Assembly: GCA_029975745.1 (NCBI GenBank)
Contig: JARKOL010000155.1
Location: 1-60,142 of the forward strand
Reading direction: 5' to 3'
Source: Myxococcota bacterium
Lineage (GTDB): Bacteria; Myxococcota_A; UBA9042; DTJE01
Length of the DNA stretch: 60,142 nt
Part shown: positions 1 to 60,142 of the stretch, in pieces
Position numbering within the stretch: position 1 is the first letter of the stretch
How the letters are laid out: each line of letters starts with the position of its first letter
The notes under the pieces: model-generated
The model's database searches: none
What the model saw: only the letters and a program-made list of their open reading frames with translations
What the model was told of the DNA's origin: nothing
Position numbers and translations under genes: made by a program

Positions 1-198
1 TTCGACAAGTTCGGCGCAGCGTTCGACAAGGTGCGCAGGAAGATCGAGGAGGCGGGGCGCACGCTGGACGAACAGGACCGCAGGAAACGCGCCATGGACC
101 GCAGGCTGCGCGAGGTCGAGACCGTGCCCGACGCCGAGGCCGCCGACATCCTGGCGCTGGACGCCCCGGACACCGATGATGACGAAGCGGACGCCTAG
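1..198 (+). CDS. C-terminal fragment of an RmuC-like DNA recombination protein (5' end outside window)
   Basis: Frame 1 is open from the window edge to TAG at 196-198. The peptide FDKFGAAFDKVRRKIEEAGRTLDEQDRRKRAMDRRLREVE resembles the helical C-terminal tail of RmuC proteins. Only 65 aa are visible. Confidence 0.4.
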   Translation, partial: FDKFGAAFDKVRRKIEEAGRTLDEQDRRKRAMDRRLREVETVPDAEAADILALDAPDTDDDEADA

Positions 199-391
199 CC
201 GCCGGCCGTGGCTCCCGGATTCGCGCTGCCGCCGGCGCCGTTCCCGGCGCCGAAGCCCCGATGCCGGACGGGATCCGCGGGTCGCACGAAACGGATGGAC
301 GCGTCCGTCTGCGATCGGTTTCCCGGGTTCCGTCCTTGCGCCGGGCTGCCGGATCCTGTAAACCGACCGCGGACCGAAGCGGAGGAGCGTC

Positions 392-2068
392 ATGGGGACG
401 ACGATGCGCGGGATCCTGCCGGCGACGGCGCTGGCGGTGTTGTTGTGGGGCTGCGGGGGCGGGACGTCCGGGGGCGATGCGACCGACGTTCCCGACGCCG
501 TCGATCCCGGCATGGACGTGCCGGCGGACCCCGGGGTGACCGATGACCCGGGCGTGCGCGACGAGGGCGCGGACCCCGGCACGCCGCCCGACGCCTCCCC
601 CGATTCGACCCCGGACGAAGGGCCGACGCCCGATGCCCCCGCCGATGTCCCCGTCGATACCCCGGACGTCCCGGCCGACGTGCCTCCCCCGCCGTTGTGG
701 GAGAACCTGGCGCCCGCCGGGGGCGGCCGGCTGGGCAGCATCGTCGGGGTCGCCAGCCACATGAACGTCGCGGCGGGCGAGGATGTCGAGCGGGCCTTCG
801 AACTGGCATCGTACCAGGAGTTCAGCGGCTTCCGGATCCGGCGTGGAATGCGCTGGAACGTCGTCGAGCCGGCCCAGGACGACTGGCGATGGGAGCGCGT
901 CTCGGGCGGGCCGAACGACAGCCACGACGCGGGCATCCGCTTCATGCCGATGCTGGCCTACGGCAACAAGTGGGCCCAGGCGGACCCCGACATCTACGGG
1001 ACCCTGAACATCGCCGACTACGCCGACTACGCCGGCCAGATGGCGGCCATGTTCTGCGACAAGGCCAAGGACTACGAGATCTGGAACGAGCAGGACACCG
1101 AGCGCTTCTGGCACATGAGGCCGGATCCCGAGCGGTACGCGGACATGCTGATCGCGGCGTCGGCCGCGATTCGCGCGTCCTGTCCGGACGCCCGCGTGGT
1201 GTTTGGCGGCCTCACGTCCTACGGCGAACTGGACATGTGGGACCGGTGGCTGTTCCTGCGCCTGGCGCTGCAGGCGCGGCCGGAGCTGTGTACGGCCATG
1301 GATGCGGTCGCCCTGCACCCGTACACGTGGTTCCAGTTCGATTCTCCGGAGCACGACGAGGTTCTGACCGAATTCGCGACCAAGGACAGCCAGTCGGCGA
1401 TGACGCGCATTGCCCGGGAGATCCTGGAGGACGCGGGGTGCGGGGACAAGCCCCTGCTGTTCACCGAGCTGGGCTGGCCCACGTACGACCTGACCGACGA
1501 ACAGGTCGCCCGCTTCGCCGTCCGCAGCCTGCTGCTGGCCGCACGGGACGGCGTCGAGGGCTGGTACTGGTACACGTTCTGGGATGACCCCCCCGAATCG
1601 GGCGGCATCCGGCCCCACGAGAATCACTTCGGGCTGTGGCGCTGGCCCGGTGCCGACGGCACGATCCGCGAGGCCAAGCCGGCATGGCACACCCTGAAGG
1701 GGGCGGATTCGCTTCTGGGCCACCACCGGTTCGCGCGGGATCTGGGACCGGCGTTGGGCCTGCCGAACGACGTGTACGTGCTGGCATTCGTGGACGAAGA
1801 CGGCGGCATCGGCCTGGCCATGTGGGACGGACGCGAGATGCCCGACGAGTGGCTGGACGGCATGGACGCGGGCGGCCCCGACACGACCTACGCCCTGGAG
1901 CTGCCGCTGCCCGACTGCACGACGGGGACGCGCCACTTCGACATGCTGGGCGATCCGATCGACGATCCCCAGGAGGGCGCATCCGTCGCCTTGACCCTGA
2001 CCCCCGAGGTCCGGTATCTGTTGATCGACTGCGCGTCGTCGCAGTCGCGACAGCCGGGCAGGCCGTGA
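392..2068 (+). CDS. Secreted lipoprotein, clan GH-A (GH5/GH39-like) glycoside hydrolase
   Basis: 558-aa ORF with a GGAGGAG SD upstream and lipobox LLWGC. An Asp/Pro-rich linker of about 75 aa follows. TIM-barrel signatures are YEIWNEQD (Asn-Glu acid/base) and LLFTELGWP (nucleophile Glu). Confidence 0.65.
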   Translation: MGTTMRGILPATALAVLLWGCGGGTSGGDATDVPDAVDPGMDVPADPGVTDDPGVRDEGADPGTPPDASPDSTPDEGPTPDAPADVPVDTPDVPADVPPPPLWENLAPAGGGRLGSIVGVASHMNVAAGEDVERAFELASYQEFSGFRIRRGMRWNVVEPAQDDWRWERVSGGPNDSHDAGIRFMPMLAYGNKWAQADPDIYGTLNIADYADYAGQMAAMFCDKAKDYEIWNEQDTERFWHMRPDPERYADMLIAASAAIRASCPDARVVFGGLTSYGELDMWDRWLFLRLALQARPELCTAMDAVALHPYTWFQFDSPEHDEVLTEFATKDSQSAMTRIAREILEDAGCGDKPLLFTELGWPTYDLTDEQVARFAVRSLLLAARDGVEGWYWYTFWDDPPESGGIRPHENHFGLWRWPGADGTIREAKPAWHTLKGADSLLGHHRFARDLGPALGLPNDVYVLAFVDEDGGIGLAMWDGREMPDEWLDGMDAGGPDTTYALELPLPDCTTGTRHFDMLGDPIDDPQEGASVALTLTPEVRYLLIDCASSQSRQPGRP

Positions 2069-2120
2069 CGTTCGCCAGACTTTCGCGACCGATCCCTGCC
2101 CCACACGAACGGGAGGACGA

Positions 2121-3833
2121 ATGAAGGCGCCCCGCCCGTCCCTGGTGGTCCTGCTGGCCTTGATGCTGGCGGGCGTGCCCGCCTGGGCCCAGCTCGAGTC
2201 GTTGCTGACGAAGTCCCCGAGGCCCGGGGCCGCATCCTCGACCGAGGGCCCTGGGGGGGAGGACGCGGGCCCCGCGAGGGCTCGCGCGACGCACGCCCGG
2301 TCACCCTCGACCTGCGGCAGTCCCCGGGCTGCCGTCGCCACGTTGCTGGACGCGCTGCAACCCGATCGTCACCAGCCGACGGCCGCCGCCCGATGCCTGG
2401 ACGCCTCCCGCCTGGGACCGGACACGCCGACGGCCCCCAGCCTGGCGGTCAAACTGAAGCAGGTGCTCGACGCACGGGGTCTGTGGGTCGATCTGGAACG
2501 GATTCCCTCGGACCCCGACTTCGTCGATGGCGCCGGCCAGCACCGATTCGACCTGTTTCCCGGCATCCTCCAACTGGTCTACGTGGAACGGCAGGAGGAC
2601 CGCTGGGTCTTCCCGGCCGACGTGGTCGAGCGTATTCCCGCGATGTACCGCGCCACATTCCCCCTGGACGTGCGGGCGATGATCGAGGTCATGCCCTCGT
2701 GGCTGCGCATGCCCGTCGCCGGGGCACGCCTGTGGCAGTTGACCGGCGTCTTCCTGCTGGTGCTGCTGGCCCTGGTGCTGCAGAAGGTCATCGTCTGGAT
2801 GACCTCGGTCCACGTCCGACGGCTGGGGCGCAGGAACAACGTCCGCTGGACCCTGGCCGCCGTCGCGCGGGCGGGCGCGCCCATGGGCGGGCTGGCGATG
2901 GCCGCGGTCTTCTGGGTCGGGTTCCCGCTGCTGGACTTCACGGTGGGCATCAACCGGGTCGTCCTGTTCGCCACCCGGGTGCTGTCCATGGGCAGCGTGG
3001 TCTGGCTGGGCTACCGGATGGCCGACGTGCTGTCCGACTTCATGCTGGAGCGTGCCGAGCGCACCGAAACGAAACTGGACGATCAGCTGGTGCCGCTGGT
3101 CCGCAAGAGCCTGAAGGTCCTGATGGTCGTGATCGGCGGCCTGTTCATCCTCCAGAACCTGCACGTCGATATCGGATCGCTGCTGGCCGGCCTGGGCCTG
3201 GGCGGCCTGGCCTTCGCCCTGGCGGCGAAGGACACCGTCGCCAACCTGTTCGGGTCCGTCATGATCTTCGTGGACCGGCCGTTCCAGATCGGGGACTGGA
3301 TCCGGATCGGGGACGTCGAGGGCACGGTCGAGGAGGTCGGCTTCCGCTCGACACGCATTCGGACATTCTACAACTCGTTGATTACGTTTCCGAACGCGCG
3401 ACTGATGGACGCGGCGGTGGACAACCTGGGGGCCCGGCGGTACCGGCGCTACTCGACAACCCTGAGCCTGACCTACGACACGCCGCCCGAGCGAATGGAC
3501 GCATTCTGCGAGGCGCTGCGCCAGTTGATCCGGGAACTGGAGGGGATGCGCAAGGACTACTTCATGGTCGAATTCAAGGAGTACGGGGCGCACTCGCTGG
3601 ACGTGATGCTGTACTGCTTCATGATCGCGCCGGACTGGGCAACCGAGATGCGCATCCGGACGAACCTGAACCTGGAAATCCTGCGCATCGCCAAGCGGAT
3701 CGGCGTTTCCTTCGCTCTCCCCACGCGGACCATCGAGTTCGCGTCGGGGTTGCCCGCGCTGCCGCCCCAGGCGATGCCCAGGGCCCCGATGGTCCAGGAC
3801 GAATCACTTCGGCAGGAATCCCGCCGGAGCTAG
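2121..3833 (+). CDS. MscS-family mechanosensitive ion channel with a long N-terminal periplasmic/TM extension
   Basis: 570 aa with a GGGAGGA SD, a signal peptide and several TM helices. It has the canonical MscS beta-domain block FQIGDWIRIGDVEGTVEEVGFRSTRIRTFYNSLITFPNA. Confidence 0.9.
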   Translation: MKAPRPSLVVLLALMLAGVPAWAQLESLLTKSPRPGAASSTEGPGGEDAGPARARATHARSPSTCGSPRAAVATLLDALQPDRHQPTAAARCLDASRLGPDTPTAPSLAVKLKQVLDARGLWVDLERIPSDPDFVDGAGQHRFDLFPGILQLVYVERQEDRWVFPADVVERIPAMYRATFPLDVRAMIEVMPSWLRMPVAGARLWQLTGVFLLVLLALVLQKVIVWMTSVHVRRLGRRNNVRWTLAAVARAGAPMGGLAMAAVFWVGFPLLDFTVGINRVVLFATRVLSMGSVVWLGYRMADVLSDFMLERAERTETKLDDQLVPLVRKSLKVLMVVIGGLFILQNLHVDIGSLLAGLGLGGLAFALAAKDTVANLFGSVMIFVDRPFQIGDWIRIGDVEGTVEEVGFRSTRIRTFYNSLITFPNARLMDAAVDNLGARRYRRYSTTLSLTYDTPPERMDAFCEALRQLIRELEGMRKDYFMVEFKEYGAHSLDVMLYCFMIAPDWATEMRIRTNLNLEILRIAKRIGVSFALPTRTIEFASGLPALPPQAMPRAPMVQDESLRQESRRS

Positions 3834-5053
3834 CGGATTTCCTGGTGCTGGCCCCCGGGTACCACGCCGGGACCCGCGTCGAACACATAGACGGCGTTGG
3901 ACATCAGCCCGGTGACGTACAGCCGACGACCGCCGCCCGCGACGTCGCCGACCGCCATCCCGTACGGATTCGACGACAGCGGCAAGCTGGCCCAGAAGGC
4001 CAGTTCGACGCCCGTCGCCGCATCGATGGCACGCACGTTGTTGTCACCGCTGTTCAGGATCAGCAGCCGGTCGCCGTCCAGAAGCAGGCTGTTGGGAAGG
4101 CTGCCGGTCCCGGCGAAGTTTCCAAAGACCTGGGGCGTTCCCGCGCCGAACGTGACCGCCGCGATGCGACTGGCCATCCCCAGCAGCAGGTACAGATTGG
4201 GCGGACCGTCCGGGCGCCACGCCGCGGCGAGAATGCCGTCCATGCTGCCCGACACGCCGACCTCGAAGGACAGCCCGTCGATCGGGGCGCCCGTGACGGC
4301 GTCCAGCACCCAGACTCGATCACGGTTGAAGCTGGCCGCGATCAGGCGCCCGGGGGATCCGGGAATCACCGTAAGCGTGTCCTGATCGCCGGCCGCCCCA
4401 AGCAGGACGGGGTTGTCCGGCCCCCGGACCAGCCTGCCCGCCCCCAGGTCCGCCTGGAACAAGGCCGCGGCGGTTCCGCTGCCCATCCAGGCCCGGTCGC
4501 CGACAATCGCCAGGGAGGATGGGTAGCCGACCAGAGGCCGCGAAGGGTCCAGGGGCAACCGGATCACCCGGTCCGGCGCGTCGGCCGTCGCCAGACCCGC
4601 AAGGGGGATGCCCACCAGGGCCCCCTCGCCGTCGGGAATCACCAGCGCCCCGTCGAACCGGGTCTGGCCGGAGCACAGGATCCAGACACGGTCCGTGCCG
4701 GTCGCGACGACCTGGGCATTCTTCGCGGCAAGCGGAATCCGGTTGACCACCCGGGCGGTGCGACGGTCCACCACGGTCGCGAATCCCTCGCGGAAGACCA
4801 GGCCGGCCCCGTCGAATCCGTACCGGCTGTTGGCCACCACAAGGTAGTCGCCGGCAACGGCCAGGCCCTCGGGCGCCGCGAAGTTCGTGGGGGGCAATCG
4901 ATCGTCGCCGGAATCGGAAGGCGCGGCCCCGTCGCGCCACGCCCCGCCGCCGTCCGGTCGAAGCATCGCGTCGGGCATGGGCTCGCATCCGGCCAGCGCC
5001 AACCACGCGAGCGCGGCGCCTCCCAGCAACAGGCTGCGGCAGAATCGCATCAT
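3830..5053 (-). CDS. YVTN/YncE-type beta-propeller lipoprotein, last gene of the riboswitch-controlled btuB-like operon (BtuG-like role proposed)
   Basis: Start ATGATG at 5053 overlaps the stop of the upstream receptor gene (ATGA). Lipobox LALAGC. Repeated blade motifs: LVVANS, VWILCS, AWMGSG, VWVLDAVTG, LLILNSGDNNVRAIDAATG, LYVTGLMSNAVYVFD. The 759-aa version in the ORF track reads through into the shadow of the receptor gene. Confidence 0.75.
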   Translation of the reverse strand: MMRFCRSLLLGGAALAWLALAGCEPMPDAMLRPDGGGAWRDGAAPSDSGDDRLPPTNFAAPEGLAVAGDYLVVANSRYGFDGAGLVFREGFATVVDRRTARVVNRIPLAAKNAQVVATGTDRVWILCSGQTRFDGALVIPDGEGALVGIPLAGLATADAPDRVIRLPLDPSRPLVGYPSSLAIVGDRAWMGSGTAAALFQADLGAGRLVRGPDNPVLLGAAGDQDTLTVIPGSPGRLIAASFNRDRVWVLDAVTGAPIDGLSFEVGVSGSMDGILAAAWRPDGPPNLYLLLGMASRIAAVTFGAGTPQVFGNFAGTGSLPNSLLLDGDRLLILNSGDNNVRAIDAATGVELAFWASLPLSSNPYGMAVGDVAGGGRRLYVTGLMSNAVYVFDAGPGVVPGGQHQEIR

Positions 5054-6951
5054 CGTCGCCCCCTTATCGTCAGAAAGACGGACCGCCCAGGCAGCGGGCG
5101 TTGCAGGTGATCGACCCCGTCCCGCTTGTCGGTCAGGTTCATGGCATCCACGGACAGCGACAGCAGGGACGAGAACGCCCAGTCCAGGCGGGCATCCAGC
5201 CGGAAGCGTGCCTCCTCGGACAGCGACTCGAATCGGTCCAGGAACACGCCGGAGCGCCAGCCGGGCATCGCCGAGATCCCGACGGGTCCCAGGCGGACCG
5301 AGGCGGTTCCCTGGACCTCGTGGGCGGGCCGCTGGGGCATCCGCAGGCCGGTGTCGCCGAACCGGGCATCCAGGAACGTGTAGGCAGCCCGAAGGTCGAA
5401 CCATCGCCACGCCCAGCGTGCCTGGAGTTCCACCCCCCGCACCACGGCACCGCCCGAGTTTTCCGCACGCACCAGGAAGGCCGATCGGGGCAGGAACAGG
5501 ATCAGGTTGCGCACGCGGTTCTCGAAGTAGGTCGCCGTCACCCCCCAGGGCCGGCCATGTCCCAGTTCGACGCCGGCGTCCCAGGTCAGGGCATCCTCGG
5601 GCGCCAGGTTCGGATTCCCCTGGACGAACCCAGCGTCGAAGTGCAGTTCCTCCAGAGTCGGCAAGCGGAATCCCCGAGAGACATTGGCGAACAGCCGCAG
5701 CGGTCCCCAGGGGTCGTACCGGACCCCCAGCGCGGGGATCGCCCGGACCCCGAAGCCCTGATCCCACCCGACCCGCAGGTCCAGCGTCGTCTCGAACCGG
5801 TCCGATGGCGGGCCGAAGCGCCCCCGGATCCGGCCGGACACGGTCGTGCGCGAGGGCGCCCCCGGCCTGGCTCCCAGTCGGCGGGCTTCCCCGAGGTCGT
5901 GCCCGGCGTCCATGCCGGCCCCCAGAGCGACCCAGGGATGCAGCCGGCCCTCGGTGGCCGCATCGACCCCCACTCCGTGCGCGATCAGCGTGGTCGCCGT
6001 CGGCGGCCCCGAAGGCGGCGCCGAGTCCTGGTACGCGAAGCCCAGTCGGCGGTAGAACGCCGACGCCCGGGTCCAGCCACTGTCCCCGAAGAGCCGTGGC
6101 CCTTCCCATGCGACACGAGTCACAACCCGGGTGTCCTGCTGGCGGGCGGTCGTCGAGGGATACTGCTCCAGGCCGGCAATCTGGCGACGCCCCAGGGCCC
6201 CCTCGACCATGCCGTCGATCCGGTGCCCCCCGGACAGTCGTGCCGCGACCCGCCCCATGCCCTGGAATCCCAGGGTCGCACTGTGGTCCCGAACCCGGCG
6301 GATCCCGTTGGTATCGACAAACTCGAAGGCACCGTCCGAGGCCATCAGACCGCCGCCGACCAGCATCCCGACGTCGTGCGGCCCGACCTCCCAGACATGC
6401 GCGTGCGACGCCTTCAGCCGCACTGTCGAGAACGAACCCGCGGTCAGGCTGGCCCGCGTGTCGGGACCGTCCAGCGGGTCGAGGGTCCGGGCCGCCACGA
6501 CGCCCCCCACCGCGTCGGTGCCGTGGGACGCAGAGCGGCCACCGCGGACGACATCCAGCGTGTCCAGGGGCACCAGCGCCAGCGCGGACAGGTCGGCCCC
6601 GCCCAGGAAGGGCGAATTCAACGGCACCCCATCCAGGGTCGTCAGGGTGGCGGACGGATCGGTCCCCCGCACCGCGACGACGGCGGCCTGGCCGGGCCCC
6701 CCCACGGACAGCACCTGGACCGAGGGCAGCCGGGCTACCGCTGCGGCGGGCCCGTCGGGCGCCTCCAGGACGGCCGGCTCGGAGACGCGATCGCCGCGGA
6801 CCGACCGGGGAGCGGTCCGATCCGGGGTCGGGTCCGGGTCACCCACGACCTCGATCGACGGCACGACAACCGCCTCCTGGGCCCGGGCGGACGCCCCCGG
6901 GGCCGACAGCGCGGCGATCAGGAACAGCCTGGCAGCCCGTTGCCGCATCAT
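5050..6951 (-). CDS. btuB: TonB-dependent outer-membrane receptor, BtuB-like (cobalamin/corrinoid uptake inferred from the riboswitch)
   Basis: 633 aa with a signal peptide ending ASARAQE. Plug-domain blocks are VAVRGTDPSATLTTLDGVPLNSP and LDVVRGGRSASHGTDAVGGVV. It falls in the roughly 600-aa BtuB size class. ATGA overlaps with both neighbours, and a cobalamin riboswitch lies upstream of the operon. Confidence 0.8.
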   Translation of the reverse strand: MMRQRAARLFLIAALSAPGASARAQEAVVVPSIEVVGDPDPTPDRTAPRSVRGDRVSEPAVLEAPDGPAAAVARLPSVQVLSVGGPGQAAVVAVRGTDPSATLTTLDGVPLNSPFLGGADLSALALVPLDTLDVVRGGRSASHGTDAVGGVVAARTLDPLDGPDTRASLTAGSFSTVRLKASHAHVWEVGPHDVGMLVGGGLMASDGAFEFVDTNGIRRVRDHSATLGFQGMGRVAARLSGGHRIDGMVEGALGRRQIAGLEQYPSTTARQQDTRVVTRVAWEGPRLFGDSGWTRASAFYRRLGFAYQDSAPPSGPPTATTLIAHGVGVDAATEGRLHPWVALGAGMDAGHDLGEARRLGARPGAPSRTTVSGRIRGRFGPPSDRFETTLDLRVGWDQGFGVRAIPALGVRYDPWGPLRLFANVSRGFRLPTLEELHFDAGFVQGNPNLAPEDALTWDAGVELGHGRPWGVTATYFENRVRNLILFLPRSAFLVRAENSGGAVVRGVELQARWAWRWFDLRAAYTFLDARFGDTGLRMPQRPAHEVQGTASVRLGPVGISAMPGWRSGVFLDRFESLSEEARFRLDARLDWAFSSLLSLSVDAMNLTDKRDGVDHLQRPLPGRSVFLTIRGRR

Positions 6952-7715
6952 TCCTGCACGTACCGGGCGATGACCCCGTCGATGTCGGCTCCGTTCGACG
7001 CGGGATCTCGCACGTAGGGCGCCCCGGTGTCCGGATTGGTCCGCGACGGGGCCGTCACCAGCATCAGGAAGCGGAAGCCGTCTTCCCGGATGGCCCGCGC
7101 GTCGGGATCGTCCAGGGGCAGGTCGTCAAGGTCGAACGGGTCGCCCCCGGCCGCGGCGTGATCGAACGGATCGACCGGATTCGATTCGACGTGGAACCGG
7201 ACCGGGTACCGGCCTGCGAACCCCGGCCACAACTCGGGATCCGCCACGTACGTCTCCTCGTCCTGGGCGATGTAGTCGTGGGGAAACGGCACCCAGTTGG
7301 TGCCATCCCGGGACAGGTACACGATCGCCAGGTCCATGAAGACGCGGCCTCCGCCGATCTCGAATGCGTTCTCGAACACGACGAAGTCGATCCCGTCGCC
7401 GTTTCGTACCCAGGCGCCCCCCCAGGACAGGACCAGGGCGTTGTCGATGCCCTCGGCGTATCCCAGGCTGAACACGTCCGTGCCGCCGCCGTGGGTGCCG
7501 CCGCCCCGCACGCCGTTGACCGCCCGCAGCGAATCCCCGTGCCCCTCGCCGGTGTGCCCGGGGGCATCGACCACGGTGTCCGCGACAACCCCCGGAGGCG
7601 TCCATCCGTCCGGCCAGCCCCCGGCGGCATCCATCACGTCCCCGACGGGGTCGGACACGGAGCCGCATGCGACGGCCAGCAGCCACGCGCCCCCCAGGGC
7701 GACCCAGGTTCGCAT
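6948..7715 (-). CDS. Lipoprotein of unknown function (beta-sandwich-like), second gene of the btuB-like operon
   Basis: Start MRTWVALGGAWLLAVACGS (lipobox AVAC) at 7715. The stop overlaps the btuB start (ATGA). Coding-like composition; conserved-looking block GIDFVVFENAFEIGGGRVFMDLAIVYLSRDGTNWVPFP. The upstream 17 codons in the ORF track were not used. Confidence 0.7.
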   Translation of the reverse strand: MRTWVALGGAWLLAVACGSVSDPVGDVMDAAGGWPDGWTPPGVVADTVVDAPGHTGEGHGDSLRAVNGVRGGGTHGGGTDVFSLGYAEGIDNALVLSWGGAWVRNGDGIDFVVFENAFEIGGGRVFMDLAIVYLSRDGTNWVPFPHDYIAQDEETYVADPELWPGFAGRYPVRFHVESNPVDPFDHAAAGGDPFDLDDLPLDDPDARAIREDGFRFLMLVTAPSRTNPDTGAPYVRDPASNGADIDGVIARYVQE

Positions 7716-7785
7716 CGTCACGACGCCCTCCCAGCGGCGCCGTCCGGGTGCCTCGGTTCGTGGCACCCGGACGGGCCGGCACTTC

Positions 7786-8214
7786 CTAGTCCGCGGGCGT
7801 CAGCAACGTCCAGCCGAATCCGCCACAACCGCTGTTCGCGGGGTCGGTCGCGTCGGGTGCCTGGGTGGTTCGCGCGGCGTCGCGACTCTCGTCGGCGTAC
7901 GCGACCTGGCACAGGAACAGGTCCCCGGCATGCTCGGCCCAGTCGAACCGGCTCCACATGTCCGGGAAGTACTCGTTGGCGGCGTCGTTCCGGGCCACCA
8001 GCCAGTTTCCGCCGTTGTCGAACTCGGCGATGTTGTAGCGGCCCATGCCGGCCAGCACCAGTACCTGCGACGTGATCTCGACGGCATTGCCCCACTGGTC
8101 CGTGTAGCGGCCCTCGATCTCCAGGGAACCGTCCGACGACTCGCACCCCGCGAACGCCAGGACGCACCCCAACACCAGGATCCACGATACCCTCACGTGC
8201 TGCGATCTGTTCAC
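7786..8214 (-). CDS. Small lipoprotein of unknown function, first gene of the btuB-like operon
   Basis: 142 aa. GTG start with a GGGAGGG SD 4-5 nt upstream. Lipobox AFAGC. It lies directly downstream of the riboswitch. Confidence 0.7.
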   Translation of the reverse strand: MNRSQHVRVSWILVLGCVLAFAGCESSDGSLEIEGRYTDQWGNAVEITSQVLVLAGMGRYNIAEFDNGGNWLVARNDAANEYFPDMWSRFDWAEHAGDLFLCQVAYADESRDAARTTQAPDATDPANSGCGGFGWTLLTPAD

Positions 8215-8324
8215 CGAACCCTCCCGTTCCGGGCAGGGCGGCGACGGGGCCCGTTCAGGTTCGCTTGTCCAGGGACGACGAACGAGGGTGGGGCCGCATC
8301 GCTTCCTCCCGAAACCGCATGCGT

Positions 8325-8478
8325 TGCGGACGGCGGCGAGTGTCCTGGCTCCCGGATCCCCCTCCCCCAGTCCTTCCCGGCATCACCCGACGCCAGTGGT
8401 TCTTCTGGGTTCGTCCCCGGTTACAGTTGCGGGGGCAGCGCCGGCATCGCACCGGCTTCCTGCACCATCCGTCCGGGC
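8325..8478 (-). promoter_or_regulatory. Cobalamin (B12) riboswitch aptamer
   Basis: The minus-strand RNA is GGACGGAUGGUGCAGGAAGCCGGUGCGAUGCCGGCGCUGCCCCCGCAACUGUAACCGGGGACGAACCCAGAAGAACCACUGGCGUCGGGUGAUGCCGGGAAGGACUGGGG...GGGAGCCAGGACACUCGCCGCCGUCC. It carries the conserved core strings GGAAGCCGGUG, GCUGCCCCCGCAACUGUAA and CCACUGG, plus a B12-box-like AGCCAGGACACUCGCC. The aptamer is closed by P1 GGACGG (8469-8474) / CCGUCC (8328-8333). Confidence 0.85.
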
Positions 8479-8481
8479 GGC

Positions 8482-8509
8482 ATTATATCCCGGGCGAAGG
8501 ACCTGGCAA
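8482..8509 (-). promoter_or_regulatory. Sigma70-type promoter for the riboswitch/btuB-like operon
   Basis: On the minus strand, TTGCCA (8504-8509) is followed by a 16-nt spacer and TATAAT (8482-8487), immediately 5' of riboswitch P1. Confidence 0.55.
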
Positions 8510-8594
8510 GTCCGACCGGCGGCAATCCGACCGGCGGCGACTCCGTGGAACCGGGATGCTTCCGGCAAGTGACGAACGGGGTCCCCGATGCGGC

Positions 8595-10016
8595 TCAGGG
8601 AGGCAGGTCTTCCCCCTCGGTCCGCGCGATCACCACCGCCCCGCACGAATCCGAGAAGATGTTCACGGCCGTGCGCGCCATGTCCAGGACGCGGTCCACG
8701 ACCAGGATCAGGGCCATGCCCTCCAGGGGCACGCCGACGGCCTCGAGAATCACGACAATCGCGACCAGCGAGGCCTGGGGCACCGCGGCGACTCCCACGG
8801 AGGTCAGCAGGGCGACGGCCACGATCAGGAACTGCTGGCCGAAGGTCAGGTCGATCCCGTACGCCTGGGCGATGAACACCGCCGCGACGCACTCGTACAG
8901 GGCGGTGCCGTCCATGTTGACCGTGGCGCCCAGGGGCAACGTGAACCCCGCCACCCGGTTCGAAACGCCCGCCCGACGTTCGACGCATTCCAGCGTGACC
9001 GGCAGGGTCGCGGCGGAACTGGCCGTCGAGAAGGCCGTCACCAGGGCCGGCGCCATGTCGCGAAAGTGCCTGGCCGGACGTCGCCCCCCGATGAACTTCA
9101 GCAGCAGGGGCAGGAACACCCCGATGTGAACCGCCAGCCCCGCCCCCACCGTCAGCGAGAACAGCACCAGCACCTGGACGAAATCGGCCAGACGCCCGTC
9201 CAGGACCAGCCTCCCGTAGGCGTCCGCCAGGGTCGATGCAATCAGCGCCGCGATCCCCAGGGGGGCGAACCGCAGCACCAGGTCGGTGATCCGCAGTGTG
9301 ATGTCGTAGATCCCCTGCCAGAAGGCCTCGACCACCTCGCGGGGTCGGCCGACCATGCGGGACAGGAAGTAGCCGATCAGCAGCGACACCGTGATCAGCC
9401 CCAGCAGACGCCCGTTGTCCGCCGCCGCCGCGAACAGGTTGCCGGGCACCAGTTCCCGGATCGTGTCCAGGAAGCTGGAGGCCCCCCGGCCCGCCACCCG
9501 CTGGGCGACCAGGGCGCCCTCGTCGGCGAAGCGCTCGGCGAAGTCCCGCGTCGTGGCCAGGTCCAGAACGGGACTCGCCGGATCCGTCACCCCGGGCCGA
9601 ATCACGTTCGCAAGCGACAACCCGATCAGGATGGCAACCAGGCTGGTGGTCAGATAGTAGGCGACGGTCTTGGCCCCCAGCCGGGCGAAGCCGGACCGTC
9701 CCCCCAGCCCCGCCATCGCCGTGATCAGCGACGACATGACGATCGGCACGACAATCAGTCGCAGGCCGTTCATGAACAGGTCGCCGACCAGCCGATAGAC
9801 CGCAAGATCGGCGCGGTCCGCCAGCGCCGCCTGGGCCGCGCGAACGCGGGCATCCGGAGGCACGTCGCCAGGCACCGACAGCACCGAAAGGTGGCCCGTC
9901 AGCAGGCCCAGGCCGACCCCGACCCCCAGACCCAGCAGGATCTGCCAGTGCAGGGCCCAGCGCCACGGAAGCCACTTCCGGGGGGTGGGAGGCGCGATGT
10001 CGTTCGGGGCATCCAT
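8595..10016 (-). CDS. Dicarboxylate/amino acid:cation symporter (DAACS, GltP/DctA family)
   Basis: 473 aa and polytopic. Family blocks are PLGATVNMDGTALYECVAAVFIAQAYG and LTSVGVAAVPQASLVAIVVILEAVGVP. Confidence 0.9.
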   Translation of the reverse strand: MDAPNDIAPPTPRKWLPWRWALHWQILLGLGVGVGLGLLTGHLSVLSVPGDVPPDARVRAAQAALADRADLAVYRLVGDLFMNGLRLIVVPIVMSSLITAMAGLGGRSGFARLGAKTVAYYLTTSLVAILIGLSLANVIRPGVTDPASPVLDLATTRDFAERFADEGALVAQRVAGRGASSFLDTIRELVPGNLFAAAADNGRLLGLITVSLLIGYFLSRMVGRPREVVEAFWQGIYDITLRITDLVLRFAPLGIAALIASTLADAYGRLVLDGRLADFVQVLVLFSLTVGAGLAVHIGVFLPLLLKFIGGRRPARHFRDMAPALVTAFSTASSAATLPVTLECVERRAGVSNRVAGFTLPLGATVNMDGTALYECVAAVFIAQAYGIDLTFGQQFLIVAVALLTSVGVAAVPQASLVAIVVILEAVGVPLEGMALILVVDRVLDMARTAVNIFSDSCGAVVIARTEGEDLPP

Positions 10017-10122
10017 CGCGTCGAGTGTACCAGCATCCGGCGGGATCCGGCCGGTCCGACGCGGGTTGATCCGGCGGACCGGTTCGTGACACCATTCCCC
10101 CGCCCGTCACGAGGGACGCCTC

Positions 10123-12722
10123 ATGAGGATCCGGCCAAGACCCCACGACAACTGGTTGACCACGTCCACACTGGCGATTCTGGCTGTCTCGATTGCGCTG
10201 GCGTCCTGCGAGGGAGGCGACGGCGCCGCGGACGCCGTGACGCCGGATGCGCCCCCCCCCCGCAGGACACGGTCACGGATGTCGCCGACGATCCGGGCGT
10301 CGATGCCGTGCCCGACACCCCGATCCCGACCGACCCGGGGAACTCCACGGACGTGCCGGACTCGGACCCGTCGGATGTCTTCGCGACCGATGAAGGTCCG
10401 GCCGACGTCTGGTCGTTCGACGTCACGATTCCGGAGTCGCTGGGCGGCGACCGGCCGGCCACGCTCCACGTGCCCGCCGGCTACCGGCCCGATCGGTCGT
10501 GGCCGCTGATCGTCCTGCTGCTCGGCTACGGGGTCTCGGGCTACATCCAGGATCTGCTGATGCAACTGGCCCCCCGGGTGGACACGCACGGATTCGTGCT
10601 GCTGCTCCCGGACGGCACGGTGGACGGCGACGGCTTCGGGTTCTGGAACGCCTGGCCGCCCTGCTGCAACTTCTTCGAATCGGATGTGGACGACGTTGGC
10701 TACCTGCGCGGGCTGATCGAGGAGGCCCAGGCCACCCTGAACATCGACGCGGATCGCGTGGTGCTGATCGGGCACTCCAACGGCGGCTTCATGTCCACGC
10801 GCATGGCCTGCGAGACATCGGATCTGGTCACGCACATCGCCCCGATCGCGGGCTCGATGTCGCTGGAGCCCGCGGACTGCACCCCGGCACGCCCGGTTTC
10901 GATGCTGGCGATTCACGGCACCAAGGACAACGACATCCGCTACGAAGGCGGTTCGATTCGGGGGTTCCCCTACGTGGGCGCCGAGGACCTGGTGGCCTTC
11001 TGGCGGGGCCTGAACGGCTGCACCCCCACGACCGTCGCCGGCGACGCGATCGACTACGACACGGGCGTACAAGGCGACGAGACCTCGACCGTGACCTGGC
11101 CCGAGTGCGCCGACGACACGCGGGTGGCGTTGTGGACGATGACGGGCAGCGGTCACGCCCCGGGATTCACCGATGCCTTCCGGGACGACCTGGTCTCGTG
11201 GCTGCTGGCCCGGAAGCGGGCCGCCTCCAGACCCTCGACCCTGCCGGACCGCCTGGAGATCACGTTCGCGCGCCCCGAGTCCGGCGAGCCGGTGGCCGAC
11301 GTCGAGATCCAGGCGTTCACCCGCAAGGTGCTGCGTTTCCTGCGGGACGTCCGCTACTTCGACTACGTGCTGTACACGACGCACGGCGTGGACAAGTCCA
11401 CCGGGCTGCCGGACTGGCAGTTCTGGTACAACGAGCGCTTCCGCAAGGACGGCGATACCGTCACCTTCTACCACCCGGTGAACCTGAACGACGGCGGCCA
11501 CAACCTGCACATTCCGTTCGGCCACGTCCTCAGCCAGGTGCTTTCGGCCTACCTGCTGGTGGGCGACCCGTCGGCGGCGCTGGCGGCCGAGCAGTTGTGC
11601 AAGGGTCTTTCCGCCTCGATGCTGGGCATGGTCCACGACGCCGACGACCCGCTGCCCCACCTGATGGCCCGGAACGTCGTGGCGTTCAACCACGAGTTCC
11701 TGACGCACGACGGCAAGAAGAAGGCCATCGACGTGACCGGCTGGTACTCGGACTACACCCGCTGGAACTGTGACCGCTTCCAGTACGTGGACAATCCGTT
11801 CTGGGGCCCGATGTGGGTCACGAACATGCGCTCCAAGGACGACGTGCCGCACCTGTTCCGGATGATGCCGTCGCTGCGATACGCGGCCGTCCAGGCCACC
11901 GACGCGCCGGTCAAGGAGGCCTGCGGTCAGGCGCTGACCCTGATGGAGGCATTCGCCAAGGACATCGTCGATTCCGACTATCGCATCCGGACGAAGGACG
12001 CCGACGGCACCCCCTACATGCCGGGATTCACGGGGGACCCGGAAACCGACCAGAAGCAGGGCGACCTGGCGTCCTTCATCCACTGGCGGGACATCGTCCC
12101 CGAAGGCGAATGCAACGCGCGGCGCGGGGCCGAACTGATCGGCTACCACCGGCCGGTGCGCGAGGACTGCGGCCGCGGCGAGCCCAATGCGTACGACGAC
12201 ATCGCCTTCCTGGGCAACGCGTACAACAAGCGGATCTGTCGGTACTTCCACCTGGCGCACGTCGGGAACGCCCTGGTCAACCGGGACGAAGGCGCCCTGC
12301 TGCTGCTGGACGGGCTGGACGAACGTCTGGCCCAGGAGCGGGCCGTGCCGGAGAAGGACATGCAGGCGACGCCCGACAAGTGGTCGCGCGACCTGGCGGT
12401 GTACCTGGCCGACAGCGCGACCTTCGGATACCCGCTGGACTGGGACGACGTGCGACGCATCCAGCGCCACTACGGCCGGGCCATCGACGAGATGGCGGCG
12501 TGGCCGTACTGGGACCCGTGGGCGGAATCGGTCCCGGATGGCGACCTGGGCGGGTATCGGCCGGGATCGTGCTCGGCCGGCCAGGCCGAATGCTGGTTCT
12601 CGGTCGAGGATCTGGCGCTGATCTTCGAGACCTGCTGGTCGCCGCTGCGCAACCCCACCGGCAAGCCCTACGTCGATTGCGACATCGTTCGCGACCCGTC
12701 CCGGTGGGACGATCCGGCCTGA
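10123..12722 (+). CDS. Lipoprotein with a PHB-depolymerase/LpqC-family esterase domain fused to an uncharacterised C-terminal module of about 500 aa; the frame is broken at a C10 tract
   Basis: ATG at 10123 (GAGGGA SD) encodes MRIRPRPHDNWLTTSTLAILAVSIALASC (lipobox LASC). After the C10 run at 10252-10261 the coding signal continues in another frame as QDTVTDVADDPGVDAVPD... to the stop at 12722. Esterase blocks are WPLIVLLLGYG, FWNAWPPCCNFFESDVDDVGYLRGL and VVLIGHSNGGFMS (GxSxG). The span is 2600 nt, which is 3n+2, so one extra C would restore an 866-aa protein. Confidence 0.7.
10252..10261 (+). repeat. C10 homopolymer at the frameshift point of the esterase lipoprotein gene
   Basis: The sequence gatgc-g-cccccccccc-gcagg was read directly. 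The signal-peptide frame and the enzyme frame meet exactly here. Confidence 0.9.
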
Positions 12723-12761
12723 CCGTTCGATCGACGCCGCCCCCGAGACCCCGAAGGCCCC

Positions 12762-13679
12762 CTATCGCGACCGCCGGAACGCCCGAAGCCCGATCACCCC
12801 GAATCGCCGGACATAGCCGGGATAGACGCCGGGACAGGACGCGCGCATGGCGCAGTCGTCGCAGGCCGCGGGGTACTCGCGATCCCCGTGATCGGTAGGG
12901 AACAGGCCGTCCTCGAACCCCTCGGACATGTACAGGATGTTGTGGGTTCGCAGGTTCGCCACCGCGTCCAGGGCCGACGGGATCTGGCACAACGGAAAGC
13001 CCTCGACCACGGCCTCCAGGCCGTCCGAACCGTGCCGCGACCGCGCCGCCGACACCGCGTCGCACGCCGCCCGGCCGGCCTGCTCCGGAGGCACCAGCAA
13101 CTGCGCCGCGTACGCATCGAACAGCCCCCGGGGCTCGGCCAGACACAGTTTGTGGGTCAGCGGTGCGAACGGCGCCAGCAGGTCCCCGATGGCGACCAGC
13201 TCGTCCACGTTCGGCCGGGTAATGACCGTGTTGACGTGCAGTTCGACCCCCTTCCCGGACAGCCCGACGAGGGCCGCCAGCACCTCGTCGAACGATGCGC
13301 ACTGGACCAGGTGGTCATGCGTCGCGGCCGACGCGCCGTGCAGGGAGGTGTGTACGTAGGCCAGTCCCAGGTCCAGCAGCGCCTGGCGATACGCGGGGTG
13401 GGCCAGGCGACGCCCGTTCGTGATCAATCCCCAGCGCATGCCCAGGGCCGTCGCGGCCCGCGCCAGCACCGGCAGATCGGCCCGCAGCGTCGGCTCGCCG
13501 CCCGAAAACAGGATCATCCCGACGCCCCGCGCCCGCGCCGCCGCCATCTTCCGGGCGATGTCCGCACGGGGAGCGTCCGGCACCTGGTCCCGCCAGGCCT
13601 CGACACGGCAGAATCGACAACGGGAATTGCACTGGTAGGTCAACTTCAGGACGGCGCGCAGCGGCGGTTCGCCAGGCAT
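12762..13679 (-). CDS. Radical SAM protein (HxsC-like partner enzyme, tentative)
   Basis: Start MPGEPPLRAVLKLTYQCNSRCRFC at 13679, 34 nt downstream of the preceding gene. It has CX3CX2C (CNSRCRFC), SGGEPTL and a C-terminal Cys cluster CDDCAMRASCPG. The longer 348-aa version in the ORF track overlaps the upstream gene and was not used. Confidence 0.75.
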   Translation of the reverse strand: MPGEPPLRAVLKLTYQCNSRCRFCRVEAWRDQVPDAPRADIARKMAAARARGVGMILFSGGEPTLRADLPVLARAATALGMRWGLITNGRRLAHPAYRQALLDLGLAYVHTSLHGASAATHDHLVQCASFDEVLAALVGLSGKGVELHVNTVITRPNVDELVAIGDLLAPFAPLTHKLCLAEPRGLFDAYAAQLLVPPEQAGRAACDAVSAARSRHGSDGLEAVVEGFPLCQIPSALDAVANLRTHNILYMSEGFEDGLFPTDHGDREYPAACDDCAMRASCPGVYPGYVRRFGVIGLRAFRRSR

Positions 13680-13713
13680 GCGTCCCCCCACGGGTGGGCC
13701 GGGCGGCACCCGG

Positions 13714-15222
13714 TCAGAACCCCTGCTGCATGCGGCGGCCGTCGTGCATGTACTCGGGACGGTCCTTGACCTCGACCCAGCGGCGGAAGATGTCCTTGAC
13801 CTGCTCATCCTCCCCCATCAGCCGCGCGAACAGTCGATCCTGGACGCCCATGTAGATCACGCAGCGCTGGTTCGTCGCGTTCTGGGGGAAGATGTTGCCT
13901 TGCTCGGTGTAGTTGTACACCGGACAGGTCCCGCAGTAGGGCTTGTAGGCGCACGTCGCGCACCCGGGAATCGAGTCCAGCGTCGAGGCCATCGCGATCG
14001 ACTTGACGGTGTCGTGGGTCACGACGTCCCGCAGGGTCATCGTGTTGACCGTCCCGATCTTGAACACCTCGTCGCCCATCTGGTACACCATGCGGCCCTC
14101 GTCGCAGGTGAAGATGGACCCGTCGTAGTTGTACGCGATCTGGCCGATCCCGGCGCCGCACGGCGAGCGGATGTCCAGGTAGTTCGGATCGTCCGGGGTC
14201 AGGATCTTGGTCAGGAAGATCGCCGCCAGGCGCTCGAGGATCTCGACGCCCTGACGATTGAGTTCCAGGATGTAGTTCAGGGCCTCGTCGTAGAACTTCA
14301 GGAAGTCGTCGCCCATGTAGCCGACCATGCCTTCCGTGTTCTTGGCGAACCCGAACGGGTTCAGCGGACGCAGGAAGACGGCGCGGCACCCCTGCTTCAC
14401 GTACTCGTCCACCAGGTCCTTCGCCCGCCCCAGGTGCTCGCGGGTGATCGTCGCCAGCGCCTCGACGTGGTACAGCCTGGGGTCCAGCCCGGCATCGACG
14501 TAGGCCTGGTTGATCCGGGCCATCCACTCGACCGTCTTGTCGTACGCGGACGACTTCGCCAGGTAGCGATTCTTGTCGTGCAGGTCCTTCGGGCCGTCCA
14601 GGGATGTCGAGATCTGGACCCGGTGTTCGATCAGGTACGCCAGCTTCTCGTCATCCATCAGCGAAAGGTTCGACACCAGGCTGAACATCACGCGCTTGCC
14701 GCGCTGCTTCGCCAGGGTCGAGCCGTACTCGACCACGTGCTTGACGGTGTCCCAGTTCGCCAGAGGCTCGCCGCCCTGGAACTCGATCGTGAGGGTGTCC
14801 GACGGGGACCGCATCGCCATCTCGACGACCTTCTCGGCCGTCGGGATCGACATGTCGGTCTCGGTCTCCTTCATGTTGGCCCGGCTGGCGTGGCAGTACT
14901 TGCAGACCTCGTTGCACCGCAGCGTCACGACCATGATGTGCAGGACCGGCCCACGGTGCAGGAACGCCACCTTCCGATCGTAGTCCGCCGCCACGTCGTC
15001 CAGATTCGTGTCGGAAACCAGGAACCCCTTGGCCGCCAGTTCGTCGAACATCGCCGTCCCGGGCTTGACGCGCCCGGTCACCAGCGTCTGCAACTGGTCC
15101 TCGTCCAGGAATGCGTAGGCGCCATGGTCGTTGGTGACGACGTAGCGCGGTCCCACCTTGCGAAAGCGCGGCAGGTTCAGCATCGGCTTGGCGGCCTTGA
15201 CGGCCGGCTTCTTCGCAGTCAT
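13714..15222 (-). CDS. Radical SAM/SPASM-domain maturase (HxsB-like, tentative)
   Basis: 502 aa with CNEVCKYC (CX3CX2C) and FQGGEPL. SPASM-type Cys clusters are SPCGAGIGQIAYNYDGSIFTCDEG and GCATCAYKPYCGTCPVYNY. An N-terminal extension of about 95 aa (YVVTNDHGAYAFLDEDQLQTLV...ELAAKGFL) resembles the paired Hxs radical SAM proteins as I remember them. The ATG overlaps the upstream stop (ATGA). Confidence 0.8.
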   Translation of the reverse strand: MTAKKPAVKAAKPMLNLPRFRKVGPRYVVTNDHGAYAFLDEDQLQTLVTGRVKPGTAMFDELAAKGFLVSDTNLDDVAADYDRKVAFLHRGPVLHIMVVTLRCNEVCKYCHASRANMKETETDMSIPTAEKVVEMAMRSPSDTLTIEFQGGEPLANWDTVKHVVEYGSTLAKQRGKRVMFSLVSNLSLMDDEKLAYLIEHRVQISTSLDGPKDLHDKNRYLAKSSAYDKTVEWMARINQAYVDAGLDPRLYHVEALATITREHLGRAKDLVDEYVKQGCRAVFLRPLNPFGFAKNTEGMVGYMGDDFLKFYDEALNYILELNRQGVEILERLAAIFLTKILTPDDPNYLDIRSPCGAGIGQIAYNYDGSIFTCDEGRMVYQMGDEVFKIGTVNTMTLRDVVTHDTVKSIAMASTLDSIPGCATCAYKPYCGTCPVYNYTEQGNIFPQNATNQRCVIYMGVQDRLFARLMGEDEQVKDIFRRWVEVKDRPEYMHDGRRMQQGF

Positions 15223-15434
15223 TGCTCGCCTCGCAGCGCGATGGCCGTACCCAGCACGAAGTTGCGGAACTCGCCGGCCAGTTCGGCGGCGTCCTCGGCA
15301 ACCTGCGGCCGGAGCTCGACCACGGCATAGTCCCCCTGAACGGACACCCGGATCTCGGCAACGTCCGCGAACGCCTCGGCCGCCGCCTGGACCGCCATCT
15401 TCGGATAGATCTTCTTGTGGAACCTAAGGGTCAT
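15219..15434 (-). CDS. Small HxsD-like protein (71 aa), short paralog
   Basis: ATG at 15434 with a GAGGTG SD 5 nt upstream; the stop overlaps the radical SAM start. MTLRFHKKIYPKMAVQAAAEAFADV...ELAGEFRNFVLGTAIALR aligns with the upstream 174-aa protein. The 147-aa version in the ORF track overlaps the upstream gene. Confidence 0.65.
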   Translation of the reverse strand: MTLRFHKKIYPKMAVQAAAEAFADVAEIRVSVQGDYAVVELRPQVAEDAAELAGEFRNFVLGTAIALRGEQ

Positions 15435-15459
15435 CGCTGCACCTCGTCGGGCCGCGGCC

Positions 15460-15984
15460 TCACTGGGCCTTGCCGCCCTTGGTGGGCTCGCCGTCCTTCT
15501 TCCCGTACTTGTCCTCCCAGGGCACCGCGATGCCCAGCGGGTCGTCCAGGAAGTCCAGACTGTCCTCCTCTTCGGCCAGCAGCTTCGCGACCTCGGGCGG
15601 CAGGTCCGGCAATGCCGGAACCGCGGGGGCCGGCGCGCCTTCGACGGGGATCGCATCGGCAATCGCGCGTCCGACGATCATGGTGCGGACCTTTTCGGTC
15701 TGCTTCGCCAGCTTGACGCGCAGCGCCTGATTGACCAGTTCGTTCTTGAACTCGCCCACCAGTTCGTCCAGCGAGAACCGCGTCCCGGGACGGGCCTCGA
15801 TCTCGACCTTGATGCGATCGGCGTCCTGGACGTCCAGGTGCAGGTACGCGCGATCCAGGAAACCGAACGCCGTGCCGAACAGCACGTCCGCCGGGTAGAG
15901 CGTCTTGTGAACGATCACCGTGCCGACGGACCCCCGGGTCTGCGTCGCGACGGGCGACGCACCTTGCGCCTTTTTGGCGGGCAT
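15460..15984 (-). CDS. HxsD-like protein with a Pro/acidic/Lys-rich C-terminal tail of about 70 aa (174 aa)
   Basis: ATG at 15984 with a GGAGG SD 9 nt upstream. The core IVHKTLYPADVLFGTAFGFLD...LVGEFKNELVNQALRVKLAKQTEKVRTMIVGRAIA recalls the HxsD (LLNDYxLRE-type) family. The tail is PVEGAPAPAVPALPDLPPEVAKLLAEEEDSLDFLDDPLGIAVPWEDKYGKKDGEPTKGGKAQ. Confidence 0.65.
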   Translation of the reverse strand: MPAKKAQGASPVATQTRGSVGTVIVHKTLYPADVLFGTAFGFLDRAYLHLDVQDADRIKVEIEARPGTRFSLDELVGEFKNELVNQALRVKLAKQTEKVRTMIVGRAIADAIPVEGAPAPAVPALPDLPPEVAKLLAEEEDSLDFLDDPLGIAVPWEDKYGKKDGEPTKGGKAQ

Positions 15985-16051
15985 GGGACTAGCCTCCAAG
16001 TGCATGAAGATCGCCAGACTGCGGCGGACGCCGCCAATTCCGCGACGTCGC

Positions 16052-16081
16052 ATCCTAGCAACCGCGTTCCAGCCGTGTCAA
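16052..16081 (-). promoter_or_regulatory. Sigma70-type promoter of the radical-SAM cassette
   Basis: On the minus strand, TTGACA (16076-16081) is followed by an 18-nt spacer and TAGGAT (16052-16057), about 65 nt upstream of the 174-aa gene. Confidence 0.5.
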
Positions 16082-16094
16082 GCAACGCCAAAGG

Positions 16095-16113
16095 CGCGCG
16101 GCCTTGCGGCGCG
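16095..16113 (-). terminator. Possible weak intrinsic terminator after the hemolysin-III gene
   Basis: The minus-strand hairpin CGCGCCGCAAGGCCGCGCG (7 bp with one mismatch) is followed by CCUUUGG. The U-tract is only 3 nt. Confidence 0.3.
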
Positions 16114-16139
16114 GCATGCGACGACAGCAGGTCGAGGAA

Positions 16140-16811
16140 TCAGGGGACGGACGGCACCACGTGGAACAACACCGCGAAGAAATGACAGATGCTGCCGCCC
16201 AGCACGAACAGGTGCCAGATGGAGTGGGCGAACGGAAGTCGATGCCATGCGTAGAACAGGACGCCCGCCGAGTAGGACAGGCCGCCCATGCCCAGCCAGG
16301 CGAGGCCCCAGATGTCCAGCGAAGCCCACAGGGGCTTGATGGCGATGACGATCAGCCACCCCATCACCAGGTACATCGCGACCGCCACGAACTCGTACCG
16401 CCCCGTGAAGAACGCCTTGAAGACGATCCCCGCGGCGGCCAGTCCCCACACGATGCCGAAGATCGTCCACCCCCAGGCCCCTCCCACCGACACCAGCGTG
16501 AACGGCGTGTAGGTGCCCGCGATCAACAGATAGATGGCGGAGTGATCCAGGATCTGCAGCACGCGCTTGGCCCGGACGTTCGTGATCGCGTGGTAGATCG
16601 TCGAGGCCACGTACAGCAGCACGAGCGTCGCGCCGAAGATGCTGACGGCAACGACATGCATGGCCGTTCCGCGCAGCGCGGCGAACACGACCATCAGCAC
16701 CAGCCCCGCGATGGACAGCAGGGCGCCGATGCCGTGGGTGATGGCGTTGGCGATTTCCTCTCCGAGGGTCTGGCGATCGAATGCCTTGGCACGGGTGGGG
16801 TTCGTTTTCAT
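16140..16811 (-). CDS. Hemolysin III / PAQR-family membrane protein
   Basis: 223 aa with 7 predicted TM segments. Family motifs are EEIANAITHGIGALLS near the N-terminus and HSIWHLFVLGGSICHFFAV near the C-terminus. Confidence 0.9.
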   Translation of the reverse strand: MKTNPTRAKAFDRQTLGEEIANAITHGIGALLSIAGLVLMVVFAALRGTAMHVVAVSIFGATLVLLYVASTIYHAITNVRAKRVLQILDHSAIYLLIAGTYTPFTLVSVGGAWGWTIFGIVWGLAAAGIVFKAFFTGRYEFVAVAMYLVMGWLIVIAIKPLWASLDIWGLAWLGMGGLSYSAGVLFYAWHRLPFAHSIWHLFVLGGSICHFFAVLFHVVPSVP

Positions 16812-16894
16812 GGGGGCAGCATACGACCTGATGACGCAATGCGCCAGAGCAGAACCTGCCAGGATCCGGTCAGAGGATGAGTTTCAGCGGCTTT

Positions 16895-18580
16895 TCATCT
16901 AGGAATCGGCCCCACCCGGGGGGCCTGGGGCGGAAACGCGGGCGTGACGCGCATCACGAATCCGTCGTCCTGAGGCGCAACCCAGCGAACGGTCCTGTCC
17001 ACGATCTCGATGGCGGTGACTTCCGGCTCCTCGAGCCACGACGGCGTCCACCAGTCCAGCAGTTCGACATGGGCCACGGTCCAGGGAAACGTCACCTCGA
17101 ACGGCGTCATGTGCGCGCCCGGATTGGCCCCGAGGATGAAGGCCTGGCGCGACGACGCATCCCACTTGACCATCAGGTGGGCGCGGCCCCCCTCGCCGGT
17201 GAAGGTCAGATCCTGGCCGACATCAAGGCGTGGCGACAGCAGGGCCGGTCCATGGACCTCCTCCCAGGCCAGGGCGCGGATCAGGCTGCGCACCTTCGCC
17301 GCCTCGGGCGCGCGGTTGTACCCGTACCCGAAGAAGACCAGGCCGGTCCCCCCGGCGACGATCGTGGACATCATCTCCTTGCGAAGGTAGCGAAGCGTCG
17401 GGAACGGCCCCTTGGCCCACAGGTCCGAGGTCCCCTTGCGGCAGATGCCATTGCCGATGTCGTCGTCGAAGCCGTGCCCCTGCATCCACATCCACACCAC
17501 CGCGTCCGGGTTCGCGCGGGCACGCAGGCTGTGCGCCAGGGACCACGCCGCGTCGAAGTACGAGCGATGCTTCGGATCGTCGCGGGCAAGCCAGTCGTCG
17601 TAGCACTCGTCCATCGGCCCGTCCTGGCCCATCAGGATGGCCTCGACCCCCTCCCAACGATTGCAGACGTAGGTGTACGTGTCGCCGATCATGAAGTTCG
17701 TCGCCTTGGCGTACAGGTCCGCCTGGGCGTCCGTGAAGACCTCGTCGGTGACGGTGCCGCCGCCCTTCATCCGGAAGGTCGGATGCCAGCAGAACCAGGG
17801 CATCTCCTCGTAGGAGGGCAGGTTCGGCAACGCCTCGGGGGACCAGCGCCCTCGCCGCGCCTTGAAGTCCTCGAAATCCGCCGTCACCTGGGCCACCTTG
17901 GCCGGATTGTAGCCGTCCAGGTCGATCTCGCCGTGTTCGCAGGCCGCGATCGGGATGGCCTCGGTCCCGGGGCCGAACGCCGCATCCATTTCCCCGTACT
18001 GGGGATGCCAGATGCCCAGGAACGGCGGGTCCACTTTCAGGTACTCGGGATCGCGCTGGTATCCCCATGTGTAGACGAAGTTCGCTCCGGCACCGGCCGC
18101 CCCGTGAAGCGACGCCGTGCCGTCGTTCGTCAGGCCGAGCCACAACCCGGAGTCCTCGTCCAGCCGGCACTCGTTCGGCCCCGACACCCCGTCCCACGCC
18201 CCGTTCCTCGAAGGGTGAACGCCCAGACCGAAGATTCGCCGCCCCTGGTGTTCGATGAACCTCAGGTCGTCGATCACCTGCGTGGCCTCGGCCGTCCACC
18301 AGGTCGGCGCCACCGGCCCGGGATCCTCGGAGGGCACGTCCGGTTCGGCGTCCACCGCGAGGTCGATGACGGGCACATCCGGCCCGACCTCCGAGTCGTC
18401 CGATGCGCTTCCCGGATCCGCGGGCAGTTCGCAGGCGGGACAGATGACGTCGCAGACCGCGGCGGACCTGTCGGTCGCCGGGCAGCCTCCGCCCCCATCC
18501 CCACCGCACGAGGCCGCCACCCAGGGCAGCGACAGCAGCAGGAAGGCGCCGATTCGAATCACTGCGAACCGCGGGTTCAT
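16895..18580 (-). CDS. Large lipoprotein of unknown function
   Basis: 561 aa with a GGAGG SD and lipobox AASC followed by a Gly/Asp/Pro linker. Composition is coding-like. I recognise no catalytic motif. Confidence 0.7.
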   Translation of the reverse strand: MNPRFAVIRIGAFLLLSLPWVAASCGGDGGGGCPATDRSAAVCDVICPACELPADPGSASDDSEVGPDVPVIDLAVDAEPDVPSEDPGPVAPTWWTAEATQVIDDLRFIEHQGRRIFGLGVHPSRNGAWDGVSGPNECRLDEDSGLWLGLTNDGTASLHGAAGAGANFVYTWGYQRDPEYLKVDPPFLGIWHPQYGEMDAAFGPGTEAIPIAACEHGEIDLDGYNPAKVAQVTADFEDFKARRGRWSPEALPNLPSYEEMPWFCWHPTFRMKGGGTVTDEVFTDAQADLYAKATNFMIGDTYTYVCNRWEGVEAILMGQDGPMDECYDDWLARDDPKHRSYFDAAWSLAHSLRARANPDAVVWMWMQGHGFDDDIGNGICRKGTSDLWAKGPFPTLRYLRKEMMSTIVAGGTGLVFFGYGYNRAPEAAKVRSLIRALAWEEVHGPALLSPRLDVGQDLTFTGEGGRAHLMVKWDASSRQAFILGANPGAHMTPFEVTFPWTVAHVELLDWWTPSWLEEPEVTAIEIVDRTVRWVAPQDDGFVMRVTPAFPPQAPRVGPIPR

Positions 18581-18617
18581 CAGGCACCTCCAGGAATCCG
18601 CAAGCCCAGGACACCAG

Positions 18618-18634
18618 GTGGCACATTATGCCAC
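18618..18634 (-). promoter_or_regulatory. Extended -10 promoter element (TGgCATAAT) overlapped by a 6-bp-arm inverted repeat
   Basis: The minus strand reads GTGGCATAATGTGCCAC. CATAAT lies at 18625-18630 and is preceded by TGg. The arms GTGGCA/TGCCAC flank a 5-nt spacer. The element lies about 40 nt upstream of the ATG at 18580. Confidence 0.35.
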
Positions 18635-18823
18635 AACTGCGATTCGAGGCGGACAAGACCGTGGAAGACAAGGCGACAAGCCGATCTGGGCGCAAGCCTG
18701 CTTGCGGTACATCGGGGACCAGATCGGTGAAGGCAACGCAGCAGGTGGCCCTGGTTCGCCGACCGAATCGCGGTGAGGGTGGTGGATCTGGGCCCTGGGT
18801 GTTCCCTTGGGAAGGAGTGGGAA

Positions 18824-21004
18824 TCAGGGCACGTCCACGCGTTCGGGGACCAGGAACAGGTCGTCCACGAACAGGCCGTCGTCGTCCCGATCCAGTTCGG
18901 CCCGAACGTACAACCGGACCCGCCGGGCACCGACGGGCAGGCGCGTCAGGGAGACCACCTCGGTCCACTCGGCCGCCGCGATCTCGTCCGACTCGAAAGC
19001 CGCCCAGACCGAGCCGTCGCCGTCCAGGATCTCGATCCCGACAGCCCCCCGAATGCGCGCCTCGTAGGTCCTGAGCCAGCCGCCCCAGCGAACCGCGAGG
19101 GTGCCGGCATCGATCGCGTCCGCCTGGTCGGAAAGGACAAGGTCCGTCACCAGCCGGGAACGACCCGAGGCCGGCGCATCCAGGTCCGACAAGGCATGCG
19201 CCAGCCAGCATGCCCGGCCGGACCGGCAGTTCGGCGGGAACAGCGCGATGCCCCACGGCCCGAGCGGATTCATGTCCCGCAGCACCATCCACCCCGGGCC
19301 GAAACTCCAGGCGCCCGCCCCCGGTTCGCCCTCGGCACCGAAGTCCGGCAGCCGGTTGGCCCCGACCCTCGCGTGGGGGGTGTCCAGTTCCAGGAATCCC
19401 AGATAGGCGTCGTCCATCGCGGCGTCGTTCGATTCCCCGCTGTGCAGCTTGTTGTGCGCCATCCAGACCCAGTCGGCCCAGCGGGTCCCGGGCGGCACGT
19501 CGATCGCGGCGACAAACGGATGCCACCCGATCGTGTCCCGTCGGCCCGACGCCACGTGATGCAACGGGTTTCCCCCGGCGTCCCGCAGCGTCATGACCAC
19601 CTCGCCATCGTCGTACGTCTTCAGGATGTTCGAGGTCTCGACCCCGTCGGTGGCCACGTCGGTCCCGGAGGCCATCCAGGCGGATGCCAGCAACCGGCCC
19701 CGACCCGCATCGATTGCCGCGGCATGCGCCGTCAGATCGACGGTCTGGGACCAGGACGACCAGGGCGCCATCGCGTCCGGCAGCCCGTTGGCCCCGACGA
19801 ACATCGCAGTCCCGGTCCGGGGCGTCAGGTTGCGTCGCAACGAGGCCACCGCCGCGTCGCCGGCCGCTGTCCAGTTCGCCCCCCCGTCCTCGCCCCCCGG
19901 GTCGCCCAGCAGGTTGCCGGGACGTTCGGCTTCGGGCGGGAACTCGCGAAACACGTCCCGACGGGCCGCGAACGGGTCCGTCGTGTACGGCACCATCGGA
20001 TCCAGGGGAAACCGCAAGGTCGCTACGACCGGCTTGTGGTCGGACAGCACCGGCGACAGGTTCGGCGCGTCGGCATCCAGGACGATCGCGGGAAACGCCC
20101 GTCGGAAGAAGACCAGATCGATCGTCTGGGCCCCTTCGGTCTCGTCGAATCCGGTCGATGGCCAGGTCACCTTCTGGCCCGGGTACAACCCCATCGTCGT
20201 GAACGCGTCGGCCAGCAGCGTTTCAAGAATCGTGTTCTGCGACGAATGGTGCTCGTCGTTGAAGTCGCCCAGCATCACCAGATGCGGCCAGGGATCGGCG
20301 GGAATCACCTCCTGGACGATCTGGCGGGCCTGACGCGTCCCGGCCAGGTCCCAGGAGATGTGGGTCGCATAGACCGACACGGTGACGCCGCCAACCTGAA
20401 GCGTCGCGTGCAGCAGGGATCGCCCGTCCACCAGGGACACTTCCCGCACGTCCGCCAGCGGGGTCGCCGACAGCAGCGCCTTGTCCCCGGCGAACGTCGT
20501 ATGGGGCAGGCCGGCCTCCAGGGCCACGGTCTGCAGGTGAACCTCCCGCATCTCGCTCAACGCAACGACGTCCGGCGCCAGCGTGGCCAGGTACGCCCCG
20601 ATCGCCTCGGGCGTCGCCGTTCGAAAGCCGTACACGTTCAGGGCCGCGACGCGCAGGTCGAATCCCGGCGGCAGTTCGACGGCGGGCTCGGGCACGACGG
20701 CGGGCAGAACCAGGGTTTCAGGCAGGACATCCTGCACCCATGGCCAGCCGGGGTCCGGGGACGCCGCATCGTCGGTGTCCTCGTCCGCATCCTTGGGCCC
20801 GGTCCCCGGGTCGTCCGGCAGTCCCCCGACGTCCCCGTTCCCGGCATCCGGTCCCGCATCCACGGCATCCGGCCCTCCCGGATCCAACGCCACGACATCC
20901 GGCAGTTCCCCCGTTCCGGCATCCCCGGAAACCGCGTCGTGGCCGCACCCGGCCATCCACAGAATCGCCGCGATCAGGAACGCGCCCCTTCGCCATCGCA
21001 TCAT
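18824..21004 (-). CDS. Lipoprotein with an endonuclease/exonuclease/phosphatase (EEP) domain and a large C-terminal beta-rich module
   Basis: Start MMRWRRGAFLIAAILWMAGC at 21004 (lipobox MAGC), followed by an Asp/Pro linker. EEP blocks are LRVAALNVYGF, DVVALSEM, LVMLGDFNDEHHS and LSDHKPVVATL. Confidence 0.75.
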   Translation of the reverse strand: MMRWRRGAFLIAAILWMAGCGHDAVSGDAGTGELPDVVALDPGGPDAVDAGPDAGNGDVGGLPDDPGTGPKDADEDTDDAASPDPGWPWVQDVLPETLVLPAVVPEPAVELPPGFDLRVAALNVYGFRTATPEAIGAYLATLAPDVVALSEMREVHLQTVALEAGLPHTTFAGDKALLSATPLADVREVSLVDGRSLLHATLQVGGVTVSVYATHISWDLAGTRQARQIVQEVIPADPWPHLVMLGDFNDEHHSSQNTILETLLADAFTTMGLYPGQKVTWPSTGFDETEGAQTIDLVFFRRAFPAIVLDADAPNLSPVLSDHKPVVATLRFPLDPMVPYTTDPFAARRDVFREFPPEAERPGNLLGDPGGEDGGANWTAAGDAAVASLRRNLTPRTGTAMFVGANGLPDAMAPWSSWSQTVDLTAHAAAIDAGRGRLLASAWMASGTDVATDGVETSNILKTYDDGEVVMTLRDAGGNPLHHVASGRRDTIGWHPFVAAIDVPPGTRWADWVWMAHNKLHSGESNDAAMDDAYLGFLELDTPHARVGANRLPDFGAEGEPGAGAWSFGPGWMVLRDMNPLGPWGIALFPPNCRSGRACWLAHALSDLDAPASGRSRLVTDLVLSDQADAIDAGTLAVRWGGWLRTYEARIRGAVGIEILDGDGSVWAAFESDEIAAAEWTEVVSLTRLPVGARRVRLYVRAELDRDDDGLFVDDLFLVPERVDVP

Positions 21005-21168
21005 CTGGCTCCCATCGCCGGGTTTCCAAGCGTAGGTGCCCGAACGGCCGACGGTCAAGACACGACCGCGACGAATCCGGGCCGAACTCAGGGCCCAGGT
21101 CCACTGCCCCTTTTCGTGGACGCCCCAAAGCGGGACAATGCGGCCGAGGGTCGCGAGAGAGGCTGCTG

Positions 21169-21768
21169 ATGATCCTGAAAGTGGCGCGTATGGGACACCC
21201 GGTGTTGCGGCGACGCGCCGATCCAGTGACCCCGGAGGACTTCGCCTCCGGCTGGGTCGCCGCCACGGTGCGCAACCTGTTCGACACGATGGCCGAGTAT
21301 GACGGCGTCGGCCTGGCCGCGCCCCAGGTACACCTTTCGAAGCGGCTCGCCGTGGTCGAGGTGCCCGGAGGGCCGGGCCAGGGCATCCCGCCGACCCCGA
21401 TGATCAACCCGGTGGTCCAGCCACTGACCGAACGCGAGATGGAGATCTGGGAAGGCTGCCTGTCCGTGCCGGGACTCATTGGTCTGGTGCCGCGCCCGGC
21501 GGCGGTTCGGGTGGACTACCTGGACATCGACGGTCGCCCCTCGCATCGGGTCGTCCAGGGATTCGCCGCGGCGGCGGTCCAGCACGAGTGCGACCACCTG
21601 GATGGCGTGCTGTACGTCGATCGCATCCGCGATCGCGCCACGCTGATGTTCACCGAGGAGTACCAGCGGCACCACCTGGGGCGCGGCCGGGCGGCGGACG
21701 GTGACGGCGTGGACGGCGCATCGCCGGCCGAGGTCGCCGACGACAGCCGCGACGGGATCCCCGGATGA
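21169..21768 (+). CDS. def: Peptide deformylase
   Basis: MILKVARMGHPVLR start. The three canonical motifs are present: GVGLAAPQV, EGCLSVPG and QHECDHLDG. There is an extra C-terminal tail of about 35 aa. The stop overlaps the archease start (ATGA). Confidence 0.92.
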   Translation: MILKVARMGHPVLRRRADPVTPEDFASGWVAATVRNLFDTMAEYDGVGLAAPQVHLSKRLAVVEVPGGPGQGIPPTPMINPVVQPLTEREMEIWEGCLSVPGLIGLVPRPAAVRVDYLDIDGRPSHRVVQGFAAAAVQHECDHLDGVLYVDRIRDRATLMFTEEYQRHHLGRGRAADGDGVDGASPAEVADDSRDGIPG

Positions 21769-22190
21769 CCCGCCCCCGCTACCAGGTCGTGGAGCACACG
21801 GCGGACTTCGCGTTCCGGGTGACCGCGGCCGACCTGCCGGATCTGGTTCAGGCGGCGATCCTGGCGGTCGTCGATGCCGGCTGGGGCATCGAGACGCTGC
21901 GGCCCGGAGGCACCCTGACCCCGGTGGACCTGCCGGTCGATGACGCCGAGATGACGCTCTTCCGGGCGCTGTCCGAGGTCCTGTTCCTGATCGATGCGCG
22001 CGGCCTGATTCCGGCCCAGGTGACCGTGACCCGCGACGCGAGCGGCGGATTGTCGCTGGGCCTGGACTGCGATCGGCTGGACCCGGCCCGTCACGGGCAC
22101 CGGGTCGCGTTCAAGGCCGTGACCCTGCATGGTCTGAACGTCGTCGCGGGCGGCGAGGGCCTGGTCGCAACCGTCCTGATGGATACCTGA
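21765..22190 (+). CDS. Archease (RtcB activator/chaperone)
   Basis: 141 aa with the N-terminal VEHTADFAFRV motif and the C-terminal FKAVTLHGLNV block. Confidence 0.85.
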   Translation: MTRPRYQVVEHTADFAFRVTAADLPDLVQAAILAVVDAGWGIETLRPGGTLTPVDLPVDDAEMTLFRALSEVLFLIDARGLIPAQVTVTRDASGGLSLGLDCDRLDPARHGHRVAFKAVTLHGLNVVAGGEGLVATVLMDT

Positions 22191-22276
22191 ACCGGAGGAC
22201 AGCGTGGCCGAACCCAACCGAACCCTGCGCTGGGAACGACGCGACGAATCGCGCGTCGTGATCCCCCGGCACGGCG
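22134..22276 (+). repeat. Left copy of a 143-bp direct repeat (archease 3' end + rtcB 5' end)
   Basis: Aligned by eye to 26670-26812 with 8 mismatches in 143 positions and no gaps. Confidence 0.9.
22204..22276 (+). pseudogene. Truncated 5' fragment of rtcB (first 24 codons only)
   Basis: It encodes (GTG)AEPNRTLRWERRDESRVVIPRHG, identical to the N-terminus of the intact RtcB at 26740. Past 22276 the ORF becomes Arg/Gly/Pro-rich non-homologous sequence. Confidence 0.8.
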
Positions 22277-22514
22277 GGTTCGCGAGGCGAGGCGGCGCAC
22301 GGCGGGCGCAGTCGGATGTCCCGGATTGCAGCGATCCCGGTCCTCGCGTTGATCCTGTCGGCGTGCGCGCAGCCCACGATTCCCGCGATCCCGCCGCCAC
22401 CGGCCGACTCGGCCGCCATCCTGATGATGGCGACGTCGAGCGTTCCGATCCTGGAGCCCGCCGCTGAGCCCGCCCTGGAGCCCGCTGCGGCACCCGACGC
22501 CGATTCCGATCCCC

Positions 22515-24761
22515 TCACGGCAGGGCGAAGCCCCTGCGGGTCACCCGGGCGAAGTCCAGGACCAGCGCGGCATCGTCCAGCGTGACCAGCATCTGCGGGC
22601 TGCCCCACGCCTGGGACACGTGGGCGTTGTCGAAGCGCGCGAAGGGGCCGAGGTCCACCGGCGCGCCGTTCACGGTCATCGGTCCCTCCCAGGCCACTTC
22701 CACCCGGCCCAGGGACGGCGAGTCGTAGGACACGCCGCCGTCGGGGAACGACAGGTCCGCGGCCAGGATCGCCGCCGCGAAGTCCGCGAAGCTGCCGTGG
22801 TCCGCGGCGCGCCCCAGTTCCACCACGAACACGTTGTCGGTGCCGTCGGCGATCCACTCGACGGGGTCGTCGTCGGCCCACCGGGTCGGGTTCCGGGACG
22901 CCAGGGCCACGTAGCCGTCCCCCTTCCGCCCGAACACCCAGGAACCGCCCTCCAGGAACTCGTCGAAGCGGTCCTTCGGGAAGAAGGCGTGGGTCCGGTC
23001 CGCCGACAGCAGATCCTCGACCGCGGGATTGCCCGGCAGCCGGTACTGGATGACCCCGACGTTCCGGTCGAACGTGGCCCTGGGGTGGTACCCCCCGTGC
23101 CACTTGCCGGCGAAGTTCCGGCTCAGGTCCCCGGCCAGGCCGAGGACGGCCGGGAAGGACGTGAAGACGTAGCAGTCCGGGTCCAGCGTCGCCAGCCACA
23201 TCCGCGTCTGGGTGCCCCAGTCCGTCGGGTGGTAGTCCTGGGCCCCGGACAGCTGGTAGTCGGGGGTCCGGTAGGTGTACGTGGACATGCGCTGCAGGGC
23301 CATGCCCCGGCTGACGGGCGCCAGGGACTCGGCCAGATCCGGCAGGACGCCCATGCCCCGGTTGTCCCGCAGGAGCGACAGGTAGTCGTCGGGGATCTCG
23401 TTGAACAGGAAGCCGTCCCAGAGATCCTCTTCCTCCAGCATGGCCACCATGCCCTCGATGAGCTCGGGGGCGGCCAGGACCCCCATGCCGGCCCAGATGA
23501 CGACGTCGTCGGTGCCCTCGTACGAGATGCCCCACTCGGGCCCCTCGGCCAGGTCGATCGAGTCCCGCTGCCGGTGCTCGAACGGGCCCGTCCGGACCGC
23601 CTGGGCCAGATCCTCGAGGATCGGCGGGGGGAAGTACCACGGACTCGTGGCCAGGAAGGCCGCCCCGAAGTTGCCGGTCGCCTTCCAGTTCCCCAGTCCC
23701 AGCAGGATCCAGGCCGCCTCGGTCGTCGAGTCGTTCAGCCGGTCCAGGAACTTGCTGGGATAGGTCCGCCCCATGACCGTGGCGAAGAGGCCGTCATGCA
23801 TGTTCGACAGCAGGTCCACGGCCAGGACGTCCAGGACCATCGCGGCCTTGGTGCGGACCGACTCGTCCTCGGCGAAGTCGGCCAGGTTGACCAGCGCCGG
23901 GATGTCCTCGTTGAAGTAGACGTTCGAATGCCACTCCGAGAACCCGATGCGCCCCCGCAGGTCCAGCCACCGGTGCAGCCTGCGCGCGGCATGGGCCATG
24001 TGCATGGCGCCGGTCTTCCCGTCGTTGCCGAACGCCGTCTCGGGGAACAGCTGGCCCACCAGGAACTCCCCCGAATGGAACAGGGCCTGGTGGTTCTCGG
24101 TCCAGTAGCACATGGCGTCCTTGCCCGGCTCGTCCAGCCAGTACTTGAACCCCAGCAGGGTGTCCTGGATCCGGGTCCGCAGTTCCTGGGGAAGCGCGCC
24201 CGTCTGCCGGTCCAGGTAGAGCATGCGGACCAGGGCGGCCAGGCGGAAGTCCGAGGTGTCCTGCCGGGCGTTCATCCGCTCGATCGCGGCGTCGAGGGCG
24301 TCGTCGTTGTAGGTGGACTGGCCCGTGGCCACCCGGCAGACCTGGCCGGCCCAGTCCCCCTGGCCGGGCCCGTTCTCGTCCGAGCAGACGTGCAGGTACT
24401 CGGCCTGCCGGGCCTTGTAGCCGGCCGAAGCCTCCAGGGGAACCGGCGTGCCGGGTTCCAGGGGGTCGGGCCAGACGTCGGTCCGCGGCACGTCGCCGGG
24501 TTCGGCCGTGTCCGGGGATCCCGGGTCGTCGCCGTCGGCGCCCGGATCGCCGGGCAGATCCGGGGCGTCCGAACCGTCCGGATCCGGCGGGGACACGTCC
24601 GGTCCCCCCTCGTCCCCGGGGGCGCCCGGATCCCCGACCGCGTCCGGGGTTGCCGGGACATCTGCCGCCCCTTCGCCGCCCCCGCACCCCCAGGCCAGGG
24701 TCGAGGCCAGGACCAGGACCCCGAGCCGCCTCCCGAGCGTTCCCTGCATCTTCGCGCGCAT
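22515..24761 (-). CDS. Large lipoprotein, possibly (alpha/alpha)-toroid polysaccharide-lyase-like (heparinase II/III-like); function tentative
   Basis: Start MRAKMQGTLGRRLGVLVLASTLAWGC at 24761 with a GGGAGG SD 6 nt upstream, followed by an Asp/Pro linker. Blocks such as CYWTENHQALFHSGEFLVGQLF and GFSEWHSNVYFNEDIPALVNL resemble that fold only loosely. Confidence 0.6.
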   Translation of the reverse strand: MRAKMQGTLGRRLGVLVLASTLAWGCGGGEGAADVPATPDAVGDPGAPGDEGGPDVSPPDPDGSDAPDLPGDPGADGDDPGSPDTAEPGDVPRTDVWPDPLEPGTPVPLEASAGYKARQAEYLHVCSDENGPGQGDWAGQVCRVATGQSTYNDDALDAAIERMNARQDTSDFRLAALVRMLYLDRQTGALPQELRTRIQDTLLGFKYWLDEPGKDAMCYWTENHQALFHSGEFLVGQLFPETAFGNDGKTGAMHMAHAARRLHRWLDLRGRIGFSEWHSNVYFNEDIPALVNLADFAEDESVRTKAAMVLDVLAVDLLSNMHDGLFATVMGRTYPSKFLDRLNDSTTEAAWILLGLGNWKATGNFGAAFLATSPWYFPPPILEDLAQAVRTGPFEHRQRDSIDLAEGPEWGISYEGTDDVVIWAGMGVLAAPELIEGMVAMLEEEDLWDGFLFNEIPDDYLSLLRDNRGMGVLPDLAESLAPVSRGMALQRMSTYTYRTPDYQLSGAQDYHPTDWGTQTRMWLATLDPDCYVFTSFPAVLGLAGDLSRNFAGKWHGGYHPRATFDRNVGVIQYRLPGNPAVEDLLSADRTHAFFPKDRFDEFLEGGSWVFGRKGDGYVALASRNPTRWADDDPVEWIADGTDNVFVVELGRAADHGSFADFAAAILAADLSFPDGGVSYDSPSLGRVEVAWEGPMTVNGAPVDLGPFARFDNAHVSQAWGSPQMLVTLDDAALVLDFARVTRRGFALP

Positions 24762-24837
24762 GCGCCGCCTCCCTTCCACCCCGGGCCATGGCCCGCGGCG
24801 ATGACGACCGGAACCGGCTCCTGCCGGCCGGCCAGCG

Positions 24838-26214
24838 CTACGGATCGACCGAGGGCAGCCGGTCCACCAGGGACCGCAGGGCGACGGTCCGGCGAAGGTT
24901 CCGGGCCGCGATCCCCCGGAAGGATTCCGAGAGGCGCGCATCCTCCGCCAGCAGGCCCCAGTAGCCGACGGCCGCCTCGACGGCCGGCCCGGCGACGTCC
25001 GCGACATCGGGTCCCAGGACCGGCAGCGCGTGATCCTGGGCGGGCAACTCGCTCTGCCACGGGTGGTAGTGCATGGGCAGCATGTCGTAGACCGGGGCCA
25101 GGGACGTCACGCGCACGCCGTCCAGCAGGAAGGCCAGGTTGCCCAGGTGCATGTCCGTGTTCCCGATCAGCCGGCCGAAGCACTCGAGCCAGCGAATCCG
25201 CGACACCGCGTCGCGGGGAATCACGTTCCTCGCGGCCAGCGCCTCGGCCGAGACCGTCCAGCCCGTCAGGTCCGTCCCCGCGAACTCGGCGTCCAGCACG
25301 TCCAGGGCGATCTGGCCGATGCGATGCTCGAGCCCGTCGCGGTCGAACCGCTCGACCTCGAGAAACACGTGCGCCCCCGCCTGCAGCAACGCGGTGTTCG
25401 GCACCCGGAAGCCGTTGCGGCCCAGGGTCTGCAGCGCGGTCTGCTCGGCCACCAGCAGGTCCGCGACGCGCCGGCCGATCGTCTCGTCCGCGCGGGTCGC
25501 GTACTTCACCAGCACGGGTGTCAGGCGGTCGCCGTCGCGCCGCGTGGCCAGGAACTTGGGCTGCTCCCCGGCGGCCGAGGACCCGGCGGTGCCGAACGCC
25601 AGCAGGTCGGCGACGATGGCCGGATAGCGCTCGGTGCGTTCGGCGGCCTCGACGAGATTCGACGGGTGATCGATCTCCCGGAGGAACGTGGCGCAGGCCT
25701 CGTCGCCGACGAGGAACGCGCCGGGAGCGTCCCAACCGAACCGGGACGCGAACCGCAGCACGTGGTCCGCGGTCCAGGCCCGGATGTCCGCGGGAAGGCC
25801 GAGTTCCGGGTGGCGCCGAGGCACCAGTCGCCCCAGGAAGCCCGACGGACGCGCGTTCCGGAGGAACCAGGGCAGATCCTCGAAGAACCGCTCGCCGTCC
25901 CCGGAGTCGAGGAGGTACGACCGGCCGCCGACCGCATGCAGCGTGCCGAATCGACGCATTCGTTCCCCGCGGGGACGCACCTCGTAGACGGCGATCGGCT
26001 GGCGAACCCCCGGGATCTCGCGTGCCAGGACGTACCGCCGGGCGCTGGTGCGCCCGAACGTGCGCACCTCGCCTTCCAGCGTCGCGACCAGTCGCGAGAA
26101 CGTCGGCTGGCTGATGCCGAGTTCGCGGACCAGTTCCGATGGGGTTGCCACGCCCCGCCTGGCCAGCAGCGCCATCAAACGTTCGTGCAGGAGTGCTCTG
26201 CGGTTCGATTCCAT
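24838..26214 (-). CDS. HipA-family kinase with a fused N-terminal HTH domain (YjjJ-like type II toxin)
   Basis: ATG at 26214 (MESNRRALL...). The HTH is ATPSELVRELGISQPTFSRLVATL. HipA C-domain blocks are GEQPKFLA, IGNTDMHLGNLAFLL and LAPVYDMLPM. Confidence 0.8.
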   Translation of the reverse strand: MESNRRALLHERLMALLARRGVATPSELVRELGISQPTFSRLVATLEGEVRTFGRTSARRYVLAREIPGVRQPIAVYEVRPRGERMRRFGTLHAVGGRSYLLDSGDGERFFEDLPWFLRNARPSGFLGRLVPRRHPELGLPADIRAWTADHVLRFASRFGWDAPGAFLVGDEACATFLREIDHPSNLVEAAERTERYPAIVADLLAFGTAGSSAAGEQPKFLATRRDGDRLTPVLVKYATRADETIGRRVADLLVAEQTALQTLGRNGFRVPNTALLQAGAHVFLEVERFDRDGLEHRIGQIALDVLDAEFAGTDLTGWTVSAEALAARNVIPRDAVSRIRWLECFGRLIGNTDMHLGNLAFLLDGVRVTSLAPVYDMLPMHYHPWQSELPAQDHALPVLGPDVADVAGPAVEAAVGYWGLLAEDARLSESFRGIAARNLRRTVALRSLVDRLPSVDP

Positions 26215-26669
26215 GCGGCTATGAATAGAGCACTCACTCAAGAAAAGCAAGGGATATCATGGGACAGTCGTCATTGCGAATAATGTGGTGAATGAAGTCA
26301 CGAATGGACACCTTTCGCCAAGGACGAGCGAGCGATGCGGCCGGGGTGGTTTGGCCGTTGCCGCCGGCCGACCTGCTGACAAGCCCGGGTCGCGGGCCGG
26401 CGGAAGCGGAAGCCCTGATCGAGTGGATGATGGCGCACGAGGAGGCGTGGCGTGGATGAACTCTTCGTCCTGGCGCGGCGGGTCGGCGCCCGAAGTGTCT
26501 CGGTCGTGACCCCTTGATGCGCGCCGATCAGGCTTCCAGAAGCGGCTCATGCCCCGGCGGATGAAGTCGCGACTGGTCTTCAGACCGATCGTGGAGGAAC
26601 GTTGCTGCATCGCGATTGTCTGTGAGCAGGTCGGAAGCTGTGGAACAATAAGCCTCCTATGGATGCGAG

Positions 26670-26812
26670 CTGAACGTCGTCGCGAGCCGCGAGGGCCTGG
26701 TCGCAACCGTCCTGATGGACACCTGAACCGGGGGACTCCATGGCCGAACCCAACCGAACCCTGCGCTGGGAACGGCGCGACGAATCGCGCGTCGTGATCC
26801 CCCGGCACGGCG
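26670..26812 (+). repeat. Right copy of the 143-bp direct repeat (archease 3' fragment + intact rtcB 5' end)
   Basis: See the left copy. It encodes ...LNVVASREGLVATVLMDT-stop, followed by the functional rtcB start. Confidence 0.9.
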
Positions 26813-28197
26813 CGATGCGTGTCGATGGACTCGTCTATGCCACCGAGTCGCTGATGGCCCAAGGCGTGGATGCCGCGGCGCTGGGCCAGGTCGTCGCGGT
26901 CGCGACCCTGCCGGGAATCGTGACCCACTCGCTGGCGATGCCCGACATCCATTGGGGGTACGGGTTCCCGATCGGAGGCGTCGCGGCGTTCGACATGGAC
27001 GAGGGCATCGTGTCGCCCGGCGGCGTCGGATTCGACATCAACTGCGGGGTCCGCATGCTGCGGTCGAACCTGACGCTGGAGGATGTCTCGAACCGCCTGG
27101 ACGACCTGCTGGCCGCCCTGTTCGCCGCCGTCCCGGCCGGCCTGGGGTCGCACCAGCGCGACATCCGGCTGGACCGCGACCGGATGCGGGCCGTGGCCCG
27201 CGAGGGTGCCGGCTGGGCCGTCCGCCAGGGCTTCGGGTCGCCGTCGGACCTGGACGTCCAGGAGGACCGCGGCCGCATCGCCGACGCGGACTTCGACGCG
27301 GTGTCGGACAAGGCGATCGAGCGGGGGCGCGACCAGTTGGGAACCCTGGGTTCCGGCAATCACTTCGTCGAGGTCGGCGTGGTGGACCGCATTGACGAGC
27401 CGGCGGCTGCCGCCGCGTTCGGACTGTTCGAGGGCGGCATCGTCGTGACCCTGCACACCGGCTCCCGAGGTTTCGGCCACCAGGTATGCACCGACTTCCT
27501 GCCGTGGATGGATCGGGCGGCCCGTCAGGCGGGGATCACGCTGCCGGACCGCCAGCTGGCCTGCGCCCCCCTGCGCTCCGGCGAGGGTCGCGCCTACCTG
27601 GCCGCGATGGCCTGCGCGGCGAACTTCGCGTTCGCCAACCGCCAGGTGCTGTCGCACCGGGTGCGCCAGGCCTTCGAGGCCGCACTGCGCGAGTCCCCCG
27701 GGCACCTGGGCATGGCCGTCGTCTATGATGTCGCCCACAACATCGCCAAGGTCGAGACCCACACGGTGGACGGGCGGTCGCGACGCGTCTGCGTCCATCG
27801 CAAGGGGGCGACGCGGGCCCTGGCCGCGGGCCACCCGGACCTGCCCGCACCCTACCGCGCCGTCGGCCAACCGGTCCTGGTGCCGGGCGACATGGGACGA
27901 CCGTCCTTCGTTCTGGTCGGCATGCCGGGCGCCGCGCGGGACACGTTCGCCAGCGCCTGCCATGGCGCGGGTCGCATGCTGTCCCGGTCGGCCGCCATCC
28001 GTTCGGCGCGAGGACGCGACATCCGGGACGAACTGGCGCGCAGGGGCGTTCGCGTCCGCGCAGCGGGACACGAGACGCTGGCCGAGGAGATGCCGGATGC
28101 CTACAAGGACGCCGGCGAGGTGGTCGATGTGATGCACCGGGCCGGCGTCGCGGCCCGGGTCGCCCGGATCCGCCCGCTGGCGGTCGTCAAGGGGTAG
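26740..28197 (+). CDS. rtcB: RNA-splicing ligase RtcB
   Basis: 485 aa with the blocks GYGFPIGGVAAFD, GGVGFDINCGVR, GSGNHFVE, HTGSRGFGHQV, HRKGATRA and CHGAGR. Confidence 0.95.
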   Translation: MAEPNRTLRWERRDESRVVIPRHGAMRVDGLVYATESLMAQGVDAAALGQVVAVATLPGIVTHSLAMPDIHWGYGFPIGGVAAFDMDEGIVSPGGVGFDINCGVRMLRSNLTLEDVSNRLDDLLAALFAAVPAGLGSHQRDIRLDRDRMRAVAREGAGWAVRQGFGSPSDLDVQEDRGRIADADFDAVSDKAIERGRDQLGTLGSGNHFVEVGVVDRIDEPAAAAAFGLFEGGIVVTLHTGSRGFGHQVCTDFLPWMDRAARQAGITLPDRQLACAPLRSGEGRAYLAAMACAANFAFANRQVLSHRVRQAFEAALRESPGHLGMAVVYDVAHNIAKVETHTVDGRSRRVCVHRKGATRALAAGHPDLPAPYRAVGQPVLVPGDMGRPSFVLVGMPGAARDTFASACHGAGRMLSRSAAIRSARGRDIRDELARRGVRVRAAGHETLAEEMPDAYKDAGEVVDVMHRAGVAARVARIRPLAVVKG

Positions 28198-28291
28198 TTC
28201 ACCGACCCGAGGGGACACCCCAAAACGTCGCCCCTTGCCGACCCGCCCCCCCGGAGGTATCCTGCCGAAAGTCCTGAATCGGAGCCCCGTC

Positions 28292-28912
28292 ATGCTTCGA
28301 ACGATGCGATGGCCCGTGCGCGTTTCGCGGCTCTTGACCGGGTCCGCCCTGCTGGCGCTGGTATTGCTGGCCGCCTCGCCGGCCTGGGCGCTGGATGTGG
28401 CCGGAGTCACCTATCCGGACACGGTCGATGTGGGCGGCCGCACGCTGCACCTGCTCGGCGCCGGCAAGCGCGAGGCGACCGTGTTCAAGGTGGATGTCTA
28501 TGTCGGGGCGGTTTTCGCGGAACACCGCTCGTGCGACATGGGCTCCCTTGTCCGGAGGGACCAGGCGCGCCTGTTCTACATGGACTTCCTGCGCAACGTC
28601 CCCGCGGACAAGCTGATGGAGAACATGGTCGAGAACTTCCGCAACCACACGCCGGCCGACGCCTCCCCCGATCTGCGCCAGCGAATCGACGGATTCATCC
28701 GACTGTTCAAGCGCTCGGCCAAGAAGGGCAGCCGGGTCGAGATCCGCTACGTCCCGGGCCAGGGAACCACGGTGTCGTCTGGGACCGAGGTGCTGGGGCC
28801 GCCGGTGCCGGGTTCGGACTTCGCCGCGGTGGTCTGGCACATCTGGTTCGGCGACAACACCTGCTGTCCGGACCTGCTGCGGTCCGTGCGCCGCACCTGC
28901 GCTGCAAGATAG
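28292..28912 (+). CDS. Periplasmic chalcone-isomerase-like domain protein
   Basis: ATG at 28292 (GGAG SD) and a signal peptide ending SPAWA. The pattern GRTLHLLGAGKREATVFKVDVYVGAVF is typical of the bacterial chalcone-isomerase-like family. An alternative start lies at 28304. Confidence 0.65.
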   Translation: MLRTMRWPVRVSRLLTGSALLALVLLAASPAWALDVAGVTYPDTVDVGGRTLHLLGAGKREATVFKVDVYVGAVFAEHRSCDMGSLVRRDQARLFYMDFLRNVPADKLMENMVENFRNHTPADASPDLRQRIDGFIRLFKRSAKKGSRVEIRYVPGQGTTVSSGTEVLGPPVPGSDFAAVVWHIWFGDNTCCPDLLRSVRRTCAAR

Positions 28913-28919
28913 GAGGAAC

Positions 28920-30698
28920 GTGAAGGACCATGCTCGCGTGATGCGGACCCTCCGCGCCCTGATCCGAGACCATCGCTACCTGCTGCTGGGCCTGGGCTGG
29001 GCCGCGACCCTGGCGCTGGGCCTCCACGGGTTCCTGACCATGCACCTGACGCCGCTCGAGGGTCAGGAACCGCCCCTGCCCGCGACCTGGTCGAACAGCC
29101 TGTACCGGGCGATCCGGCTGTTCACCATCGACTCGGGCGACGTCGGCGACGCCCTCGCGTTGAACCCGTCGCTCCAGATCAGTCGCTTCGCCGCGATTCT
29201 GGTCAGCCTGTGGACCGCGATGATCGCGGTCGGCCTGCTGTTCCGCGAGCAGGTCGGGCTGGTGCGGCTGTGGCTGTCCCGGAAGCACGACGTGGTGGTC
29301 GGCCTGGGGGACGAGGGCACGGGCCTTGCGCACGACCTGCTGGACCGCGGACACCGCGTGGTGGCCCTGGACGCCGACCCCCACGGCCCGAACGCCCAGG
29401 CCGTCCGGGACCGGGGCGCCATCGTCCTGGCCGGGGGCGCCGGGGCCGGCAATGACCTGGACCGCATCCGGCCGCACCGGGCAAGGCGGGTGTTCGTCCT
29501 GACCGCGGACGACGGGGCCAACATCGAGTTCGCCCTGGAGGCGGCGCGACACCTGGGGCCGGCACCCGACGGCGAGGACGGGCACGACCGCGTGTTCGTC
29601 CAGGTCGCCGATCCCCAGCTTCACGGAGCGCTTTGCACCATCACCGAATCCTGGCCTGCCGACGCGCGACGGTTCCGAATCATCAGTCCGCCGGCGCGCG
29701 TGGCACGACGATTCTTCGACCGCCTGCCGCCCGATGCCGGCCTGGAAGGAGCCCCCGATCCCCGCCAGGTGCGCCTGGTCGTCTTCGGGAAGGGCGCCCT
29801 GGCGTCGGCCGTGGTGCGCCGGGCGGCACAGACGTGCCATTACGCGAATGGCCGCCGGTCCCGCGTGACGCTGTGCGCCCCCGGAGCCGACGAGGCGTTG
29901 GGGAACTTGATCCGCGACCACGCCGGCCTGGACATCCTGCTGGAAGCGGATGCCGTGGACCCGGCTCGAACGCACGACGCGCTGCAGGCCCTGGTCGAGG
30001 ATGCCCTGGGCGACCCGAACGTCCTGGCGACCTTCGTGCTGTGCCTGGAGGATGCCCGGGACGCCGTCGTCTGGGCAACCCGGGTCGCGGCGTGTGTTCG
30101 GGGGCGCCTGCCGCTGGCGGTCCACGTGCCGGAGCCCCGGGGCGCCGGCCGCCTTCTGGGCGCCGGTCCCATTGGCGGGACCCCGCTGCACCCGTTCCCG
30201 GACCCCGACGACACGGACGCATCGAACCCGCTGTGCGATGACGACCTGGATCGACTGGCCCGCGCGATGCACGACCACTACCGACTTCAGAAGCAGCGGT
30301 TCGGCTGGGGCGGCAACCCCCTGGTGGACGTGCCCTGGGAGGATCTGCCCGAGTCGTTCCGGGACGCCAACCGCCAGTCCGCCGACCACATCGCCGTCAA
30401 GCTGCGCGCGGTTGGCGCCCGTGCCGAACCCGGCGACGACACCCCGGATTCCCCCGCGTTCGCGTTCACCCAGGACGAGGTCGAGATCCTGTCCCGGATG
30501 GAGCACGCCCGCTGGTGCGCCGAACGCGTCCTGAAGGGCTGGGTCCTGGGACCCGAGCGCGACGATGCCCGCCGCGTCCACCCATCCCTGATCCCCTGGT
30601 CCGATCTGAGCGAGGTCGAGCGCGACAAGGACCGCAGCACGGTCCGCAACATCCCCGAGTTGATGCGCCTGGCGGGCATGCGAATCGTCCGCGGCTGA
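28920..30698 (+). CDS. Membrane protein with a TrkA-N-like NAD-binding domain and a C-terminal RyR domain
   Basis: GTG start with a GGAGG SD. There are N-terminal TM helices, then a Rossmann block VVVGLGDEGTGLAHDLLDRGHRVVALD. The C-terminus is RyR-like: HDHYRLQKQRFGW...EHARWCAERVLKGW...WSDLSEVERDKDRSTVRNIPELM. Confidence 0.7.
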   Translation: MKDHARVMRTLRALIRDHRYLLLGLGWAATLALGLHGFLTMHLTPLEGQEPPLPATWSNSLYRAIRLFTIDSGDVGDALALNPSLQISRFAAILVSLWTAMIAVGLLFREQVGLVRLWLSRKHDVVVGLGDEGTGLAHDLLDRGHRVVALDADPHGPNAQAVRDRGAIVLAGGAGAGNDLDRIRPHRARRVFVLTADDGANIEFALEAARHLGPAPDGEDGHDRVFVQVADPQLHGALCTITESWPADARRFRIISPPARVARRFFDRLPPDAGLEGAPDPRQVRLVVFGKGALASAVVRRAAQTCHYANGRRSRVTLCAPGADEALGNLIRDHAGLDILLEADAVDPARTHDALQALVEDALGDPNVLATFVLCLEDARDAVVWATRVAACVRGRLPLAVHVPEPRGAGRLLGAGPIGGTPLHPFPDPDDTDASNPLCDDDLDRLARAMHDHYRLQKQRFGWGGNPLVDVPWEDLPESFRDANRQSADHIAVKLRAVGARAEPGDDTPDSPAFAFTQDEVEILSRMEHARWCAERVLKGWVLGPERDDARRVHPSLIPWSDLSEVERDKDRSTVRNIPELMRLAGMRIVRG

Positions 30699-30725
30699 GG
30701 CCGGCGAGCGAATGAACGCGTCGCC

Positions 30726-31856
30726 TCAACGCAGCATCCACGACACCGCGATGCCCAGGTAGTTGCCCACGGCGTAGCCCATCAGGCCGCTGGCGATCCC
30801 GGTCACCAGCACCTGCCGGTTGCCCAGCCGATCGGCCGTGGCCGCGATGAACGGCGGGCTCATGATCGTGGCCACGCTGGTCACGATCGCCGTGTCGCGA
30901 TCCACCCGGAACGCCGCCATCAACGCGAACTGCAGCACCACGGCCAGGACGATGACGGCAAACGTGAACCCGAAGAACCCCGGACTGGCGGCCAGCAACC
31001 GGGAGATGTCGGCCATCGACCCCGCGGCGAAGCAGAACACCAGCAACAGGTACTGGCCGGTGGTGTAGGTGCCCGGCAGCGTCCGGATCCGGCGGGAAAG
31101 CGAGGCGACCACGGCCAGCGTCGTGATCAAGAGGATGGCCGCGACCATCTGGAAGCCGGAGGGCACGACCGCGAACGCCACTCCGCCCACCGCCGCGCAG
31201 GCCAGCGACAACCCAAGCCCCATCAGACGATGCCGGAACCGCGCGGGCCGATCGGCCGCCCATGAGTCGCCGGCGCCGGCACCTTCGTCCGGAGCGCTCG
31301 GCGGCAGGAACCTGCCGATCACCCGGGGCCCCAGGGTCAGCATGAACCCCAGGTAGAACGCGCTGAGGATCAGATCCGACGCGTTGGTATTGACGAAGAC
31401 GTCGGGCGGCGCGCCGAACGCCCCGGCCAGGGCCGCCATGTTCGGCGTCCCCCCGATGTACACGCCGGTCAGCATCCCCGCCAGATCGACCGCGTGGGGC
31501 ACCCTGTCGGCCAGAAGCATGCCGACCGCCAGCGTGGCCACCAGGACCGCGACGCACGCCAGGACGAAGGCCAGCACCGCCGTGCGAGCCAGCCGCGTCC
31601 AGGCAATCACATCCACCGAGAACAGCAGCAGGGGCACCGAAAGCGCCACGGCGGCCCAGGCGACGATCTCGACGGTGGGCAGGTGCGGCGCGGTACCCGG
31701 CAGGTTCGCGTACACCATGCCCCCCAGGTAGCACAGGGTCGCGGGACCGAGCGCCCGCGCCCATCCCCAGCGACGCGCGGCCAGCAGGGCGGCTGCGGGC
31801 ACGGCGAAATCCAGCAGGAGATCGACCATGCAGGTCCAGGCCACGGGGTGCTCCAC
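30726..31856 (-). CDS. Polytopic integral membrane protein (DUF819-like, tentative)
   Basis: 376-aa ORF, hydrophobic throughout with about 10 TM segments. The start is uncertain: GTG at 31856 or ATG at 31829. Confidence 0.55.
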   Translation of the reverse strand: MEHPVAWTCMVDLLLDFAVPAAALLAARRWGWARALGPATLCYLGGMVYANLPGTAPHLPTVEIVAWAAVALSVPLLLFSVDVIAWTRLARTAVLAFVLACVAVLVATLAVGMLLADRVPHAVDLAGMLTGVYIGGTPNMAALAGAFGAPPDVFVNTNASDLILSAFYLGFMLTLGPRVIGRFLPPSAPDEGAGAGDSWAADRPARFRHRLMGLGLSLACAAVGGVAFAVVPSGFQMVAAILLITTLAVVASLSRRIRTLPGTYTTGQYLLLVFCFAAGSMADISRLLAASPGFFGFTFAVIVLAVVLQFALMAAFRVDRDTAIVTSVATIMSPPFIAATADRLGNRQVLVTGIASGLMGYAVGNYLGIAVSWMLR

Positions 31857-32082
31857 GTGCCCATCGGGCGGGGTGGGTGATTGTACCGCGTGATCCGGTT
31901 GTCGCGGCGAACGCGGCGCATTGGCCCCCGGGACCCGCGTCTACGGACACCATCGAGCGAAACTCCTGCTACGATTCCTGAAGGTTGGCTCCAGGAACAC
32001 GCCCCCCACCTCCCAGGCACGCCCCTTGCTTTCCCCTTCCCAGCCGCATCGGAGCGGCGGGAATCACCCAACGGAGGACCCG

Positions 32083-32613
32083 ATGGACTCGACTTTCCGA
32101 TACGCGCTGCTCGCGGCGCTTGTGCTCGCCGGATGCGAGGGTTCCGGGGACGATCGCGCCCCAGGCTGTCCCGACGTCATCGAGGAGGGGACCGCCTGCG
32201 CCGGGGAGGCCACCTGCACCTGGGGCGGCATGGCCTGTCGTTGCGGCACCTGCAACCCCGCGCTCGGTTGCAGCTGCATCGACGGATCCTGGGTTTGCTG
32301 GCACACCGACCCGTTCCCGGAGGAATTGTGCCCTGACGCCGTTCAGCAGGACGTGCGGGAGGCCGAGACCGTCGAGACGTCGCGGGACGCGGTCGCGGAC
32401 AGTGACGCGACGTCGGCGTCCTGCCCGGCCGAGGCGCCCATCGGCACGCAGGAGATTTGCGCCTCGGACACCCGCTGCGAATACGGCATCGAGTGCTGCT
32501 GCGGCAACTGCTACCCGTCCATCGTCTGCCAGTGCGCGGACGACACCTGGGCGTGTCATGCCACGGACGCCTGCATGATTCCCGGCTGCCCGGATGCCGG
32601 CGAAACCCCCTGA
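32083..32613 (+). CDS. Cys-rich lipoprotein with an internal two-fold repeat
   Basis: ATG at 32083 with a GGAGGA SD and lipobox LAGC. It has two similar Cys-rich modules of about 55 aa: CPDVIEEGTACAGEATCTWGGMACRCGTCNPALGCSCIDGSWVCWHTD and CPAEAPIGTQEICASDTRCEYGIECCCGNCYPSIVCQCADDTWACHATD. Confidence 0.65.
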   Translation: MDSTFRYALLAALVLAGCEGSGDDRAPGCPDVIEEGTACAGEATCTWGGMACRCGTCNPALGCSCIDGSWVCWHTDPFPEELCPDAVQQDVREAETVETSRDAVADSDATSASCPAEAPIGTQEICASDTRCEYGIECCCGNCYPSIVCQCADDTWACHATDACMIPGCPDAGETP

Positions 32614-32712
32614 ACCCCTCGCGCCTCCGGCACCGCGGCCTCCCGGTTGACCCCGTGGAATGCCCCCTGATACGATTCGCCGTTCGCGAGAGGCTCTTGG
32701 GGGGAGGGACGC

Positions 32713-34692
32713 GTGCGCGGCCGCTGGGGTCTGACCTTCATCCTGCTTCTTGCGCCCCTCGTCGCGCAGTCCGGGTGCGACGAGGCGACCCAGCCGGCCT
32801 ACGTCCAGGTCGCCACGCTGCGGGGATCCGCGTACGAACGAGGATTCCAGCACGGCGAACGCTTCGCCGGCCGCATCCGATCGCTTTACACCACGCTACT
32901 GACCCAGTCGTTGATGCCCTACCTGAATCGGGAACGACCCGACGTCGCATCGGTGCTGCTTCGATACCAGTCCGCCGCCGAGGGCGTCCCGGACTCCTAC
33001 TTCCAGCAATGGCGCGACGATTGCCTGGCGACCTGCGAGCGGAACTGCACCGAACTGTGCGGCTTTTCCTACCTGCTGATGCGGGACAGCGCCGAACACC
33101 TGAAGCGCTACATCCCCCAACCCTACCTCGACGAGATGCAGGGAATCGCCGACGGCGCCGACCTGCCGTTCGAAAAGATCCTGATCCTGAACACCTTTTT
33201 CGACACCCTGCTGTCGTTCCGGTCGATCACCTACTACATCCGCCAGTCGCAGTCCCCGATACTGGTCGGCGCGGTCTTCCCATCGGCCGCGGCCGACGGC
33301 GTGGACAACGACGGCGACGGGCAGGCCGACGAGCCCGGCGAGGGCGTCTTCCAGCCCTTCGAGCCCAGCCCTTACGCCGCGCTGGTCGAGGTGCCCCCGG
33401 ATGCGCCGATCCACCTGCATCTGCACGACATCAAGCTGGGCATCGGGACCGACAAGGGAGACACCCCCGGCGTGGACCCGGCGACGGTCCGCATCCGCCA
33501 CAACGACGTCCAGTACCAGTATCCAAGGGACGCCGGCATCATCACGATCCTGCCTTCCCCGCAGGACCCGCAATCCCTCGAGGTCTCGTTCCTGCCGCCG
33601 GGAGGTTTCCGCGAGGCCGCCGTCGAGGCCATCGTCGTGCAGGCCGGCGACTTCAACCGGATCGTGAACCCGCCGCCGATGCGCGCCCGCTTCATGCGCG
33701 ACGAGCGCGTCGTGTTCTCGACGCGCGGGTACGGGCAGCCTCGCCAGGCCATCCCCAACCAGGGACTTGCCGATGGACAGACCCAGCCGCCGTCGATCGC
33801 GTTCGCGTCCCGGGGCCCGGCCACCACGAACGGCGAACCCCTGCTGGCGCACCACTTCGCGCTGCTGGACTCGAACACGACCCACAAGCACACCGTGCTG
33901 TTCGTCCACGTGCCGGACCAGGGCATCCCGCACGCGGTGCTGGGGTATTCGGGCCTGGTCTGGGGCATGTCCGGCATGAACGCCGAAGGGCTGGCCTGGA
34001 CGTTCAACACGTCCGACACCCTGGACAACCCGATGGTCGAGGCCTTCATTCGCGAGCTGTTCGACGCGCGCCTGGTGGGGTCGGGCGTCCCGATCGGGAT
34101 CCTGGGGCGCGACCTTCTGGGCCGCCTGGGCACCGTGGCGCAGGCGGTGGACACCCTGCGACGCGTGAAGCCCACGTTCGGCTGGAACGTCCTGGTCGCC
34201 GACGCCTCGGGGGACATGGCCGCCGTGGAGCTGGACGGCAACCTGGAGGAACGTCCGGAGGGCGGCGCATTCGTCATTCGTCCGGAGGACCGGGATGGGG
34301 GCGAGGACGGCCCGTTCCTGGGGGGCCTCGACCAGAACGGGCTGCACATCGCCAGCCACTACCTGAAGAACCTGGACGACCTGACCACGCGCGTGCTGGT
34401 GTTCGACCTGCAGCCCCAGCGCTACTGGTCCAGTTTCTACTATCGCTCGGTGCGCGCGCGGGCGGTCCTGGGCGCGGGCCTGCGAGCACGCCACGGCACC
34501 CTGGACGCCGACACGGCCATCGACCTGCTGCGAACGCCCGAACTGGTCGATCAACGCGACTCGATGATGGCGGCCGTGTTCACCCCCCGTTCGCTGCGGA
34601 TCCGCTACGCCATGGGCCAGGTGCCCGCCACCGACGGCGCATTCCTGGATTTCTCGCTGGCCGACGCGCTGGCCCCCCCGGAGGCGGAATGA
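32713..34692 (+). CDS. Lipoprotein of the C45 / acyl-CoA:6-APA-acyltransferase-like Ntn-hydrolase family (tentative)
   Basis: GTG start with a GGGGAGGGA SD and lipobox AQSGC. It has an N-terminal LRGSAYERGFQHGE block and a central VLGYSGLVWGMSGMNAEGLAW block, as in C45-type enzymes. This rests on motif memory only. Confidence 0.6.
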   Translation: MRGRWGLTFILLLAPLVAQSGCDEATQPAYVQVATLRGSAYERGFQHGERFAGRIRSLYTTLLTQSLMPYLNRERPDVASVLLRYQSAAEGVPDSYFQQWRDDCLATCERNCTELCGFSYLLMRDSAEHLKRYIPQPYLDEMQGIADGADLPFEKILILNTFFDTLLSFRSITYYIRQSQSPILVGAVFPSAAADGVDNDGDGQADEPGEGVFQPFEPSPYAALVEVPPDAPIHLHLHDIKLGIGTDKGDTPGVDPATVRIRHNDVQYQYPRDAGIITILPSPQDPQSLEVSFLPPGGFREAAVEAIVVQAGDFNRIVNPPPMRARFMRDERVVFSTRGYGQPRQAIPNQGLADGQTQPPSIAFASRGPATTNGEPLLAHHFALLDSNTTHKHTVLFVHVPDQGIPHAVLGYSGLVWGMSGMNAEGLAWTFNTSDTLDNPMVEAFIRELFDARLVGSGVPIGILGRDLLGRLGTVAQAVDTLRRVKPTFGWNVLVADASGDMAAVELDGNLEERPEGGAFVIRPEDRDGGEDGPFLGGLDQNGLHIASHYLKNLDDLTTRVLVFDLQPQRYWSSFYYRSVRARAVLGAGLRARHGTLDADTAIDLLRTPELVDQRDSMMAAVFTPRSLRIRYAMGQVPATDGAFLDFSLADALAPPEAE

Positions 34693-35921
34693 CGCGCCAC
34701 CGCACCACCCGCCTGCTGCTGGCCGCTCTGGCCGCGACCACCCTGTCCCTGGGGGCCTCGTCCGCCCATGCCGGATTCGCCGAGAGCCTGCCGAAGGGCA
34801 CGTTCCTGCTGGACCTCCAGTACCACTTCTCGTGGCTGGAAGGCGCGTGGGACAACAAGGGCAGGATGGGGCCGCTGATCCCTGTCATCGAGCGCTACGA
34901 ACCCGGCGGCGGCAAGCAGGGCACGCTGATCCCCGATGCCAGCGTCCGCTACCACATCCTGGCGATCCAGTTGCAGTACGGCATCCTCGACTGGCTGGCC
35001 GTGGGCCTGGGCGTCCCGGTGGTGCTGCGCACCGAGATCACCCCCCGCCTGAAGTGGATCCCCGGGGACTTCCAGCCCCAGATGGGCCGACCCTACAGCG
35101 AATCCGACTTCTGGGAATGGGCCGAAAGCATGGGCCAGCCCAGGCCCGGCAGGTGGGTCGGCAACCGGGGCGTGCTGGGGGATCTGGTTCTGGGAATCCG
35201 CCTGCGCTGGTCCGACTGGATCCCGGCGTTCGAGCAAGCCGGGTTCGCCTCGGCCCTGACGGTGACCGGCGCGCTGCCGACGGGCCGCCCGGCGGACTCC
35301 GAGGAGGTCGTGGCCGCGGGCACCACGATGTGGGACTTGCAGACCCAGGGCAACCTGTCGATCCACCTGGGATTCGACAAGCGATTCCGGACCGAACTCG
35401 ACGACCGGCTGACGCTGGGCGTCGAGGTGTTCTACGACTGGTTCGCGCCCCGCCGCTTCGACGCGCCGTCCGGCGAGCGCAACCCGCTGTTGATGAACTT
35501 CGAACCCTTCATCGGCACGTCGTACGTGATCGACCCGGGCGACTTCGTCGGCGCCTCGTTCCAGGCCGACGTGGTGGCGGCCAAGGGACCGGCCCGCGCG
35601 GCCTGGATCAGCGGCTTCGACCCGGCCCGTGCCCACGCATTCCCCCCGCTGCTGACCCTGTCGGTGCGCTACACCTTCATCCATTCGTGCCAGACCGACT
35701 ACCGTTCGCAGTCCGACCTGTGGGACTACACGCAGGAGGACCGCTGGCGCCCGGGCTATCGCAACATCCTGACGTTCACGGCGCTGTTCAGCTTCCTGAG
35801 GCTGGGTGCGCCGCTCCAGATCTACGCGACGTATCGCACGTTGAGCCTGATTCCGGGCCGCAACGCCCGGGCGGCCGACGTGTTCACGGCGGGAATGCGG
35901 GTTCCCGCCAAGTTCTGGTAG
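34689..35921 (+). CDS. Outer-membrane beta-barrel protein
   Basis: The ATG overlaps the upstream stop (ATGA). The signal peptide ends SSAHA. The body has an alternating amphipathic beta-strand pattern, and the C-terminus is ...RVPAKFW with a terminal aromatic residue. Confidence 0.7.
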   Translation: MTRHRTTRLLLAALAATTLSLGASSAHAGFAESLPKGTFLLDLQYHFSWLEGAWDNKGRMGPLIPVIERYEPGGGKQGTLIPDASVRYHILAIQLQYGILDWLAVGLGVPVVLRTEITPRLKWIPGDFQPQMGRPYSESDFWEWAESMGQPRPGRWVGNRGVLGDLVLGIRLRWSDWIPAFEQAGFASALTVTGALPTGRPADSEEVVAAGTTMWDLQTQGNLSIHLGFDKRFRTELDDRLTLGVEVFYDWFAPRRFDAPSGERNPLLMNFEPFIGTSYVIDPGDFVGASFQADVVAAKGPARAAWISGFDPARAHAFPPLLTLSVRYTFIHSCQTDYRSQSDLWDYTQEDRWRPGYRNILTFTALFSFLRLGAPLQIYATYRTLSLIPGRNARAADVFTAGMRVPAKFW

Positions 35922-35972
35922 GGCGTTCGACCGGCGCGCCCTGGCGGGGCGGGGGAAACGGGGGAAGAACCG

Positions 35973-38537
35973 ATGCGAAGCAGTTTCACGACCCGACGAT
36001 GGCGAGCGACGCTTGCGCTGACCGCGGGACTCGCCCTGTTCACGCTGGCGGGGTGCGGCGGTCCGACGTCCCAGTACCTGTCCTACCGGAACGCGCCGGA
36101 CTACCCCCTGGACGACCAGGAAACACTGCGGCTCGAAGGGCTCAAGGCCCCCGTCACGGTGTACATCGACCATGCCGGCATCACCCACATCGACGCCCGC
36201 AACGAGGAGGACCTGGCGCTGGCCACCGGCTTCTATCAGGCGCGCAACCGCTTCTTCGCCATGGACATGCTGCGGCGATTCGCCCGGGGACGCATGTCCG
36301 AACTGGTGGGCGAACAGCAGATTCTGGAAGGCACGACCGTCGATTTCGACATCTCGATGCGCGGCTGGGGCATGGACGCGGGCGTCCGGGACGACGTCGC
36401 CGGACTCGACGCCGAGACCCGGGGCATCATGGCGGCGTTCGTGATCGGGGTCAACGCGGCGATTGACCGCTACCTGCCGCTGGAATACCGGCTGCTTCAG
36501 GTCACCCCGGAACCGTGGACCCTCGAGGATTGCTTCGCCGTTGGCCGGCTGAACGCCTGGGGCGTGACCCACAACTGGCAGCAGGAAATGGCACGGCTGC
36601 TGCTGGCAATGAACGTCGGCATCGAAAGGGCGACCCGAATCTACGGCCATGACTGGTGGCGCGGGGGCACCAGCCTGCCACCGGACGGCCAGGAACGGGA
36701 ACTTCCGCCCGCCATCGCCCCGGAACTGGAGGGCTGGTTCCCCCCCCGCCCGTACGCGCCCCCGGCCCCGACCCGCAACGGCCCCAAACCTCGCAAGCGC
36801 GGCGCGACGGCCGAGGACACCACGCTGTTCTCGGCGGCCTCCAACAGCTGGGTCGTCGGCGCGGACCGCTCGGCCTCCGGCATGCCGCTCCAGGCGAACG
36901 ACCCGCACCTGACCCACATGCTGCCCTCGCTGATGTACCAGCAGCACCTGCGGGCGCCGGGGCTGGACGTGATCGGGGCGGGCATCGCGGGGCTGCCGTA
37001 CGTCCTTGCGGGCCACAACGGGCGGGTGGCCTGGGGCACGACGTCTGCGGTGGGCGACGCCGTCGATCTGTACCTCGAGATGCCGAACCCGGCGGACCCG
37101 AACCAGGTGATGACTCCCGAGGGATGGCGACCGCTGGAACTGCGCGAACAGGTCGTCCGGATCCGCCAGGGCCAGCGCTTCGAGGAGCGCCGGTTCGTCG
37201 TGCGGTACTCGCGGAACGGCGCCTTGCTGAACGACATGTACCCGTATCTGTTCCCGGAGGGCGCTCCCCTGGTGGCGCTGCGATGGGAACCGAGATGCGT
37301 GTCCGGCAGCATCGGTGCCCTGCGCCGGGCGGCTCGGGCCCAGAACGTCCGGGAGATGCGCGACGCCCTGGGCGAGCTTTCGACACCGGCATCGTCGTGG
37401 ACGGCCGCGGACATTCACGGGGACATCGCGTTCTTCGTGACGGGATCCCTTCCGGTTCGCCAGCACCACCTGGGAACCTTCCCGGTCCCCGGCTGGCTGG
37501 ACAAGTACCAGTGGCAGGGCCGAACCGCCCCCCAGGACATGCCGTTCGCGGTGTCCCGCGAGGGTTTCTTCGCCCACGCCAACAACCTGGTCCGCGACCC
37601 CCGAACCGGCGCCGTGTTCGTTCATATCGACGCCGCCCCGTCCTATCGGTTCGACCGCATCACCGAACTGCTGAACCTGAGCGACCAGCACACCATCCAG
37701 TCGATGGCGGACATCATGATGGACGTGCGGCTGAACCGGGCCAAACGGCTGCTGCCGAGCATCCTGAAGGATCTGAAGCGCGCGAAGAAGCTGAAGCCCA
37801 TCGAACGCAAGGCGCTTGCGATGCTGTCGGCGTGGGACTTCGAGTCGCCGGCGTCCTCGGCCGCGACGTCCATCTTCTTCACGCTGTACCGCGAGGCGAT
37901 CCTGGCGGCGCTGCACGACGAGCTGGAGCCGGCGGCGTACCGTTTCCTGCTGTCGCAACGCTACTCGACGAATGTCGCGGACCTGTGGTTCGAGCAGGCG
38001 ACGCACCCGATCTGGGACGATCGCGCCACCTGGCGGATCGAGACGCGGCGGGACGTGATGATCCAGGCGTTCCAGCGCGCGGTCGCCCGGCTGCGACGCG
38101 ACCTGGGACCCGCGCCCGAGGAGTGGCACTGGGGCAAGCTGCACTACCTGCAGATTCGTCACGCGTTCGGCGGCAGAAAGTCGATCTCGCGGTTCGTCAA
38201 CCTGCGCCCGTCGGCGGTCGGCGGCGCCCTGGACTCGGTCTGGAAGTCCCACTTCGACCTGGGCAACGACAAGGAGCCGTTCGCCGTCGTGGCGGGCCCG
38301 TCGTATCGCCAGATCATCGACCTGGCCGACATCCATCACGGATTCTGGGTCAGCGACACCGGCGTTTCAGGCTGGCCGGGTTCGCCGCAGTACGGAGACC
38401 AGCACGAGTCCTGGAAGCGGGGCGACTTCGTGCCCATGCTGTCGGACTGGGACGACATCCGCTCGCTGGCGACATCCCGGGTCGTGCTGGCACCGCCGGT
38501 TGCGTCCCCGGCGCCCGGGCCGGCACGCCAGCCCTAG
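35973..38537 (+). CDS. Penicillin-acylase-family Ntn hydrolase (AHL/penicillin/N-acyl amidase type), lipoprotein
   Basis: 854 aa with lipobox LAGC. The nucleophile context is FSAASNSWVVGADRSASGMPLQANDPHL, followed by GAGIAGLPYVLAGHNGRVAWG. Confidence 0.88.
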   Translation: MRSSFTTRRWRATLALTAGLALFTLAGCGGPTSQYLSYRNAPDYPLDDQETLRLEGLKAPVTVYIDHAGITHIDARNEEDLALATGFYQARNRFFAMDMLRRFARGRMSELVGEQQILEGTTVDFDISMRGWGMDAGVRDDVAGLDAETRGIMAAFVIGVNAAIDRYLPLEYRLLQVTPEPWTLEDCFAVGRLNAWGVTHNWQQEMARLLLAMNVGIERATRIYGHDWWRGGTSLPPDGQERELPPAIAPELEGWFPPRPYAPPAPTRNGPKPRKRGATAEDTTLFSAASNSWVVGADRSASGMPLQANDPHLTHMLPSLMYQQHLRAPGLDVIGAGIAGLPYVLAGHNGRVAWGTTSAVGDAVDLYLEMPNPADPNQVMTPEGWRPLELREQVVRIRQGQRFEERRFVVRYSRNGALLNDMYPYLFPEGAPLVALRWEPRCVSGSIGALRRAARAQNVREMRDALGELSTPASSWTAADIHGDIAFFVTGSLPVRQHHLGTFPVPGWLDKYQWQGRTAPQDMPFAVSREGFFAHANNLVRDPRTGAVFVHIDAAPSYRFDRITELLNLSDQHTIQSMADIMMDVRLNRAKRLLPSILKDLKRAKKLKPIERKALAMLSAWDFESPASSAATSIFFTLYREAILAALHDELEPAAYRFLLSQRYSTNVADLWFEQATHPIWDDRATWRIETRRDVMIQAFQRAVARLRRDLGPAPEEWHWGKLHYLQIRHAFGGRKSISRFVNLRPSAVGGALDSVWKSHFDLGNDKEPFAVVAGPSYRQIIDLADIHHGFWVSDTGVSGWPGSPQYGDQHESWKRGDFVPMLSDWDDIRSLATSRVVLAPPVASPAPGPARQP

Positions 38538-38546
38538 GGAGGAGCG

Positions 38547-39140
38547 ATGAGACACGCCTGTTCGCCACGATGGCTTCTGGCGACGCTGACGGTGGTCGCC
38601 GCGTCCTGCGGAATGGAACCGGGCGGCTGGGTCCACGAGGGCGGGGACCTGGGCAGCCGCGGCGGGGCGGCGAGCGTCCTGGAGCCCAACATCGACGCCG
38701 GGGACATCCAGGGGCCGGGCGCGGGTCTGGTCGGCGCGCCGTGCGAAGAAAGCGATGAATGCGTGACGAAGTTCTGCATGACGACCGACAACATCGAAGG
38801 CTTCATCCGCGGTGCCGTCGTCCCGAACGGCTACTGCTCCAGCCTCTTCTGCGCGCTGGACGGCTCCGACGGTCAATGCACCGCGGAGATGGGCGGCGTC
38901 TGCTTCAGCCTGTTCGCGTTCCTTCCCGGCTTCGGGGACAGCGGCATCTGCCTGCGCCCCTGCAACGACCAGGAAGGCTGCCGCGACGAGGACGACAACG
39001 TGTGCTTCGATGCTGCGGCCCTTGTGGCCCAGGGCCTGCTCTCGGCGGACGTACTGGACTCCTACTACGCCAACGGCACGCGCGGGTGCATGCCGAAGAC
39101 GGTCGTCGATGCCGCCATCGAGAAGCTCCGAAACCCCTAG
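38547..39140 (+). CDS. Cys-rich lipoprotein of unknown function
   Basis: 197 aa with lipobox AASC and about 16 Cys residues. It starts 10 nt after the acylase stop. Confidence 0.6.
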   Translation: MRHACSPRWLLATLTVVAASCGMEPGGWVHEGGDLGSRGGAASVLEPNIDAGDIQGPGAGLVGAPCEESDECVTKFCMTTDNIEGFIRGAVVPNGYCSSLFCALDGSDGQCTAEMGGVCFSLFAFLPGFGDSGICLRPCNDQEGCRDEDDNVCFDAAALVAQGLLSADVLDSYYANGTRGCMPKTVVDAAIEKLRNP

Positions 39141-39155
39141 TCCGCGAGGTGCCCC

Positions 39156-40631
39156 ATGGCGAATCCCGGTGTCGCGCTGCCCGAACGGGGCGTCCCGCAC
39201 GCGGAATTGCTGCGCCGCCTGGACGCGCTGGCCGCCTCGGACGCGGACTGGCGCGGCAACCGGGTGTTCAGCCTGGTCTATCGACAATCCGAGGCGCACG
39301 ACGCCTTCATGAAGGAGGCGCACGGACGGTTCTTCTCGGCCAACGCACTGAATCCCATGGCATTTCGCAGCCTCAGGCGCCTGGAGGCCGATGTCGTTCG
39401 CATGACGTCGGGGCTGTTCCACGGCGGCCCGGACACCGTGGGCACGCTGACCTCCGGCGGGACGGAAAGCATCCTGCTGGCCGTCCTGGCCTACCGCGAG
39501 CACGCGCGCCGGCACCGACCGTGGATCTTGCGGCCCGAGATCATCGTGCCCGCCTCGGCCCACGCGGCATTCTACAAGGCCGGTCACCTGTTCGGAGTCC
39601 GCATCGTCAAGGCGCCCCTGGGACCGGATTTCCGGGTCGATGTCGCGGCCGTTCGCCGACGCATCGGCACCCAGACCGTGGCGATCGTCGGCAGCGCCCC
39701 GTGCTACCCCTACGGCGTCGTCGATCCGATCGCGGCGCTGGGCGAACTGGCGGGGCGACGAGGCCTGGGCCTGCACGTCGATGCGTGCCTGGGCGGCTAC
39801 CTGCTGCCGTTCGTCGCGCGACTGGAACCCTCCGAACGCCTGGGCGACCTGCCGGACTGGGACTTCCGCGTTCCCGGCGTCACGTCGATCTCCGCGGACG
39901 TCCACAAGTACGGCTATGCCGCCAAGGGCGCCTCGACACTGCTGTACCGGGACATGTCCTGGATGCGCCACCAGTTCACGGTCGAGGCCGACTGGTGCGG
40001 CGGCGTCTACGTTTCCCCGACGCTGGCGGGCACCCGCCCGGGCGGCCCGATCGCCGCGGCCTGGGCCGCAATGAACGCCCTGGGCCAGGACGGCTACCAG
40101 GCCAACGCCCGCAACCTGATGGCCATTGCCCGGACATTCGCCGACGGCATCCGCGCCATCCCCGGCCTGCGACTGCTGGGCGCCCCCTGCGCTTCGGTCA
40201 TGGCCTTCGGAGCCGCCCCCGGCGGTCCGGACATCCTGGCGATCGGCGACCGGATGGAGGCCGCCGGGTGGCACATCGACCGGGTCCAGAACCCCGCGGG
40301 GCTTCACGTGATCCTGAACCCCGGACATGCCCAGACCGCCGCCGCGTGGCTGGCGGACCTGGCCGAGGCCGTGGATCACGTCCGGCGCCACCCCGAGCTG
40401 GCATCCCAAGGCAGCGCCCCGATGTACGGGATGATCGCGAAGGTGCCGTTGCGCGGCATGGTCCGCCGCAACGTGCGCGCCTTCCTGGAACAGATGTACC
40501 GTCCCGACGCCGAGGGCACCGACGCCCCGCCCCATCCCGAATCGCCCCTGGACGCCGGTGCCGCCCTGCCGCCCCTGGTCCAGGGCGTGGTGGATGCCTG
40601 GGTACGCTGGCGCCGGCACCGCGAGATTTGA
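39156..40631 (+). CDS. PLP-dependent enzyme similar to sphingosine-1-phosphate lyase (group II decarboxylase fold)
   Basis: 491 aa with a GAGGTG SD. Blocks are TSGGTESILLAVLAYRE, LHVDACLGGYLLPF, DFRVPGVTSISADVHKYGYAAKGAS (PLP Lys) and WCGGVYVSPTLAGTRPGGPIAAAWAAM. Confidence 0.85.
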   Translation: MANPGVALPERGVPHAELLRRLDALAASDADWRGNRVFSLVYRQSEAHDAFMKEAHGRFFSANALNPMAFRSLRRLEADVVRMTSGLFHGGPDTVGTLTSGGTESILLAVLAYREHARRHRPWILRPEIIVPASAHAAFYKAGHLFGVRIVKAPLGPDFRVDVAAVRRRIGTQTVAIVGSAPCYPYGVVDPIAALGELAGRRGLGLHVDACLGGYLLPFVARLEPSERLGDLPDWDFRVPGVTSISADVHKYGYAAKGASTLLYRDMSWMRHQFTVEADWCGGVYVSPTLAGTRPGGPIAAAWAAMNALGQDGYQANARNLMAIARTFADGIRAIPGLRLLGAPCASVMAFGAAPGGPDILAIGDRMEAAGWHIDRVQNPAGLHVILNPGHAQTAAAWLADLAEAVDHVRRHPELASQGSAPMYGMIAKVPLRGMVRRNVRAFLEQMYRPDAEGTDAPPHPESPLDAGAALPPLVQGVVDAWVRWRRHREI

Positions 40632-40662
40632 CCCCCAATGGCCCCGCCCGGATAATCGCGGC

Positions 40663-42537
40663 ATGGCATCCGCCACCCACAAAGTGCTCCTGGTCGAGTT
40701 CCTGCACGACGACGTGTTCAACCTGCACCGAACCGAGACGTTTCCCTTCCTCCAGGGGTTGTTGCGATCCAGGAACGTTCCGGTGCGCTGGGTGTCGATC
40801 GTCGCCGGCAGGGACTGCCGGCCGGAGGGCCCCTGGACCGTCGAGCCGCCGACCGCCGACCGGGGGCACCTGGTCGCCGCCGCACGCACCTTCGACCCCA
40901 CGCACGTCATCGCGAACGAAACGCTTGGCAGGCAACTTCTTGCCGACTTGCACCATGCGTGTCCCGATGCCCGCGTGATCCCGCCGACCTCGGACCTGCT
41001 GCGGCTGGGCCTGCACGCGGCGCTGGAACGGGTCCTTGGCCTGACGGCGGCGCCCTCGGACGGGCCGGAAACGGTGTTCGACGCCGCGATCCCCGACTTC
41101 GACGCGCACCTGCTGGCCGGCGCCGCGCCCGTGCCGTCCTTCCTGACACCGATCGTGGCCGAGCCGTCGTGCGTCTATCGCCGGTCCCTGGCCGGCAACC
41201 CCCACTTCGCCGCCGTACCCCTGGAGGGGCTCCCCTTCCCCGACGGCTGCACGTTCTGCGTCAACCCGCCCGGCATGCGCCGGGGCATTCGCTCGCGGGA
41301 TCCGGTGGACCTGGCGTTGCTGCAACTGCGGCGCTTCATGGACACGGCCCCCCACTTTCGGCGCACGGGTCGGTTCCTGGTGGACGGCATCCAGGTGTTC
41401 CGGCGCCTGCCGGAGTTCCTGGAGGCCGTGCAGGCCCTGGAACTGCCCCCCTCGGCATTCTTCTTCTCCTGCCGGGTTGACGAGGTCCTGGAGCGCGCGG
41501 ACGACCTGCGACGGTGGCTGCCCCGCCTGGCGGATCGAGGCCACGGGCTGCACCTGTGGAACGTGGGACTCGAGAACTTCTCGCCGGTCGAGAACGCCCG
41601 CTTCAACAAGGGGCTTTCGTCCGATCAGATCGAGACTGTGATCGGGCTGCTGGATGGGCTGGAAGCGGACTTCCCCGGGAGGTTCGGCTTCCGGGAACAC
41701 GGCGGGTTCGGCCTGATCCTGTTCACCCCGTGGACCCGGATCCTGGACCTGGAGCAGAACGTCCAGGCCCTGAATCGACACCACTGCCGCGGAGACCTGG
41801 GGCCGGTCACATCCCGGCTCCAGTTGCGTCCCGGCACGCCGCTGGAGGCACTCGCCCGCCGGGACCGCCTGGTGGACGAGGCCGCGGAACTCGCCGAGGT
41901 CCCCCGGGACGCGTCCTGCCTGACCGAGCCCGGCGACCGGGACATCCCCTGGCGATTCGCGAATCGTGACGTCCAGAAGATCTGGTCCGTGCTGGCCGGC
42001 TGGTACGTCGAGGTCCGACCGGAAGGCCTGCCGCCCCGCCCCGAAACGTCGGCGCTTGAGGCGCTGGAGGCCCTGCTGACCCTCCAGCGCGAGCAGCCCG
42101 ACCTGGACGAGGCCTCCCTGGCCTGCCGCGCGGCGGAACGACTTCGCCCGCCGCCCGCGGCGCCCGCCCCGCCCGATGGGCCGACCGTCGGGGCTCCCTG
42201 GATCGCCCGCCTGGTCCGACTTGTGGACCTGGCCACGCGCGGGGGCACGCAGCCGCTCGTCGGCTACCGCGTGGAACGCATCGAGTCCCGCCTCGACGGC
42301 GAGGCCCCCTTCGCCGAGATCGCCTGCTCCCGGGACGACGACCAGGTCGTGCTGCACATCCTGCGAGCCCCCGGGGCCCCGGCCTTCCTGCGGGTGGGCG
42401 ACTTCGGCGTCCGCTACCGATCGGACACCCCCATCGACCGCCCCAGCCGGGTCCGCCTTGCCCAGACGATCGGCCGGCTGCTGGCGGGCTGCGCGCGGAC
42501 GGGCCCGCCTCCGACGCCTCCGCCGCCCGGGCGCTAG
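40663..42537 (+). CDS. Radical-SAM-fold protein with an N-terminal B12-binding-like Rossmann region and a non-canonical Cys motif
   Basis: ATG at 40663, 31 nt after the PLP gene. The expected CX3CX2C is replaced by C-X25-C-X2-C (PSCVYRRS...PFPDGCTFC). Barrel-type blocks are NVGLENFSPVENARFNKGLSSDQIETVIGLL and GFGLILFTPWTRILDLEQNV. I do not recognise the C-terminal ~200 aa. Confidence 0.6.
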   Translation: MASATHKVLLVEFLHDDVFNLHRTETFPFLQGLLRSRNVPVRWVSIVAGRDCRPEGPWTVEPPTADRGHLVAAARTFDPTHVIANETLGRQLLADLHHACPDARVIPPTSDLLRLGLHAALERVLGLTAAPSDGPETVFDAAIPDFDAHLLAGAAPVPSFLTPIVAEPSCVYRRSLAGNPHFAAVPLEGLPFPDGCTFCVNPPGMRRGIRSRDPVDLALLQLRRFMDTAPHFRRTGRFLVDGIQVFRRLPEFLEAVQALELPPSAFFFSCRVDEVLERADDLRRWLPRLADRGHGLHLWNVGLENFSPVENARFNKGLSSDQIETVIGLLDGLEADFPGRFGFREHGGFGLILFTPWTRILDLEQNVQALNRHHCRGDLGPVTSRLQLRPGTPLEALARRDRLVDEAAELAEVPRDASCLTEPGDRDIPWRFANRDVQKIWSVLAGWYVEVRPEGLPPRPETSALEALEALLTLQREQPDLDEASLACRAAERLRPPPAAPAPPDGPTVGAPWIARLVRLVDLATRGGTQPLVGYRVERIESRLDGEAPFAEIACSRDDDQVVLHILRAPGAPAFLRVGDFGVRYRSDTPIDRPSRVRLAQTIGRLLAGCARTGPPPTPPPPGR

Positions 42538-42568
42538 GCATCCTCGCGGACCGGGCGGTTTCTTTCGC

Positions 42569-42597
42569 TTGCACCCCCGACCGACAAGTGCTATAAA
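42569..42597 (+). promoter_or_regulatory. Sigma70-type promoter of rpsB-tsf
   Basis: TTGCAC (42569-42574) is followed by a 17-nt spacer and TATAAA (42592-42597). A leader of about 125 nt follows, with a strong hairpin GCCGCACCCTTGgccgCAAGTGCGGC at about 42598-42623. Confidence 0.5.
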
Positions 42598-42725
42598 GCC
42601 GCACCCTTGGCCGCAAGTGCGGCCTGGGGAATACGCACATCCCCGCGCACACCGTGGCGCCGAAGGCGCTGGACCCGGGGATGGAGGTCGGGGCTTCGCA
42701 GCCCCCGAAGCAACGGAGGAACACG

Positions 42726-43532
42726 ATGGGTCAGGTCACTCTGCGCCAGCTGCTGGAAGCCGGTTGCCACTTCGGGCACCGGACCAAGCGCTGGAACCCG
42801 AAGATGAAGCCGTACATCTTTGGCGCCCGCAACGGCATCCACATCATCGACCTGCAGCAGACGGTCAAGCTGCTGAACTCGGCGCTGAACTTCCTGACGC
42901 GGACCGTGGCCGAGGGCGACACCGTGCTGTTCGTCGGCACCAAGTCCCAGGCGCAGATCGTGGTCGAGGACGAGGCGAAGCGCGTCCGCATGCCCTACGT
43001 CACCAACCGCTGGCTCGGCGGCACCCTGACGAACTTCGTGACCCTGCGCAAGTCCCTCGAGCGGGTCAACGACATCGACGCGCTGCTGGCGGAAGGCTCG
43101 GTCGAGCGGCTCCAGAAGAAGGAAGTCGTCCGGCTCGAGAAGGAGCAGGCGCGGATGCTGAAGAACCTGCGCGGTCTGCGCCAGATGCGCGGCCTGCCGG
43201 GCGCGATGGTCGTCATCGACCCGAACCGCGAGAAGATCGCGATCCGCGAGGCGAACCGTCTGGGCATCCCGGTCGTTGCCCTGGTCGATACGAACTGCGA
43301 CCCGGACAACGTGTCGTACGTGATCCCCGCGAACGACGACGCGATCCGCTCGATTCGCCTGATGATGAACTTGTTCGCCGAAGCGTGCCAGGAAGGGAAC
43401 CAGAAGGGTCGCGGCGGCGAGGATCGCGGCTGGGAGCCCAGCATGGCGCCTTCCGACGCGCCGCTGCCCGACGTCGTGGTGCGCGGTGCCGGTCGGCCGG
43501 CGACGGGTGGCGAGCCCACCCCCGAGGCGTGA
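42726..43532 (+). CDS. rpsB: 30S ribosomal protein S2
   Basis: ATG at 42726 with a GGAGGA SD. The protein begins MGQVTLRQLLEAGCHFGHRTKRWNPKMKPYIFGARNGIHIIDLQQT. Confidence 0.95.
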   Translation: MGQVTLRQLLEAGCHFGHRTKRWNPKMKPYIFGARNGIHIIDLQQTVKLLNSALNFLTRTVAEGDTVLFVGTKSQAQIVVEDEAKRVRMPYVTNRWLGGTLTNFVTLRKSLERVNDIDALLAEGSVERLQKKEVVRLEKEQARMLKNLRGLRQMRGLPGAMVVIDPNREKIAIREANRLGIPVVALVDTNCDPDNVSYVIPANDDAIRSIRLMMNLFAEACQEGNQKGRGGEDRGWEPSMAPSDAPLPDVVVRGAGRPATGGEPTPEA

Positions 43533-43619
43533 CGCACGAACGGAATGATTCGGGGGACGCCGTGATAGGCCCCCCGTTGCGCGAAAGCAAGAACCCCTGT
43601 TGTACCAAGGAGGACCCCC

Positions 43620-44219
43620 ATGGCGGTGAGCGCTGAATCGGTCAAGGAACTTCGCAACATGACGGGCGCCGGCATCCTGGATTGCAAGAAGGCGCTGGAA
43701 GAGGCCGAAGGGAACATGGAGAAGGCCGTCGAGGTGCTGAAGAAGCGCAACCAGGCGGTCGCGGTCAAGAAGCTGAGCCGCGAGGCGAATGACGGCCAGG
43801 TCTCGTCCTACGTCCATGACGGCGGGCGGATTGGCGTCCTGGTCGAGATCAACAGCGAGACGGACTTCGTGGCCCGCTCCGAAGCGTTCTCGGCGTTCGT
43901 CAAGGAGATCTGCCTGCAGATCACCGCGATGGCGCCGCTTTACGTGGACCGGACCGAGGTGCCGGCGGACGTCCTGGCGAAGCAGAAGGAGATCTTCCTG
44001 GCGCAGATGGAAGGCATCAACAAGCCCCCCGCCGTGCTGGAGAAGATCGTCGAGGGCAAGCTGTCCAAGTGGTACGCCGAGGTCTGCCTGGTGGACCAGA
44101 CGTACATTCGCGACGACACCAAGACCGTGAAGGACCTGCTGACGGACGTCATCGGCCGCTGCGGCGAGAACGTCAAGATCCGCCGGTTCACGCGGTACGC
44201 GCTGGGCGAGGGCCTGTAG
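43620..44219 (+). CDS. tsf: Translation elongation factor Ts (short form)
   Basis: 199 aa with an AAGGAGGA SD. The protein begins VKELRNMTGAGILDCKKALEEAEGNMEKAVEVLKK. Confidence 0.93.
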   Translation: MAVSAESVKELRNMTGAGILDCKKALEEAEGNMEKAVEVLKKRNQAVAVKKLSREANDGQVSSYVHDGGRIGVLVEINSETDFVARSEAFSAFVKEICLQITAMAPLYVDRTEVPADVLAKQKEIFLAQMEGINKPPAVLEKIVEGKLSKWYAEVCLVDQTYIRDDTKTVKDLLTDVIGRCGENVKIRRFTRYALGEGL

Positions 44220-44269
44220 CCCCCCGGCTCCTTCCGTTCCCGGTCCATCCTCCCTTCACGAGGTGATTC

Positions 44270-44992
44270 ATGGACCCGCAGCCTCCCGTCCCCCTGAAGC
44301 GCGTGCTGCTGAAGCTGTCGGGCGAGGCCCTGATGGGCGGCCGGCAGTTCGGCATCGACCCCGAGACGGTCAACGGCATGGCCTGCGCCATCGCGGACGT
44401 CCGGAAGATGGGCATCGAGATCGCCCTGGTGATCGGGGGCGGCAACTTCTTCCGAGGCGTTTCCGAGGCCGGGCGGAAGTTCGACCGGGGCACCGCGGAC
44501 AACGTCGGAATGCTGGCGACCGTGATGAACGCGCTGGTGTTCCAGGACGCGCTGGAAAAGCTGGGGCTGAACACCCGCGTGATGACCGCGGTCGAGATGC
44601 GGAACATGGCCGAGCCGTTCATTCGCCGACGGGCGCTGCGCCACCTGGAAAAGGGGCGCGTCGTGCTGTTCGCGGCCGGAACGGGCCATCCGTACTTCTC
44701 GACGGACACGGCGGCGGTGCTGCGCGCGCTCGAGATCAAGGCCGACGCGATCCTGAAAGGCACCAAGGTGGACGGCGTGTACTCGGCCGACCCCGTCAAG
44801 GATCCGACCGCGGTGCGGTACGAGCACATCAGCCATCAGGAAGTGCTGGAGCGAGGACTGGGCGTGATGGACCAGACCGCGATCGCCCTGTGCCGCGAAA
44901 ATGGGATACCCTTGATGGTGTTCTCGATGCGCGACCCGATCAATCTGGTGCGCCTGATGCGCGGGGAAAAGGTCGCCACGCTGGTTTCATAG
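44270..44992 (+). CDS. pyrH: UMP kinase
   Basis: 240 aa with the blocks RVLLKLSGEALMG, IGGGNFFRG and FAAGTGHPYFSTDTAAVLRALE. Confidence 0.95.
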   Translation: MDPQPPVPLKRVLLKLSGEALMGGRQFGIDPETVNGMACAIADVRKMGIEIALVIGGGNFFRGVSEAGRKFDRGTADNVGMLATVMNALVFQDALEKLGLNTRVMTAVEMRNMAEPFIRRRALRHLEKGRVVLFAAGTGHPYFSTDTAAVLRALEIKADAILKGTKVDGVYSADPVKDPTAVRYEHISHQEVLERGLGVMDQTAIALCRENGIPLMVFSMRDPINLVRLMRGEKVATLVS

Positions 44993-45005
44993 GCAGGAGG
45001 TTTCC

Positions 45006-45554
45006 ATGATCGACACGACGTTGGCCGACCTGGACAAGGCGTTTGGCAAGGCAATCGAGAGTTTCGAACGCGACCTGTCCCGCGTGCGCACCGGCCGCGC
45101 GAACCTGTCCATCCTGGAAGGACTGAAGGTCGAATACTACGGCGTTCCCACGGCACTGGCCCAGGTCGCCGCGTTGACGGTCCCGGACCCGCGCCTGATC
45201 GTGATCCGGCCCTGGGACAAGAAGCTGATCGGCACGATCGAGAAGGCGATTGCCGTCGCGGACCTCGGCCTGATGCCGTCCAACGACGGCGATATCGTCC
45301 GGCTGCCGATCCCGCCGCTGACGACCGAGCGCCGCAAGGATCTGGTCAAGCAGGTCAAGAAGCTGCTCGAGGAGGCCAAGATCGCGGTGCGAAACCACCG
45401 CCGGGACGCTCGCAGCAAGCTGGAAAAGGCCGATGGCCTGCCCGAGGACGAGGTCAAGCGGGCGCTGGAGAAGATCGACAAGGAAACCGAGAAGTACGTC
45501 AAGGAAGTCGAGTCGATCGCGGGCCGGAAAGAAAAGGAGATCATGGACTTCTGA
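45006..45554 (+). CDS. frr: Ribosome recycling factor
   Basis: 182 aa, with RTGRANLSILEGLKVEYYG...PLTTERRKDLVKQVKK. Confidence 0.95.
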   Translation: MIDTTLADLDKAFGKAIESFERDLSRVRTGRANLSILEGLKVEYYGVPTALAQVAALTVPDPRLIVIRPWDKKLIGTIEKAIAVADLGLMPSNDGDIVRLPIPPLTTERRKDLVKQVKKLLEEAKIAVRNHRRDARSKLEKADGLPEDEVKRALEKIDKETEKYVKEVESIAGRKEKEIMDF

Positions 45555-45666
45555 TGGTCTCCTCCCCTGCGGTCTCCCCTGCCGTTCCCTGCCGGAGCCG
45601 ATGATGGACGTCGCCTCAAGCCGCGGGCTATACTGCGATTCGACACCCGAACGGAATGGGCGCGCC

Positions 45667-47334
45667 ATGCGTAGCACGGATTGGACTCCGGCCGGTCGAT
45701 CCACGACCCGATCCTGGATTCTGGCGGTGCTCCTGCTTGCGATGACGACGGGATGCGCCGACCGCGGGCGCTCCGCCCAGGACCGGGCGGAACGGGCTCT
45801 GGCCCCCCTGGCGCTGGACGAGGCGTTCTTCGCGGCATTCGACGCGTTGCAGGCGCGCGCCCAGACCGACCCGGAGGCCGGGCGACTGGCGGCCCGCTTC
45901 GGCGTTCGCGCCCTGGGACGGGCGCAGGCGTTGCAGCACCCGTCCTTGACGCGCCTTCTGGAAGTCCAGGGACGGGACCCGGCCGCCGCGGGGCGATTCC
46001 TGGCCCGGCTGGCCTCGCAGGTTCCCGAAGACGCCCCCGAAGCCCCGGGCCTGATGGCCCTGTCCGCCATGTACCGAGAGGCCGCGGCGAACCTCGAGCC
46101 GGCCCTCGTCCTGGCCCAGGAGCAGGGTCCGGTGGCCCATGGCGTTCGCCTGCTGGTGGCGCATCGCCTGGGCGATGTCCTCCAGAGCGCCGCGGCGGCA
46201 CCCGAGAACGATCGGGGGCGCCGGGTGATCGAGCGACTCCCAGGCTTCCCGGTCCCGTATTCCCGGGATGTCACCGACGCGGCCTTCCCTCGCGCCCTGA
46301 AGACCCTGTCCCTCCTGCTGACCACGCCGGGCGATGACCCGGAACTGGCCGAGGCCTTCGCCGCATTGGCGGCCGACACGAACCCATGGCTGGATGGACG
46401 CGTCTTCGCGTTGCCGGTCACCCTGGGCATCGGCCCGCCGGTCGCGGCCCCCTGGGGCGTTCGCATCGGCGTGGCCCCCCTTCTGGTACTGACCCTGGAC
46501 GACGACGGCCTGCACGCCGGGACAAGACCGGTGGTCCAGTGGACGCAGGGGCAGGTCTCGCTGGCGCTCCCGGAGACCCTGTTCCCCGGCCCCGTCCTGG
46601 TGCCGCCGGACCGGCTGGATGCGCCCCTCGATGCGGACGACTCGACGGCCATCGACGCGATCCGGAGGCTGGCGGCGGCCGTTGCGCCGGTCGAACGGCA
46701 GCTGGATCCCGAGGGAACTTCGCAGAGCCCGCGAGCCCTGGTGCTGGTGGCCTCCGGCATCCCGGCGTCCCGGCTGCGCGTCGTCCTGCGGCTTGCGGTC
46801 GAGGCCGGCGTGTCCGACATTCGCGTCGCGATTCCGGGGCTGCCCGGAGCCTACCTGCCGGCGCTCGCATTCCACGACGCCCCGGGCGACACACCCCCGG
46901 TTCCTGCCGCACCCCGGGCCCGCATCGCGGTCGGGCCGGACGGATGCCGGCTGGTCCCGGCGACCCGGCTCAACGCCGCTGGGCTGGAGGCCGCGTTGCC
47001 CGAGGGTGTGACGTTGACGGCCAAGGGAGGTCGCCTGGTCCACCTGTCGATCCCATGGAACGCCGGAGTCGGATTCGCGGGGCGGGTGGCCCAGACCCTG
47101 GGCCTCTTGAACCGCGAGGCAGGCATCCCGCGCCTGGTGGATGTGACGCCGGATCGGGACGACACGCCGGCGCGCGTCCTGATCGACGCGGCCTTCGAGG
47201 TCGCGGGCTTCCCGGGGGACCGCTTCCCCGACCTGGAATCCCGGTTTCCTGGAACGCGTTGTCCGGCCGTGGGCCCCTGCATCGGTGGCGTACCGGTGCT
47301 GTTCGGGCTGGAGCCGGTTCGGAAGACGAAGTAG
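45667..47334 (+). CDS. Lipoprotein of unknown function
   Basis: Start MRSTDWTPAGRSTTRSWILAVLLLAMTTGC at 45667 (lipobox TTGC). 555 aa with coding-like composition and no recognised domain. Confidence 0.6.
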   Translation: MRSTDWTPAGRSTTRSWILAVLLLAMTTGCADRGRSAQDRAERALAPLALDEAFFAAFDALQARAQTDPEAGRLAARFGVRALGRAQALQHPSLTRLLEVQGRDPAAAGRFLARLASQVPEDAPEAPGLMALSAMYREAAANLEPALVLAQEQGPVAHGVRLLVAHRLGDVLQSAAAAPENDRGRRVIERLPGFPVPYSRDVTDAAFPRALKTLSLLLTTPGDDPELAEAFAALAADTNPWLDGRVFALPVTLGIGPPVAAPWGVRIGVAPLLVLTLDDDGLHAGTRPVVQWTQGQVSLALPETLFPGPVLVPPDRLDAPLDADDSTAIDAIRRLAAAVAPVERQLDPEGTSQSPRALVLVASGIPASRLRVVLRLAVEAGVSDIRVAIPGLPGAYLPALAFHDAPGDTPPVPAAPRARIAVGPDGCRLVPATRLNAAGLEAALPEGVTLTAKGGRLVHLSIPWNAGVGFAGRVAQTLGLLNREAGIPRLVDVTPDRDDTPARVLIDAAFEVAGFPGDRFPDLESRFPGTRCPAVGPCIGGVPVLFGLEPVRKTK

Positions 47335-47366
47335 CGACGGGCGAGGCGCCCGAGGAGAGTGTCGCC

Positions 47367-48473
47367 ATGGCCAACTATTCGAACTACGACGTGCTGGTCT
47401 TCGACATGGAGGACGCGCTGGTCGATCAGGGCGCGTCGCTGGCCACGGCCGTGTCTCGCGCGGTGGACGCCTACCTGACGGTGCTGCTGGGCATCCGGCA
47501 GGAAGGCGGGCCGGTCTTCACGCCGGAAGAGGTCCGTCAGTTCATGGACGCCCAGGACTTCGAGACCGACACGGACGTGCTGCACGCCCTGCTGACCGCA
47601 GCGATGCACGCCCTGTCCGTCGAGCTGGACGAGGACGAGTTCCTGGGGCACGACGGCCGCGACCTGCTGGACGCCGTGCGGGAGACCGGCCGGCTGACCG
47701 ACTCGCTGGGAGACGTCGCCCGGCGCAAGAACATGGCCGAGTTCGCCAAGCTGATGCGGCAGCGCGGCGGCGGCAAGCGCGGGTTCGCACGGCTGCGCAA
47801 CCTGCGAAACCAGTGGATGGTGCTGGCCGAGGGCCACATCATGATGGACAACGTCGTCAAGCGGATCCTGGCCGAGGTGTACCTTGGGGCCGAGTTGTTC
47901 CTGAAGGAGTACCACCGCGAGCGCCAGTTCTATCAGGAGCACGGGGTGATCGGCCTGGAGCAGTGCTGGATCGACCCGGCCGCGCTGGCCTCGTTGCGCA
48001 AGCGCTGCCCGTTCGCCGCCGTCAGCTCCCGCAGCCAGGCGGAGGCCCAGTTCGTGCTGGCCAACATCGGACTCGACCGTCTGTTCGACGTCATCGTCAG
48101 CCAGGACGCCATGGGCATGGGAATGGCCAATCTCGAGGAGGTCTCGTGGATCCGCGACCTGGGCGTCGGCGGAGCCGCGGCGGCCGACTACGGAACCCGC
48201 GTGGCCGACGCCATCGAGCGCGTGCGCGCCCAGGAGGGCCTGGAACAGGTGGTGCGCGTCGGCTTCATCGGCAACTGCGCCCGGGAGGGACGAACCATCC
48301 CGGCGCTGAAGGACCGCTATCGCCTGACCGCCATCGGCGCCGCCTTCGGCCAGGACAAGAAGGTGATCGCGGCACAGCGGGAAAAGGGAGCGGACATCGT
48401 CGCCCAGGACCCGGGCCAGTTGGTGCGAATCCTGTCCGAACGGCCCCGGATGCGATCGACCGACTACTCGTAG
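47367..48473 (+). CDS. HAD-superfamily-like protein with degenerate catalytic motifs
   Basis: ATG at 47367 with a GAGGAGAG SD. Motif I reads VLVFDMEDALVD, that is DxExA instead of DxDxT. There is a large cap insertion and an S-containing motif II (AAVSSRS). Confidence 0.5.
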   Translation: MANYSNYDVLVFDMEDALVDQGASLATAVSRAVDAYLTVLLGIRQEGGPVFTPEEVRQFMDAQDFETDTDVLHALLTAAMHALSVELDEDEFLGHDGRDLLDAVRETGRLTDSLGDVARRKNMAEFAKLMRQRGGGKRGFARLRNLRNQWMVLAEGHIMMDNVVKRILAEVYLGAELFLKEYHRERQFYQEHGVIGLEQCWIDPAALASLRKRCPFAAVSSRSQAEAQFVLANIGLDRLFDVIVSQDAMGMGMANLEEVSWIRDLGVGGAAAADYGTRVADAIERVRAQEGLEQVVRVGFIGNCAREGRTIPALKDRYRLTAIGAAFGQDKKVIAAQREKGADIVAQDPGQLVRILSERPRMRSTDYS

Positions 48474-48479
48474 CGCGGG

Positions 48480-49895
48480 TCAAACCGGCGGCAGGTTCTC
48501 GTTCACTCGATCCACGATCGTCATGGTGTCCCGCAGGAACGTCAGGCGCGCGGTCCCGGTCGGACCGTTGCGCTGCTTGGCGATGATCACCTCCAGAAGA
48601 TTGCGGTCCTCTTCCTTGGTGTTTTCGCGGTCGTAGTACTCGGGTCGATACAGGAACATCACGACGTCCGCGTCCTGCTCGATCGCGCCCGACTCGCGCA
48701 GGTCGGACAGCAGCGGTCGCTTGTCCTTGGACTGGCGGGTCTCCGGCGCGCGGCTCAACTGCGACAACGCGACGACGGGAACGTTCAGTTCCTTGGCCAT
48801 GGCCTTCAGCGACCGGGAGATCTCGGAGATCTGCTGCTCGCGCGGCACCCGCTTGTCCGAAGGGTCGATCAACTGGAGGTAGTCCACCATCACGACGTCC
48901 AACAGCCCCCGCTGGCGCATCCGCCGCGCCTTGGCCCGCAGTTCCAGGACACCCATCCGGGGCGAATCGTCGATGAACAGCGGCACGTTGCGCAACTGTT
49001 CGCGAGCGGCCTGAAGCTTGGCGAACTCCTGCTGGCCGACGAAGGCCTGGCGCACCCGGTTCGAATCGAAGCGCGCCTGGGTACACAGCAGGCGGTCGGT
49101 CAACTGGGGCTCGGACATCTCGAGGGATGCGAACAGCACCGCGGCGCCGGTCTTGGCCGCGTTCAAGGCCACGTTCAGCGCGAAACTCGTCTTGCCCATC
49201 GAGGGACGGGCCGCGATGATGACCAGGTCCGACTTCTGCAGTCCCAGAATGTAGTGGTTCAGGTTCTTCAACCCGGTATCGACGCCCGTCGTGTGGCTGT
49301 GCTCCTTGCGCAGGGCGTCGATCCGCCCCAGCGACGCGTCCAGGGCCTCGTCCAGCGACTTGATGCGCCCGTGCAGCCGGGCCTCGCCGGCCGCCATCAG
49401 CCGCGCCTCGGCCCGGTCCAGGAATTCGGCGGGGTCCATCTCGCCGGCGTAGCCCTCGCTGACCACCGTGCTGGCCACGGCGATCATCCGGCGCACGGCC
49501 GCCTTCTCGCGGACGATCCGGGCGTGGTGGTCGATGCTGGCCGACGACTCGGCCTGGGACACCAGCTGCGTCAGGTACGCGGGCCCGCCCACCGCATCCA
49601 GTTCGCCCCGATCCCGCAGCGTATCGATCAAGGCCACGACGTCGATGCCGACACCCGCCTCGAACAGCCGGACCATGCCGGCCATCACCAACTGGTTGGC
49701 CGGAGTGAAGAAGTCGTCCGGCTTCAGGTACTCGGCGGCGGTCGCGAAGGCGGCCGAATCGACAAGAACCGTCCCCAGCACGGCGTTCTCGGCCTCGGGA
49801 CTGCGCGGAGGCGGGCGCTCGCCCGGACGCCACGTCAGCGTCTGGGGAGCGGCCGGGTCGCGGGTGTTCTTGCGGGTTCCCATCGCGGCGAGCAT
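48480..49895 (-). CDS. dnaB: Replicative DNA helicase DnaB
   Basis: 471 aa. N-terminal block PPRSPEAENAVLGTVL; Walker A GARPSMGKTSFALN; also VVMVDYLQLI and ALSQLSRAPE. The exact start is uncertain (49895 or 49883). Confidence 0.93.
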   Translation of the reverse strand: MLAAMGTRKNTRDPAAPQTLTWRPGERPPPRSPEAENAVLGTVLVDSAAFATAAEYLKPDDFFTPANQLVMAGMVRLFEAGVGIDVVALIDTLRDRGELDAVGGPAYLTQLVSQAESSASIDHHARIVREKAAVRRMIAVASTVVSEGYAGEMDPAEFLDRAEARLMAAGEARLHGRIKSLDEALDASLGRIDALRKEHSHTTGVDTGLKNLNHYILGLQKSDLVIIAARPSMGKTSFALNVALNAAKTGAAVLFASLEMSEPQLTDRLLCTQARFDSNRVRQAFVGQQEFAKLQAAREQLRNVPLFIDDSPRMGVLELRAKARRMRQRGLLDVVMVDYLQLIDPSDKRVPREQQISEISRSLKAMAKELNVPVVALSQLSRAPETRQSKDKRPLLSDLRESGAIEQDADVVMFLYRPEYYDRENTKEEDRNLLEVIIAKQRNGPTGTARLTFLRDTMTIVDRVNENLPPV

Positions 49896-49926
49896 ACACG
49901 CCGACGGGACGACTGCCTATCGCGGC

Positions 49927-49962
49927 TTTTCGACAGGGCTTTTGCACAGAATTTTCGACAGG
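49927..49962 (+). promoter_or_regulatory. Three tandem DnaA-box-like 9-10-mers in the dnaB/mutL divergent intergenic region
   Basis: TTTTCGACAG lies at 49927, TTTTGCACAG at 49940 and TTTTCGACAG at 49952, spaced 12-13 bp apart. They are followed by TTGACT (49963-49968), a 17-nt spacer and TACCCT as a possible mutL promoter. Confidence 0.4.
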
Positions 49963-49998
49963 TTGACTCCCGACCATGCCCCGGCTACCCTCCCGGCG

Positions 49999-51756
49999 AT
50001 GGAAGCGTCCCGAATCCAGGTGCTGCCGGATGTCCTGATTGACCAGATCGCCGCCGGAGAGGTGGTCGAGTCGCCGGCCTCCGTCGTCAAGGAGTTGCTG
50101 GAAAACGCGCTGGACGCCGGCGCGCGCCGCATCGTGGTCGAGGTCGCGGATGGCGGCCTGTCGCACTTGCGCGTGCTCGACGACGGCGAGGGCATGTCCC
50201 CGGCCGACGCGGTCCTGGCGCTGCGACGCCACGCGACCAGCAAGATCCGTGATCCGGAGGATCTGGACCGGATCGCGACCATGGGCTTCCGGGGCGAGGC
50301 GCTGCCGTCCATCGCCTCGGTCTCGCGATTCACGCTGGTCACGCGACGCCCCTCGGACGAGGCGGGGACCCGGGTGACCGCCCGCGACGGCCAGGTCAAC
50401 TCGGAACCGTTCGCCGCGCCCTCCGGCACGTCCGTCACCGTCGATGATCTGTTCCACAACGTCCCGGCCCGACGCAAGTTCCAGAAGGCCGAACGCACCC
50501 TGGCGGCGGGCATTGCCGAGACCGTGGCCCGGGCCGCCCTGGCGTTCCCGTCGCTGCACCTGGTGCTGGCGGTGGCGGGGCGGCGCCCCATCGAGTACCC
50601 CCCATGCGCACGGCTGGCGGACCGGGTGGCCCAGGTGTTCGGCCGCGACGTCGCGAACCGGCTGCACCCGGTTCAAGAGGACCGGGACAATATCGCCGTC
50701 ACCGGCGTGATCGGAGACCCGGCGCTGGCACGCAACGACGCATCCCGACTGGTGCTGCTGGTCAACCGCCGCCCCGTCCAGGATCTCGCCCTGCGTCGCG
50801 CGGTCCTCAACGCGTACTCGGTCCTGGTCCCGGCAGGCCGCTTCCCGGTCGCGGTGCTGGCCATCGAGCTGGCGCCGGTCGAGGTCGATGTCAACGTCCA
50901 CCCACGAAAGATCGAGGTGCGCTTCGCCCGCCCGCGCGACGTTGCGTCGGCGCTGTTTTCGGCGGTGCAGTCGGCCGTCGTCCAGACCCCCTGGATCGCC
51001 CAGGCCGGACTGGATCCGTTCGCCACCGAAGCCGAACCGAAGCCCTTCGCGCCCGACCCTGCGACCCTGGGCCACCTCGCCACGCCGGGCGTCCGCGAAT
51101 CGATGGCCCTGCCCCACCCGACGCTGCCGACTCGTCAGCCAGGCCTGTTCGGCGAGGCCTCTTCGCCGGCCGCCCTGCGTCTTGCCGACCTGCGCTACAT
51201 CGGCCAGGCCGGTCGAACGGTCCTGGTCTGCGAGGGGCGGGACACCCTGGTTCTGGTGGATCAACACGCCGCCCATGAACGCGTGAACTTCGACCGACTG
51301 TGGCAGGGAGTCCGGGAAGGCACCGTCGCGTCCGAACCCCTGATGTTCCCCGAGGTGGTCACGCTGGACCCGGCCGAGGCCGCCGGGCTGGATGCGGCTC
51401 GCGACATACTGGGGCGACTCGGGTTCGACCTGGAGCCCTACTCGGGCGACAGCGTCGCCGTCCGGGCGATTCCGGCGGTGATGCGCGGCCGGGGTGCCGC
51501 CGCACTGGTTCGCGAGTGCGCCCAGGCCGCGGCCGGAGAGTCGGGCGCGAGCGGCACCGAGCGCCTGCACCGCATCGTCGCCACGATTGCCTGCCACGCC
51601 TCGATCCGGGCCGGAGACGCGCTGTCCGAATCGGATGCCCTCGCCCTGCTGGCCTCGATGGACACGGTCGCGGACCTGGCCGCCTACTGCCCTCATGGAC
51701 GCCAGGCCGTGATCGTGCATCCGATGAGCACGGTCCTGCGCTGGTTCGGACGATGA
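49999..51756 (+). CDS. mutL: DNA mismatch repair protein MutL
   Basis: Start MEASRIQVLPDVLIDQIAAGEVVESPASVVKELLENALDAGA (GHKL ATPase). C-terminal block QHAAHERVNFDRL. The upstream part of the 762-aa track ORF was not used. Confidence 0.93.
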   Translation: MEASRIQVLPDVLIDQIAAGEVVESPASVVKELLENALDAGARRIVVEVADGGLSHLRVLDDGEGMSPADAVLALRRHATSKIRDPEDLDRIATMGFRGEALPSIASVSRFTLVTRRPSDEAGTRVTARDGQVNSEPFAAPSGTSVTVDDLFHNVPARRKFQKAERTLAAGIAETVARAALAFPSLHLVLAVAGRRPIEYPPCARLADRVAQVFGRDVANRLHPVQEDRDNIAVTGVIGDPALARNDASRLVLLVNRRPVQDLALRRAVLNAYSVLVPAGRFPVAVLAIELAPVEVDVNVHPRKIEVRFARPRDVASALFSAVQSAVVQTPWIAQAGLDPFATEAEPKPFAPDPATLGHLATPGVRESMALPHPTLPTRQPGLFGEASSPAALRLADLRYIGQAGRTVLVCEGRDTLVLVDQHAAHERVNFDRLWQGVREGTVASEPLMFPEVVTLDPAEAAGLDAARDILGRLGFDLEPYSGDSVAVRAIPAVMRGRGAAALVRECAQAAAGESGASGTERLHRIVATIACHASIRAGDALSESDALALLASMDTVADLAAYCPHGRQAVIVHPMSTVLRWFGR

Positions 51757-52685
51757 CGATGACGATGACGCCATCCGTGGTCTGCATCATGGGGCCGACA
51801 GCCTCCGGCAAGTCGGATCTGGCCGTCGCCGTCGCGCGCCAGTTCCAGGGCCAGGTGGTCAACGCCGACTCGATGCAGGTGTTCGCCGACCTGCCCATCG
51901 GCACCGCGGCACCGACGGCGGACATGCTGGCGGCGGTGCCCCACCACCTGTTCGGCTACCTCCGCCCCGACCAGCCCCCGGATGCCGGACTCTGGGCCCG
52001 GGACGCCGCGCGGACCATCCGGGAAATCGCGGCCCAGGGACACCTTCCGATCGTCGTCGGAGGCACGTTCTTCTGGATGCGTGCCCTGTTCGAGGGGCTT
52101 TCCCAGATTCCGGCCGTCACCGACGCCATTCGCGCCCAGGTCGCGGCGGACATGCAGGCCCTCGGCGCCCCGGCCGCGCACGCCCGTCTGGCCCGGCTCG
52201 ACCCCCTGCTGGCCGGCCGACTCCACCCGCGGGATACCCAGCGCATCGCCCGAGGCCTCGAGGTGGTCCTGGCGACGGGAACCCCGCTATCGACCTTCCA
52301 GGAGGACGCCCCCGAACCCCCGCTGACGGCCCGGGTGCTGCGGCTGATTCTGGAGGTTCCCCGGGCACGCCTGTACGCCCGGATTGAACGCCGGCTGGAC
52401 CAGATGTTCGTGGACGGTCTGGTGGACGAGGTGGCCCGGGTCCTGGCGGCTGGCCTGGCCCCGACGGCCCGCCCCCTGCGTTCCTCCAGCTACGCCCCGG
52501 TGGTGGACTTCCTGGCCGGACGCTGCGACCGCGATGCCATGCGAGCGCGCATCGCCCAGGGACACCGCAACTACGCCAAGCGCCAGATCACCTGGTTGAA
52601 GCGCGAGGAGGGCACGCGGCTGCCGGCGGGCAACGAGGTCGAGGCGTTCGCCGCGGTCGCGTCGTTCCTGGCGGCACAGCGATAG
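51753..52685 (+). CDS. miaA: tRNA dimethylallyltransferase MiaA
   Basis: The ATG at 51753 overlaps the mutL stop (ATGA). P-loop IMGPTASGKSDLAV, then VNADSMQVFADLPIGTAAPT. Confidence 0.92.
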   Translation: MTMTMTPSVVCIMGPTASGKSDLAVAVARQFQGQVVNADSMQVFADLPIGTAAPTADMLAAVPHHLFGYLRPDQPPDAGLWARDAARTIREIAAQGHLPIVVGGTFFWMRALFEGLSQIPAVTDAIRAQVAADMQALGAPAAHARLARLDPLLAGRLHPRDTQRIARGLEVVLATGTPLSTFQEDAPEPPLTARVLRLILEVPRARLYARIERRLDQMFVDGLVDEVARVLAAGLAPTARPLRSSSYAPVVDFLAGRCDRDAMRARIAQGHRNYAKRQITWLKREEGTRLPAGNEVEAFAAVASFLAAQR

Positions 52686-52763
52686 CGGCGCGCCGGAAGC
52701 CACGCCCTCGGAAACGCATCTTCACGACAAGAACCGTCGAGGATGGAAGAGGGAAAGGGGGGA

Positions 52764-53192
52764 TCAGAACTCGAGCGTCGCGCGCATCTGTCGCTTCTTC
52801 TGGAACATCTTCTCCTGGCGTTCCTGCTCCTCCTTGCAGACGATGCAGTAGGTCGTCTCGGGACGCGCCAGCAGACGCTTCTTCCCGATCGGATTGCCGC
52901 AGGATTCGCACAGGTCGTATTCCCCTTCCTCGATCCGCTGGAGCGCCTTCTCGATCTTGCGCAGCAGGAACTTCTCGCGATCCCGCATCCGGTACTCGAA
53001 CGACTGGTCGTACTCGGTCGAGGCCTGATCGACCTCGTCCGGTGCGCGCACCTCGTCCATCTCGTGCGCGGCCAGCGTGTCGCGGGCCGAATCGATCAGC
53101 GACTTGCGCTTCTCGTCGAGGATGGTCTTCAGTTCGAGGACCTCCTCGGGCGACAGTCGCTTCAGGTCGTCCTCGGTGTTGGGCATCGGCAT
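52764..53192 (-). CDS. dksA: DksA/TraR-family C4 zinc-finger transcription factor
   Basis: 142 aa from MPMPNTEDDL at 53192. It has a coiled-coil region with an acidic tip (DEVDQASTEYDQSFE) and the zinc finger CESCGNPIGKKRLLARPETTYCIVC. Confidence 0.88.
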   Translation of the reverse strand: MPMPNTEDDLKRLSPEEVLELKTILDEKRKSLIDSARDTLAAHEMDEVRAPDEVDQASTEYDQSFEYRMRDREKFLLRKIEKALQRIEEGEYDLCESCGNPIGKKRLLARPETTYCIVCKEEQERQEKMFQKKRQMRATLEF

Positions 53193-53323
53193 GGGACCCC
53201 CTTGTCTCGTGTCCGGACCTCGATTATTGGAGCCGGACCGCCGGAAGTCAAGCATCGGCGAATCCCGGCGCGACGCGAGGGGCGCGGGGGAGGGACGAGC
53301 CGCCGTCCCGAAACCGCCCGCGT

Positions 53324-53351
53324 TTGACCGCCAGGGCTTCGATGGCATAAT
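53324..53351 (+). promoter_or_regulatory. Sigma70-type promoter of the dehydratase-like operon
   Basis: TTGACC (53324-53329) is followed by a 16-nt spacer and CATAAT (53346-53351), with TGg immediately upstream giving an extended -10. Confidence 0.5.
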
Positions 53352-53372
53352 CAGGCAACCGACGAGGTGAGC

Positions 53373-54479
53373 ATGCCCACGCGCTGCCTGCGAGATGTCG
53401 CCCTGGATCCCGTCGCCGAAGCCCTCGAACGTGCCGCGACCCGCTCCAGGCGGATCGGCCTGGCATTCGCGGGGGATTTTCCGCTGGAACTGTTCGAGGC
53501 GTTCGGCCTGCACGGCGTCTGCCTGCCCGCGACCCCGCGCGAGACCTACCCCCAGGCCGACGCGGTGCTTCAGGCCTACACATGCGGATTCGTGCGCTCG
53601 TGCGCCGAGGCCGTGCTCGCAAGCCGGCTGCCCGCGGGGCTGGTCGGGACGGTCAGCGGCTGCGATGCCCAGACCAACCTGCCCGGCGTCCTGGTCGGGG
53701 CCGGGGTCCAGGTGCCGGTTCTGAACCTGCGCCTGCCCATCCGCGTGGGCACGCCCGCGTCCCAGCGCCAGGCGCGCGCGGCCCTGGTTGATTTCTGTCA
53801 TGCGGCGGCGCGCGTGCTGGGCGTCCCTCTGGACCCGATGGCGCTGACCCAGGCCATGAGCCGTTACCAGGACGTCCGAATCCGGCTGACCGGACTGTTC
53901 GACGACCTGGCGAATGGCGGTTCGGCCCTGCGGGCCTACGAGGCGGCACTGGCCGCCCGCGTGCTGGATCCGGATGCCTGGATGGCCCGTCTGGACGCGG
54001 AGCCCGCTTCGCCCGCCCCGCGGGACGGCGTCCCGATCCTGCTTTCCGGCTCGGTGATCCCCTCCATGCAGGCCGTGATCGATCTGGTCGATGTCGGTTG
54101 TCGCATCGTGGCCGACGACACCTCGACCGGCATGCGCAGCGCCCGCCGACGCTTCCAGCCGGACCCGGCGGATCCCATGGACGCGCTGGCCGACAGCCTG
54201 GTCCCCCCCGAGCCCCGCGGGCCGGAGCGCCTGGGAGACCCGGACCGACCCGCCCTGGTGGCCATGCGCGCCGCGCGGGCCGGGGCACGGGCGGCCATCC
54301 TGTTGCGCCAGAAGTTCTGTGATCCACAGGCCTTCGAGGCGCCCTCGCTGATTGCCGCGCTTCGCGCCGTCGGCATCCCGGCCGTGGTGATCGAGTCGGA
54401 CCGGCTTCCGGGCCTGTCGGGACGCGATCGCACCGTGGTCCAGACACTGCTGGAACAGGAAACGGGAGGTGCCGCGTGA
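53373..54479 (+). CDS. Subunit of the 2-hydroxyacyl-CoA dehydratase / benzoyl-CoA reductase BcrC-BadD-HgdB family
   Basis: The ATG at 53373 lies 5 nt after a GAGG SD; a GTG at 53367 is also possible. Family-type blocks are FPLELFEAFGL, LLSGSVIP and ILLRQKFCDPQAFE. Confidence 0.8.
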   Translation: MPTRCLRDVALDPVAEALERAATRSRRIGLAFAGDFPLELFEAFGLHGVCLPATPRETYPQADAVLQAYTCGFVRSCAEAVLASRLPAGLVGTVSGCDAQTNLPGVLVGAGVQVPVLNLRLPIRVGTPASQRQARAALVDFCHAAARVLGVPLDPMALTQAMSRYQDVRIRLTGLFDDLANGGSALRAYEAALAARVLDPDAWMARLDAEPASPAPRDGVPILLSGSVIPSMQAVIDLVDVGCRIVADDTSTGMRSARRRFQPDPADPMDALADSLVPPEPRGPERLGDPDRPALVAMRAARAGARAAILLRQKFCDPQAFEAPSLIAALRAVGIPAVVIESDRLPGLSGRDRTVVQTLLEQETGGAA

Positions 54480-55690
54480 ATCCGACGGGCCCCAGGGGAC
54501 TGGCCGCGAACCAGCGGCTCCAGAAGACCATCCGGAACCAGGTCCTGTTCACTCGGGCGGCAAAGATGCTTGGCCGGCCGGTGGCCTGGGTCACCTCCGG
54601 ATCGCCGGTCGAGATCCTGTTGGCCGCGGGCATCATCCCGTTCTACCCCGAAAACCACGCCGCAATCTGTTCGGCCCGCAACATGGCCGCCGACCTGTCC
54701 GATGTGGCCGAGGCCGAGGGATATTCCCGGGATCTGTGTTCGTACTTCCGCATCGACCGCGGCGCCATGGTCACGCAGAAGACGCCTCTGGGCCGAATGG
54801 TCGCTCCCGACGTGGTGCTGGCCTCGAACAACATCTGCGGCACCGTCCAGCACTGGTTCTCGATCACGGCCCGGCATTTCGAGGTGCCCTTCTGGTTCGT
54901 CGATACGCCGTTCACCGAGGCGTCGCCCTCCGAATCGGACGTCGCCTATGTTCGCGATCAGTTGGTTGAGCTGGCCGAGCAGGCCGGGCGCCTGGGGGGA
55001 CGCCGCGTCACCGAGCAACGCCTGTCCCGGGTGGTGGCCCGCTCGCGCGAGGCCCTGGTCCTGTGGCGCGAGGTGCTGGCCACCGCGGCCGCACGTCCCG
55101 CACCGCTGACCAGTTTCGACGCGTTCGTCCACATGGCGCCGATCGTCTCGATGCGCGGCACCCGGCGCGCGGTCCGCTACTACCGGCACCTGCTGGCCGA
55201 GGTCTCGGCTCGGCGGACATCCGGCACGGCGGCGGTGCCCCAGGAGCGCGCGCGCGTGGTCTGGGACAACATCGCCATCTGGCCGGCACACCGGGAGTTG
55301 AAGCGCGCCTTCAAGCAGGCGGGCGTGGCCCTGGTGGCCGACACCTACACGCATGCGTGGACCGTCGAGCACCTGGACCCCTCGGACCCGTTCACCAGCC
55401 TGGCCCGCGTCTACACGGACATCCTGCTGAACCACGGCGCATTGCACCGCCACAAGGTGCTGGCCCGGATGGTGCGGGAGTTCGGCGCGGACGGGTTCAT
55501 CCTGCACTCCAATCGTTCCTGCAAGCGCTACTCCCTGGGCCAGTTGGGGGTGAAGCGCGCCGTGTCGGATGAAACGGGCGCGCTGGGCGTCGTCATCGAG
55601 GCCGACATGGCGGACCCCCGGGCCGTCAGCATCGAGCACCTGATGCAGCGCCTGAATCCCTTCTTCGAGGCGCTTGGGGGCGGGACATGA
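54476..55690 (+). CDS. Second subunit of the 2-hydroxyacyl-CoA dehydratase family (HgdA/BcrB-like)
   Basis: The GTG start overlaps the upstream stop (GTGA), with a GGGAGG SD. Blocks are GSPVEILLAAGIIPFYPENHAA, RDLCSYFR and GFILHSNRSCKRYSLGQ. Confidence 0.82.
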   Translation: MNPTGPRGLAANQRLQKTIRNQVLFTRAAKMLGRPVAWVTSGSPVEILLAAGIIPFYPENHAAICSARNMAADLSDVAEAEGYSRDLCSYFRIDRGAMVTQKTPLGRMVAPDVVLASNNICGTVQHWFSITARHFEVPFWFVDTPFTEASPSESDVAYVRDQLVELAEQAGRLGGRRVTEQRLSRVVARSREALVLWREVLATAAARPAPLTSFDAFVHMAPIVSMRGTRRAVRYYRHLLAEVSARRTSGTAAVPQERARVVWDNIAIWPAHRELKRAFKQAGVALVADTYTHAWTVEHLDPSDPFTSLARVYTDILLNHGALHRHKVLARMVREFGADGFILHSNRSCKRYSLGQLGVKRAVSDETGALGVVIEADMADPRAVSIEHLMQRLNPFFEALGGGT

Positions 55691-56460
55691 GCCGTTTCGT
55701 CGGCCTGGACATCGGCTCCAGCGCGACGAAGGGCGCGCTGGTCTGCGACGGGCAGGTGCTGCGCTGCGTGATCGTCCCTTCCATGCCCGACATGCTGGCG
55801 GCCGCTCGCCAGGCGGTCGCCGCGCTGGAGGCCGGCGACGCCCCGGTGCTGACAACCGGCTACGGCCGAGCGCTGTTCGAGCCTCGGATCGCCCAGGTCA
55901 GCGAGATCACGGCCCTGGCCGCCGGAATCGGACGCCTGCATCCCGAGGCAAAGACCGTCGTGGACATCGGTGGCCAGGACTCCAAGGTCGTCCGTGTCGC
56001 GGAAGGTCGCGTGGCCGATTTTGCGATGAACGACCGCTGCGCGGCGGGCACCGGGCGTTTCCTGGAGGTCATGAGCCGCGTGCTGCACGTCCCGTTCGAT
56101 CGCTTCGACCAGGTCGCGGCATCGGATGTCGCCCCGCTGCCTGTGACCAGCACCTGCACCGTGTTCGCCGAGTCCGAGGTGGTCGGCCTGCTGTCGGGCC
56201 AGGCGCCGCCCGCGGGCATCCTCAAGGGCGTCATGGCGTCGATCAGCGTCCGGATCGCCGCGCTGGCAAGACAGGTCGGGCTGGCCGCTCCGGTCTTCGC
56301 CACCGGGGGCGCGATGCACTCGCAGGCCCTGGTCGCGGCCCTGTCCGACGCCCTGGGGATGCCGGTCCAGGTGCCCGAAGCCCCCCAGACCGTGACGGCC
56401 CGCGGCGCGGCCTGGCTGTGCGCCCAGCGTCAGTCCCCGAACCGATCCACCGGCGTGTGA
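55687..56460 (+). CDS. BadF/BadG/BcrA/BcrD-type ATPase (HgdC-like archerase/activator)
   Basis: The ATG overlaps the upstream stop (ATGA). Blocks are GLDIGSSATKG, DIGGQDSKVV, MNDRCAAGTGRFLE and TSTCTVFAESEVV, the last two carrying the cluster-bridging Cys residues. Confidence 0.88.
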   Translation: MSRFVGLDIGSSATKGALVCDGQVLRCVIVPSMPDMLAAARQAVAALEAGDAPVLTTGYGRALFEPRIAQVSEITALAAGIGRLHPEAKTVVDIGGQDSKVVRVAEGRVADFAMNDRCAAGTGRFLEVMSRVLHVPFDRFDQVAASDVAPLPVTSTCTVFAESEVVGLLSGQAPPAGILKGVMASISVRIAALARQVGLAAPVFATGGAMHSQALVAALSDALGMPVQVPEAPQTVTARGAAWLCAQRQSPNRSTGV

Positions 56461-57482
56461 CAGTAGGGCACGCTGCCCTTGTGTTCGTAGTAGTCCTGGT
56501 GGTAGTCCTCGGCGGGCCAGAAGGTCGTGGCCGGTTCCAGGCGCGTCGCCACCTCGAAGCCGCGTGCGACCAGGGTCCGCATCAGCCGCATGGCCGCGTC
56601 CCGCTGCGCGTCATCCTGGTAGAACACGACCGATCGATACTGCTGCCCGATGTCCGGTCCCTGGCGGTCCACCTGAGTCGGGTCATGGATCTCGAAGAAC
56701 CGGCGGGCCAGCGCCTCGTAGGTCACGCGGGACGGGTCAAAGACGACCCGCACCACCTCGACGTGACCGGTCGCCCCGGAACAGACCTGCCGGTAGGTCG
56801 GGGAATCGACGTGCCCGCCCATGTACCCGGATTCGGCGGACAGCACGCCGTCCATTCGCTCGAACCAGTACTCGACGCCCCAGAAGCAGCCCCCCGCGAA
56901 GAACGCCTGGGCCGTCCTCGATGCCGTGGACGGCTCCCGCTGGCCCGGAGCGCAGGTGCCCGCCGAGGCCGTGGCCCCGGGGAGCACCGCGGCGCCGTCG
57001 CCCTCCCCACCGGAAGACACGAACGAAAGCGACAGCGAGTTCACGCAATGGCGAGTCTGCCGGGCGGTGAACCCCTCGCCCCGGAACACGTGCCCCAGGT
57101 GCCCGCCACACTGGGCGCACACGATCTCGGTGCGGGCCCCATCCGCGTCGGGCACCTCGCGCACCGCGCCATCCAGCGCCTGATCGAAACTGGGCCACCC
57201 GGTGCCCGAGTCGAACTTGGCCCCGGAGGCGAACAGCGGGGCCCCGCAACGACGACACGCGTAGGTGCCGGCCTCGTGGTGATTCCAGAAGCGCCCGGAG
57301 AACGGTGGCTCGGTGCCCCGAAACTCGATGATTCGGCGCTCCTCGGGGGTCAGGGGGCTTGGATTCATCGGGTCATTCCTCGTCTTCGAAGAAGGGGCAT
57401 CCGCCCAGGTCCACCCGGCGACCACGGCCACGACGGCGGCCGCGCCCAGCATCGGAAACAGGATGGACGACATGGATCTCAT
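56430..57482 (-). CDS. Secreted bifunctional methionine sulfoxide reductase (MsrB domain then MsrA domain)
   Basis: Signal peptide MRSMSSILFPMLGAAAVVAVVAGWTWA. MsrB blocks are YACRRCGAPLF, GWPSF, CAQCGGHLGHVF and RHCVNS. MsrA blocks are GGCFWGVE and GHVEVVRV. Confidence 0.9.
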   Translation of the reverse strand: MRSMSSILFPMLGAAAVVAVVAGWTWADAPSSKTRNDPMNPSPLTPEERRIIEFRGTEPPFSGRFWNHHEAGTYACRRCGAPLFASGAKFDSGTGWPSFDQALDGAVREVPDADGARTEIVCAQCGGHLGHVFRGEGFTARQTRHCVNSLSLSFVSSGGEGDGAAVLPGATASAGTCAPGQREPSTASRTAQAFFAGGCFWGVEYWFERMDGVLSAESGYMGGHVDSPTYRQVCSGATGHVEVVRVVFDPSRVTYEALARRFFEIHDPTQVDRQGPDIGQQYRSVVFYQDDAQRDAAMRLMRTLVARGFEVATRLEPATTFWPAEDYHQDYYEHKGSVPYCHTPVDRFGD

Positions 57483-57567
57483 GACCGGTCCCCTCGCCGC
57501 GGACCCGGCTCCGCCCGGTCAATCTGGGAACTTCGCGTCCGAAACGCAAGCCCGCCAACCGCGGACC

Positions 57568-58332
57568 TCAGTCGCTGGCCGGCCGGGACTCGCCAATGCG
57601 GCGGGCCAGCACGATCGCCTCGTGCCCCCGATCGAACCGATGCCGATTGCGACGCATCCAGGCGAACAGCAGGCCCCAGGGCAGGCAGTGCGTGACCCCC
57701 CAGGAAAGGAACCCCAGGTCCCAGGCGCGCACGCCCGTGCTGACGCGGGTTCGCTCCCTGGCCGTTCCGGTGATCGGCGGCGACCGCTTCAGAACGGTGT
57801 AGGCGCGACGCATGGCCCACAGCACCGGAAAGGTGATATCCCAGATCTGGATCGTCTGATACCCCACCTCGGCCAGGAGCCCCCGGAGCGCCTCGGGATC
57901 ATAGCGACGCACATGACCGTACAGGTCGTCGTCCCAGCGCCATTCCCGATTCGGATGCGTCGGCACCGTCAGCACCAGGTGCCCCCCAGGGGGCTGCAGG
58001 CCGGCCACGACCGCCAGCGCCTGGCGATCGCCCTCGATGTGTTCCAGCACGTCCAGCATGACGACGGTCTGGAACGGCCCCCCGTGGAACGCGGCCAGGT
58101 CGCCCTGGACCACCTGGACTCCGGGCGTGCCGGAAAGCACCTGCCGGGCCACGTCCAGCGCGACATCCGACATGTCCAGCGCCACGCCGTCCCAGCCCCG
58201 GCGCGCCAGGCGCATCGCCACGTCGCCGCGCCCGCAACCGGCGTCCAGGAACGGCCCCCGCAGCCCGTACCGGTCCGCCAGCGCATCGAGTTCGTTCAGG
58301 ATGTGGTCCTTGAATGGTGCGAAACTGGCCAT
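57568..58332 (-). CDS. Class I SAM-dependent methyltransferase with a hydrophobic C-terminal extension
   Basis: 254 aa. Motif I is FLDAGCGRGDVAMRLA; later VVMLDVLEHI. The substrate is unknown. Confidence 0.75.
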   Translation of the reverse strand: MASFAPFKDHILNELDALADRYGLRGPFLDAGCGRGDVAMRLARRGWDGVALDMSDVALDVARQVLSGTPGVQVVQGDLAAFHGGPFQTVVMLDVLEHIEGDRQALAVVAGLQPPGGHLVLTVPTHPNREWRWDDDLYGHVRRYDPEALRGLLAEVGYQTIQIWDITFPVLWAMRRAYTVLKRSPPITGTARERTRVSTGVRAWDLGFLSWGVTHCLPWGLLFAWMRRNRHRFDRGHEAIVLARRIGESRPASD

Positions 58333-58410
58333 GTTCCGGTTCCCGCCCGTTCTGAAAGACTGCCCCCCGACGCCGTCCCGCGCAAATTTCAGAGCACCGC
58401 GGCGCCCGCG

Positions 58411-59679
58411 CTATCCGCGTCCCTCGTACATCAGCAGCCGGCACTCCAGGTCGCCGTTGAACACCGCCTGCCATCGGTCCGGACGCGGCATCGCCTGCTC
58501 GATGGCCCGATCACCGGCCAGGACCGCAATGTCCCACCCCTGTTGCCGCAACAGCACCTGGGCAATCTCGGGGTACAGGGCCGCATCCGTGGCCAGTCGT
58601 AGGCCGTAGGGCGGGTTGGTCGCGATCAGCCCGGGCTCGCCCGACAGCGCCAGCGCGGCGATCGGCTGGCGCACGCACTCGATCCGCACCCCCGCCAGCC
58701 GGGCGTTGGCGCGGGTCAATTCCACCGCCTGGGGATCCACGTCCAGGGCCCGGATCGCCGCGGGCGCCGGCCGCGCGGCCTCCCGGGCCTGGGCCCGCAT
58801 CCAAGCCATCGTGCGCGCGTCCTCGGACGAAAACGAGGCCCACCGCTCGAATCCCATGCGGGGCCGCAACAGGCCGGGTGCCACTCGGCAGGCCCGCATC
58901 GCCGCCTCGATCGCAAGGGTACCCGACCCGCACATCGGATCGACGAACGGCCGCTCGGGATCCCATTTCGCAAGGCGCAGGATCGCGGCGGCCAGCGTCT
59001 CCTTCAGCGGCGCCTCCAGTGCGTTCGCCCGGTAGCCGCGGCGATGCAGCGACTCGCCCGCCAGGTCCAGATAGACCGTGACGCGATCGGCCACCAGGTG
59101 GACAAAGACGTGAACGTCGGGGTCCTTGCGATCCACCGACGGCCGCTCGCCCAGGCGCTCGCGCAGCGGATCGACGATGGCATCCTTCGTTCGCTGGGCG
59201 ATGAAGTTCGTGTGGGTCAGGGCGCTGTCGCGGCAGTACGCCGTCACCGCCAGCGTCGTCCGGGGCGTCAGGAAGCGCGACCAGTCGATCGACCGGACCG
59301 CCTGGTACAGCCCGTCCCCGCCGACGGCGTCGAACGTGCCCAGCGGGTGCAGGATTCGCAGGGCGATCCGGCTGTGCAGGCATGCCCGCCATCCATCGGA
59401 CCAGCCGCCCTCGAAATGGACGCCTCCCCGGTCGGCGCGAACTCGGCGCAGGCGCAGTTCCCGCAACTCGTCCCGCAGGGCCCCCTCGGTGCCCTTCGCG
59501 GCGGTCGCGAAGAAGGCCAGCCGTTCGCCCGAGTCCCCCTCTCGCGACAGCGCGGGGTCCGGAAGTCCCGCCCCCCGCTCGACCGGCGCCGCCCGGGGCG
59601 CCTCGGCCGGCCGGTCGCCCGCCGACCGATGTGCCCGAGCCGCCCGGGGTCCCGGCCCCTCTCGCCTGACGATCTTCAT
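58411..59679 (-). CDS. THUMP-domain class I SAM-dependent RNA methyltransferase (RlmL/YpsC-like)
   Basis: THUMP-type N-terminal region (FFATAAKGTEGALRDEL...), then DPMCGSGTLAIEAA and the NPPYG catalytic motif. The ATG overlaps the ogt stop. Confidence 0.85.
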   Translation of the reverse strand: MKIVRREGPGPRAARAHRSAGDRPAEAPRAAPVERGAGLPDPALSREGDSGERLAFFATAAKGTEGALRDELRELRLRRVRADRGGVHFEGGWSDGWRACLHSRIALRILHPLGTFDAVGGDGLYQAVRSIDWSRFLTPRTTLAVTAYCRDSALTHTNFIAQRTKDAIVDPLRERLGERPSVDRKDPDVHVFVHLVADRVTVYLDLAGESLHRRGYRANALEAPLKETLAAAILRLAKWDPERPFVDPMCGSGTLAIEAAMRACRVAPGLLRPRMGFERWASFSSEDARTMAWMRAQAREAARPAPAAIRALDVDPQAVELTRANARLAGVRIECVRQPIAALALSGEPGLIATNPPYGLRLATDAALYPEIAQVLLRQQGWDIAVLAGDRAIEQAMPRPDRWQAVFNGDLECRLLMYEGRG

Positions 59680-60142
59680 CGTGGATCTGCCTCGCTCGCC
59701 CCCAACGCCCCATCAGGCCAGGCAATGCCCTCGATCGCCAGCAGCCGCCGCTTGACGTCCGCCCCTCCTGCCGAAAAGCCCCCCAGACCGCCTCGCCCAA
59801 CGATCCGGTGGCAAGGCACCACCAGGGGCACGGGGTTGGTCGCCATCGCCCGCCCCACCGCCCGCGCGGCCCCGGGCCGTCCGACCTGGGTCGCCAGCGC
59901 GCCGTAGGTGGCCACCTGGCCGGCCTCGACCGCGCGGGCGGCCGTGCGAACCCGCGTCGCGAAGGGCGACCAGTCCGACGCATCGACCGGAATGTCCGTG
60001 AATCCCTGGGGCGTCCCCGCCAGGTGCCGGATGACGCGCCCCGCCAGGTCGGCCACCCACGGGAATTCCACGTCGCCCGCCGTGGCCCCCGTCCACGGGA
60101 GGGCCTCGTCGGGCACCGCGCCCAGGGCCGACTCGCCCAGTT
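59676..60142 (-). CDS. ogt: Methylated-DNA--protein-cysteine methyltransferase (5' end probably outside window)
   Basis: Active-site block VPCHRIVGRGGLGGFSAG, preceded by VATYGALATQVGRPGAARAVGRAMATNP. The frame stays open upstream of the GTG at 60116 to the window edge. Confidence 0.85.
   Translation of the reverse strand, partial: LGESALGAVPDEALPWTGATAGDVEFPWVADLAGRVIRHLAGTPQGFTDIPVDASDWSPFATRVRTAARAVEAGQVATYGALATQVGRPGAARAVGRAMATNPVPLVVPCHRIVGRGGLGGFSAGGADVKRRLLAIEGIAWPDGALGASEADPR

Follow-up and report, generated by a model that had tools for sequence, protein, structure and literature searches.

A cobalamin riboswitch operon encoding a BtuB-like receptor and a beta-propeller lipoprotein in Myxococcota

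Described receptor-propeller systems and layout of the locus

The closest described arrangement is the BtuB-BtuG system of Bacteroides thetaiotaomicron (BtuG1, BtuG2 and BtuG3; 3DSM, 8BLW, 8PTD, 8PTF; PMC6143338, PMC10404256), in which a B12 riboswitch is followed by a TonB-dependent receptor and a seven-bladed propeller lipoprotein, with btuFCD next and extra lipoproteins within the same regulon. BtuG, reported as exclusive to Bacteroidetes, binds B12 in its central cavity (PMC10404256), and its propeller type is reported to correspond to PF16819 (PMC13398666). In E. coli the gene for the seven-bladed YVTN-type propeller YncE (3VGZ, 7SEU) adjoins that of a TonB-dependent cofactor receptor, the PQQ receptor PqqU/YncD. 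Deletion of YncE had no uptake phenotype (bioRxiv 10.1101/2022.06.07.495086) and adjacency alone is therefore no proof of capture. The genes for LIC_13355 and LIC13354 of Leptospira interrogans (NF033170 and NF047669; PMC11891782) are likewise adjacent; their products were studied as host-binding surface proteins and have not been reported to be B12-regulated, B12 not being mentioned in the LIC_13355 papers (PMC11891782).

The window analyzed here is a stretch of 60,142 nucleotides from a Myxococcota genome. A promoter, a cobalamin riboswitch and four co-oriented genes (g1 to g4) were identified on its minus strand, the order given in an earlier note on this DNA. Genes g1 (8214-7786, GTG start, 142 aa, lipobox FAGC) and g2 (7715-6948, 255 aa, lipobox AVAC) encode small lipoproteins, g3 (6951-5050, 633 aa) a BtuB-like TonB-dependent receptor, and g4 (5053-3830, 407 aa, lipobox LAGC) a lipoprotein with a seven-bladed YVTN/YncE-type beta-propeller. 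ATGA overlaps occur at the g2/g3 and g3/g4 junctions, the ATG of the propeller gene overlapping the receptor stop as the note had observed. Three junctions had been described there as overlapping or nearly so; the number is two, because g1 and g2 are separated by a spacer of about 64-70 nt. The operon is flanked upstream by an SDF symporter gene on the same strand (10016-8595) and at its other end by a convergent MscS-type gene (2121-3833).

The succession of riboswitch, receptor and propeller lipoprotein is thus that of Bacteroides, and extra lipoproteins are found in both. In this locus, however, the accessory proteins are of the LIC13354/LIC_13355 type rather than BtuH/BtuJ, a DUF4465 match being absent, and the host belongs to the Myxococcota.

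Promoter, cobalamin riboswitch and leader folds

Based on comparison with the sigma-70 consensus, a promoter (TTGCCA-16-TATAAT) was located at 8509-8482 with 11 of 12 matches; it was the sole such site within 3600-8700, where shuffles expect 0.1. A search with RF00174 returned a significant match (E 2.6e-20) at 8485-8318, scoring 87.7 bits where the gathering threshold is 31.5 and spanning the full model, positions 1-189 of 189. Both elements had been recognized from the sequence in the earlier note. The aptamer lies 104 nt upstream of g1, is co-oriented with it, and is part of the same operon as the BtuB-like receptor; when the whole assembly (87% complete) was searched, it was the single match. 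These findings support an outer-membrane uptake unit which would be regulated by B12. The genome carries 26 B12-binding domains over cut-off, and neither of two markers of corrinoid synthesis that were sought in it, CbiC and CobS, was found at this completeness. Myxococcota are soil and sediment predators which use many B12 enzymes.

The earlier note had also suggested that 8289-8280 pairs with 8229-8218, a segment holding the Shine-Dalgarno (SD) sequence of g1. The two segments can indeed form 10 pairs around a 2-nt bulge, but the helix is not the favoured structure: the forced fold had -40.5 kcal/mol compared to a minimum free energy of -55.6 kcal/mol, a cost of about 15, and 8289-8280 made its own hairpin in all folds. 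Instead, a local hairpin at 8244-8211 folds over the g1 SD (8225-8219) and the GUG start (8214-8212), both in the full-leader fold and with the post-aptamer element withheld. The latter is a conserved, SD-like element of 16 nt, GUUUCGGGAGGAAGCG, at 8315-8300, which is identical in the window and at loci L075, L076 and L086; it is a candidate anti-anti-SD or P13 strand, and in the folding computation it paired with 8226-8232 with a probability of 0.86-0.97. Locus L075, from the same genus, folds an equivalent hairpin with compensatory changes, and its changes keep both alternative pairings. Since the leader folds showed no extra stability over shuffled sequence (z about 0, in a GC-rich RNA), weight is given to the comparison with L075 alone. 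On these two closely related sequences, the local hairpin together with the conserved post-aptamer element appears to be a better switch model than the anti-SD helix.

According to this model, at low cobalamin the post-aptamer element would pair with the anti-SD strand 8238-8226 and leave the g1 ribosome-binding site free, upon which the four genes would be translated, the last three aided by the two ATGA overlaps. With cobalamin bound, the aptamer would capture the element and the hairpin 8244-8211 would shut the SD and the GUG start. No intrinsic terminator was found in the leader; a terminator-like site at 5095-5082 lies inside g3, is at chance level and was discarded. A candidate upstream ORF of 14 codons was read from the sequence at 8299-8255, its AUG preceded by GGGAGG at a distance of 5 nt. 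It occurs in L075 with two amino-acid changes and is absent from L076, and its standing as a genuine ORF is speculative.

The receptor and the three lipoproteins

The product of g3 was identified as a TonB-dependent receptor by its plug (PF07715, 51.7 bits) and barrel (PF00593, 121.3 bits) domains. Its best NCBIfam model was TIGR01779 (TonB-B12), and its nearest solved relative in the PDB was E. coli BtuB (E 6e-20). The score of 119.5 bits was far below the cut-off of 599.7, and in the BtuB equivalog test (TIGR01779/NF007926) g3 fell short, for which reason it is called BtuB-like and not BtuB. It would import corrinoids in a TonB-driven manner.

The g4 product matched the YVTN repeat model TIGR02276 (31 bits, cut-off 27.85), and its structural model (pLDDT 87.5) consists of seven blades of four strands each, residues 58-407, carried by a linker of some 35 disordered residues. 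The lipobox cysteine, Cys23, is invariant in 60 diverse family members, and a lipobox is present in nearly all full-length ones. This agrees with the earlier description of the last gene as coding for a lipobox protein with YVTN/YncE-type blades. The kinship to BtuG which had been proposed with it did not hold. In Foldseek the YVTN propeller of the Methanosarcina mazei S-layer (1L0Q) ranked first and YncE ranked 7 and 14 (TM 0.71-0.76 on target), the latter being, among the best fold matches, the bacterial propeller encoded beside a receptor; no BtuG structure was found among the top 50 matches. The profile of the g4 family gave E 2e-27 with 1L0Q, whereas the matches to BtuG1 (8PTD, 8PTF, 8BLW_B; E 7e-9 to 7e-8) reflected the repeats only and were shifted in register, C-terminal blades of the query being placed on N-terminal blades of the target rather than collinearly. 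BtuG2 and BtuG3 were not among the 60 best profile matches. PF16819/DUF5074 had no match in g4 at E up to 0.1, PF16819 had none across the whole genome at E up to 0.01, and weak matches to it were seen in 6 of 60 family members. Two low-GC, Bacteroidota-like family members, P0143 and P0129, were considered as close BtuG relatives and set aside because neither had any PDB sequence match.

By sequence, then, g4 and BtuG fall in the same YVTN repeat superfamily but in different families, and membership of g4 in the BtuG family was rejected. The earlier note had tied its claim to the propeller not being nearer to unrelated YncE-type families; since g4 is nearer to the S-layer and YncE propellers, the claim formally lapses as to kinship but not as to function. 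The S-layer propeller is an archaeal domain of the same repeat type, unconnected with B12 or any receptor, and its similarity to g4 reflects a shared repeat family, not function. Unlike YncE, which is soluble, periplasmic, divergently transcribed and without riboswitch control, g4 is a lipoprotein whose translation is coupled to that of the receptor and whose gene lies behind a B12 riboswitch. Of the 45 most conserved positions of the g4 family, 22 map to the face formed by the D-A and B-C loops and 1 to the opposite face.

The two small lipoproteins resemble the Leptospira pair to different degrees. The g2 product belongs to the LIC_13355 family (NF033170, 150.8 bits, cut-off 120), and its model is a beta-sandwich (pLDDT 90.8). 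The g1 product is a weak relative of LIC13354 (NF047669, 17 bits, E 0.006, against a cut-off of 130), a likeness otherwise indicated only by its position beside a LIC_13355 gene. Homologs of g1 in relatives, often in tandem, adjoin LIC_13355 genes behind RF00174; in contrast to what is reported for Leptospira, the pair stands directly behind a cobalamin riboswitch both in the window and in relatives. For g2 no Pfam or PDB sequence match was obtained, and its Foldseek matches, to discoidin/CBM32-type domains and to BtuG1 chain 8blw_B (TM 0.38), were weak (E 5e-3 or weaker). An assignment of g2 as a BtuH/BtuJ-type binder was therefore not adopted and is kept as a hint. Both proteins would be further members of the B12 regulon, probably as accessory binders.

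Linkage in relatives and proposed function

The linkage of propeller and riboswitch was followed in other genomes. Of 18 same-family genomes with the propeller gene, 16 have a co-oriented RF00174 on the contig of that gene, 1.9-4.2 kb ahead of it. At more distant Myxococcota loci, which include the cultured Bradymonas sediminis with its riboswitch, the aptamer was found within the 6 kb fetched upstream in 15 of 20, from at least six further GTDB families, and was not found within that distance at the other five. Three loci labelled as other phyla showed the linkage as well. Chance linkage is estimated at about 0.1% per genome, for genomes of 3-6 Mb with 1-4 riboswitches each, and the counts include related genomes which are not independent samples. 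Directly after the propeller gene, loci L005, L007 and L008 carry BtuF-like (Peripla_BP_2) and BtuC-like (FecCD) genes, followed at L005 by a BtuD-like one (ABC_tran); this order is the btuB-btuG-btuFCD layout of Bacteroides. In the window's own genome an orthologous BtuF-like gene, 61% identical, is located elsewhere. The receptor-plus-propeller arrangement which the earlier note had suspected outside Bacteroidota is hence present and conserved across Myxococcota, with a propeller from a family other than BtuG. A literature search turned up no description of the system from Myxococcota or Bradymonas.

In Bradymonas sediminis (g4 ortholog WP_111336284.1, named "YncE family protein" at NCBI) and in G321, the riboswitch is followed by the two small lipoproteins and the propeller, with no receptor gene between. 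In distant relatives (Cloacimonadota, WOR-3, L019) type IX secretion tails take the place of the lipobox. Such tails direct proteins to the cell surface. On the strength of this context, namely the riboswitch linkage, the btuF/C/D-like genes and the type IX tails, g4 is best read as a BtuG-like corrinoid-capture partner, that is, as an analog. We think it rather probable that the operon is B12-repressed and serves outer-membrane corrinoid uptake, with the propeller capturing corrinoid for the receptor. By analogy with BtuG, g4 would be surface-exposed, tethered to the outer membrane by its flexible linker, and would bind corrinoids on the conserved loop face and pass them to g3.

Should g4 face the periplasm instead, it could chaperone or ferry corrinoid from the receptor to BtuF or an inner-membrane transporter, as AztD might suggest. 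AztD is a propeller serving a zinc ABC transporter; its structures are among the g4 fold matches, in most diderm bacteria lipoproteins face the periplasm by default, and the window operon has no BtuF gene. YncE too was described as periplasmic (bioRxiv 10.1101/2022.06.07.495086). We nevertheless regard this as unlikely: in relatives a BtuF-like gene directly follows the propeller, so that a further binder in the periplasm would be superfluous there, the window's own genome also encodes a BtuF-like protein, and the type IX tails at the B12 loci of distant relatives point to the surface. Somewhat less likely still is that g4 does not bind corrinoids at all and is co-regulated as a helper of the receptor, whether as a structural or assembly partner or as an enzyme acting on corrinoids or a by-product. 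Weak matches of the family to lactonase, SGL and BamB-like propeller models would fit such a role, as would the lack of a specific resemblance to the binding site of BtuG and the absence of a PQQ uptake phenotype upon YncE deletion (bioRxiv 10.1101/2022.06.07.495086). Against it, no catalytic motif was found in the propeller, and because Bradymonas sediminis and G321 have no receptor gene between riboswitch and propeller, the latter seems tied to B12 and not to one particular barrel.

A third alternative concerns the cargo: g3 scores below the BtuB equivalog cut-off, and the riboswitch might merely coordinate import of something else, such as cobalt or another tetrapyrrole, with B12 status. 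BtuB is nonetheless the best match of g3 in both NCBIfam and PDB, the operon of relatives is completed by BtuFCD-like genes, and B12 enzymes are numerous in the genome, where neither of the two synthesis markers sought was found; a non-corrinoid cargo is accordingly judged very improbable.

The capture of corrinoid by a surface propeller atop BtuB has been viewed as a speciality of the Bacteroidetes, and the locus described here has a similar design built on a different propeller family. New are this Myxococcota family and its LIC13354/LIC_13355 partners, whereby two families of unknown function, one of them previously examined solely for host binding in Leptospira, are assigned to a B12 regulon. 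More tentatively, Myxococcota, Bradymonadia among them, may share with some bacteria that bear other phylum labels a four-part outer-membrane machine for corrinoid capture, composed of a BtuB-like receptor, a non-BtuG propeller, and corrinoid binders of the LIC13354 and LIC_13355 types. If this is true, the LIC_13355 family, known from Leptospira as an "adhesin", would gain its first physiological role, in vitamin B12 acquisition. With Bradymonas sediminis as a cultured carrier, the idea that receptor-plus-lid capture may be a general answer to cofactor scarcity becomes approachable.

Organization of the operon and its leader

Based on a search with the Rfam model RF00174, a full-length cobalamin riboswitch aptamer was identified at 8485-8318 on the minus strand (87.7 bits, E 2.6e-20; gathering score 31.5), ahead of four co-oriented genes as the earlier note had proposed; this was the only match in the whole assembly (4.26 Mb, 408 contigs, 87% complete). 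The near-consensus promoter that the same note had placed there was also recovered. It reads TTGCCA-16-TATAAT (8509-8482, minus strand), with 11 of 12 positions in agreement, and stands as the sole such site in 5 kb, against 0.1 in shuffled sequences; its -10 box overlaps into the start of the aptamer.

The genes, all on the minus strand, are g1 (8214-7786, 142 aa, GTG start, lipobox FAGC), g2 (7715-6948, 255 aa, lipobox AVAC), g3 (6951-5050, 633 aa) and g4 (5053-3830, 407 aa, lipobox LAGC). All three junctions had been described as overlapping or nearly so, which holds for g2/g3 and g3/g4 (ATGA overlaps) but not for g1 and g2, which lie 64-70 nt apart. The unit comprises four genes, being bounded upstream by the end of an SDF-family symporter gene (8595) and on the other side by that of a convergent MscS-type gene (3833). 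The stop codons of the propeller gene g4 and the MscS-type channel gene (2121-3833, plus strand) overlap at 3830-3833, leaving no space for a terminator between them. The operon is very probably a B12-repressed corrinoid uptake unit.

No intrinsic terminator was found in the leader, so that control is probably translational. Translational control had been suggested from a helix between 8289-8280 and 8229-8218, the latter containing the Shine-Dalgarno (SD) sequence of g1. The two segments are complementary, but the forced fold reaches only -40.5 kcal/mol versus -55.6 kcal/mol, and in all predictions the segment forms a hairpin of its own; this helix was rejected on account of that cost.

A different switch was modeled on the minus strand. 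Just 3' of the aptamer lies a 16-nt SD-like element (8315-8300), identical in the window, in the same-genus locus L075 and in the related loci L076 and L086. In folding predictions the available element pairs with an anti-SD strand (8238-8226) with a probability of 0.86-0.97, and when it is withheld a hairpin (8244-8211) closes over the SD (8225-8219) and GUG start codon (8214-8212) of g1. The ligand-bound aptamer would capture the post-aptamer element, upon which this hairpin would close. Both alternatives recur in L075, where sequence changes keep the pairings. The predicted switch is offered as a model to test, as the leader does not exceed shuffled sequences in folding stability and the model rests on two close sequences. 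A 14-codon upstream open reading frame was also observed (8255-8299, minus strand), with its AUG at 8299, 5 nt past the GGGAGG of the SD-like element. It carries two amino-acid changes in L075 and is not retained in L076; it could be a translational relay of riboswitch control or could have arisen by chance.

The receptor and the two small lipoproteins

The product of g3 contains Plug and TonB-dependent barrel domains. Of the family models, TIGR01779 (TonB-B12 receptor) scores highest (119.5 bits, far under the equivalog cut-off of 599.7); among solved structures E. coli BtuB comes first (E 6e-20) and Bacteroides BtuB chains come next. On these homologies g3 is a predicted BtuB-like receptor.

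The g2 product belongs to the LIC_13355 family of lipoproteins (150.8 bits against a cut-off of 120), and g1 weakly resembles LIC13354 (E 0.006). For g2 a beta-sandwich was predicted (pLDDT 90.8), whose fold matches were weak (best E 5e-3) and included discoidin/CBM32-type domains. The second-ranked match was the BtuG1 chain 8blw_B (TM 0.38), a likeness between a predicted structure and a solved one that is only a hint. In the Leptospira literature LIC_13355 is regarded as a host-binding lipoprotein, and no mention of B12 was found there in connection with it.

A separate RF00174 riboswitch followed by a LIC13354-like gene, often tandem-duplicated, and a LIC_13355-family gene was identified at eight loci of seven same-family genomes (L076, L078, L081-L086). 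The two lipoproteins are thus B12 regulon members in their own right. Lipoprotein pair and receptor-propeller pair are joined in one operon in the window and in genomes G274, G079, G022 and G084. In Bradymonas sediminis and genome G321 the riboswitch is followed by LIC13354, LIC_13355 and the propeller, with no receptor gene between. In a metagenome-assembled genome labelled Pseudomonadota, receptor and propeller come first after the riboswitch, then two LIC13354-like units and a LIC_13355-like gene. The recurrence of the same four families in shuffled order argues for joint function. The LIC13354-like gene ahead of the LIC_13355 gene is often present as tandem copies or as two units fused in one reading frame (L079, L080, L081, L082, L083, L018, L064). 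Locus L004 bears back-to-back cobalamin riboswitches facing outwards (3595-3804, minus strand; 3931-4102, plus strand), as do contigs C101 and C119 of G079; one of the pair precedes a LIC13354/LIC_13355/receptor/propeller operon and the other a 661-aa reading frame in which no Pfam match was found.

Family and genomic linkage of the propeller

The last gene had been described as encoding a lipobox protein of YVTN-type blades, and this was borne out: g4 matched only the YVTN repeat model TIGR02276, and its predicted structure (pLDDT 87.5, pTM 0.86, 20 homologues in the alignment) shows seven four-strand groups over residues 58-407, the signal peptide and linker (residues 1-50) being disordered. 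Among 1.84 billion clustered proteins, 141 representatives of the family were found at E 1e-30 or better, and nearly all full-length members are lipoproteins. Members P0034, P0036-P0038 and P0040 are of double length (~800 aa), the propeller forming the C-terminal half. Seven others (P0055, P0058, P0059, P0065, P0070, P0077, P0081; about 600-650 aa) carry a C-terminal extension of ~250 aa without a Pfam match, an architecture reminiscent of BtuG1, which bears a BtuH-like domain.

The propeller family PF16819 (DUF5074) is listed alongside DUF4465 proteins in B12 loci (PMC13398666). It had no match in g4 at E up to 0.1 and none elsewhere in the genome; among 60 diverse family members weak matches were to PF16819 (6), BamB-like (18), NHL (13), lactonase (12) and YNCE (9) models. 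When a profile of 60 members was searched against solved structures, the archaeal S-layer YVTN propeller 1L0Q (E 2e-27) and the hydrazine synthase beta subunit (7e-11) preceded BtuG1 (8PTD and 8PTF, 7e-9, bioRxiv 10.1101/2024.02.16.580637; 8BLW_B, 7e-8) and YncE (3e-6). In the BtuG1 alignment the register was shifted, the final query blades lying on the first ones of BtuG1; this indicates a common repeat ancestry and not orthology. Foldseek with the g4 model also ranked 1L0Q first, with YncE at TM 0.71-0.76 and no BtuG structure in the top 50. Based on the PF16819, register and Foldseek results, identity with BtuG was rejected: g4 belongs to the YVTN/YncE repeat superfamily, as does BtuG, but to a separate family. 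Of the BtuG comparison drawn earlier, the receptor-propeller arrangement and the likely function stand, and the kinship does not.

Seventeen of 18 other genomes sampled from the window's GTDB family carry a g4-family gene, giving 18 carriers with the window's own genome. In 16 of these the same contig has a co-oriented RF00174 match 1.9-4.2 kb upstream of the gene (one below the gathering threshold); contig ends truncate the loci of the remaining two. In more distant Myxococcota, 15 of 20 loci taken from other families have a co-oriented riboswitch inside the 6 kb fetched upstream and five have none in the fetched stretch. At least six further GTDB families are represented among the 15, and the linked loci include the complete genome of cultured B. 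sediminis (WP_111336284.1, named "YncE family protein" at NCBI). Chance linkage was estimated at ~0.1% per genome (1-4 riboswitches, genomes of 3-6 Mb), related genomes not being independent samples. Given this strong, repeated linkage, the propeller is read as a corrinoid-capture partner.

Proposed corrinoid capture and the probable site of action

The structurally closer propeller, YncE, is encoded beside the PQQ receptor PqqU, and its deletion in E. coli gave no PQQ uptake phenotype (bioRxiv 10.1101/2022.06.07.495086), so that receptor neighbourhood alone is no proof of ligand capture. B12 sits in the central cavity of the BtuG propeller (PMC10404256). Conservation in the g4 family was 0.70 in D-A loops, 0.71 in B-C loops, 0.69 in strands, 0.60 in A-B loops and 0.51 in C-D loops; 22 of the 45 most conserved positions fall in D-A/B-C loops and one in A-B/C-D loops. 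One face, carrying the D-A and B-C loops, is thus the more conserved, the faces being assigned from canonical propeller topology rather than inspected coordinates. On balance, we favour the view that the propeller serves the receptor by binding corrinoids.

Genes for Peripla_BP_2 and FecCD proteins (BtuF-/BtuC-like) directly follow the propeller gene in L005, L007 and L008, with an ABC_tran (BtuD-like) gene next in L005; L006 also has a FecCD gene downstream. The Bacteroides layout is the same: riboswitch, receptor, propeller, btuFCD. With BtuF encoded right after the propeller, a second periplasmic binder is less likely. In distant relatives, type IX secretion (T9SS) C-terminal sorting domains, which direct proteins to the surface, replace the lipobox (riboswitch-linked loci of Cloacimonadota and the unclassified L019; a receptor-linked WOR-3 locus). 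From these tails and the position of BtuF we lean towards a cell-surface location. In Cloacimonadota locus L011, an FGE-sulfatase domain gene (formylglycine-generating-enzyme-like, 9303-10199) follows the T9SS-tailed propeller gene.

In the window's genome the BtuF-like and FecCD genes are on another contig, the BtuF-like protein sharing 61% identity with its operon-linked counterpart in L008. This sole Peripla_BP_2 gene lies with the FecCD permease gene at a contig end (contig C204; L089 2971-4955), adjoins glutamine synthetase and asparagine synthase genes and has no riboswitch. The orthologues in relatives lie inside the riboswitch operon. The PF02310 B12-binding domain gave 30 matches, 26 over the cut-off, in this 4.26-Mb genome with only one cobalamin riboswitch, a heavier use of B12-dependent enzymes than is usual. 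Neither CbiC nor CobS was found in the genome (87% complete), which would fit a reliance on imported corrinoids but is no proof of it.

BtuG homologues were reported only in Bacteroidetes by Wexler et al. (PMC6143338), and the literature yielded no account of a system of this kind for Myxococcota or Bradymonas. What is new here is a BtuB-BtuG design built from a different propeller family, together with two extra regulon families.

What the first reader, a model, noticed from the sequence alone, without database searches (positions are those of the whole stretch)
12762..16081. HxsBCD-like cassette: two radical-SAM enzymes plus two small HxsD-like proteins, with no His-Xaa-Ser precursor in sight
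On the minus strand, one promoter (TTGACA-N18-TAGGAT) precedes four tightly packed genes. They are a 174-aa protein, a 71-aa paralog 25 nt later, a 502-aa radical SAM/SPASM enzyme (ATGA overlap with the 71-aa gene) and a 305-aa radical SAM enzyme 34 nt further on. This pairing of two different radical SAM proteins with a small protein carrying an EFxNxL(V/L)...ALR block matches what I remember of the His-Xaa-Ser (Hxs) system families HxsB, HxsC and HxsD. The substrate and product of that system remain uncharacterised as far as I know. I read all frames between 12.7 and 16.2 kb and found no H-x-S repeat ORF, so the modified substrate here is unknown. The flanking genes, an esterase lipoprotein and a hemolysin III, give no functional hint.
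Basis: partly seen in the sequence, partly recalled or inferred. Interest (0 to 1): 0.75.

Follow-up and report, generated by a model that had tools for sequence, protein, structure and literature searches.

The report
Hxs radical-SAM cassette lacking HxsA
This is a real, conserved four-gene operon related to the recently described HXS anti-phage system, but this Myxococcota branch has lost the His-Xaa-Ser target protein, so the enzymes' likeliest remaining target is an invariant peptide tail on one of the operon's own small proteins.

Summary
The four genes, their spacing and the promoter-like site are exactly as described. NCBIfam places three proteins above curated cut-offs: HxsD (174 aa), HxsD-like (71 aa) and HxsB (502 aa). 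The 305-aa enzyme is only a distant HxsC relative that lacks the N-terminal ~105 residues, and it scores below both the HxsC and HxsC4 cut-offs.

No His-Xaa-Ser repeat or HxsA4-type leader occurs in any frame of the 60-kb window. None occurs in 24 syntenic loci either (18 distinct lineages, mostly Myxococcota).

The cassette belongs to a separate "two-HxsD" lineage. Its constant core is HxsD-long, HxsD-like and HxsB. HxsD-long carries a disordered tail with a near-invariant block, DDPLGIAVPWE(E/D)K(Y/F), present in 319 protein clusters and in one to three copies per protein.

Sister lineages place an HxsA4 repeat gene after hxsB (21 of 27 loci). In the window's clade that gene is absent, the 305-aa enzyme directly follows hxsB, and the tail gains a helix.

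All four genes are under purifying selection and sit among housekeeping genes.

Best reading (about 0.4): the tail itself is the substrate. Main rival: the tail is a docking motif and the substrate is unlinked. This is a new variant of a known kind.

The parts
16052..16081 (-). Promoter-like site TTGACA-N18-TAGGAT with a TG extension, upstream of the operon
   Evidence: It is the only consensus match in 12.5-16.4 kb. It matches 10 of 12 positions, and shuffles give 0.3 matches on average. Function was not tested.
15460..15984 (-). hxsD-long, 174 aa: an HxsD domain, a Pro/Ala-rich linker and a conserved tail
   Evidence: TIGR03976 scores 60.9 bits against a cut-off of 50. Precomputed Pfam assigns PF27806 HxsD. 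GGAGG lies 8 nt upstream of the ATG.
15652..15951 (-). HxsD fold, residues 12-111 (beta-beta-alpha-beta-beta-alpha), with the LYP and EFxNELxNQALR motifs
   Evidence: AlphaFold2 pLDDT is above 90 over this range. The best PDB fold matches are RNA polymerase Rpb11/AC19 dimerisation subunits, with E about 3e-3, which is weak.
15505..15606 (-). Conserved tail, residues 127-160. It consists of a clade-specific helix, DLPPEVAKLLAEEED, followed by the near-invariant block DDPLGIAVPWEDKY (residues 147-160, window 15505-15546).
   Evidence: The block is near-invariant in 72 unique sequences and is found in 319 clusters at 50% identity. Non-synonymous difference (pN) is 0.01-0.04 in five of the six comparisons, against synonymous difference (pS) of 0.23-0.92. 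The AlphaFold2 model gives it low confidence, consistent with flexibility. The helix extension is present in 24 of 24 loci with the 305-aa gene and 0 of 27 without it.
15219..15434 (-). hxsD-rel, 71 aa: a tail-less HxsD paralogue
   Evidence: NF038315 'HxsD-like protein' scores 74.9 bits against a cut-off of 41. It follows hxsD-long in essentially every related locus that has enough sequence.
13714..15222 (-). hxsB, 502 aa: N-terminal peptide-maturase domain, radical SAM core (C103/C107/C110) and seven-Cys SPASM region (C355, C373, C421, C424, C430, C433, C454)
   Evidence: TIGR03978 scores 539 bits against a cut-off of 370. The closest solved structure by sequence is the SCIFF maturase CteB, 5WGG, E = 4.6e-26.
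12762..13679 (-). hxsC-like radical SAM enzyme, 305 aa: radical SAM cluster Cys C17/C21/C24 and one auxiliary-cluster Cys set (C231, C273, C276, C282); no N-terminal domain
   Evidence: Its best NCBIfam hits are HxsC4 (88.5 against 500) and HxsC (86.8 against 267.9), both below cut-off. The Cys residues are invariant in the family. The AlphaFold2 model has pLDDT 94.9. Its nearest folds are the radical SAM enzymes BlsE, SkfB, DesII and MoaA.

Best explanation
The operon is a functional Myxococcota-clade branch of a distinct 'two-HxsD' (HxsA4-type) Hxs radical-SAM protein-maturation system. This branch has lost the His-Xaa-Ser repeat gene.

**Shown**
- The constant core of the lineage is HxsD-long, HxsD-like and HxsB.
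- The clade lacks HxsA locally.
- In place of HxsA4, a truncated HxsC-like enzyme with one auxiliary-cluster Cys set follows hxsB directly.

**Inferred mechanism**
1. The two HxsD-fold proteins pair as a scaffold.
2. The flexible tail of HxsD-long is captured by the N-terminal peptide-binding domain of HxsB. The capture uses the DFLDDPLGIAVP stretch.
3. The adjacent W-E-(E/D)-K-(Y/F) residues are the site of radical chemistry. The tail and both small proteins contain no Cys, so this would be a C-C, C-O or C-N cross-link or a similar change, not a thioether.
4. The 305-aa enzyme adds a second modification, perhaps guided by the clade-specific helix DLPPEVAKLLAEE.
5. The product is a modified HxsD-long protein or a peptide released from it. 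It serves a chromosomal, housekeeping-type role rather than acting as a mobile defence module.
For: **Family assignments.** HxsD, HxsD-like and HxsB all score above curated cut-offs.

**Conservation of the cassette.** The four genes occur in the same order in 8 genome loci and in further metagenome loci.

**Constant core.** HxsD-long, HxsD-like and HxsB occur in this order in essentially every locus with enough sequence.

**The tail.**
- The block [DE]DPLGIA[VI]PWE[ED]K[YF] is near-invariant in 72 unique sequences, while the HxsD domain itself drops to 32-46% identity.
- 407 of 475 occurrences of the pattern GIA[VI]PWE[ED] in the metagenome collection lie in relatives of this protein.
- 319 clusters at 50% identity carry the tail.
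- Distant homologues carry 2-3 copies of the block in one protein, as multi-core precursors do.
- The tail is predicted flexible and is separated from the fold by a variable linker.

**HxsA is dispensable for the core.**
- HxsA is absent from 24 of 24 loci that carry the 305-aa gene (18 distinct lineages). It is also absent from 6 of 27 other loci.
- HxsB remains the best-conserved protein of the cassette (87% identity to L002, against 64-73% for the others).
- All four genes have dN/dS of 0.07-0.41, and the tail is the most constrained part.

**HxsB is a peptide maturase.** It resembles CteB, with an N-terminal domain aligned to other peptide maturases and a SPASM region.

**Link between tail and second enzyme.** The tail helix extension co-occurs perfectly with the 305-aa gene, 24/24 against 0/27.

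**Genomic context.** Neighbours are housekeeping genes: groEL, rpe, a FadL-like gene, HlyIII and transporters. No PADLOC defence model matched apart from generic radical SAM similarity to viperins.
Against: - The tail co-occurs with an adjacent HxsA4 gene in 21 of 27 sister loci. This includes a locus whose HxsD-long carries two tail copies. The tail is therefore not simply a replacement for HxsA and could be a docking or adaptor motif.
- The canonical HxsD has no tail, yet the canonical system works. In E. coli, HxsD is an accessory partner of HxsC, not a substrate (PMC13128918).
- Near-invariant cores are unusual for modified peptides outside cofactor precursors.
- The 24-against-0 correlations come from one clade and are not phylogenetically independent.
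- Only 60 kb of this genome, and +/-5-8 kb of the related loci, could be examined. An unlinked substrate cannot be excluded.
- There is no experimental or complex-structure evidence.
Confidence: 0.4

Rival explanations
1. Adaptor model. HxsD-long is an accessory or chaperone protein, as in the canonical system. Its invariant tail is a docking motif that tethers it to HxsB or another conserved partner. The real substrate in this clade is an HxS-repeat or other protein encoded elsewhere in the genome.
For: - The tail co-occurs with an adjacent HxsA4 in 21 of 27 sister loci. This includes the two-copy case.
- In E. coli, HxsD binds HxsC and is needed for HxsA processing (PMC13128918).
- An Elusimicrobia locus has the order D-long, B, A4, 305-aa enzyme. 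The 305-aa family therefore can work alongside an HxsA4.
- Precursor genes of peptide-modifying enzymes can be unlinked from the enzyme genes (general knowledge).
- Contiguous invariant linear motifs are typical of docking sites.
Against: - No HxS repeat or HxsA4 leader was found in the 60-kb window or in 24 syntenic loci. In sister lineages the gene usually lies within about 200-400 nt of hxsB.
- No Myxococcota-named protein appeared among the few named hits of 517 HxsA4-like proteins. Only the best 120 were listed and few carried names, so this is weak evidence.
- The model does not explain why W-E-E-K-Y is as invariant as the rest of the motif. It also does not explain why the motif is multiplied.
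Confidence: 0.35
2. The cassette is an HXS-type anti-phage defence system that works like the E. coli HxsABCD system.
For: - HxsB and HxsD are homologous to components of the experimentally shown defence system (PMC13128918).
- The radical SAM proteins give weak matches to prokaryotic viperin models in PADLOC.
Against: - The effector HxsA, with its signal peptide, peptidoglycan-binding domain and HxS repeats, is absent.
- In the paper all four genes, including hxsA, are required for defence.
- The cassette sits in stable chromosomal synteny next to groEL, rpe and transporter genes. Canonical hxsB homologues are instead common on plasmids: 350 of the 500 plasmid records with a match are classed as conjugative, and the Aeromonas example lies next to restriction and TnsA genes.
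- The PADLOC matches are generic radical SAM similarity.
Confidence: 0.12
3. The enzymes act on a small molecule or make a cofactor from a non-protein substrate. The HxsD proteins would be only scaffolds.
For: The nearest structures and families to the 305-aa enzyme include small-molecule enzymes: BlsE, DesII, MoaA, AhbD and viperin.
Against: - HxsB is firmly within the peptide-maturase SPASM group. Its closest solved structure is CteB, and its NCBIfam neighbours are all peptide maturases.
- The 305-aa enzyme is also close to the peptide maturases SkfB and SuiB.
- Relatives of the cassette encode an obvious peptide substrate.
Confidence: 0.08
4. The cassette is a decaying remnant of an Hxs system that lost its substrate gene.
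For: HxsA is missing, and the HxsC-like enzyme is shortened relative to the canonical HxsC.
Against: - All four ORFs are intact in 18 distinct lineages.
- dN/dS is 0.07-0.41.
- All cluster-binding Cys residues are invariant.
- The genes are tightly coupled for translation.
Confidence: 0.03

Closest known systems
Canonical HXS anti-phage system, HxsD-HxsB-HxsC-HxsA (E. coli, Klebsiella, Aeromonas; Nat Commun 2026, PMC13128918; NCBIfam TIGR03976-03979)
   Same: - It has an HxsB orthologue (37-38% identity, above the curated cut-off).
- It has an HxsD-fold small protein with the LY(P/W) and (E/L)xN(E/D)xxLR motifs.
- It has a second radical SAM enzyme with the same PxC...CDDCAxxxxC auxiliary-cluster motif.
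- The gene order is the same: small protein, then B, then C.
   Different: - There is no HxsA effector.
- There are two HxsD paralogues instead of one.
- HxsD-long carries a tail of about 60 aa with an invariant motif. The 96-aa canonical HxsD has no such tail.
- The HxsC-like enzyme lacks the N-terminal ~105 residues and scores below the cut-off.
- The context is chromosomal and housekeeping, not plasmid or defence island.
- The taxon is Myxococcota, whereas 99.7% of canonical systems are in Pseudomonadota.
HxsA4-type Hxs cassettes (NCBIfam NF038313 HxsA4, NF038315 HxsD-like, NF038332 HxsC4), seen here in candidate-phyla-radiation bacteria, Omnitrophota, Elusimicrobia and deltaproteobacterial metagenome genomes
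   Same: They share the same core, in the same order: HxsD-long with the DDPLGIAVPWEEKY tail, HxsD-like and HxsB.
   Different: - Those cassettes encode an HxsA4 directly after hxsB. It has a leader (LPxIKKDIKxFLxSEEG), a hydrophobic helix and 8-61 HxS repeats.
- In some of them (for example L039, L045) a 560-600-aa radical SAM gene follows hxsA4.
- The window's clade has no HxsA4. It has a 305-aa enzyme and an extra helix in the tail.
- No paper describing this type was found.
Peptide maturases with an N-terminal peptide-recognition domain, a radical SAM core and a SPASM domain (CteB/SCIFF, and the three-residue cyclophane 'triceptide' enzymes such as HaaB and HtkB)
   Same: - HxsB has the same domain plan. 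Its closest solved structure by sequence is CteB.
- Aromatic-x-x motifs such as H-x-S and W-E-E resemble the aromatic-X-X sites that cyclophane synthases cross-link (PMC11499958; comparison by inference).
   Different: - The putative substrate is the tail of a folded 174-aa protein, not a short stand-alone precursor.
- It contains no Cys, so thioether chemistry is excluded.
- No cross-link has been demonstrated.
- The only reported Hxs modification is an unexplained +8 Da on SHRSS in HxsA.
PQQ and mycofactocin logic (PqqA/PqqD/PqqE and MftA/MftB/MftC)
   Same: A small non-enzymatic partner protein plus a radical SAM/SPASM enzyme acts on a short, highly conserved motif containing Glu, Tyr or aromatic residues. 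The context is chromosomal and not mobile.
   Different: - The HxsD fold is not the PqqD-type winged helix.
- The cassette has no protease or tailoring genes.
- The aromatic position tolerates Y, F or H, which argues against a quinone-type cofactor.
- The analogy is purely inferential.

Membership tests
Canonical His-Xaa-Ser (HXS) system | HxsB radical SAM/SPASM maturase scoring above the TIGR03978 cut-off | tested here: met
   539.3 bits against a cut-off of 370, covering 20-483 of 502 residues.
Canonical His-Xaa-Ser (HXS) system | HxsD small protein scoring above the TIGR03976 cut-off | tested here: met
   The 174-aa protein scores 60.9 bits against a cut-off of 50, over residues 26-111. The 71-aa protein scores only 20.9.
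Canonical His-Xaa-Ser (HXS) system | HxsC radical SAM enzyme scoring above the TIGR03977 cut-off | tested here: not met
   86.8 bits against a cut-off of 267.9. It is 21-25% identical to two canonical HxsC proteins and lacks their N-terminal ~105 residues.
Canonical His-Xaa-Ser (HXS) system | HxsA His-Xaa-Ser repeat effector encoded in the operon | tested here: not met
   The window has no HxS run in any frame near the cassette and no HxsA4 leader. HxsA is present in 0 of 24 syntenic loci. The rest of the genome could not be searched.
Canonical His-Xaa-Ser (HXS) system | Anti-phage activity that blocks DNA entry | not testable with these tools
   This needs phage challenge assays. Context and PADLOC give no support.
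HxsA4-type / two-HxsD Hxs variant | HxsD-like paralogue (NF038315) adjacent to HxsD and HxsB | tested here: met
   74.9 bits against a cut-off of 41. The arrangement is the same in essentially all related loci.
HxsA4-type / two-HxsD Hxs variant | HxsD-long with the C-terminal DDPLGIAVPWE(E/D)K(Y/F) motif | tested here: met
   The motif lies at residues 147-160 of the window protein. It is near-invariant across 72 unique sequences.
HxsA4-type / two-HxsD Hxs variant | HxsA4 repeat protein (NF038313) after hxsB | tested here: not met
   It is absent from the window, where the hxsB-to-hxsC-like gap is 34 nt. Sister loci score 105-143 bits against a cut-off of 55.
HxsA4-type / two-HxsD Hxs variant | HxsC4 radical SAM protein (NF038332) above cut-off | tested here: not met
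   88.5 bits against a cut-off of 500.
Radical SAM/SPASM peptide maturases | CX3CX2C radical SAM motif plus a seven-Cys SPASM signature (tested in HxsB) | tested here: met
   C103/C107/C110, then C355, C373, C421, C424, C430, C433 and C454. Pfam finds Radical_SAM, and finds SPASM just below its gathering score (19 bits against a cut-off of 21.5). The closest PDB sequence is CteB.
Radical SAM/SPASM peptide maturases | A genetically linked peptide substrate | tested here: inconclusive
   The only conserved unstructured peptide in the cassette is the HxsD-long tail. No modification has been shown.
Radical SAM enzymes with one auxiliary Fe-S cluster (tested on the 305-aa protein) | A radical SAM core plus a single C-terminal set of auxiliary-cluster Cys residues | tested here: met
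   C17/C21/C24 and C231/C273/C276/C282 are invariant in 24 sequences. The nearest folds are the radical SAM enzymes BlsE, SkfB and MoaA.

The most novel reading that the evidence does not exclude
HxsD-long is a new kind of self-contained precursor. It combines a folded HxsD 'leader domain' with one to three copies of an invariant DDPLGIAVPWEEKY core. HxsB, and in Myxococcota the truncated HxsC-like enzyme, cross-link or otherwise modify that core. The product would be a protein-borne or released modified peptide with a conserved cellular role, independent of His-Xaa-Ser repeats and of phage defence.

If so, the constant function of the whole two-HxsD lineage would be tail maturation, and HxsA4 would be an accessory second client.
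Probability: 0.35. Interest if true: 0.75.

Novelty: new variant of a known kind. Interest (0 to 1): 0.55.

Why it matters
The chemistry of Hxs enzymes is still unknown. The only report is an unexplained +8 Da change on HxsA, and that system could not be reconstituted in vitro (PMC13128918).

This four-gene cassette has no repeat protein and has a short, invariant, Cys-free candidate target fused to a soluble small protein. That would make it a much simpler system for working out what HxsB-type and HxsC-type enzymes do.

The cassette also shows that Hxs machinery is not restricted to mobile anti-phage modules of Pseudomonadota. A vertically inherited branch exists in Myxococcota, next to housekeeping genes, which points to a second biological role.

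The published census was seeded on HxsA, so it could not have detected such systems.

Tried and rejected
1. **Is the N-terminal domain of canonical HxsC a fused HxsD-like module that became the separate 71-aa gene here?** A profile of HxsD and HxsD-like domains found Aeromonas HxsD (E = 2.5e-7) but nothing in two canonical HxsC proteins. Rejected at the sequence level.

2. **Is HxsD a PqqD-type recognition element?** The AlphaFold2 fold is beta-beta-alpha-beta-beta-alpha. Its best, weak PDB matches are Rpb11-like dimerisation subunits, YbjN and ACT-like domains, not winged-helix recognition elements. There is no support.

3. **Do lineages with multiplied tail motifs lack HxsA?** The one informative locus, L102, still has HxsA4. 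The other contigs were too short. There is no inverse relation.

4. **Is there an orphan HxsA4 in Myxococcota?** A profile search gave 517 HxsA4-like proteins. Few carried organism names and none was named Myxococcota. This is uninformative.

5. **Are any flanking genes conserved across the clade as a candidate substrate?** Flanks differ between sub-clades: HlyIII with an unknown 561-aa protein in one, and groEL, rpe, ABC-F and FadL-like genes in another. All are unrelated housekeeping genes.

6. **Do PADLOC or Pfam give extra information?** PADLOC gave only generic radical SAM and viperin similarity. The local Pfam copy lacks PF27806.

7. **Could a complex be predicted?** Predicting HxsB with the tail was not possible with the single-chain tool.

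Full report
**1. Observation**

- A 174-aa gene spans 15460-15984, with GGAGG 8 nt upstream of its ATG.
- A 71-aa gene spans 15219-15434, 25 nt later.
- A 502-aa gene spans 13714-15222 and overlaps the 71-aa gene by ATGA.
- A 305-aa gene spans 12762-13679, 34 nt further on.

TTGACA-N18-TAGGAT at 16081-16052 is the only sigma-70-like match in 12.5-16.4 kb. Shuffled sequence gives 0.3 on average. A convergent plus-strand gene ends at 12722, so nothing follows the 305-aa gene in the operon.

**2. What the proteins are**

NCBIfam results:
- The 502-aa protein is HxsB (TIGR03978, 539 bits, cut-off 370).
- The 174-aa protein is HxsD (TIGR03976, 60.9 bits, cut-off 50).
- The 71-aa protein is the curated 'HxsD-like protein' (NF038315, 74.9 bits, cut-off 41).
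- The 305-aa protein hits HxsC4 (88.5 bits, cut-off 500) and HxsC (86.8 bits, cut-off 267.9) best, but far below both cut-offs.

Further detail on the two enzymes:
- HxsB has the CX3CX2C motif (C103/107/110) and a seven-Cys SPASM signature. Its closest solved relative by sequence is the SCIFF maturase CteB.
- The 305-aa enzyme has C17/21/24 plus one invariant auxiliary-cluster Cys set, C231/273/276/282.
- Its AlphaFold2 model is confident (pLDDT 94.9). The nearest folds are the radical SAM enzymes BlsE, SkfB, DesII, MoaA and SuiB. That does not settle whether it acts on a peptide or a small molecule.
- Against a canonical Aeromonas system (HxsD 96 aa, HxsB 484 aa, HxsC 401 aa, HxsA 192 aa), it aligns to HxsC residues 111-371 at 25% identity. 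The alignment includes the CDDCAxxxxC motif.
- It is therefore a distant HxsC homologue without the N-terminal ~105 residues.
- About 60 close homologues (51-98% identity) exist. The sources call them only 'radical SAM protein' or give generic mis-names. None is named HxsC.

**3. What is now known about Hxs**

A 2026 paper (PMC13128918) reports the following.
- E. coli HxsD-HxsB-HxsC-HxsA is a broad anti-phage system.
- HxsA has a signal peptide, five HxS repeats and a peptidoglycan-binding domain. It is the periplasmic effector.
- HxsB, HxsC and HxsD are needed for its N-terminal processing and for a +8 Da change on an SHRSS motif.
- HxsC binds HxsD.
- All four genes are required.
- Because the census was seeded on HxsA, HxsA-less systems were invisible to it.
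- The radical chemistry remains unknown.

**4. Is HxsA really missing?**

In the window:
- A six-frame scan finds no HxS run near the cassette. The only hits are a two-unit run at 1231-1248 and a sparse hit at 57.8 kb.
- A profile built from HxsA4 leaders finds nothing in the window.
- There is no His-rich ORF.

In related loci:
- The genome collection gave eight Myxococcota or 'Deltaproteobacteria' loci with the same genes in the same order. Seven have all four genes and one is a truncated contig.
- A metagenome scan seeded with the HxsD-long alignment found 407 relatives, and 80 loci were kept.
- 51 loci have HxsB and at least 1 kb downstream. Of these, 24 carry the 305-aa gene next to hxsB, and none of the 24 has an HxS-repeat or HxsA4-leader ORF.
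- The other 27 lack the 305-aa gene, and 21 of them have an HxS-repeat gene, usually within a few hundred nucleotides of hxsB.
- After merging near-identical loci, this is 18 distinct HxsA-less lineages against 22 lineages with HxsA.
- The repeat proteins of the sister lineages score above the cut-off of NCBIfam HxsA4 (105-143 bits, cut-off 55). They have a conserved leader (LPxIKKDIKxFLxSEEG), a hydrophobic helix and 8-61 HxS units.
- An Elusimicrobia locus (L093) has the order HxsD-long, HxsB, HxsA4, 305-aa homologue (39% identity). This looks like the ancestral arrangement from which the Myxococcota clade lost hxsA4.

**5. The overlooked feature: the tail of HxsD-long**

The canonical HxsD is 96 aa and ends soon after the LLNDYxLRE-type motif. 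Here the HxsD fold occupies residues 12-111 (pLDDT above 90). A Pro/Ala-rich linker and a low-confidence tail follow it.
- In an alignment of 23 homologues that are only 32-46% identical at the distant end, the invariant columns include D148, P149, G151, I152, A153, W156 and E157.
- Across 72 unique sequences the block [DE]DPLGIA[VI]PWE[ED]K[YF] hardly varies.
- 407 of 475 occurrences of GIA[VI]PWE[ED] in the metagenome collection are in relatives of this protein.
- A profile of the tail alone finds 319 clusters among 1.84 billion representatives. In the best 150 listed, most are 120-225 aa with the motif near the C-terminus.
- Several distant homologues carry two or three copies of the block in one protein.
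- In the window's clade the tail also has a helix, DLPPEVAKLLAEE(E/D). It is present in 24 of 24 loci with the 305-aa gene and in 0 of 27 without.
- Every locus with enough sequence has HxsD-long, then an HxsD-like gene, then HxsB. This trio is the constant unit of the lineage.
- Neither small protein contains Cys.

**6. Is the cassette functional, and in what context?**

- Pairwise dN/dS for the four genes is 0.07-0.41. In five of the six comparisons the tail has pN of 0.01-0.04, against pS of 0.23-0.92.
- HxsB is the most conserved protein of the cassette.
- Flanks in the window are HlyIII, an unknown 561-aa secreted-looking protein, an endonuclease/exonuclease/phosphatase-family protein, a dicarboxylate symporter, a TonB-dependent receptor and archease.
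- In other sub-clades the neighbours are groEL, rpe, an ABC-F ATPase and a FadL-like porin.
- There is no defence-island signature. PADLOC gives only generic radical SAM similarity to viperins.
- By contrast, canonical hxsB homologues are common on plasmids. Of the 500 plasmid records with a match, 350 are classed as conjugative and 318 are from Klebsiella. The Aeromonas example lies beside restriction and TnsA genes.

**7. Mechanism**

*Shown:*
- The family assignments.
- The constant trio.
- The clade-wide absence of a local HxsA.
- The mutual exclusion of HxsA4 and the 305-aa gene.
- The invariance and multiplicity of the tail.
- Purifying selection on all four genes.

*Inferred, best reading (about 0.4):*
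1. The two HxsD-fold proteins pair. The fold weakly resembles the Rpb11 dimerisation module.
2. The flexible tail is captured by HxsB's N-terminal peptide-binding domain.
3. W-E-(E/D)-K-(Y/F) is modified by radical chemistry that cannot be a thioether.
4. The 305-aa enzyme adds a second step, tied to the clade-specific helix.

*Main rival (about 0.35):* the tail is a docking or adaptor motif, as suggested by its co-occurrence with HxsA4 in sister lineages and by the accessory role of HxsD in E. coli. The substrate would then be unlinked.

*Less likely:*
- A canonical-type defence function (0.12).
- A small-molecule substrate (0.08).
- A decaying remnant (0.03).

**8. Comparison and novelty**

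The cassette works like, and is related to, the Hxs system. It fails two defining features of the canonical family: HxsC above cut-off, and HxsA present. It also fails two features of the HxsA4-type (HxsA4 and HxsC4).

NCBI curators have models for HxsD-like, HxsA4 and HxsC4. No paper on them, on the tail motif or on an HxsA-less branch was found.

I rate it a new variant of a known kind with interest 0.55. The classification itself is ordinary. The invariant tail and the HxsA-less, vertically inherited branch give a simple and testable entry point to the unsolved Hxs chemistry.

Noticed in passing
window 10123-10509 (+) and 10224-12722 (+): A short ORF with a lipoprotein signal peptide (…LAVSIALASC…) is in a different frame from the long downstream ORF, which carries a GHSNGG nucleophile-elbow-like motif. 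This may be a frameshift or assembly error near 10.2 kb, or a different true start.
   Followed up: no
P0176, P0179, P0181, P0182, P0189, P0191, P0198, P0208; locus L102:6694-7182: In distant homologues the tail block DDP(L/E)GIA(V/I)PWEEKYGK is repeated two or three times within a single HxsD-long protein. The L102 locus with two copies still encodes an HxsA4 after hxsB.
   Followed up: partly
L093:4407-7918 (Elusimicrobia metagenome genome, JAPLKL010000057.1): The gene order is HxsD-long (215 aa, tail DDPLGVAVPWEKKF), HxsB, HxsA4 (164 aa), then a 305-aa HxsC-like enzyme. There is no HxsD-like gene. hxsB is split into 307-aa and 153-aa ORFs, which may be a frameshift, a pseudogene or a sequencing error.
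   Followed up: partly
L009:10603-11124 (+) (Candidatus Colwellbacteria, JAQTUL010000007.1): An ORF with 61 HxS units lies directly after hxsB. The public gene call in this stretch (10469-11005) is on the opposite strand and is probably a mis-call. Five further radical SAM genes follow.
   Followed up: no
L003, L004, L007, L008 (about 0-7 kb upstream and 10-17 kb downstream of the cassette): In another Myxococcota sub-clade the cassette lies between groEL, an ABC-F ATPase, rpe and a 160-aa lipoprotein on one side. On the other side is a convergent pair: an unknown 640-830-aa protein and a FadL-like porin. The synteny is stable and differs from that of the window.
   Followed up: partly
L011:4665-11550; also L049, L051-L053, L055: These are further HxsA-less variants of the HxsD-long / HxsD-like / HxsB trio, outside the window's clade. 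They have other radical SAM genes (655 and 418 aa) or unknown genes nearby. In L051-L053 about 2.4 kb separates the HxsD-like gene from hxsB.
   Followed up: no
window 14567-14983 (+), 16276-16512 (+): Long antisense ORFs inside hxsB and the HlyIII gene have very high third-position G+C. These are the usual high-G+C artefact, not genes.
   Followed up: no
window 21705-22190 (+): An archease-family gene (Pfam PF01951) lies about 5.6 kb from the cassette. It is unrelated to the finding.
   Followed up: no

Follow-up and report, generated by a model that had tools for sequence, protein, structure and literature searches.

The window, a 60,142-nucleotide stretch of a contig from a Myxococcota bacterium, encodes on its minus strand two small proteins of 174 and 71 amino acids next to two radical-SAM genes (Table 1). 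The longer protein ends in a low-complexity tail, which an earlier note on this DNA had proposed as a substrate of the radical-SAM enzymes. What are the two small proteins, and is the tail modified by these enzymes or does it serve them in another capacity?

Table 1. Genes of the putative Hxs cassette in the window and parts of the long HxsD protein.
Feature	Position	Strand	Basis
HxsC/HxsC4-like radical SAM protein, 348-aa ORF	12762..13808	minus	PF04055, 71 bits
HxsB radical SAM/SPASM maturase, 502 aa	13714..15222	minus	TIGR03978, 539 bits (cut-off 370)
HxsD-like short paralogue, 71 aa	15219..15434	minus	NF038315, 74.9 bits
HxsD long paralogue, 174 aa	15460..15984	minus	TIGR03976, 60.9 bits; GGAGG before ATG
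Folded HxsD domain, residues 10–111, β-β-α-β-β-α-α	15652..15957	minus	AF2 pLDDT above 90
Flexible Pro/Ala and acidic linker, residues 112–143	15556..15651	minus	pLDDT 53–68
Conserved tail motif DFLDDPLGIAVPWEDKYGKK, residues 144–163	15496..15555	minus	Invariant columns; tail-only profile
Unconserved Lys/Gly/Glu-rich C-terminal end, residues 164–174	15463..15495	minus	pLDDT below 50

Two paralogous HxsD-type proteins

Both open reading frames lie where the earlier note had placed them. The 174-aa protein matches the HxsD model TIGR03976 over residues 26–111 with a score above the curated cut-off of 50 bits, and the 71-aa protein exceeds the cut-off of NF038315 (41 bits) and also matches TIGR03976 (E-value = 3.4e-4). 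The N-terminus of the long protein, MPAKK, is common to its homologues, 78 of which span 95–100 per cent of its length. The short gene, which separates the long one from HxsB, has a GAGG before its ATG, and its stop codon overlaps the HxsB start (ATGA).

By pairwise BLASTP, the two proteins are only marginally similar (30 aa, 33 per cent identity, E-value = 9e-4). However, hhalign of the two families returns a probability of 96.7 per cent (E-value = 4e-10, 70 columns) and pairs residues 21–88 of the long protein with residues 1–65 of the short one, in agreement with a full-length alignment made earlier by eye. The motifs seen as shared in that alignment (LYP, A-x-x-F-x-D, and GEFxN...R) are the columns that define the family. 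In the AF2 models, the two proteins have a β-α-β-β-α core in common (for the short protein, at a pLDDT of 96). Sequence comparison and predicted structure support the view that they are paralogous HxsD-type helpers. Foldseek searches with the HxsD fold found only weak Rpb11-like or YbjN-like matches, and the fold is not the RRE winged helix. The Rpb11-like match, from which the idea of dimerization comes, is weak (E-value = 3e-3, TM about 0.5).

Y30, E82, and R89 of the long protein are invariant among 31 diverse homologues. In E. coli HxsD, Y23 and R65 were mutated, and both residues matter (PMC13128918). By motif alignment, Y30 (in LYP) and R89 would be their counterparts; the Tyr of the LYW/LYP motif and the Arg of the LLNDYxLRE motif are both kept in the 174-aa protein.

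AF2 divides the long protein into two parts, with pLDDT above 90 for residues 10–111 and of 39–68 for residues 112–174. This split bears out the architecture proposed in the earlier note, a scaffold followed by a flexible C-terminal peptide. Its extra helix (residues 97–111) is modeled with confidence and its tail is predicted to be flexible, and the Pro/Ala stretch, the acidic stretch, and the VPWEDKYGKK segment are present as described there.

Radical-SAM enzymes and a precursor on another contig

HxsB of the window has intact CX3CX2C and SPASM cysteines, and its residues 1–95 make up an RRE-like region at the N-terminus. The neighboring radical-SAM protein, whose real start is probably an ATG near position 13679, scores far below the cut-offs of both HxsC4 (87.8 bits) and HxsC (86 bits). 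Paralogues with the same Cys-rich C-terminus are encoded on contigs C91, C207, and C310, and the best HxsC4 match in the genome (on C207) reaches 356 bits against a cut-off of 500. The stand-alone HxsC4-like enzymes begin at or shortly before their radical-SAM core, and no type-4-specific extra domain that could explain a docking site was found in HxsB. An A24/FlaK-like membrane protein is part of the system at a distant low-GC locus and has a homologue on contig C91, where its gene directly follows four HxsC4-like radical-SAM genes; its match to A24-type peptidases is weak (27.5 bits versus a cut-off of 330). In the five cassettes studied closely, we saw no protease genes except this A24-like peptidase (low-GC locus and contig C91).

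A system without a precursor was ruled out, as the genome encodes the His-Gly-Ser repeat protein HxsA4 on another contig (C27, 9365–9673; NF038313, 75.2 bits, cut-off 55). In HxsA4, a leader precedes the sequence HCS(HGS)n...W, and the protein encoded in this genome includes a hydrophobic segment that resembles a signal. In several relatives, the HxsA4 gene directly follows HxsB. A search for HxsA of the TIGR03979 type in this genome gave a best match of 22 bits versus a cut-off of 121.65.

A nearly invariant motif in the tail

Among homologues of the long protein, the linker (residues 112–143) and the end (residues 164–174) vary in length and sequence. The motif between them, with the consensus [FY]LDDP[LE]GIA[VI]PWE[ED], is the most conserved part of long HxsD from Myxococcota to CPR bacteria. 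Nine of the 13 columns that are invariant in the 31 diverse homologues fall within it (D144, D148, P149, G151, I152, A153, P155, W156, and E157), and motif identity is 64–100 per cent where the HxsD domains share 29–61 per cent. The tail is thus conserved in orthologous cassettes, with HxsB adjoining, as expected from the earlier proposal. Diverged tails keep DDPLxIxVPW and lose the Lys and Tyr. Variable positions (mostly G/A; E/S, E/E, or K/T in diverged tails) separate the conserved L, I, and V, as they would in a strand that contacts its partner through a single face.

Some relatives carry two or three copies of the motif, and this genome carries one. A search of canonical Hxs loci and of the system's remaining loci in this genome revealed no tail-like motif. 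The motif stops short of the C-terminus, with 5–83 residues of freely varying sequence after its Trp. No cleavage motif (Gly-Gly or other) precedes it, and nothing in the AF2 model suggests cis docking of the tail.

A tail-only profile search matched 257 clusters. Among the 150 clusters listed, nearly all those at least 100 aa long carry HxsD sequence ahead of the motif, and some short matches among the sequences inspected start within the HxsD helix or linker. The profile matches examined included no stand-alone peptide with the motif. Two apparent cases, inspected with their surrounding DNA, were rejected as artefacts of assembly or annotation: P0083 follows an in-frame TAG that interrupts a three-repeat tail, and P0102 adjoins a stretch of N. 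We also rejected the idea that the tail mimics the HxsA4 leader (both contain DFL....G), since 180 tail instances compared by hhalign with 12 HxsA4 leaders scored 4.6, compared to 3.2–8.8 for column-shuffled controls.

Distribution and gene order

In a sample of 401 genomes of the phylum, all 101 tail-positive genomes also have HxsD-like, encoded by an adjacent gene. HxsA4 is present in 97 of these 101 genomes, and HxsD-like and HxsA4 occur together in 131 of 137. The gene order HxsD-tail, HxsD-like, HxsB, HxS-repeat gene recurs in Myxococcota, CPR bacteria, and a low-GC lineage, and the five relatives studied closely share the same order in the HxsD region directly upstream of HxsB. For 80 named loci carrying the exact motif, HxsB is encoded within 3 kb of the tail in 76 and HxsD-like is present in 73; by family search, the cassettes with diverged tails do carry an HxsD-like gene.

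CX3CX2C is kept in 74 of those 76 HxsB proteins and absent from 2, of which L124 alone is confirmed to be dead. Beside HxsB homologues that lack both CX3CX2C and the SPASM cysteines, and that are only 34.6 per cent identical to each other, the tail motif is identical (14 of 14 positions). Genomes of the genus with dead HxsB also encode a live HxsB elsewhere.

The type-4 system is near-universal and apparently vertically inherited in the class to which the window belongs, and it lies outside mobile elements and defence islands. PADLOC reported only generic radical-SAM similarity; PADLOC 2023 has no canonical HXS model.

Comparison with known systems

The canonical HXS antiphage system, hxsD-hxsB-hxsC-hxsA (Li et al., Nat Commun 2026, PMC13128918), blocks the entry of phage DNA; there, the helper HxsD binds HxsC (PMC13128918). 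The system described here likewise combines a small helper with radical-SAM enzymes acting on a His-x-Ser repeat protein; its HxsD and HxsB orthologues score above the curated cut-offs, and the key HxsD residues are kept. Unlike the canonical system, it has no canonical HxsC (TIGR03977; 86 bits versus a cut-off of 267.9) and no TIGR03979-type HxsA, and the four-gene set D-B-C-A is incomplete. Its substrate is of the small HxsA4 type and is unlinked to the cassette, many extra HxsC4-like radical-SAM paralogues are present, and HxsD occurs as two paralogues rather than as a single protein. Canonical HxsD proteins (96 and 110 aa) have no tail, whereas the long HxsD is tailed. The fitting catalogue entry is type 4 Hxs of NCBIfam (NF038313, NF038315, and NF038332), in that HxsA4 and HxsD-like exceed their cut-offs, although no protein here reaches the HxsC4 (NF038332) cut-off. 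We found no paper on the type-4 Hxs families or the tail motif; the families exist as annotation models only.

Among RiPP systems, peptide chaperones of the PqqD/MftB type are RRE partners. HxsD is comparable to them as a small protein assisting a radical-SAM/SPASM maturase, but its fold is a different one. Domain-sized leaders are known from the NHLP and Nif11 precursor classes, and the HxsD domain would be such a leader if the tail were a core peptide; unlike in those classes, no Gly-Gly or similar site marks where a core would begin. Conserved tails have other uses as well: that of SspB tethers substrate to ClpX, and the C-terminal tail of SSB recruits partners. By analogy, long HxsD would combine a folded binding domain, a variable acidic linker, and a conserved hydrophobic motif with Pro and an aromatic residue, the motif being more conserved than the domain. 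The likeness does not extend to sequence or fold, nor is the HxsD motif at the very C-terminus.

A docking tail or a second substrate?

The explanation that we prefer, at about even confidence, is that the locus is a type-4 Hxs core cassette in which the small proteins are an accessory adaptor pair and the tail motif is a tether or docking handle. On this view, HxsA4 would be the substrate of a type 4 His-Xaa-Ser (Hxs) system for radical-SAM maturation, with the cassette as its core and the HxsA4 gene relocated to another contig in this genome. The two small proteins would be accessory subunits and not precursors, and would descend from a duplicated HxsD, whose ancestral role, taken from the canonical system, would be to bind the radical-SAM partner and to help present HxsA. 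The long and short proteins probably act jointly as an adaptor and possibly form a heterodimer. The flexible acidic linker of the long paralogue ends in a short linear motif, with the core DDPLxIxVPW[ED], which we infer to dock on a conserved partner. HxsB is the likeliest candidate for this partner, and the alternatives are the stand-alone HxsC4-like radical-SAM enzymes. Much like the tails of SspB or SSB, the tether may hold the enzyme or enzymes and the bound precursor together. Because the gene for a His-Gly-Ser repeat substrate is located elsewhere in the genome, the tail is more likely a docking handle than a substrate.

Some observations speak against a tether. The extreme conservation and the two or three tandem copies would also suit a conserved core peptide; repeated motifs are the typical targets of radical-SAM/SPASM enzymes. 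Radical chemistry at the invariant Trp is plausible, and HxsB of type 4 has no extra domain that would provide a new docking site.

In the main rival explanation, the tail is a substrate in cis, with the HxsD domain as its built-in leader or chaperone and HxsA4 as the second substrate; the Trp or a neighbor would be modified, and the product would be a protein-borne crosslink or cofactor, or a released peptide. We regard this as possible but somewhat unlikely. It would explain why the motif is better conserved across phyla than any other part of the protein, is doubled or tripled in some lineages like the cores of multi-core precursors, and lies beside a SPASM-type peptide maturase, and why the number of radical-SAM enzymes in the system goes well beyond the apparent needs of one substrate; the NHLP and Nif11 classes provide a precedent for its leader. 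However, the dedicated precursor HxsA4 in nearly all tail-bearing genomes means that the tail is not the sole or principal candidate, and a core peptide is not what one expects from a motif that has variable sequence behind it, no cleavage motif ahead of it, hardly a protease gene in the five cassettes studied closely, and no stand-alone version among the profile matches examined. The motif is also unchanged next to HxsB without Fe-S ligands, an argument weakened by the live HxsB elsewhere in that genus and by the other radical-SAM enzymes that could act on the tail. The substrate proposal of the earlier note is left with the conservation of the tail and its place beside HxsB in its favor, and with HxsA4, the dead HxsB, and the missing stand-alone peptide against it. 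Of the Trp, Tyr, and Lys suggested there as crosslink targets, the Trp is invariant, and the loss of Lys and Tyr from diverged tails tells against the other two. We consider it unlikely that the tail of HxsD is itself a true core peptide carried on a protein, with the invariant Trp region of DDPLGIAVPWEE modified by a radical-SAM enzyme of the system. If it were, HxsD would be a precursor with a chaperone-domain leader, or would carry a cofactor or crosslink derived from the protein, and type-4 Hxs would mature two different substrates.

Quite improbable, in our estimate, is that the tail targets the maturation complex to the membrane or to the machinery for export and processing (for example, the A24-type peptidase-like membrane protein) or is an autoinhibitory or regulatory arm folding back on the HxsD/HxsD-like pair. 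The signal-like segment of this genome's HxsA4, the FlaK/A24-like membrane protein at the distant locus and on contig C91, and the N-terminal processing and export of E. coli HxsA (PMC13128918) would suit targeting, but many Myxococcota HxsA4 proteins are without the hydrophobic segment while the tail is still kept, and the peptidase match is weak; the AF2 model offers no cis docking in favor of an arm. Finally, the marginal BLASTP match might suggest that the two small proteins are alike by chance and that the tail is functionless low-complexity filler. We give this almost no credence, and consider it refuted by the hhalign result, the scores above curated family cut-offs, the nine motif columns invariant across phyla, and the number of clusters matched by the tail profile.

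Significance

The block of phage DNA entry by the canonical HXS system was first demonstrated in 2026, and the chemistry of that system has yet to be solved. Its type-4 relatives are widespread in Myxococcota and CPR bacteria, are apparently inherited vertically, and have many radical-SAM enzymes. The tail is short and nearly invariant and can be synthesized, and it therefore gives a direct experimental handle on this system. The tail peptide may be a route to understanding how a multi-enzyme maturation machine assembles, or else to a second substrate.

The Hxs cassette

Four genes in a single orientation on the minus strand of the window encode HxsD, an HxsD-like protein, the maturase HxsB and a second radical-SAM protein. 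In NCBIfam searches, the 174-aa protein matches HxsD (TIGR03976; 60.9 bits vs cut-off of 50), the 71-aa protein 'HxsD-like protein' (NF038315; 74.9 bits vs 41), and the 502-aa protein HxsB (TIGR03978; 539 bits vs 370); the fourth gene product weakly resembles HxsC and HxsC4 (86–88 bits, far under the cut-offs). Judged from sequence, the genes belong to families that are already catalogued, namely the HxsD, HxsD-like and HxsB families of the HxsA4-type His-Xaa-Ser (Hxs) system. The Pfam copy that we searched holds no model for either small protein. The 348-aa open reading frame (ORF) of the second radical-SAM gene shares 95 nt with the end of HxsB (13714–13808), and an internal ATG near 13679, with which the overlap would vanish, is the likelier start. 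The neighboring genes encode an HlyIII-family membrane protein, a dicarboxylate symporter and a secreted esterase, and the surroundings are not a defence island.

Coordinates of the cassette genes and of Hxs genes on other contigs of the same genome
Feature	Size	Contig	Position	Strand	Remark
HxsD	174 aa	window	15984-15460	minus	GGAGG ~9 nt before ATG
HxsD-like	71 aa	window	15434-15219	minus	preceded by GAGG; stop overlaps next start (ATGA)
HxsB, radical-SAM/SPASM	502 aa	window	15222-13714	minus	
Second radical-SAM protein	ORF of 348 aa	window	13808-12762	minus	
HxsA4	102 aa	C27 (L013)	9365-9673	plus	ends HCS...(HGS)n...W
Four tandem HxsC4-like radical-SAM genes		C91 (L050)	4234-9930	plus	followed by membrane-protein gene
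HxsC4-like paralogue		C207	116-1276		
HxsC4-like paralogue		C310	648-1649		

The two small proteins are paralogues, as the earlier note had proposed from an alignment by eye. Their BLASTP match is marginal (30 aa, E 9e-4), but the two families match profile vs profile with 96.7 per cent probability (E 4e-10, 70 columns), pairing residues 21–88 of the long protein with 1–65 of the short one. The AlphaFold2 (AF2) models have a common core, which is beta-alpha-beta-beta-alpha in the short protein (pLDDT 96) and is extended in the long protein by an N-terminal strand and one extra helix (pLDDT >90 across residues 10–111). No solved structure is related to them in sequence. Foldseek matches of the models to Rpb11/RpoL-type dimerisation subunits and YbjN/secretion-chaperone-like folds are weak (E 3e-3 or worse, TM ~0.5), and this likeness is a hint at most.

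A conserved motif in the HxsD tail

The only experimental Hxs study concerns the canonical system of Pseudomonadota, in which HxsD is a helper in complex with HxsC, and HxsA processing suffers when either the conserved Tyr or the Asp/Arg motif of HxsD is mutated (PMC13128918). Canonical HxsD ends right after the last helix, as in a 96-aa protein of an Aeromonas plasmid and a 110-aa protein of a Nostoc plasmid, whereas the long HxsD here carries a tail, residues 112–174, predicted to be flexible (AF2 pLDDT 39–68). Our literature search turned up no work on HxsA4, HxsD-like or the tail, and searchable papers yielded no description of the tail motif.

The homologues found for the long protein number 78 and come from Myxococcota, Polyangia and CPR bacteria. 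Of the 13 columns that are invariant in an alignment of 31 of these sequences, nine fall within D144–E157; the linker preceding this motif and the Lys/Glu-rich end following it are both free to vary. Distant pairs are 29–61 per cent identical in the domain and 64–100 per cent identical in the 14-residue motif. A tail-only profile searched against 1.84 billion representatives matched 257 clusters (E<=1e-3); among the 150 listed, nearly all proteins of at least 100 aa carry the motif close to the C-terminus, downstream of HxsD sequence. A census of 222 proteins (the 78 full-length homologues plus tail-profile hits) gave 236 instances with the consensus [FY]LDDP[LE]GIA[VI]PWEEK[YF]GK, and 15 of the proteins contain the motif two or three times, with acidic spacers between the copies. 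Judging by diverged tails in genomes missed by the narrow profile (e.g. DDPLEISVPWEE and DDPLKITVPWD), the universal core is DDPLxIxVPW[ED], and the Lys-Tyr-Gly-Lys part is optional. In the segment that the earlier note had singled out, VPW is conserved, and Lys and Tyr are missing from diverged tails. Searches of canonical loci and of the other Hxs loci in the window's genome did not reveal the motif. We conclude that it is a genuine trait of the type-4 variant and under strong selection.

Two seemingly stand-alone motif peptides, examined in their DNA context, proved to be artefacts. In a metagenomic HxsD with a three-repeat tail (L052, 279–1001, plus strand), repeats two and three were called as a separate 76-aa protein because an in-frame TAG after repeat one interrupts the tail; sequencing error, recent nonsense mutation and read-through are candidate explanations for the TAG.

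A dispersed system with its own precursor

A search of all six frames of the genome bin (87 per cent complete, 408 contigs) recovered an HxsA4 gene on contig C27, whose product passes model NF038313 (75.2 bits vs cut-off of 55). In an even sample of the phylum (401 genomes), the tail profile matched 101 genomes, HxsD-like 137 and HxsA4 167 (125 above cut-off). All 101 genomes with the tail have HxsD-like and 97 have HxsA4, while HxsD-like and HxsA4 co-occur in 131/137. The C27 gene and the 97/101 co-occurrence contradict the earlier view that a His-Xaa-Ser precursor is missing.

HxsA4-kind genes directly follow HxsB in two metagenomic relatives, one distant low-GC locus and one CPR genome; in the last of these, a spurious reverse gene had been called on top of the repeat gene. 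In a Colwellbacteria MAG (L009), HxsB is followed by a very long ORF of His-[SGA]-Ser repeats (~10600, plus strand), which the public annotation overlays with a minus-strand gene of 178 aa. HxsA4 lies ~2 kb downstream of the cassette in several other families, and on a separate contig in all genomes compared from the window's family and a large sister family. On C27, it sits apart from the cassette, between a DDE transposase ORF (5838–7022, minus strand) and cytochrome c biogenesis genes (CcmF, CcmA, CcmC); the nearby IS suggests that the gene relocated.

Small radical-SAM enzymes of the HxsC4-like type are numerous in the system: five are encoded in the distant low-GC locus (L055/L056), together with a FlaK/A24-like polytopic membrane protein. 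On C91, four with a common Cys-rich C-terminus ending ...FG.DE..P are followed by a homologue of this membrane protein (E 8e-17). Further paralogues lie on C207 and C310. In all, the Hxs system of the window's genome is split over at least three loci. HxsA4 leaders (L013, L010, L056, L026–L035) have a common pattern, LP.F......[GDA][FM]LS..E, resembling a prepilin/class III signal (cut after Gly, Phe +1, Glu +5). Together with the A24-like protein, the pattern invites the speculation that HxsA4 may undergo pilin-like N-terminal processing.

Role of the tail

In three genomes of a single myxobacterial genus, in one metagenomic locus and in one MAG, the HxsB that adjoins tailed HxsD and HxsD-like is still an open frame and has lost the CX3CX2C loop through an 11–12-residue deletion, along with all SPASM cysteines (this Fe-S-less clade comprises loci L058 [G164:C39], L059 [G099:C8], L061 and L124). 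Two such HxsB proteins are only 34.6 per cent identical, and the tails beside them are identical across the motif, which is therefore independent of radical chemistry by the neighboring HxsB.

The tail is more likely a binding handle than a substrate. We give about an even chance to HxsD being an adaptor whose tail is a docking or tethering motif, because the system owns a precursor, the linker varies in length, L, I and V are conserved at alternate positions and the residues between them are free to vary, the HxsD domain is always attached, and the motif is unchanged beside dead HxsB. Moreover, the Lys and Tyr that the earlier note had offered as crosslink targets are dispensable, being absent from diverged tails. 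That the tail is instead an in-cis substrate of a radical-SAM enzyme, as that note envisaged, appears rather unlikely: although extreme conservation and tandem copies also fit a conserved core peptide, HxsA4 is a dedicated precursor, and the motif is identical beside Fe-S-less HxsB. The latter argument is limited, since genomes with dead HxsB carry a second, intact HxsB elsewhere, and other radical-SAM enzymes could modify the tail. Other non-substrate roles seem less probable still.

Distribution

Scanning one genome per species for the exact peptide GIAVPWE[ED] yielded 204 stretches, and 178 of them code for HxsD relatives. The best 80 loci, all with named records, are MAGs, mostly labelled Myxococcota (or Deltaproteobacteria) or CPR lineages (Saccharibacteria, Falkowbacteria, Colwellbacteria, Nealsonbacteria). 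Among these 80, HxsB lies within 3 kb in 76 (CX3CX2C kept in 74), HxsD-like is present in 73 and a His-x-Ser repeat ORF in 27. Within the class to which the window belongs, the system is near-universal (16/18, 29/29 and 6/6 genomes per family), a distribution that resembles that of a vertically inherited core function more than that of a mobile defence island.

Follow-up and report, generated by a model that had tools for sequence, protein, structure and literature searches.

Integrative islands and the actinomycete integrative plasmids (SLP1-type, at tRNA genes) contain a duplicate of the 3' end of the gene they target, with long att identity. Transposons and insertion sequences (IS) also leave target DNA directly duplicated around the inserted DNA, these duplications being typically 2-15 bp and accompanied by a transposase and terminal repeats. 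Campbell-type integration and specialised-transduction-like merodiploids share a homology-insert-homology topology that is reversed by recombination between the repeats. For the complex class 1 integrons linked to ISCR1, the model of Toleman et al. proposes an IS91-family rolling-circle intermediate that is rescued by homologous recombination (PMC7707992, PMC3575428), and acquired non-cassette genes come to lie inside a direct duplication of recipient sequence, the 3'-CS. One of the genes described below resembles E. coli YjjJ (HipH), a solitary HTH-HipA kinase (PMC9948734; family survey PMC8262856).

The locus analysed here lies in a window of 60,142 nucleotides (contig JARKOL010000155.1) from a Myxococcota bacterium of wastewater and sludge, whose source genome is a metagenome-assembled genome (MAG) in 408 contigs, 87% complete. 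As in the ISCR1-linked integrons, acquired genes are enclosed by a direct duplication of recipient sequence (here the archease/rtcB junction), with no short target duplication, no inverted ends and a mosaic of captured neighbours, a topology that would fit a circle rescued by homologous recombination. The genome contains IS91-family genes, and remains of one such element are present in an alternative allele of the locus. The window allele differs in having neither a Y2 transposase gene nor a recognisable oriIS, in a duplicated segment of only 143 bp and in the absence of resistance genes. The link of the islet to IS91 is circumstantial.

The two copies of the direct repeat (22134-22276 and 26670-26812) are 143 nt long and align without gaps at 94% identity, with eight mismatches at repeat positions 16, 19, 51, 63, 68, 69, 71 and 106; MAFFT and a repeat search returned exactly the coordinates, gap-free alignment and mismatch count given in an earlier note made from the sequence alone. 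At least 135 of 143 matches in the window would be expected by chance about 6e-53 times, no other exact direct repeat in the window exceeds 17 nt, and the genome contains only these two copies, both at the archease/rtcB locus. Each copy comprises 18 archease codons with the stop, then 13 nt of spacer and the first 24 codons of rtcB, which start with GTG on the left and ATG on the right; sequence reading and Pfam agreed with the earlier description of these contents.

Upstream of the left copy lies def (peptide deformylase, 199 aa, 21169-21768, plus strand; Pfam Pep_deformylase, with the 199-aa gene call taken from public contigs), the first gene of def-archease(-rtcB). It is followed by an intact archease of 141 aa (21765-22190, plus strand; PF01951 positions 1-135 of 136, E 1.3e-22), whose protein is identical in the public contigs L075, L076 and L077. 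The left copy supplies the archease 3' end, the spacer and the 24 rtcB codons, which run into insert DNA as an 87-aa frame (22204-22467, plus strand). This frame probably does not encode a functional protein: its tblastn match is confined to rtcB residues 1-28, and it has no Pfam match. The right copy starts with a stub of 18 archease codons and continues through the spacer into the true start of rtcB, and the intact rtcB (485 aa, 26740-28197, plus strand; PF01139 positions 1-426 of 426, E 3e-168) has its own ribosome-binding site and ATG. Because the insertion duplicated the junction, both genes stay whole: the final 18 codons of archease are preserved, as are the ribosome-binding site, the start codon and the opening 24 codons of rtcB.

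Both the RtcB ligase and archease are therefore full length in the window strain, where they are 4.5 kb apart, while in relatives and in empty-site strains they are neighbours. As the earlier note had proposed, rtcB would no longer lie downstream of def-archease in the insert-bearing strain; the intact def-archease-rtcB order in two same-species contigs (L130 and L076) supports this reading. Since rtcB now sits behind two convergent genes, its transcription would have to begin either in the right-hand end of the insert or further away, by read-through. Scans for sigma-70 promoters and intrinsic terminators over 20900-28400 returned none.

The insert itself (22277-26669, 4393 bp between the 143-nt copies) is a non-autonomous patchwork of accessory DNA placed between archease and rtcB. 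It consists of a short left-end segment, a gene for a 748-aa lipobox protein and a gene for an HTH plus HipA_C kinase, both on the minus strand, and then 455 bp without an intact gene, at 61-64% GC. The two opposite-strand genes and the roughly 500 bp of non-coding, AT-richer DNA of the earlier description were thus confirmed, the gene-free part being 455 bp. The GC of the cargo genes (about 70-73%) is the same as that of the flanks, and only 26100-26850 is lower, so that there is no compositional island signal.

The ends of the insert are orphan sequences. The left-end segment (22277-22511) has no DNA match within the class and contains the start of an 89-aa open reading frame (22316-22585, plus strand) whose lipoprotein-type signal terminates in the lipobox LSAC; this frame has no homologue in 21 genomes of the order and no Pfam match. 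Within the gene-free stretch, a 118-bp relic (26366-26483, plus strand) appears to derive from the junction of an AbiEi-antitoxin gene and a nucleotidyltransferase-toxin gene. It is 97% identical to contig C133 of a genome of another genus (G013) and 95% identical to contig C163 of the bacterium's own genome. Both family assignments of the intact neighbours in G013 fall just under threshold: AbiEi_2, a weak match, has E 0.0028 and 18.4 bits where the curated cut-off is 21, and NTP_transf_8 has 25.4 bits where 26.3 is required. The last 186 bp (26484-26669) are common to the window allele and an alternative-cargo allele; no further copy was found in the genome or the order, and no Rfam family matches. 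The RNA fold of this segment gave z = 0.8 and 0.1 on the two strands, which argues against a structured element.

The kinase gene, hipH (458 aa, 24838-26214, minus strand), encodes a solitary predicted kinase of probable YjjJ/HipH type with a Pfam HipA_C domain (E 1.3e-21) and a MarR-type HTH (MarR_2). Like E. coli YjjJ, it has an N-terminal HTH, lacks an adjacent HipB and aligns along the whole YjjJ model (NCBIfam NF007297, 395.2 bits, positions 4-443 of 446). It differs in belonging to a Myxococcota genome and in falling 6 bits under the equivalog cut-off of 401. At the nucleotide level it is 95.7% identical to contigs L142, L143 and L144, over window positions 24792-26311 only. The extent of this homology indicates that hipH is a horizontally shared module that was brought in with its own promoter region. 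In IMG/VR, matches to hipH reached only 38-40%.

The lipobox protein gene (big748, 22515-24761, minus strand) is likewise a horizontally shared module. Its product belongs to an unnamed family, with no match in Pfam, NCBIfam or the PDB, and an Atlas search gave a weak polysaccharide-lyase lead and nothing else. Window positions 22512-24772 are 91.5% identical in nucleotides to contigs L118-L121 of another Myxococcota species (species D), and the homology ends at the gene edges. The closest relatives of hipH and big748 both come from one strain-variable region of this species (L118, L142), whose flanking genes are only 72-78% identical to those of the window genome. Orthologues of big748 at 49-58% identity occur in other genera in other contexts. 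We considered whether the two genes form a conserved cassette and rejected this, as the orthologues in other genera are never adjacent.

Comparison of the locus among relatives shows the arrangement to be derived. In six genomes of the genus, family and class (G001, G014, G008, G005, G011 and G026), archease lies 18-30 nt upstream of rtcB, and the rtcB orthologues that adjoin archease in relatives are 52-70% identical to that of the window. Two contigs from sister strains, 95-98% identical to the window strain, carry def-archease-rtcB with a single copy of the 143-bp sequence: L130 (19.6 kb) and L076, both unbranched Logan contigs, L130 being fully syntenic on both sides. The uninterrupted junction that the earlier note suggested looking for is therefore found in six genomes and, with a single copy of the repeat sequence, in two same-species contigs. 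Because archease and rtcB are adjacent in the six relatives and empty-site strains exist, the duplication-insertion proposed for this gene junction is derived and polymorphic among sister strains. A k=31 chimera is an unlikely origin for L076, given that L130 is a second empty-site contig and that in samples with a branch the contigs are interrupted at the repeat. A search of JGI metagenome contigs with archease returned only relatives at 55% or less and no sister strains.

The filled state was recovered from more than ten further samples, some of which have two identical repeat copies. In independent public assemblies the left junction is spanned by contig L077, and the right junction by L131 and by a 4453-nt contig recovered in runs X6 and X7, which spans 22247-26699 and covers the entire insert. 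Insert depth is close to flank depth in runs X1, X6, X7 and X10, from three studies, and a 143-nt unitig in X6 and X7 has about twice the flank depth, indicating that the two copies are identical there. In such identical-copy samples the k=31 graph is equally compatible with the integrated form and with an empty site accompanied by a 4.5-kb circle, and the integrated reading is drawn there from the equal depth; it is also supported by the window contig, L077 and L131, where the copies are not identical or one of them is truncated. Another seven contigs, found in other samples (one of them from the source study), end at repeat position 30, that is, at an assembly-graph branch.

A third allele carries different cargo. 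It is represented on the left by L107 and L108, with a left break at about repeat position 83, and on the right by L131, which has the same right junction and 186 bp as the window allele; L131 matches window positions 26477-28654 at 98.3% and is unrelated leftward of 26477. Its cargo includes IS91 transposase debris, namely a tnpA relic of about 150 bp and an end-like piece, directly beside the shared 186 bp. We examined whether these 186 bp could be the upstream end of an IS91 element, and rejected this: in L131 the tnpA relic is truncated on either side, and the IS91-family copy on contig C43, which shows no similarity to the window, ceases to match precisely at the start of the shared segment. 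Empty, filled and alternative-cargo alleles thus coexist among strains that are 95-99.7% identical.

The variants within the repeat also differ among strains. The left copy carries the variants T51, A63, A68, G69 and G71, which we call L-type and which are the same in L075 and L077, and the right copy of the window strain carries A16 and C19 within the archease stub and G106; the right copy of L131 is of the ancestral type. Positions 68 and 106, at which the copies differ here, are standing polymorphisms among empty-site strains, and L-type left copies are found on differing flank backgrounds. These two patterns indicate that homologous recombination acts on the 143-nt repeats. The reading that the left-copy changes, clustered at the dead rtcB start, reflect pure post-insertion drift or selection is weakened by the variation at 68 and 106 in empty-site strains.

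No vehicle for the insert was recognised. Among its open reading frames only HipA_C and HTH families match Pfam, and no recombinase was found in the insert, the 60-kb contig or either alternative-allele piece (annotated genes of L107 and L131), nor in the annotation of L130 over 12-33 kb in window coordinates; all tyrosine integrase (PF00589) matches in the genome are on other contigs. A tRNA scan of the whole window and an Rfam search at permissive threshold over 21500-27200 gave no hits, and no inverted repeat pairing the insert ends occurs among the 25 of 115 pairs listed. Like transposons and IS, the locus has target DNA directly duplicated around inserted DNA, but the duplication is 143 bp rather than short, and the insert has neither a transposase domain nor terminal repeats. 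No close DNA match to the insert exists in 107 genomes of the class, a search of PLSDB plasmids with the whole insert yielded nothing beyond short matches of 72-75%, and in the related genomes whose locus was read the element does not recur at the archease/rtcB site of other species.

Our overall explanation, to which we give about equal belief and doubt, is that the polymorphic patchwork islet with its junction duplication originated from a circle and a homologous crossover. A circular intermediate already carrying the 143-bp junction would have arisen by aberrant excision or by IS91/ISCR-type rolling-circle read-through. A single homologous crossover (Campbell-type) would then have brought it into an intact junction, thereby creating the duplication. 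The homology-insert-homology topology is that of Campbell-type integration, although here the event is a natural chromosomal one with only 143 bp of homology. We tentatively regard the entry of a junction-carrying circle by homologous recombination as the most likely route, in view of the ISCR1 precedent, the IS91-family genes of this genome and the IS91 debris in the alternative allele. Against it, neither a circular form nor the insert adjoining the junction without a duplication has been seen, the window allele has no IS91 sequence, and a one-step duplication would take fewer events and accounts just as well for the perfect copies in X6 and X7. From the repeat-insert-repeat structure we infer that the 143-bp repeats would subsequently allow homologous recombination to carry the islet from strain to strain, and the islet to be lost scarlessly.

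Such a one-step duplication in situ is the strongest alternative, though an unlikely one. Here a 143-nt staggered break would have been filled while foreign DNA was captured, or a stalled replication fork would have switched template into ectopic DNA and returned 143 nt behind its exit; in both cases the insert would be bounded by a true 143-bp target-site duplication. A single event suffices, and the identical repeat copies in X6 and X7, the sharp repeat edges and the lack of a mobile-element gene are all consistent with it; the short segments of mixed origin (54-235 bp orphans and the 118-bp relic) resemble serial template switches. However, the cargo modules look like whole genes with promoters, unlike short templated patches, and the right junction shows no microhomology, the insert ending in GCGAG and the left flank in ATGGT. 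Ku-dependent end joining is disfavoured in particular, since a search for Ku in the genome (87% complete) found none. To our knowledge, target duplications of more than 100 bp are not an established result of bacterial break repair.

A broader reading, which we consider improbable, sees in the archease/rtcB junction and the conserved 186-bp right end, taken together, a docking site that can be used repeatedly and at which an unrecognised trans-acting mechanism swaps modules, systematically duplicating the junction and leaving the flanking genes unharmed. IS91-type rolling-circle replication with subsequent homologous rescue is a possible candidate for this mechanism. Counted as modules would be the toxin kinase, the lipoprotein, an HD-domain protein and toxin-antitoxin debris, with the gene-precise edges seen in the variable region of the other species.

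The earlier note had called the repeats attL/attR-like. A decayed site-specific integrative island, in which an integrase and a 143-bp attP with the sequence of the junction effected entry and the recombinase was deleted later, is in our assessment highly doubtful. As in integrative islands at gene 3' ends and SLP1-type plasmids, direct repeats (tens to more than 100 bp in those elements) rebuild the target, here both gene ends, empty sites exist in sister strains, the cargo is of accessory or toxin type, and two alleles with a common right junction and 186 bp recall an att-proximal arm. Unlike those elements, the insert has no integrase and no tRNA target, its repeat spans two gene ends, and it is not at this site in other species. 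In the sense of site-specific recombination, the attL/attR interpretation is therefore unsupported: no recombinase is present in the insert, the contig or the alternative-allele pieces, no element occupies the site in the relatives read, and the phage and plasmid collections searched gave no related sequence. Moreover, the repeats are perfect in some strains, which would leave little time for complete loss of an integrase.

An assembly artefact or an ancient fixed rearrangement, the two outcomes that the earlier note had named as fatal to its claim, is very improbable even though short-k graphs of a 408-contig MAG are ambiguous across such a repeat, because several studies yielded independent assemblies with both junctions, the copies differ at eight sites in the source sample and can be phased, presence, absence and alternative-cargo alleles coexist in closely related strains, and the junction is intact in other genera.

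Overall, the islet is real and represents fairly ordinary genome plasticity achieved by an unusual duplicative route; this kind of event is already known, and no new kind of system is required. It offers a clean natural example of foreign genes taken up inside an operon with both neighbours undamaged through duplication of the junction. Since the empty, filled and alternatively filled states all persist in public metagenomes, the route is open to testing with long reads. For the organism, the insertion puts a solitary HipA/YjjJ-type kinase beside an RNA-repair ligase and would cut rtcB off from its former promoter, and the loss of that promoter could alter expression of the repair system in carrier strains.

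Between 22134-22276 and 26670-26812 there is a gap-free 143-nt alignment in which 8 repeat positions differ (16, 19, 51, 63, 68, 69, 71 and 106). In each copy, the 18 terminal codons of archease and its stop are followed by a spacer of 13 nt and by rtcB codons 1-24. The archease that ends in the left copy is of full length (Pfam positions 1-135 of 136), and the GTG-start rtcB stub behind it continues into unrelated sequence; the right copy opens with an orphan archease tail bearing two residue changes (Gly to Ser and Gly to Arg), and the RtcB that follows is likewise of full length (Pfam positions 1-426 of 426) and has a Shine-Dalgarno sequence and an ATG of its own. The earlier note had described this repeat pair correctly throughout. 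At the window's base composition the chance expectation for such a match is about 6e-53, the next longest exact direct repeat in the window is 17 nt, and the host genome (4.26 Mb in 408 contigs) holds only these two copies.

In the sister species (G001), as in four other members of the family (G014, G008, G005 and G011) and in a genome of the same class (G026), archease precedes rtcB by 18-30 nt, the arrangement in G008 being def-archease-rtcB. The uninterrupted gene pair that the earlier note had proposed to look for is thus present in six related genomes, and the single 143-bp copy in two sister-strain contigs (L130 and L076). These comparisons show that the insertion between archease and rtcB is derived. 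An ancient fixed rearrangement is excluded by the intact junction in relatives together with the polymorphism among strains. The three-gene unit def-archease-rtcB (window 21169-22190; 1644-4053 of L025, from G008) is shared by empty-site strains of the same species and by genus g7; in other relatives archease-rtcB stands without def.

At least nine wastewater, sludge and digester studies have public runs that contain this stretch. Exact-protein look-ups, combined with read and contig depth in four runs, indicate four allelic states: an empty site, the insert with diverged copies, the insert with identical copies, and an alternative cargo. The empty site is seen on L130 (SRR30726160), a 19.6-kb unbranched contig with one 143-bp copy, which spans the Hxs radical-SAM genes, def-archease-rtcB and the TrkA/RyR gene at 95-98% identity to the window, and in the same arrangement on L076 (SRR29823654). 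Diverged copies characterize the window and its source runs, whose Logan contigs break at the only 31-mer common to both copies (repeat positions 20-50); L077 runs from archease through the left copy into the insert at 99.7% identity. Identical copies occur in runs X6, X7 and partly X10, where the left-flank contig ends at repeat position 30, the 143-nt unitig has approximately twofold depth in X6 and X7 (55.7 and 53.7 versus ~26-38 for flanks and insert), and the entire insert lies on a 4453-nt contig that reaches from position 114 of the left copy to position 30 of the right. Seven more contigs from other samples, one of them (L106) of the source study, likewise end at position 30. Between the unitig and the right copy of the window there are 3 differences, the same number as for L076, a comparison by count and not by letters; L076 and the right copy of L131, a contig of the alternative-cargo allele, differ at one site.

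Insert depth equalled flank depth within ~15% in all four runs examined, which fits a single-copy integrated segment. In source run X1 the insert (22209-26121) had a depth of 13.2 versus 15.4-15.5 on both flanks, which could reflect a minority of empty-site cells, or noise; the deficit was not consistent in the other runs. In identical-copy samples an integrated insert and an empty site accompanied by a 4.5-kb circle look alike in a k=31 graph alone, and the integrated reading there is based on the equal depth, the absence of a replication gene and the unambiguous paths in the window contig, L077 and L131. The population states across samples exclude an assembly artefact.

Set against empty sites and right copies from other strains, the right copy of the window is unusual at positions 16 and 19, which both belong to the dead archease tail, and the left copy at position 51, a synonymous change in the live archease, and at positions 63, 69 and 71, which surround the dead rtcB start (ATG to GTG). 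Positions 68 and 106, whose variants are also present in empty-site strains, are standing polymorphisms. Left copies with the window's variants occur on at least two flank backgrounds. The two copies were therefore identical at first, and their present differences combine relaxed constraint on the dead halves with allele shuffling by homologous recombination among strains. The rtcB spacer and start codon have at least four allelic forms among near-identical strains (window 22196-22204 versus 26732-26740; L107 3450-3462; L130 9993-10001), and the GTG of the dead left copy is accompanied by a stronger GGAGGA Shine-Dalgarno sequence.

The insert (22277-26669, 4393 bp) is a patchwork of six pieces. 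The first (22277-22511) is an orphan that begins an 89-aa frame with a lipoprotein-type signal and no homologue in the order. The second (22512-24772) holds the gene for a 748-aa lipobox protein that has no relative in Pfam, NCBIfam or PDB; a language-model search gave a weak lead to polysaccharide lyases and nothing more. A paralogue of this protein, 37% identical, is encoded elsewhere in the genome (C259, 13994-16363, in a frame containing one TAG) and is present in all family members searched. The product of the third piece (24792-26311) is a protein of 458 aa in which an N-terminal HTH precedes a HipA-type C-terminal kinase domain and which spans the whole NCBIfam YjjJ model (395 bits; cut-off 401); the piece also takes in 97 bp of relatively AT-rich upstream control region. 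E. coli YjjJ/HipH, of the same architecture, is a solitary Ser/Thr kinase toxin (PMC9948734; family survey PMC8262856). A 54-bp orphan (26312-26365) is followed by a 118-bp relic of an AbiEi-type antitoxin/nucleotidyltransferase toxin gene junction (26366-26483), which matches a complete copy from another genus (G013) at 97% identity and a different contig of the host genome at 95%. Such AbiEi-like/NTP_transf_8 pairs (L073, equal to G013 contig C133, 5613-7530; host contig C163, 1023-1122) share 95-97% nucleotide identity between the host genome and a genome of another genus, with weaker copies (73-83%) across the class, which suggests a recently mobile toxin-antitoxin module. The last piece (26484-26669) is an orphan of 186 bp that matches no Rfam family and does not fold unusually. 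In GC content the cargo genes are equal to the flanks. No reading frame of the insert matched recombinase or transposase families, a tRNA scan of the window found none, and none of the inverted repeats listed pairs the insert ends.

Proteins more than 90% identical to both cargo products are encoded on long contigs of another Myxococcota species (L118 from ENA, L120 and L121 from Logan, L142 from JGI), whose homology to the window is restricted to gene modules (22512-24772 at 91.5%, 24792-26311 at 95.7%). Because its housekeeping neighbours are only 72-78% identical to the host genome, both cargo genes are far closer to their counterparts in that species than the genomes are to each other. L118 and L142 are 99.4-99.7% identical outside one variable region, which in L118 holds a 500-aa gene and then the 748-aa gene, and in L142 an nSTAND-NTPase/TPR gene, the kinase gene, the same 500-aa gene and a different 1188-aa gene. 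In that species both cargo genes thus belong to one hot region, on either side of the 500-aa gene. Orthologues in other genera of the family (49-58% for the lipoprotein, 65-70% for the kinase) are never adjacent, and the insert is therefore exchanged chromosomal accessory DNA rather than a dedicated mobile element. Within that region (L118 8100-12330; L142 6300-17000) the two 99.5%-identical strains differ by sharp-edged whole-gene modules (nSTAND-NTPase/TPR plus kinase; the 500-aa gene; the 748-aa or 1188-aa gene), with an APH-RNase II block on one side and polysaccharide-synthesis genes on the other; no motif was recognised at their boundaries. A 388-bp stretch of the short host contig C78 (259-646) is 92% identical to part of that species' 379-aa gene (L118 7727-8114), far above the 72-78% background, and is likely another exchanged fragment.

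The alternative cargo occurs in SRR27449288/9, on L131 (1-1405) for the right side and L107 (3388-5584) plus L108 for the left, in a sister strain with flanks 98-99.5% identical. L131 shares the right junction and the 186 bp with the window allele, and its right copy is of ancestral type; to the left of 26477 lie an HD-domain gene and a 150-bp relic from the interior of an IS91-family transposase gene. In L107 and L108 archease leads into unrelated DNA from about repeat position 83, which includes a gene that matches host contig C266 at 93% identity and a piece that looks like the end of host contig C43's IS91-family copy. IS91-family elements (Zn_Tnp_IS91 plus Y2_Tnp) lie on host contigs C43 (1579-3634), C54 (2794-4362) and C114 (12-1304), the latter two with a tyrosine-integrase gene directly upstream of the Y2 transposase gene, and end-like pieces of ~100-150 bp are scattered near many contig ends.

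The data demonstrate a duplicative insertion that kept both genes without self-encoded mobility, and a presence/absence/replacement polymorphism with homologous recombination acting on the repeats. For the origin of the duplication we tentatively favor, at somewhat short of an even chance, Campbell-type entry of a circular intermediate already carrying the 143-bp junction. Such a circle could have been made by aberrant excision or rolling-circle read-through, and circle entry of this kind is the accepted explanation of the 3'-CS duplication that surrounds genes captured by ISCR1 (PMC3575428, PMC7707992). The host genome has IS91-family genes, and in the alternative allele the shared 186-bp segment directly adjoins IS91 debris. 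Against this route, IS91 sequence is absent from the window allele, and neither a circle nor an intermediate was seen in the public contigs and runs examined. The main rival, a one-step duplication in situ in which a break staggered by 143 nt was filled in or replication switched template, needs fewer events and is compatible with a patchwork insert, but we consider it rather unlikely, as Ku was not found in the host genome (87% complete) and the right junction has no microhomology. To our knowledge, duplications this long are not an established outcome of repair, which we also count against it. A decayed site-specific island is improbable given that no recombinase was found in the insert or elsewhere on its contig and no recurrence in the other species compared.

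As for consequences, def and archease are still translationally coupled, and rtcB keeps its ribosome-binding site and start codon, now 4.5 kb away behind two convergent genes; simple scans around the locus (20900-28400) found no sigma-70-like promoter or intrinsic terminator. Overall, the locus is a well-documented case of a real, strain-variable accessory islet formed by duplication-insertion at a gene junction. Its kind is already known, namely islets flanked by a duplicated target with Campbell or ISCR-like topology; what is uncommon here is a 143-bp duplication that preserves two genes without any recombinase, and the case is neatly testable.
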